Shown here: positions 1 to 16,355 of the stretch, one piece after another
Numbering within the stretch: the stretch's first letter is position 1
Layout: every line of letters begins with the position of its first letter
Origin: Gemmatimonadota bacterium
GTDB lineage: Bacteria > Gemmatimonadota > Gemmatimonadetes > Gemmatimonadales > GWC2-71-9
Direction: 5' to 3'
NCBI GenBank assembly: GCA_039586365.1
Contig: JBDHKN010000099.1
Coordinates: forward strand, 1-16,355
Length of the DNA: 16,355 bases
Notes under the pieces: model-generated
Seen by the model: the letters and a program-made list of their open reading frames with translations, nothing else
Told to the model about the DNA's origin: nothing
Database searches by the model: none
Position numbers and translations under genes: made by a program

Positions 1-1
1 C

Positions 2-250
2 GCCGATGCAGAGGCCGACACGACCCTCAGGCTCCACGACCTGAGGCACGCCTGCGCTCAGTGGCTGATCGACGCCGGACGCCCCGAGGCCAGCGTGCAA
101 CGCACACTGAGACATGCGAACGCCAGCATGACCCGTCGCTACGCAGAACAGCGAGACCGGGGCCAGGACGCCAGGGCAATGGCCGAAATCCTGGTCCCAC
201 AGTCTGTCCCACAGTCAGATGATCAGGCCGAAAACGTGAGGAGCGCCTAA
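2..250 (+). CDS. Tyrosine recombinase/integrase, C-terminal part (5' end outside the window)
   Basis: Manual translation of frame 2 (absent from the ORF track): ADAEADTTLRLHDLRHACAQWLIDAGRPEASVQRTLRHANASMTRRYAEQRDRG...NVRSA*. Shows the HxLRH box, an LRH variant of the LGH motif and the MTxRY catalytic tyrosine. Stop TAA at 248-250, 33 bp from a tRNA 3' end. Confidence 0.9.
   Translation, partial: ADAEADTTLRLHDLRHACAQWLIDAGRPEASVQRTLRHANASMTRRYAEQRDRGQDARAMAEILVPQSVPQSDDQAENVRSA
194..216. repeat. Tandem 11 bp direct repeat GTCCCACAGTC x2 (12 bp period), candidate integrase arm-type sites
   Basis: gtcccacagtc at 194-204 and 206-216, inside the integrase 3' end and about 70 bp from the tRNA 3' end. 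The arm-site role is inferred from position only. Confidence 0.5.
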
Positions 251-283
251 ACCGCAAGCGCGTGATATTTGGGAGGTTAGGAA

Positions 284-356
284 TGGGCCCTGTAGGATTT
301 GAACCTACGACCGACGGATTATGAGTCCGCTGCTCTAACCACTGAGCTAAGGGCCC
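284..356 (-). tRNA. tRNA with CAT anticodon, most likely tRNA-Ile2 (lysidine type); CCA not encoded
   Basis: Reverse complement GGGCCCTTAGCTCAGTGGTTAGAGCAGCGGACTCATAATCCGTCGGTCGTAGGTTCAAATCCTACAGGGCCCA folds as a cloverleaf: acceptor GGGCCCT/AGGGCCC, anticodon loop CT-CAT-AA, T arm GTAGG-TTCAAAT-CCTAC. It has a paired G1-C72 and no run of three G-C pairs in the anticodon stem, so it is not an initiator tRNA. The D arm and acceptor resemble ileX-type tRNAs. Confidence 0.93.
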
Positions 357-368
357 GTGAGTGTTGGA

Positions 369-397
369 AATATCGTGATAAGTATCAGGTGTGACAA
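369..397 (-). promoter_or_regulatory. Putative sigma70 promoter for the tRNA
   Basis: Minus strand TTGTCA (397-392), 17 bp spacer, GATATT (374-369), ending 12 nt before the tRNA 5' end. The spacer holds a small palindrome TGATA-AG-TATCA (376-387). Confidence 0.5.
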
Positions 398-462
398 CGG
401 GTTGTGGTTCAGCCGAAATGTTTAGGCTGTCCTTACAATTCGGCGCCCTCACAGGTGACCTC

Positions 463-482
463 GTAACATATCCTGTAACGTC
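463..482. repeat. Copy 1 of a 20 bp imperfect direct repeat (copy 2 at 961-980)
   Basis: gtaacatatcctgtaacgtc versus gtaagacatcatgtaacgtc, 17/20 identical. Confidence 0.6.
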
Positions 483-489
483 TCCATCG

Positions 490-513
490 CCACTAAGATG
501 GCCATCTTAGTGG
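490..513. repeat. Perfect 24 bp palindrome
   Basis: CCACTAAGATGG|CCATCTTAGTGG, no spacer. Confidence 0.9.
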
Positions 514-567
514 TATCGGTTCCCCGTCCGTTCACCCACTGGTTCCACCACCAGTTACACGATGGCA

Positions 568-623
568 CCGTTGGCCTACCATAAGTTGTTGTGGTGCTAG
601 AAGATAGATCGGTAGGCCAACGG
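568..623. repeat. 13 bp perfect inverted repeat with a 30 bp spacer
   Basis: CCGTTGGCCTACC (568-580) and GGTAGGCCAACGG (611-623) flank the AT-richer ataagttgttgtggtgctagaagatagatc. Confidence 0.85.
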
Positions 624-748
624 ACTACGTATCCGGTGTGAGGCCGTTGTCGGTCGTTCCAAGACGGGTAGGCTTGCAGCGTTAGAATGTTGACGGTTCT
701 TTGACTCCTACGGGCTAACGTTATGGTCGGCCAGGCTTGGAGGATTCC

Positions 749-964
749 GTGACTCGGACGCGAACGGTGTTCTGGACGCTGGTACTCAGCGTGATGTTTG
801 CTGCACCCACGACCACAGGATGCAGAGACACGACGGCCCCCAGGATCATCTGCTTGGAGAGGGGTGAGATATGCGACGGTTGGGCAGACGATGAACCCAG
901 GCCTTGCTGTCGCGGTCTCAGATGTTTCGACCCAGACGATTATTGGTTCGATCGCTGTTTGTAA
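749..964 (+). CDS. Small secreted lipoprotein with a knottin-like (C-C-CC-C-C) cysteine-rich domain, 71 aa
   Basis: GGAGG at 739-743 lies 5 nt before GTG 749, so this start is preferred over TTG 737. Basic N-terminus, hydrophobic stretch and a TTG-C lipobox-like site, followed by CLERGEIC-DGWADDEPRP-CC-RGLR-C-FDPDDYWFDR-CL. Confidence 0.75.
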   Translation: MTRTRTVFWTLVLSVMFAAPTTTGCRDTTAPRIICLERGEICDGWADDEPRPCCRGLRCFDPDDYWFDRCL

Positions 965-980
965 GACATCATGTAACGTC
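961..980. repeat. Copy 2 of the 20 bp imperfect direct repeat, overlapping the stop codon of the knottin-like gene
   Basis: gtaagacatcatgtaacgtc, with internal dyad GACAT-N6-ACGTC. Confidence 0.6.
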
Positions 981-1018
981 CACTCGGAATTGCTTGGTAC
1001 AGCTTGTACGACTCGGGG

Positions 1019-1050
1019 CTGCTTGTACTGGCAAGTGTACGAGCAGTATT
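1019..1050 (+). terminator. Possible hairpin or weak terminator after the small lipoprotein gene
   Basis: CTGCTTGTAC (1019-1028) pairs with GTACGAGCAG (1037-1046), one G-U pair. Only TATT follows, so the U-tract is poor. Confidence 0.3.
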
Positions 1051-1091
1051 GACTTGTGCTGAGTAGTGTTGAGTGTTGGCGAGCCCGGGTA

Positions 1092-1132
1092 GGATTATGA
1101 GTCCGCTGCTCTAACCACTGAGCTAAGGGCCC
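1092..1132 (-). pseudogene. Partial tRNA copy (5' 41 nt, through most of the anticodon arm); att-like repeat
   Basis: ggattatgagtccgctgctctaaccactgagctaagggccc is identical to 316-356. No T arm follows. Confidence 0.85.
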
Positions 1133-1434
1133 TCGGTGTTGCGATACAGCTGCGGCGCACGTGGTGACGTCCTCTAGTATGAATCAGGCCCGCCATATTG
1201 GTCAAAACCGGGTCGGTGCTGGGCCGCCGCGTCTGGAGGCGGCGTTCGGCACGGCCGACTCCGGGACCCTGAAAGCACGTTCGGTACACCTGCGGAACCG
1301 TCGCCCCACGCAGCCGCTCAGCCAGAGCGTATTGGTCATGTGAAGCTGCGGTCGGTTCCCTGTTACGACGGCCCGCAATATGCACTAAATTTGCCGTCAT
1401 GTGGTCGTGATGCAGCAGGGTGGAGGTCAAGTCC

Positions 1435-3036
1435 ATGAAAGAAAGAACCAGCGACGAGAAGCTCGCCCCCGTGTGGAGAACCCCGCGCCGCGGCCGCAAG
1501 GCTGTCGATTTGCCGGGTCAGAAACCTGACTCCGGTTCGACTCGGCCCAAGTCCGAGCCTACTCAAGCTGAGCGACCAGTCGAGCGGCATGAACTCGAGG
1601 CTAGGATCGAGAGCCTCACGGCCGAGACGGCGAAGCTCAAGCGTGCGCTAGGGCCGCTCGCCCGATTCAGAACCGTCATCGATCAGGCGGATGAGGCCAT
1701 CTTCGTGATCGATCCCAAGACAGACCGCTTCATCGATGCCAATCAAACGGCGCTGAGATGGCTCGGGCGGGAGCGCAAAGACCTTCTCACGCTCACAATC
1801 CACGACGTGGCCGTTGAGTTCCCCCTGGGATACCCAGAGGCTCAGGCAGCCCTGATCACGGACAAGCGGAACTTCCAGCGGCCGTATGTGTGCGGCAGAG
1901 TGCACCGTCGCCGAGACGGCTCTTCTTTCCCTGTCGAAGTCGCAGTGGCATCACGCCGTTTCGGAGAGCGCACCTATACGCTGGTGGTTGCTCGCGAGAG
2001 TAGGCGGCACCGCAAGGTCGAAAGGGCAATGCGTGAGGCGGAAGACAGATACTACACGCTGTTCAATCTCACGCAGGAGGCCGTTTATCTCACCACACGG
2101 GGCGGTCGCATCTGCGACGTGAACGAGGCCGCCATCGAGCTATTGGGATACGCTCGAGAGGAGCTGATCGAGCTTCAAGCTGGCAAATTGTATTCAGAAG
2201 TGCCGGATACTCGCCGGATCAAGGCGGGCCTGAAAGCAAACGGATTCGTGCGAGACATCTCCGTTCGGCTCCGCGCGAAGGATGGCTCCTCGATCGATGG
2301 CCTCCTGTCGGTGTCTCCCCGACGCTCGGGAGGTGAAGCCGTCGGCGGATACCAATGCATCGTACGACCGGTGAACCACGGCCCGTCGGAGCAACCCACG
2401 CTAGTGCTAGAGTCGATCGACGTGGCGCCTAAGCCAGCTACCAGTCGGGCGGCAGCAACCGAGACTGGTGCTCCCGAGGCTGAGCCACGTCAGATCCCTG
2501 GCTTGTCGGGTGAGGTTGGGACACGCAAGCGGGGCGAATTGGAGGTTGGCAAACGGACCCAGCCGAAGTACCAACCGTCCCCAGCGTTCGATTCGGCTCC
2601 AAAGTGGCATCACAAACCGTGGACTCTGGTGGTCGTCCTCGGTGCAGTCGTGGCTCTGTTCGGCTGGACCGACCTAGTGGCGCTCACATACCCCTACAAC
2701 GCTGGCCTCCCGGAATGGCAACTGACAGTGCGGCTGCTGGCGCTGATTCTGCTGGCCCTTGGCGTTGCCGGCCAGGCGTGGTGGCGCACGGCGAGGGGAG
2801 TGGCAATTGGTCTCTCACTACTCGGCCTCACATTGTTGGTGGTGTATATCAACTACGTGAGAGGCTTCCCGTTCGAACTCAGGGACGCAGTACCAGATAC
2901 ACAGCCGCAGCTCGTCACCGCTATCATTGGAGCTTCGGGCTTCGCCCTGGCACTACTCCTCTTCTGCGGTTGGGTATCCTGGCGTCTGTGGACCGGTGTA
3001 CGCCCGGAGCAAACCCACCCGCGGGTGATAATGTGA
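1435..3036 (+). CDS. PAS domain S-box protein: coiled coil, two PAS-PAC domains, linker, four C-terminal TM helices
   Basis: GGAGG at 1422-1426 precedes ATG 1435. PAS1: RFRTVIDQADEAIFVID...DANQTALRWLG...RRRDGSSFPVEV. PAS2: RYYTLFNLTQEAVYLTTRGGRICDVNEAAIELLGYAREEL...LRAKDGS. Four hydrophobic segments in the last ~140 aa. Confidence 0.85.
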   Translation: MKERTSDEKLAPVWRTPRRGRKAVDLPGQKPDSGSTRPKSEPTQAERPVERHELEARIESLTAETAKLKRALGPLARFRTVIDQADEAIFVIDPKTDRFIDANQTALRWLGRERKDLLTLTIHDVAVEFPLGYPEAQAALITDKRNFQRPYVCGRVHRRRDGSSFPVEVAVASRRFGERTYTLVVARESRRHRKVERAMREAEDRYYTLFNLTQEAVYLTTRGGRICDVNEAAIELLGYAREELIELQAGKLYSEVPDTRRIKAGLKANGFVRDISVRLRAKDGSSIDGLLSVSPRRSGGEAVGGYQCIVRPVNHGPSEQPTLVLESIDVAPKPATSRAAATETGAPEAEPRQIPGLSGEVGTRKRGELEVGKRTQPKYQPSPAFDSAPKWHHKPWTLVVVLGAVVALFGWTDLVALTYPYNAGLPEWQLTVRLLALILLALGVAGQAWWRTARGVAIGLSLLGLTLLVVYINYVRGFPFELRDAVPDTQPQLVTAIIGASGFALALLLFCGWVSWRLWTGVRPEQTHPRVIM

Positions 3037-3388
3037 ACTGGGGCGGCTGCGGCCTCCTCATGTCCGGCCATACCCGCTGACCAGGTCAGCTCTGCAGCAC
3101 GCCCAGCGCTCTCAGGCCCACGGGCGCTGGCCTGAACGCAACGTCCACCCCAGACACTTCCCTCCCAACAACCGTAGCATCCATGCAACACTCCTGTGGC
3201 ATATCGTGCCACCCAGAACCGGCCAGCTCCGCCCTGTGAGATCGTATCTCCAACAAATCAATAGGGATGCGGCTCGTTCCGGGTTACTGACACCGGAACC
3301 GCCCATGCGTATGGACCTTGCCAACCTGATGTGAAATGGCATTGCGGTTGTGCCTGCCTAAGTAGAAACGTCGAGTCGGGGATCAACA

Positions 3389-6300
3389 ATGCGCACATAT
3401 GAGAGCGCCCGCTGGCCCAGAGCCCTGCGGGTTCTGATAATTCTCGCAGTAGCGGCTTGCGGTGATGGTCCAAGCATCGTAGGCCCAGAACCGGAACACC
3501 TCGCTTTCAGCGTACAACCCTCCGACCAGACCGCCGGGTCTTCGATTCAACCTGCGATCAAAGTGACCGTACAGGATGCCGGAGGATTTCGGGTAACCGA
3601 TGCGACCATGCGGGTCACCCTACAGTTGGCGTCGAATCCCGGTAACGCCGTTCTCACGGGGACGGTGGCGGTGAATGCCGTGGGCGGCGTGGCAACTTTC
3701 GCAGACGTGTCGATCGACAAGGTAGCGAGCGGGTACACGCTCTCCGCGAGTGCGCCCGCCGTGAGCGGTGCGACGAGCGAACCGTTCGCCATCGCCGCCG
3801 GAGGACCTGCCCAACTCGTCTTCACGAGCAACCCCAGCGATGTGACGGCAGGTCAAGTGATCATGCCACCCGTCGAGGTGACCGTGCAGGACGCTTTCGG
3901 CAACGTGGCAGCTGGTGCCCCAATCGACGTTACACTCGAACTCGCGGGACCTAGCCCCAATGCGCCGCAGCAAGTCAGCGAGTCCAGCGAAGCAGCCAGC
4001 AGCAGCGTCGCAGCGACCCCGGCGGCCGGTGCGGCTGCCGACGAGCCCACGCTCCACGGGAACACGACCGTCACAGCGATCAGCGGGGTTGCCACCTTCG
4101 ACGATCTGTGGATTGACGGGGCTGCCAGCGGTTACACGCTCAGGGCCCTGGCGGGCGGACTGACCAGCGGGTCCAGCGCATCCTTCACCACCACCCCGGC
4201 CGCACCGGTGCAGATCGGCTTCGAGACTCAGCCGAGTGATGGAATCGCCGCCGCACCGATCCCACCTGTCCAGGTGGCGATACAGGACAGGTTCGGCAAT
4301 GCGGTCACCACGACATCGGGCTCTGCGACAGTGGTGCTCGCCGCCAACCCGGGTGGCGCCACTCTGTCGGGCACTCTGACCAGGACCATCATCAACGGTG
4401 TGGCGACGTTCGACGACCTCTCCCTCGAGAAGGTGGCCAGCGGATACACCCTGACAGCCACGGTCTCCGGTTACAACGACGTCACAAGTGATCCCTTTGC
4501 GATCGGAGCCGGTGAGGCTACCCAACTCAGATTCCGGACTCAGCCGAGCGATGCGGACGCATTCATTCCCATAGCGCCGCCCATCGAGGTCGAATTCCTT
4601 GACAGTTTCGGCAACCCGCTCACTACTGCATCTCAATTCGTCACGCTTGCTATGGGCAGCAACCCGGGTGGCGGCTCACTCTCGGGAATCAAGACAGTGG
4701 CCCCGGTGAATGGCGTCGCGACCTTCAACAACGTCTGGATCGACATGCCGGCGTCCGGCTACACGTTGCAGGCGAGTGCCACCGGCCTCGTTGGCGCAAC
4801 AAGCAACGCTTTCACCATCAGCGAGGGCAGAGCAACACAGCTGGGATTCAGGACTCAGCCGAGTGATGCGCTCGCGGGTGTGGCAATCGCGCCCCCGATT
4901 CAAGTGGGCATCCACGACGCCATGGGCAACCTACTCGCCACCGCTAACCAGGCCGTTACGGTAGCGATCGACTCGAACCCCGGGGGCGGCGTACTCTCGG
5001 GCACCGCGACGGTGAGCGCCGTGGGCGGGATAGCTACGTTCAGCGACCTCCAGATCGACCAGGCAGCGGCAGGCTACTCGCTATCCGCTACCACCAGCGG
5101 GCTCACCGGAGCGACCAGCAATCTGTTCGACATAACGGCGGGGCCTGCAACGCGATATGTGATTCTCGATCCCCCCGACGGCATCGTGGGTGTGCCGATC
5201 CTGGTCACGGTGCAGGCCCAGGATCAATTCGGTAACGTGGCGACCGGGGAAAACCGCGGCGTGACACTGCTGCCCACGGGCTCCGCCGACGGTGGCTTCG
5301 TGTTCATCACGAACGGTACGGGCACTGTGCTGGTCGAAGACCAGGTGGCCGAGACTGTCACTCTCAGGCTGGCGGACACGGAAGGCACTAACCTCGACGT
5401 GAGCTCGACCCAGTCTGTCACCTTCGCTCCCGCCGGGGCGACGCAGTATGTGATAGTTGATCCGACCGATGGAATGATCCGGACCCCCATCACTATCACG
5501 GTGCAGGCCCAGGATCAATACGGCAACCTGGTAGCTGCGGAGAATCGCGATGTGACGCTGGCGGTCTCCGGCTCGGCCACCGGTGGCGGCCTGGTGGATA
5601 TCCAGAACGGGGTCGGAACGATCGATATCAACGATCAGGTGCCGGAGACGGTCACCCTCACGCTGCAGGACACCGAGGGCACCGGGCTCGATGTCAGCTC
5701 AACCCAGGACGTTGTGTTCACGTCCAGCACAGCGACCCGAATAGAGATCTTAGATCCAACCGACGGGACGGTTGACGCACCGGTCCTGGTTGTGCTGCGA
5801 GCAATGGACGAGTTTGGCAACGTGGCCACTGGGGAGAACCGCGGTGTCACCATGCTGGCGTCAGGTTCAGCGGTCGGTGGGTTCGTGAATTTCACGAGCG
5901 GCGTGGGCACGTTATTGCTGTACGATGACGTAGCTGAGACGGTTACGCTCTCGCTGGTGGACACGGAACTGACGGGCCTGGATGTGAGCTCGACCCAGAA
6001 TGTGGTGTTTGCCCCTGGGGCGGTCACACAGTACGTGATACTGGACCCGGCCGATGGGGTGATCGAGAGTCCGATCACCGTCACGGTGCAGGCCCAGGAT
6101 CAGTATGGCAATCTCGTCCCCAGTGAGAATCGCGATGTGACGCTGGTGGCCTCCGGCTCGGCCACCGGCGGCGGCCTGGTGAACATCCAAAATGGCGTCG
6201 GCACGCGAAACATCACTGACGCGGTGCCGGAAACGGTCACGCTCTCGCTATCGGACACGGAGAGCACGGGGCTGAATGTTAGCTCGACGCAGACCGTGGT

Positions 6301-9300
6301 GTTTGCTGCAGGCACAGCGACGCGGTTCGTGATCCAGGATCCCGCCGACGGCACGGTGGACGCCCCGATTCTGGTTGCGGTGCGGGCGCTGGATCAGTTC
6401 GGCAATGTGGCCACCGGCGAGAACCGCGGCGTGACACTGCAGGCGTCAGGCTCCGCATTCGGCGGGTTCGTGAACATCACGAATGGCGTGGGTACTGTGC
6501 TGATCGACGATCAGGTGGCCGAGACGGTCACGCTCTCGCTGCTGGACACTGAGCTGACGGGATTGGATGTGAGCTCGACCCAGACGGTGGTGTTCGCCCC
6601 TGGCGCAGTCACCAAGTATGTAATCCTGGAGCCGCCCGATGGCATGATCAACGACCCGATCCCCGTCACGGTGCAGGCCCAGGATCAGTACGGTAATCTG
6701 GTGACCGGAGAGAACCGCGACGTGACGCTGGTGGCCTCGGGCTCGGCAACCGGTGACGGCCTGGTGAACATCACGAACGGGGTCGGTACACGAAGTATCA
6801 CTGACGCAGTGCCCGAAACGGTCACGCTCTCCTTGTCCGATACCCAGGGGACAGGGCTGAATGTGAGTTCGACCCAGACGGTGGTGTTCGCCGCAGGTGC
6901 CGCGACTCGATTTGTGATCCAGGACCCGGCCGACGGCACGGTCGACGCCCCGATTCTAGTGACGGTGCTTGCACTAGATCAGTGGGGCAATGTGGCGACC
7001 GGAGAGAACCGCGGGGTGACACTGGAGACCTCGGGCTCGGCATTCGGCGACTTCGTGAACTTCGTGGCCGGACAAGGCACCGCACTGATCTCGGACCAAG
7101 TAGCCGAGACGGTCACGCTCTCGCTGCTGGACACAGAGGCGACCGGTCTCGACGTCAGCTCGACCCAGACTGTCTTCTTCGGCCCCGGAGCGGGGGCGCA
7201 GTACGTCATCCTCGACCCGACTGACGGACCAATCCTGAATCCGATCACCGTCACGGTGCAGGCCCAGGATCAGTACGGCAACCTGGTCCCCAGCGAGAAT
7301 CGTGACGTCACGCTGGTGACCTCGGGCTCGGCTACCGGTGGCGGGCTGGTGAACATCCAAAACGGGGTCGGCACCCGGAACATAAATGACGCAGTGCCGG
7401 AGACTGTCACACTATCGCTGTCCGACACTCAGGGTACCGGGCTGGACGTGAGCTCGACCCAGGATGTCGTGTTCGGCGCCGGCCCGGCCACGAAGTTGGT
7501 GATCCTGAATCCGACTGACGGGACGGTTGACGCCCCGATCATGGTAACGGTCCAGGCCCAGGATGAGTTCGGCAATTTGGCGACCGGTGAGAACCGGGGG
7601 GTCACGCTAGTGGCCTCAGGATCGGCCCTAGGCGATTTCGTGAACATTGTAAACGGCGTGGGCACGACGTTTGTCTTCGACCAAGTAGCTGAGACAGTCA
7701 CACTCTCGCTTTCCGACACTCAGGGGACGGGATTGGATGTGAGTTCGACCCAGGATGTGGTGTTCTCAGTCGGAGCAGTGGCGCGTTATGTCATCCTGGA
7801 CTTGACCGATGGGACTGTGGGCATTCCACTCACAGTCACTGTGCGGGCCGCGGATCAGTACGGCAACCTGGTTACCGGAGAGAATCGCGACGTGACGCTG
7901 GTAACCTCGGGATCGGCTACGGGTGGTGGCTTGGTGGACATAGTAAACGGAGTCGGCACACGGGACATCACTGACGCGGTGCCTGAAATAATCACACTCT
8001 CACTGTCGGACACCGAGGGCACCGGGCTGAACGTGAGTTCGACCCAGCAGGTGATGTTCTCCGCGGGCGCAGCCACGAAGTTCGTGATCATGGACCCGAT
8101 CGATGGAACGACTGACCACCCGATCCTGGTTACAGTCCAGGCACAGGATCAGTTCGGCAATGTGGCAACCGGTGAGAACCGCGGCGTGACCCTGGTTACC
8201 TCGGGTGCAGCGTCCGGTGGGTTCGTGAGCGTGGTGGAAGGCGTGGGCGCCATCTTGGTATACGATGAAGTGGTCGAAACCGTACAACTCTCGTTAGCCG
8301 ATACTCAGGGCACGGGATTGGATGTGAGCTCGACCCAGGATGTGGTGTTCGCAATCGGTGCGGTGGCGCGGTATGCAATCCTGGACCCGACCGACGGACC
8401 GGTAGGCACCCCGGTCACCGTCACAGTTCAAGCGCAGGATCAGTGGGGCAACGTGTTCACCGCGGAGAATCGCGACGTGACTCTGGTGGCCTCGGGCTCG
8501 GCGACTGGTGACGGCCTGGTGAACATCCAAAACGGTGTGGGCACGCTGAACATCAACGATGCAGTACCCGAAACCGTCTCGCTATCGCTGTCGGATACAC
8601 AGGGTACGGGACTGGATGTGAGCTCGACCCAGGATGTGGTGTTCTCCGCGGGCGCGGCGACGCGCTTCGTGATCGATGACCCGGCCGATGGCACGGTCGG
8701 CTCTCCGATCACCGTTACGGTGCGGGCGCTGGATGCGCTCGGCAACGTGGCGACCAGCGAGAGCCGCGGTGTGACACTGGTGGCCTCGGGCTCCGCGGTC
8801 GGTGGACTCGTGAACATCACAAGTGGCGTCGGCTCGGTGAATGTCACCGACCAGGTAGCAGAAACCGTCACGCTCTCACTGTCCGACACTCAGGGCACGG
8901 GACTGGATGTGACTTCGACCCAGACAGTGGTGTTCGCCGCCGGTGCAGCGAACCGGTTCGTGATTTTAGACCCAACCAACGGGACGGTGGGCACTCCGAT
9001 CCCGGTGACTGTGCAAGCCCAGGATCAGTATGGTAACCTGGTCTCCGGGACGCTGCAGGTGACCCTCGTGACCTCGGGCTCAGCCACCGGTGGCGGGCTG
9101 TGGACCGTAAGTGGAGGCACCGTCACCCGGAATATCGAAGACACGGTCGCCGAGACGGTCTCGCTCTCGCTGTCCGATACCCAGGGAACAGGGCTGAACG
9201 TTAGCTCCACTCAAGATGTGGTGTTCTCTTCCGGCGGAGCAACGCGCTTCGTGATCGACGACCCAGCCGATGGGACGGTTGACAACCCAATCACGGTAAC

Positions 9301-9832
9301 GGTGCGGGCGCTGGATGCGCTCGGCAACGTGGCGACCAGCGAGAACCGCGGTGTGACACTGGTGACCTCGGGCTCCGCGGTCGGTGGACTCGTGAACATC
9401 ACGAGTGGCGTCGGCTCCGTGAATGTCACCGACCAGGTAGCAGAAACCGTCACGCTCTCACTGTCCGACACTCAGGGCACGGAACTGGATGTGACTTCGA
9501 CCCAGACAGTTGTCTTCGCCGTCGGTGCAGCTAACCGGTTCGTGATCCTGGACCCAACCGACGGGACGGCGGGCACCCCGATCCCGGTGACTGTGCAGGC
9601 CCAGGATCAGTATGGTAACCTGGTCTCTGGGACACTGCAGGTGACCCTCGTGACCTCGGGCTCAGCCACCGGTGGCGGGCTGTGGACCGTAAGTGGAGGC
9701 ACCGTCACCCAGAATATCGAAGACGCGGTCGCCGAGACGGTCACGCTTACGTTGTCCGATTCGCAAGGCACCGGGCTGAATGTGAGTTCGACCCAGGACG
9801 TGGTCTTCGGCGCCGCTCCGCCACCGGAGTAA
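3389..9832 (+). CDS. Giant surface lipoprotein or adhesin-like protein with tandem bacterial Ig-like repeats (2147 aa)
   Basis: Lipoprotein signal (RVLIILAVAA-C). Five ~104 aa repeats (F-x-x-QPSD...QDxFGN...NPGG...GVATFxDLxID...GYTL) are followed by sixteen ~97-98 aa repeats (VILDPxDG...VQAQDQxGN...VTL...AETVTLSLxDTxGTGLDVSSTQ). Rich in V/T/G/D with beta-strand patterning. Confidence 0.9.
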   Translation: MRTYESARWPRALRVLIILAVAACGDGPSIVGPEPEHLAFSVQPSDQTAGSSIQPAIKVTVQDAGGFRVTDATMRVTLQLASNPGNAVLTGTVAVNAVGGVATFADVSIDKVASGYTLSASAPAVSGATSEPFAIAAGGPAQLVFTSNPSDVTAGQVIMPPVEVTVQDAFGNVAAGAPIDVTLELAGPSPNAPQQVSESSEAASSSVAATPAAGAAADEPTLHGNTTVTAISGVATFDDLWIDGAASGYTLRALAGGLTSGSSASFTTTPAAPVQIGFETQPSDGIAAAPIPPVQVAIQDRFGNAVTTTSGSATVVLAANPGGATLSGTLTRTIINGVATFDDLSLEKVASGYTLTATVSGYNDVTSDPFAIGAGEATQLRFRTQPSDADAFIPIAPPIEVEFLDSFGNPLTTASQFVTLAMGSNPGGGSLSGIKTVAPVNGVATFNNVWIDMPASGYTLQASATGLVGATSNAFTISEGRATQLGFRTQPSDALAGVAIAPPIQVGIHDAMGNLLATANQAVTVAIDSNPGGGVLSGTATVSAVGGIATFSDLQIDQAAAGYSLSATTSGLTGATSNLFDITAGPATRYVILDPPDGIVGVPILVTVQAQDQFGNVATGENRGVTLLPTGSADGGFVFITNGTGTVLVEDQVAETVTLRLADTEGTNLDVSSTQSVTFAPAGATQYVIVDPTDGMIRTPITITVQAQDQYGNLVAAENRDVTLAVSGSATGGGLVDIQNGVGTIDINDQVPETVTLTLQDTEGTGLDVSSTQDVVFTSSTATRIEILDPTDGTVDAPVLVVLRAMDEFGNVATGENRGVTMLASGSAVGGFVNFTSGVGTLLLYDDVAETVTLSLVDTELTGLDVSSTQNVVFAPGAVTQYVILDPADGVIESPITVTVQAQDQYGNLVPSENRDVTLVASGSATGGGLVNIQNGVGTRNITDAVPETVTLSLSDTESTGLNVSSTQTVVFAAGTATRFVIQDPADGTVDAPILVAVRALDQFGNVATGENRGVTLQASGSAFGGFVNITNGVGTVLIDDQVAETVTLSLLDTELTGLDVSSTQTVVFAPGAVTKYVILEPPDGMINDPIPVTVQAQDQYGNLVTGENRDVTLVASGSATGDGLVNITNGVGTRSITDAVPETVTLSLSDTQGTGLNVSSTQTVVFAAGAATRFVIQDPADGTVDAPILVTVLALDQWGNVATGENRGVTLETSGSAFGDFVNFVAGQGTALISDQVAETVTLSLLDTEATGLDVSSTQTVFFGPGAGAQYVILDPTDGPILNPITVTVQAQDQYGNLVPSENRDVTLVTSGSATGGGLVNIQNGVGTRNINDAVPETVTLSLSDTQGTGLDVSSTQDVVFGAGPATKLVILNPTDGTVDAPIMVTVQAQDEFGNLATGENRGVTLVASGSALGDFVNIVNGVGTTFVFDQVAETVTLSLSDTQGTGLDVSSTQDVVFSVGAVARYVILDLTDGTVGIPLTVTVRAADQYGNLVTGENRDVTLVTSGSATGGGLVDIVNGVGTRDITDAVPEIITLSLSDTEGTGLNVSSTQQVMFSAGAATKFVIMDPIDGTTDHPILVTVQAQDQFGNVATGENRGVTLVTSGAASGGFVSVVEGVGAILVYDEVVETVQLSLADTQGTGLDVSSTQDVVFAIGAVARYAILDPTDGPVGTPVTVTVQAQDQWGNVFTAENRDVTLVASGSATGDGLVNIQNGVGTLNINDAVPETVSLSLSDTQGTGLDVSSTQDVVFSAGAATRFVIDDPADGTVGSPITVTVRALDALGNVATSESRGVTLVASGSAVGGLVNITSGVGSVNVTDQVAETVTLSLSDTQGTGLDVTSTQTVVFAAGAANRFVILDPTNGTVGTPIPVTVQAQDQYGNLVSGTLQVTLVTSGSATGGGLWTVSGGTVTRNIEDTVAETVSLSLSDTQGTGLNVSSTQDVVFSSGGATRFVIDDPADGTVDNPITVTVRALDALGNVATSENRGVTLVTSGSAVGGLVNITSGVGSVNVTDQVAETVTLSLSDTQGTELDVTSTQTVVFAVGAANRFVILDPTDGTAGTPIPVTVQAQDQYGNLVSGTLQVTLVTSGSATGGGLWTVSGGTVTQNIEDAVAETVTLTLSDSQGTGLNVSSTQDVVFGAAPPPE
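3494..5149 (+). repeat. Five type-1 Ig-like coding repeats
   Basis: Units start at HLAFSVQPSD, QLVFTSNPSD, QIGFETQPSD, QLRFRTQPSD and QLGFRTQPSD. Confidence 0.85.
5150..9815 (+). repeat. Sixteen type-2 Ig-like coding repeats alternating A/B (pair period ~582-585 bp)
   Basis: Odd units carry GNVATGENRGVTL. Even units carry YGNLVxxENRDVTL...SATGGGLV, changing to GNLVSGTLQVTL in units 14 and 16. Antisense shadow ORFs recur at a 585 bp offset (6100 versus 6685). Confidence 0.9.
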
Positions 9833-9984
9833 GTGACCACCGTCCGGATGTGTCTGGAGGTTGGGAATACCGCGTAGCGAATGGGCCCGATCGATCCGTG
9901 TGTTACACGCCGCGGGGGCCTGAGGCAGACAGTTGGCTCTGGAGTTGCGCTAGACTTCAGGAATGAAGCAGGTGTGCGATCAGT

Positions 9985-11184
9985 TCAATTGAGATCGGCC
10001 GTACGCACCTCCTCCTCAGGCGGGATCAGATCGGCGACCACAGGACGGTGATCGGAACCGAAATTCGGGCCGACGAAGGCACGTTGCACCTGCCAGCCAT
10101 CGCTCGCCAGAATGTGATCGATGCGAACTCTGATCCACCCGTTGAGTCGAGTTGCGCCGAATCCGAAACCCGCATGTGAGAACGCGTTCCGGAGGTCGCC
10201 CCAGTATCGCCGGTAGATCACGCTCTCTACGGGAGTGTTGAAATCTCCCACAACCAGAAACGGCCCGCTCACCGAGTCGACCCAGCGTCGCGCCAGTCGG
10301 GATTCTATTTCTCTCAGAGCAGTCTTCGTCAGCAACCTCCGCTGGCCCTCGGACACGTTGCCCGCACGCAGTCGCTCCAGACCCGCGCGCGGAGTGTCGA
10401 GGTGCAGATTGGTCACGCGGATATTCTGACCGGGCGCTTCGATGGTATAGCGGATCACCAGGCCAGATCCACCCGCAAATTCGAGGTTCTCACGCTCCAT
10501 CTCATCGGCGGCAGCTATGGGAAACCGGCTCACCAGGCAGAGCGAACCTTGGATGTGATGGGCCACAGCCACTTCCGAGAGATTCGCTATGGACTCCGCC
10601 ATCCGTCTGCCACATTCCTGGAAAGCGATTATGTCCGCCCTCAACTCTTCCATTATCCAGGAGGCCGAGAGCCTAAGGGCTCGGCCACCAGCCACGTTGT
10701 ACGTAACCACCCTGATGGAGCGAACCGAATCGCCTCCGGTGAACCAACTGCGCCAACCGGTCCGGAACCCCATTGTCGGCCCAGCCACAATGAGTAGCGC
10801 CAAAGCCAGGGGCACAAGAGATCGTCTGGAGTATTTCACGGCCGCGGGGATCAGGCCTACCAGGGGTAACAGCAGCAGCCAGCGGGGGCCAAACAGTAAC
10901 ACCGTCAGCGGCCACCATGCGTCGGCCCAGATCCAGAAACCCAGCGCCAGGAGGGTGACCGCTGCGAGATAGCCCCACGAAAGCCAAATAGTCCGGCGCA
11001 CAGCGGTACCTGTGGCCGACATTCGATAAATGATCGCGATGAGTGCAAGGACCCTACGAATACGGGTTGGATCTACGGGGGTCTTGCACTTCGGACACCG
11101 TGCAGCCGCCCAAAAGCGCCTGGGATCCAGACGCACCTTGTGCTTTTCCTTGCAGCCGACGATCACACTTGCTGAACTAGCCAC
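9985..11184 (-). CDS. Endonuclease/exonuclease/phosphatase (EEP) family protein with N-terminal TM helices
   Basis: EEP motifs TYNV, DIIAFQE, NLHL, VVGDFNT, RIDHIL and GSDHRPV, preceded by several hydrophobic helices. Start position uncertain. Confidence 0.88.
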   Translation of the reverse strand: MASSASVIVGCKEKHKVRLDPRRFWAAARCPKCKTPVDPTRIRRVLALIAIIYRMSATGTAVRRTIWLSWGYLAAVTLLALGFWIWADAWWPLTVLLFGPRWLLLLPLVGLIPAAVKYSRRSLVPLALALLIVAGPTMGFRTGWRSWFTGGDSVRSIRVVTYNVAGGRALRLSASWIMEELRADIIAFQECGRRMAESIANLSEVAVAHHIQGSLCLVSRFPIAAADEMERENLEFAGGSGLVIRYTIEAPGQNIRVTNLHLDTPRAGLERLRAGNVSEGQRRLLTKTALREIESRLARRWVDSVSGPFLVVGDFNTPVESVIYRRYWGDLRNAFSHAGFGFGATRLNGWIRVRIDHILASDGWQVQRAFVGPNFGSDHRPVVADLIPPEEEVRTADLN

Positions 11185-11429
11185 CAGCGCTACACCCGTA
11201 CCTCTCTGTATGCGGCAGTTGGGTCAATCTGCACACGACATACACTCGTGGCAACAAGAAGCTCCGACCTTAGGACCCTCCGGCAGGTGCGGCACGGGGA
11301 AGCTCACAGGCTACGAAGGCACTAGATATTCTCCTTATCGCCGACTGGGCTCATATCTTGCCTAATTATCGTAAACTGACAGTCCTCATCCCAGATCGGG
11401 CCAGCCAACCCCAGAGCGAGGAACTGACA

Positions 11430-11594
11430 ATGGCCGAATGTCCTGTATGTGGTGCGGAAGTGCCCCTCAGCAACGACACCGTCGCCAGTGAGCTGATGGA
11501 GTGTCCGGACTGCGGTACGGAGCTGGAGGTCTTGGACACCGACCCACTAACCTTGGCCGAAGCTCCAGAGTCCGAGGAGGACTGGGGCGAATGA
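11430..11594 (+). CDS. lysW: Amino-group carrier protein LysW (54 aa)
   Basis: GAGGA Shine-Dalgarno before ATG 11430. MAECPVCG...[11 protein letters not shown]...[10 protein letters not shown] has two CxxC zinc knuckles, an acidic composition and the diagnostic C-terminal EDWGE. Confidence 0.97.
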
Positions 11595-12427
11595 GAGTCG
11601 GTTTTCTGTATTCGCTGATCCGGAAGGAAGAAAAGCTCCTGATTGACGAATTCGGGAAACACTCGGACGTCGAGTTGGTGATGCTCGACGACCGCAAGCT
11701 GATCTTCGACCTGCAGCACAGGTTGGATGTCGATGTCGTACTGGAACGCTGCATCAACCATTCCCGGGCGATGCATGGCTTGCGAATACTGGAAAGCACT
11801 GGCGTCGGCTGCGTCAACACGGCTCATGTTGCCAGCATCTGCGGCGACAAGCTCCTCACCTCCCTGGCACTGCACGACCACGGTGTGCCGCAGCCGGAGC
11901 TGCGAGTGGCGTTCACCGAGGAGTCGGCCTTGGAGGCGATCGAGCAACTCGGCTATCCGGTGGTACTGAAACCCGCGGTGGGCTCTTGGGGACGGCTACT
12001 GTCGAAAGTGAACGACCGCGAAGCCGCTGAATCTATCTTGGAACACAAGACCATTCTTGGCAGCTATCACCACTCCGTCTTCTATATGCAGAAGTACATT
12101 GACAAGAAGGGCCGTGACATCCGTAGCTTCGTGGTCGGCGACGCGTGTGTTGCTGCAATCTACCGCACCTCCGAACACTGGATCACTAACACGGCACGCG
12201 GAGCAAAGGCCACTGGTTGTCCGGTCACTGACGAGATAGCCGAAATCTCCCTACAGGCAGCGACGGCGGTGGGAGGGGGAGTGCTGGCGGTGGATCTATT
12301 CGAGACTCCGCATGGTTTGCTGGTCAACGAAGTGAACTACACAATGGAGTTCCGCAACAGCATCGCCACCACCGGTGTGAACATTCCCGGCAAGATCGTA
12401 GACTACTTGGTGGCGCCGGCACGATGA
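11591..12427 (+). CDS. lysX: Alpha-aminoadipate--LysW ligase (RimK/ATP-grasp family)
   Basis: ATGA overlap with lysW. Motifs [21 protein letters not shown]...HWITNTARG and [11 protein letters not shown], typical of LysX. Confidence 0.93.
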
Positions 12428-13449
12428 TCACTGCTTCCATAGTGGGCGGTTCGGGCTATTCGGGCGGTGAGCTGCTCCGGCTGCTGTTGTTTCACCCGCA
12501 TGTGCAGATCCAGCAGGCTACCTCGGAGCGGCTCGCCGGGAAATTCGTTCACAACGCCCATCCCAACCTGCGTCAGGTGAGCAGTCTCAAGTTCGCCGCC
12601 GCGGCTGAACTCGAGCCGTGCGATGTCTTGTTTCTCTGCCTGCCCCACGGCAATGCAATGGCTCGCATCGACGAGTTCCGCGGATTGGCCGGCAAGCTGG
12701 TGGACCTGAGCAGTGACTTTCGGCTGCATGACCGCGCTGCCTACCTCAAGTGGTACGGGAGGGAACACGCGCGTCCCGAGCTGCTCGAAACGTTCAGCTA
12801 CGGCATTCCGGAGCTGCACCGTGAGACCATCAAACGGGCCACCCATGTGGCCTGCGCTGGATGCAACGCAACCGCCACGATCCTGGCGCTACATCCGTTG
12901 TACAGGCGTGGTCTCGTCGAGTCTGCCGTTGTCGAGGTCAAAGCGAGTTCCAGCGAAGCTGGTAACGTTGCGAGCGACGCCAGCCACCATCCCGAGCGGA
13001 GCGGGGTGGTACGTTCCTACAAGCCCGCGGGCCATCGGCACGTGGCCGAGATGATACAGGAACTCGGTAGCGAGAATATCCACTTCTCCGCCACGTCCAT
13101 CGAGATGGTCCGGGGAATCCTGGCTACCTGTCACGCCTTTCTCACCGAACCGTTGGAAGAGAAGCAGATTTGGAGGATCTACCGCGAAGACTACGGAGCC
13201 GAACCGTTCGTTCGACTCGTCAAAGAGCGCAGCGGGATCCACCGTTATCCCGAACCCAAGTTGCTCTCCGGCACCAACTACTGCGACATCGGATTCGAGC
13301 GTGACGCGGACTCCAACCGTCTGGTGGTCATCAGCGCCATCGACAACCTCATGAAGGGCGCGGCAGGCCAGGCGGTGCAAGCATTCAACCTCATGCACGG
13401 GCTGCCTGAGACCACCGGTCTCGAGTTTCCCGGTTTGCACCCGATCTGA
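12424..13449 (+). CDS. lysY: LysW-gamma-aminoadipyl-phosphate reductase (ArgC family)
   Basis: ATGA overlap with lys[15 protein letters not shown]ossmann motif, DLSSDFRL, catalytic [26 protein letters not shown]. Confidence 0.93.
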
Positions 13450-13458
13450 GTCGTCCCA

Positions 13459-14094
13459 ATGTGCAGGTTGTTGTGCGTTCGGGCCAGCAGCGCCTTCGAC
13501 ATACGGGCTCACCTGGATACCTTTGCCGCCATCGCCCGCGACAGCAAGGAGTACCAGGGACATGGGTGGGGCTGCGCCTGGCTGGAATCCGGGAAGTGGC
13601 GTAGCTACCACAACATCGTGCCCATTTGGGAGGACCAAGCAGCCCCGCACGAAAGGACTACGATGATGTTAGCGCACGCCCGTAGTGCTTTCCGGGACGA
13701 GGGGGTAAGCGTCGAAAACAACATGCCCTTTGGCGACGGCAATTACATGTTCGCCTTCAACGGGGAGCTACGCGGAGTGAGGATAAGGGAGCACGGCCGC
13801 ATCGGGGCCGAGAAGGTCTTCAACTACATCAAGCGATTCGACAAAGGCGACATGTTGCATGCCCTGAGGCGTGCGCTCGGTATAATCGAACAGCGCAGCC
13901 GTTACGTGCGGGCCATGAACATCGTCATTGCGAGCACACGCCAAGCTTGGGTTGCAACGAAGTACAACGAGGATCCCGATTATTTCCAAATGCACAGGTA
14001 TCGGAGCGATGACGTGCAAATTCTCTGTTCGGAGGCGTACCCCGGAGGGCAAGACTGGTTACCCGTGCCCAACGGAACTATGGAATCCTTCTGA
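13459..14094 (+). CDS. Class II glutamine-amidotransferase-fold Ntn hydrolase (EgtC/YafJ/Dug3-like), 211 aa
   Basis: N-terminal M-C-R-L-L (Cys nucleophile after Met removal), GHGWG, LAHARSA, ENNMPF and FAFNG (oxyanion-hole NG), C-terminal SE motif. Confidence 0.88.
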   Translation: MCRLLCVRASSAFDIRAHLDTFAAIARDSKEYQGHGWGCAWLESGKWRSYHNIVPIWEDQAAPHERTTMMLAHARSAFRDEGVSVENNMPFGDGNYMFAFNGELRGVRIREHGRIGAEKVFNYIKRFDKGDMLHALRRALGIIEQRSRYVRAMNIVIASTRQAWVATKYNEDPDYFQMHRYRSDDVQILCSEAYPGGQDWLPVPNGTMESF

Positions 14095-14180
14095 CGTGGA
14101 GCGTCCCAGGCCATTTGTCCAGCACGCCCAAAGACGCGACTGGGACCAGCGCCACTGAAACCCAGACCGGTGTCCGCACC

Positions 14181-14972
14181 ATGTATATAGTGAAGATAGG
14201 TGGTGGCGACAGCATCAATCTGGCAGGTATCGTCGCCGATCTCGCGGAGATCGCTGAACGGTTCGTGATTGTGCATGGCGCCAACGCATTGCGGGACAGT
14301 CTTGCTGAGCGACTCGGTGCCCCACGCGAGACGCTCACGTCGGTATCTGGCTACACCAGCGTTTACTCCGACGCCAGGGCAATCGATGTGATACTGATGA
14401 GCTACGCGGGCCTGCGTAACAAACGTCTGGTAGAACTCTGCCAAAGCCATGGCATCAATGCAGTGGGACTCAGCGGCATCGACGGGAGGTTGATAGAGGG
14501 TCAACGGAATCGTGGCATACGGGTCCGCGAAGGCGGCAAGACACTGATACGGCGTGACCTCTCGGGCAAACCCAAGCGCGTGAACGCGGATCTCCTCTGG
14601 CTGCTGCTCAACAACGGCTATACGCCAGTGCTCAGCATTCCCATTCTGGACGAGCAGCATACTGCGATCAACTCAGAAAACGACGACATCATCAACCTGC
14701 TGCAGGCTTCCTTGCAGGCGAAGCGGATCTTCCAGTTCATCGGAGCGCCAGGATTCCTCGAGGACCCCGATGACCCCACCAGTCTCGTGAAGCAGCTCTC
14801 GCAGACCGAGCTCGCGGAGCGGGAGCAGCAGGTCGAAGGCCGCATGAAACGCAAGATTTTGGCGCTCCGCAATCTGTTCCAAGCGGGCGCCGCCGAGGTC
14901 AGCATCAGCGACGGGCGCACGGAGCACCCAGTGCGCGACGCATTGGCAGGCAAAGGAACGTTGATCCGATGA
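14181..14972 (+). CDS. lysZ: LysW-gamma-aminoadipate kinase (ArgB / amino-acid kinase family)
   Basis: MYIVKIGGG, VIVHGAN, SVSGYTSVYSD, NAVGLSGIDG, GRMKRK. ATG 14181 matches the family N-terminus; TTG 14115 is an alternative start. Confidence 0.92.
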   Translation: MYIVKIGGGDSINLAGIVADLAEIAERFVIVHGANALRDSLAERLGAPRETLTSVSGYTSVYSDARAIDVILMSYAGLRNKRLVELCQSHGINAVGLSGIDGRLIEGQRNRGIRVREGGKTLIRRDLSGKPKRVNADLLWLLLNNGYTPVLSIPILDEQHTAINSENDDIINLLQASLQAKRIFQFIGAPGFLEDPDDPTSLVKQLSQTELAEREQQVEGRMKRKILALRNLFQAGAAEVSISDGRTEHPVRDALAGKGTLIR

Positions 14973-16117
14973 GCGCCCGTGAGCTCGAACAGACCTACGG
15001 ATTCGAGGTCTTTCCCAAGCGCGATGTCACGATCGTAAAGGGGGAAGGCGCCACGCTGTGGGATCAAGCAGGAAGAGCATACATCGATTGCACGGCCGGG
15101 GTGGGTGTCGCCAGCATCGGTCACGCCAACCGCCAGGTGGCCGATGCTATCGCCGAGCAGGGCAGGAAGCTCATCACCTGTCCCGGGATATTCTACAACG
15201 ACACGCGCGCGCGGCTTCTCGAGAGACTGGTGTCCATCGCACCGGCAGGGCTGAATCGGGCCTTCCTCTGCAACTCAGGCACTGAGAGCGTCGAAGCCGC
15301 AATTAAGTTTGCGCGCCATGCCACCGGACGCACTGAATTCGTCTGTGCCATGCGAGGTTTTCATGGCCGCACACTCGGTGCGCTGAGCGCCACCTACAAG
15401 CATCGCGACGTTTTCGAGCCTTTGCTTCAAGGTTTCACTTTCGTACCCTTGAACAATATCGCCAAGCTCAGTGACGCGGTCTCCAACACTACCGCCGCCG
15501 TATTGCTCGAGGTGGTGCAGGGTGAAGGCGGCGTCCGCCTGGCTGACGCGGAGTATCTCACCGCAGTTCGCGAACTCTGTGACCAGCGCGGGGTGTTACT
15601 CATTGTCGATGAGGTGCAAACCGGATTCTGTCGTACCGGTCGCATGTTCGCCTGCCAGCACTTCGGTCTCCGGCCTGACATGATGTGCGTGGCAAAGGCG
15701 ATGGCGGGAGGGATACCGATGGGGGCAGTGCTGTGTGGCGACTCCGTCCAACCAGCCGTGGGTATCCACGGCTCGACCTTCGGTGGTAACCCGGTAGCCT
15801 GCGCCGCGGCGCTCGCCACCATCGACTACATGCAACAGCACGACCTAGCCACGCAGGCTGCCCTCAAGGGTACCCACTTCGCCACCAGGTTCAGCGAGCG
15901 CCTGCCCACCAAGGTCCGCGAGCTGCGCTACCTGGGCCTGATGATCGGTATTGAACTCAAGACAAAGGCGCAGCCGTATCTGATCGCTCTCATGGAGCGT
16001 GGCGTGTTGGCACTGCAAGCCGGTCCCACGGTCATCCGGCTGCTGCCCCCACTAGTGATCAGTCTCGCGGAATTGGACGCCGTCGCGGACGCGCTCGAGG
16101 ATGCTCTAGGCGACTGA
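14969..16117 (+). CDS. lysJ: LysW-gamma-aminoadipate semialdehyde aminotransferase (class III PLP, ArgD family)
   Basis: ATGA overlap with lysZ. CNSGTESVEAAIKFAR, GFHGRTLGALS, VQGEGG, DEVQTG, AKAMAGG (PLP lysine), HGSTFGGNP, IRLLPPL. Confidence 0.92.
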   Translation: MSARELEQTYGFEVFPKRDVTIVKGEGATLWDQAGRAYIDCTAGVGVASIGHANRQVADAIAEQGRKLITCPGIFYNDTRARLLERLVSIAPAGLNRAFLCNSGTESVEAAIKFARHATGRTEFVCAMRGFHGRTLGALSATYKHRDVFEPLLQGFTFVPLNNIAKLSDAVSNTTAAVLLEVVQGEGGVRLADAEYLTAVRELCDQRGVLLIVDEVQTGFCRTGRMFACQHFGLRPDMMCVAKAMAGGIPMGAVLCGDSVQPAVGIHGSTFGGNPVACAAALATIDYMQQHDLATQAALKGTHFATRFSERLPTKVRELRYLGLMIGIELKTKAQPYLIALMERGVLALQAGPTVIRLLPPLVISLAELDAVADALEDALGD

Positions 16118-16135
16118 GGGGTGCGGGTGATCCTC

Positions 16136-16354
16136 TCAGGGGCCTGCTCGTGATATCAACTCGGCGCACAGCTCGAGATGCGCAGCAATCATTTGCTCCA
16201 CGGTAAACCGCGCCAGCACCCTGCTTCGGCCGGCTTCCCCCAGCCGCGCCCTGAGCTCAGCACTGCCGGCTAGGGTCTCCATCGCAGTCCGCAGCGCCAC
16301 GCTGTCTCCAGGCGGAACAACCAGACCGGTTACCTCCGGGACATTCACCTCACG
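16136..16354 (-). CDS. Glycosyltransferase family 4 (GT-B), C-terminal fragment
   Basis: The frame is open to the window edge: REVNVPEVTGLVVPPGDSVALRTAMETLAGSAELRARLGEAGRSRVLARFTVEQM, a typical Glycos_transf_1 C-terminus. Confidence 0.85.
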   Translation of the reverse strand, partial: REVNVPEVTGLVVPPGDSVALRTAMETLAGSAELRARLGEAGRSRVLARFTVEQMIAAHLELCAELISRAGP

Positions 16355-16355
16355 T

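Follow-up and report, generated by a model that had tools for sequence, protein, structure and literature searches.

In the LysW pathway of Thermus, Sulfolobus and Thermococcus, the [LysW]-lysine hydrolase LysK (models TIGR01902 and NF003367) is an M20 metallopeptidase. In this established pathway, the genes of which were identified in the locus described here, LysX is expected to form an amide between the alpha-amine of the substrate and the gamma-carboxyl group of Glu54 in LysW; LysZ, LysY and LysJ would then turn the loaded carrier into LysW-gamma-lysine or LysW-gamma-ornithine. In all characterised LysW routes found in the literature an M20 metallopeptidase is the final enzyme, and the literature search returned no description of a cysteine hydrolase replacing LysK. 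Actinopyridazinone, considered as a possible precedent of non-M20 release, was set aside, as the available part of its description contains no LysW involvement. A different enzyme, EgtC, cleaves the gamma-glutamyl amide to the alpha-amine of an amino acid. For Caldithrix abyssi, the available part of the genome paper places LysWXZYJ and Hcs in one locus, leaves LysK unnamed and suspects a non-orthologous displacement (PMC5317091).

The window analysed in this study is the entire contig JBDHKN010000099.1 (16,355 nt), which comes from a genome that is 86% complete. The initial annotation placed in it a six-gene operon, lysW-lysX-lysY-ORF211-lysZ-lysJ, and this order was borne out by six same-strand ORFs and NCBIfam matches. 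The first gene, lysW (11430..11594, +), encodes an amino-group carrier protein of 54 aa (TIGR01206, 67.3 vs cut-off 53.2; PF21344) and is followed by lysX (11591..12427, +), coding for the ATP-grasp ligase by which LysW is charged with the amino acid (TIGR02144, 346.7 vs cut-off 275.6), and lysY (12424..13449, +), coding for a LysW-acyl-phosphate reductase of the ArgC family (TIGR01850, 390 vs cut-off 233.6). ORF211 (13459..14094, +), encoding a cysteine hydrolase of the class II GATase/Ntn fold that is proposed, from its fold, residues and genome profiles, as the LysW release enzyme, precedes lysZ (14181..14972, +; [LysW]-aminoadipate kinase; NF010659, 244.5 vs cut-off 223) and lysJ (14969..16117, +; class III PLP aminotransferase). 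The last assignment comes from the broader model TIGR00707 only (416 vs cut-off 410); the best NCBIfam match of LysJ, the Thermus LysJ model NF042418, lies below its cut-off (422 vs 700). Together with a LysW ending in EDWGE, the LysX, LysZ, LysY and LysJ matches identify this as an operon of the LysW pathway. Neighbouring genes overlap by 4 bp at three junctions (W/X, X/Y and Z/J), and ORF211 is flanked by gaps of 9 bp on the lysY side and 86 bp on the lysZ side. The tight boundaries described earlier also hold: on the left, outside the operon, lies a divergent gene of the endonuclease/exonuclease/phosphatase family (9985..11184, -; PF03372), and on the right lies a convergent ORF (16136..16355, -; ORF call), whose 3' end is 18 bp past lysJ and which continues beyond the contig; no Pfam or NCBIfam match was obtained for this fragment. 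Scanning of the stretch for promoters and terminators gave no signal exceeding that of shuffled sequences. A search for an additional conserved operon member by clustering of flanking ORFs (71 sequences) yielded lineage-specific neighbours only; in one annotated locus senB adjoins the cluster, an adjacency that is not kept across phyla.

The initial annotation reported no room for lysK in the operon. The whole 86% complete genome was searched for LysK/ArgE-type M20 proteins, and no LysK was found. The best score against TIGR01902 was 71.7 (cut-off 163.1), while genuine LysK proteins of relatives reach 305-330 bits. The best scorer was identified as YgeY, and the next two matches as one weak M20 protein and one ArgE/DapE-family protein. 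The genome contains 30 M20-family matches above the Pfam cut-off, including one above the ArgE/DapE cut-off, and a generic M20 enzyme could release the product here, which is a point against a replacement of LysK by ORF211.

Linkage with lysW is present in 24/24 loci of GTDB named genomes (records of Gemmatimonadota, Gammaproteobacteria, Phycisphaerae, Binatia, Syntrophobacterales and Bacteroidetes), in each of which an ORF211 family member (at about 42% identity or more) lies immediately 3' of lysY; LysK above the cut-off is encoded in 0/24 of these genomes. The immediate neighbours of ORF211 in the mapped loci are lysY and lysZ, or a contig end. Among 401 genomes sampled from the same phylum, 41 encode LysX above the cut-off and 360 are LysX-negative; strong ORF211 matches (E<1e-60) were detected in 37 genomes, all within the 41 LysX-positive ones, and in none of the 360. 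LysK above the cut-off was found in three of the 41, all without ORF211, and 11 single-contig genomes of this set are ORF211-positive and LysK-negative. In 29 more LysX-positive genomes, from three other phyla, ORF211 only was present in 4, LysK only in 22, neither in 3 and both in 0. The mutual exclusivity of the two genes predicted by the replacement hypothesis is seen in 70 genomes chosen by LysX alone (ORF211 41, LysK 25, neither 4, both 0), and three of the four loci with neither enzyme are cut by contig ends. In metagenomic lysW loci (n=80) the respective numbers are ORF211 19, LysK 9, both 0 and neither 52. In G814, the fourth LysX-positive genome with neither enzyme, lysW-X-Y were found, and no ORF211, lysZ, lysJ or lysK within the fetched stretch. 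The exclusion corresponds to few independent events, because 77/78 ORF211-type LysX sequences share one clade and the genomes are related.

The predicted model of ORF211 (pLDDT 89.5) has an Ntn hydrolase fold, and no M20 match was obtained in NCBIfam/Pfam searches. Its closest solved fold is EgtC (Foldseek TM 0.82, E 6e-12; rmsd 2.9 Å and 17-19% identity upon superposition), followed at TM 0.67-0.73 by the GlmS, PurF and GFAT domains. ORF211 has a Cys directly after Met1, the Ntn sandwich fold and the Asn-Gly and HxR motifs, which places it among class II GATases/Cys-Ntn hydrolases; its motif residues are Cys2, Arg3, His73, Arg75, Asn101-Gly102 and GRIGAEK (113-119). The roles of Asn101-Gly102 and of HxR (His73, Arg75) are presumably those known from class II GATase chemistry. 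Cys2 is kept in 50/51 close and 37/38 distant family members, His73, Arg75, Asn101 and Gly102 are invariant (51/51 close members), and the motif G-x-x-G-[AS]-E-K occurs in 324/324 close homologues. In class II GATases, the Asp of the T-D-S/T-E motif binds the alpha-amine of free glutamine; the literature search returned no paper documenting this role. In a multiple alignment with YafJ-like proteins this position appears to correspond to Gly116 of ORF211, with Gly in 51/51 close and 37/38 distant members and Asp in 3/3 YafJ-like outgroups. A first pairwise alignment with EgtC had matched the Asp with Glu118, in a part of low confidence, and was dropped in favour of this one.

The description of ORF211 as an EgtC-type Ntn hydrolase in the initial annotation thus stands with respect to the class II GATase fold and Cys2, while membership in the EgtC family was rejected (TIGR03442, 46.5 bits vs cut-off 218.65). 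Like EgtC (PDB 4zfj/4zfk/4zfl), its best structural match, ORF211 is a stand-alone class II GATase fold with an N-terminal Cys; it differs in the score far under the family cut-off, in having Gly for the conserved Asp, in its predicted protein-bound substrate and in an operon without ergothioneine genes. It also resembles the YafJ/PF13230 class II glutamine amidotransferases (PDB 1te5, 3mdn; PF13230, 22.9 vs cut-off 23), with which the Cys2, GWG, HxR and NG motifs align, whereas E. coli YafJ carries GETDSEK in place of GRIGAEK, and ORF211 is shorter and obligately linked to lysW.

The carrier itself has four Cys, 16 Asp/Glu and zero Lys/Arg. In the predicted ORF211-LysW complex the LysW tail is threaded into the Cys2 cleft with a score of 0.71, vs 0.00 for the best of 3 controls, which are not matched for the strong negative charge of LysW; the mark for this score (passed by 116/157 solved complexes and 2/215 mismatched pairs) is roughly applicable, as own alignments were used. 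At least 98% of contacts agreed between runs, with a partner pLDDT of at least 82. LysW residues 45-54 are predicted to contact ORF211 residues 2, 75-78, 89, 100-110, 115-120 and 146-148, and the pair Cys2-Glu54 is not among the 25 contacts listed. According to the accessible portions of the literature, solved structures exist for LysW complexed with LysZ and with LysY; this, the charge of the controls and the missing Cys2-Glu54 pair count against a replacement of LysK by ORF211.

Fold, catalytic residues and predicted LysW complex are in keeping with ORF211 as the release enzyme. Considering also the absence of LysK, the fixed linkage with lysW and the lack of co-occurrence, ORF211 is very probably the carrier-release enzyme of such LysW operons and a non-orthologous replacement of the M20 LysK, as the initial annotation had suggested. 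Findings that would contradict this and can be sought by computation (a LysK orthologue in this genome, LysK co-occurring with ORF211, or missing linkage with lysW) were not obtained. After probable removal of Met1, ORF211 would bind the LysW tail and Cys2 would attack the gamma-amide, by analogy with class II GATases, with Asn101/Gly102 presumably serving as the oxyanion hole and Arg75 gripping the C-terminal carboxylate. The amino acid would then depart and the LysW-thioester would be hydrolysed by water; Gly116, observed in place of Asp, may provide space for the peptide-linked Gly53-Glu54. ORF211 would thus share with LysK its predicted substrate and bond (gamma-amide of the LysW C-terminal Glu to the product alpha-amine) and its operon partners, with a complementary distribution. 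The two differ in fold (unrelated), in nucleophile (Cys vs metal-activated water), in size (211 aa vs about 350) and in gene position (between lysY and lysZ vs mostly 3' of lysJ in the loci seen).

Homologues of ORF211 are named 'class II glutamine amidotransferase' in the source records, and its fold and catalytic residues are of that class, which would suit a passenger of the operon with a conventional activity, as a glutaminase or as a gamma-glutamyl hydrolase of small molecules (like EgtC, YafJ or Dug3). This is highly improbable in view of the failed EgtC cut-off, the change of the conserved Asp to Gly, the absence of ORF211 from the 360 LysX-negative genomes, a second ORF211 copy in the genome G580 that also adjoins lysW and lysY, and the lack of an ammonia-using synthetase in the operon. 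A role as a LysW editor or maturase (converting a C-terminal Gln to Glu, or stripping mis-loaded amino acids), with an unlinked generic M20 protein releasing the product, is also compatible with the predicted LysW binding, and agrees with the ArgE/DapE-family M20 protein above the cut-off in this genome and with glutamine deamidation, which we take to be the ancestral class II GATase reaction. Gln-ending LysW was found in 14/82 ORF211-type vs 0/14 LysK-type loci; however, this excess is not significant (Fisher p 0.21), and 68/82 carriers, including that of this genome, already end with Glu. Moreover, an accessory editor is not expected to exclude LysK, yet both occur together in 0/70 genomes, and five ORF211 genomes are without any TIGR01902 match even at E 1e-10. 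Such an editor is very unlikely, and LysW deamidation would more plausibly be a secondary activity of the enzyme that releases the product.

The Cys nucleophile implies a covalent acyl-enzyme of a kind not formed by LysK, and ORF211 might combine hydrolase with transpeptidase activity. New aminoadipate or glutamate, in place of water, would then accept LysW from the thioester, so that no ATP is spent on recharging the carrier, as in the cyclic acetyl transfer of ArgJ. ArgJ is itself counted among Ntn-like families (PMC9140057). All linkage and exclusion data are compatible with this, but EgtC, the closest solved relative, carries a hydrolase name and lysX is retained in essentially every operon examined, and we consider it rather unlikely. 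It is also unlikely, if slightly less so, that ORF211 founds a protein-isopeptide Cys-Ntn family that frees lysine/ornithine, transfers LysW to new aminoadipate/glutamate and deamidates Gln-ending carriers; this would imply a cyclic, ATP-saving LysW pathway parallel to that of ArgJ, and a six-gene cassette spread between phyla, which also salvages aminoadipate in lysine makers using the DAP route.

With respect to the product, LysX has the specificity signature F-I-T-NS, i.e. the LysX/aminoadipate type of the lysine route, and lacks the ArgX-type signature I-Y-V-GF (signature residues as defined in PMC12998189, Table 1); one haloarchaeal ArgX carries a further motif, different from both. The genome contains lysA and dapF (DAP genes) and argF/argG/argH, with lysY and lysZ being the sole argC-like and argB-like genes found. 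This gene set, with no other argB/argC, resembles the ArgW ornithine route of haloarchaea and Sulfolobus, as described for Natrinema gari in the available part of PMC10433800; the differences are the lysine-type LysX, the location of the operon apart from argF/G/H and a release enzyme that is not M20. No homocitrate synthase above the TIGR02146 cut-off was found in this 86% complete genome, where matches to the operon-type enzyme reach 27-30% at best; the enzyme was found in 4/65 genomes, and where it sits in the operon the product of the ORF211-family enzyme would be lysine. For this genome, ornithine is tentatively placed first, lysine from scavenged aminoadipate is a possibility ranked just after it, and formation of both is more doubtful. 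In 17/57 ORF211 genomes, lysA and a separate canonical argB are both present, and the operon looks redundant there, which the replacement of LysK by ORF211 leaves unexplained.

If ORF211 does replace LysK, the LysW pathway would offer a clear example of non-orthologous displacement, with a cysteine enzyme taking the place of a metal enzyme at the LysW release step; an apparent pathway gap would be closed in many uncultured bacteria, and proteins annotated as 'predicted glutamine amidotransferase' would gain a function. The family may also answer the LysK gap of Caldithrix abyssi. Protein searches reached other Calditrichota and Ignavibacteria records, C. abyssi not being among those reached. 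Grouped at 90% identity, the homologues of ORF211 form about 3,165 clusters, and two distant members of the family carry Dojkabacteria and Pacebacteria protein names.

The window constitutes one entire contig of a 5.4-Mb genome that is 86% complete. Six ORFs on its plus strand form the operon: lysW (11430-11594), lysX (11591-12427) and lysZ (14181-14972), each over the cut-off of its specific profile; lysY (12424-13449) and lysJ (14969-16117), over the cut-offs of the broader ArgC and ArgD models, respectively; and ORF211 (13459-14094), with weak EgtC and PF13230 scores. One flank is a divergent PF03372 gene, the other a convergent ORF that ends 18 bp past lysJ (16136-16355, minus strand; no profile match) and is presumably similar to the C-terminus of family 4 glycosyltransferases. 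With the six ORFs mapped and their profiles and flanks defined, the operon with ORF211 and without lysK described in the initial annotation is a real feature. The contig also carries a tRNA gene with a CAT anticodon close to its start (284-356, minus strand) and, on the plus strand, two further genes. One (1420-3036) encodes 538 aa ending in a hydrophobic C-terminus, and a domain scan of this product found two PAS domains but no kinase domain. The other (3389-9832) encodes a 2147-aa protein that looks secreted, its N-terminus being lipoprotein-like, and that has numerous Ig-like repeats; within its first 1000 aa, all Pfam matches were below threshold.

No LysK was found in this genome, at its 86% completeness: the top match of the LysK model scored 71.7 versus a cut-off of 163.1, and the protein, YgeY, was rejected as LysK. 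Its gene lies together with a carbamoyltransferase gene on another contig (L176:6363-18001, contig C88), in a region that looks like a selenium-linked purine-degradation cluster. The expected mutual exclusivity of lysK and ORF211 was borne out across 70 LysX genomes (ORF211 only in 41, LysK only in 25, neither in 4, both in none), counts that are non-independent because 77 of the 78 ORF211-type LysX sequences fall in one clade (support 0.968) of a 98-sequence tree, from which loci of unknown type and duplicates were excluded. The LysX sequences suggest about one displacement of LysK, followed by spread between phyla. The 70 genomes comprise 41 with LysX over the cut-off in a sample of 401 from the host's phylum (ORF211 only in 37, LysK only in 3, neither in 1, whose contig stops after lysJ) and 29, beyond those already tested, from screens of three other phyla with 4/151, 6/12 and 23/251 LysX-positive genomes (ORF211 only in 4, LysK only in 22, neither in 3, both in none). 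Two of the three own-phylum LysK proteins were scanned and both passed the NF003367 cut-off. LysK was over the cut-off in 0/24 genomes of the GTDB loci returned for ORF211. Metagenomes yielded 513 confirmed lysW loci, the best 80 of which contained ORF211 in 19 cases, LysK in 9, both in none and neither in 52 (mostly short contigs); one metagenomic ORF211 locus had a weak 30% M20 match, under the 100-bit threshold used. Genome G814 carries lysW-lysX-lysY (L165:5889-7983); lysZ, lysJ, lysK and ORF211 were not found in the 18-kb stretch that holds these genes, nor ORF211 or LysK in the genome.

The proposed linkage of ORF211 to lysW also held. At all 24 GTDB loci the gene was directly 3' of lysY, in the order lysW-X-Y-ORF211-Z-J to the extent of each contig, the exceptions being two loci where lysJ or lysZ/J is absent from this position and another two whose lysY is shortened. 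Strong ORF211 matches occurred in 37 of the 401 own-phylum genomes, all within the 41 LysX-positive ones, and in none of the 360 LysX-negative genomes (G081 among them), six of which gave weak matches only (E 5e-9 or worse). A second ORF211 copy, found in one genome, is likewise adjoined by lysW and lysY. The shortened lysY genes (L022:7474-7900 and L023:7769-7894) belong to two genomes of one small phylum, one of which has a full argC/lysY-like gene elsewhere, and a relative carries a separate lysW-lysY-ORF211 mini-cluster (L163:8464-10340). Two mosaic operons (L009:2795-3601 and L012:8639-9445) contain ORF211 and a LysZ that is merely 38% identical and resembles that of lysK-type operons. 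At L020:631-10165 the operon is partly duplicated in tandem, with two ORF211 copies, which may be an assembly artefact.

Family tests ruled out ORF211 both as LysK and as EgtC (46.5 versus a cut-off of 218.65; the PF13230 match was also weak). Its fold is that of the class II GATases, and the AlphaFold2 model (51 sequences; pLDDT 89.5) has EgtC as the best solved structural match (TM 0.82, 17-19% identity), followed by YafJ-like, PurF and GlmS domains. Among the matches listed, the closest named homologue is a Gemmatimonadota record (72%), which makes this the probable phylum of the host. At 90% identity the family falls into 3,165 clusters, and at 50% it has 129 representatives (E up to 1e-30); two distant members are named from Dojkabacteria and Pacebacteria, groups usually described as lacking amino-acid synthesis. 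The N-terminus reads Met-Cys-Arg, with Cys2 conserved in 50/51 close members and His73, Arg75, Asn101 and Gly102 in 51/51. ORF211 departs from class II GATases in one feature: their conserved Asp, which binds the free alpha-amine of glutamine, is replaced by Gly (GRIGAEK, 113-119, opposite GETDSEK of E. coli YafJ). Gly occupies this position in 51/51 close and 37/38 distant members (P0192, P0227 and similar retain the change), and Asp in 3/3 outgroups; in LysW the equivalent nitrogen is part of a peptide bond. ORF211 probably does the job of LysK via EgtC-like chemistry.

The predicted complex of ORF211 (2-211) with LysW scored 0.71, versus 0.00 for the best of three controls, which were unmatched for the strong acidity of LysW. 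The mark for this score is reached by 116/157 solved complexes and 2/215 mismatched pairs; as the prediction used our own alignments, these figures apply approximately here. The runs share at least 98% of contacts (partner pLDDT at least 82) and place LysW 45-54 against ORF211 Cys2, 75-78, 100-110 and 115-120; Trp52 contacts Leu104, Val107, Gly116 and Lys119, and the contacts of Gly53 are Gly116 and Ala117. The model supports binding of LysW by ORF211. Linkage, exclusion, fold, active-site change and predicted complex back the initial annotation's reading of ORF211 as a LysK replacement, and on these sequence and model grounds it is very probably the release enzyme of a variant of the known LysW pathway. 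No description of it was found in the literature searched, most subscription papers of the main LysW laboratory lying outside that search; neither 'LysK' nor 'amidotransferase' occurs in the main text of the GapMind 2026 preprint.

As regards the product, LysX here has the F-I-T-NS signature, spaced exactly as given for Thermus LysX, which according to PMC12998189 is at least ten-fold poorer with glutamate. Some ORF211-type operons have a homocitrate-synthase-like gene after lysW (4/65 genomes; 6 of the 19 metagenomic loci from the best 80 of 513) and most likely make lysine; three of these four genomes were tested for lysA, which was missing in two and present in one. The present genome has lysA, dapF, argF, argG, argH and ornithine aminotransferase; its only argB/argC-like genes are LysZ and LysY, and argJ, dapB and an operon-type homocitrate synthase were not found in the 86% recovered. 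Among 57 ORF211 genomes, lysA is present in 50, a separate canonical argB in 18 and both in 17. Given this distribution and gene set, the product of the six-gene cassette may therefore differ by host, with ornithine synthesis in some and aminoadipate salvage in others. The LysW route of marine Gemmatimonadota is read as ornithine synthesis, from annotation alone, in PMC11651109. LysW ends in Gln instead of Glu at 14/82 ORF211-type versus 0/14 LysK-type loci (p 0.21); a terminal Gln of this kind could be deamidated by a Cys-Ntn amidase. In some Gammaproteobacteria, CoA-transferase, pipecolate-oxidase-like and semialdehyde dehydrogenase genes adjoin the operon (L008:11268-14585; L002:10958-12427), possibly tied to aminoadipate supply or there by chance.
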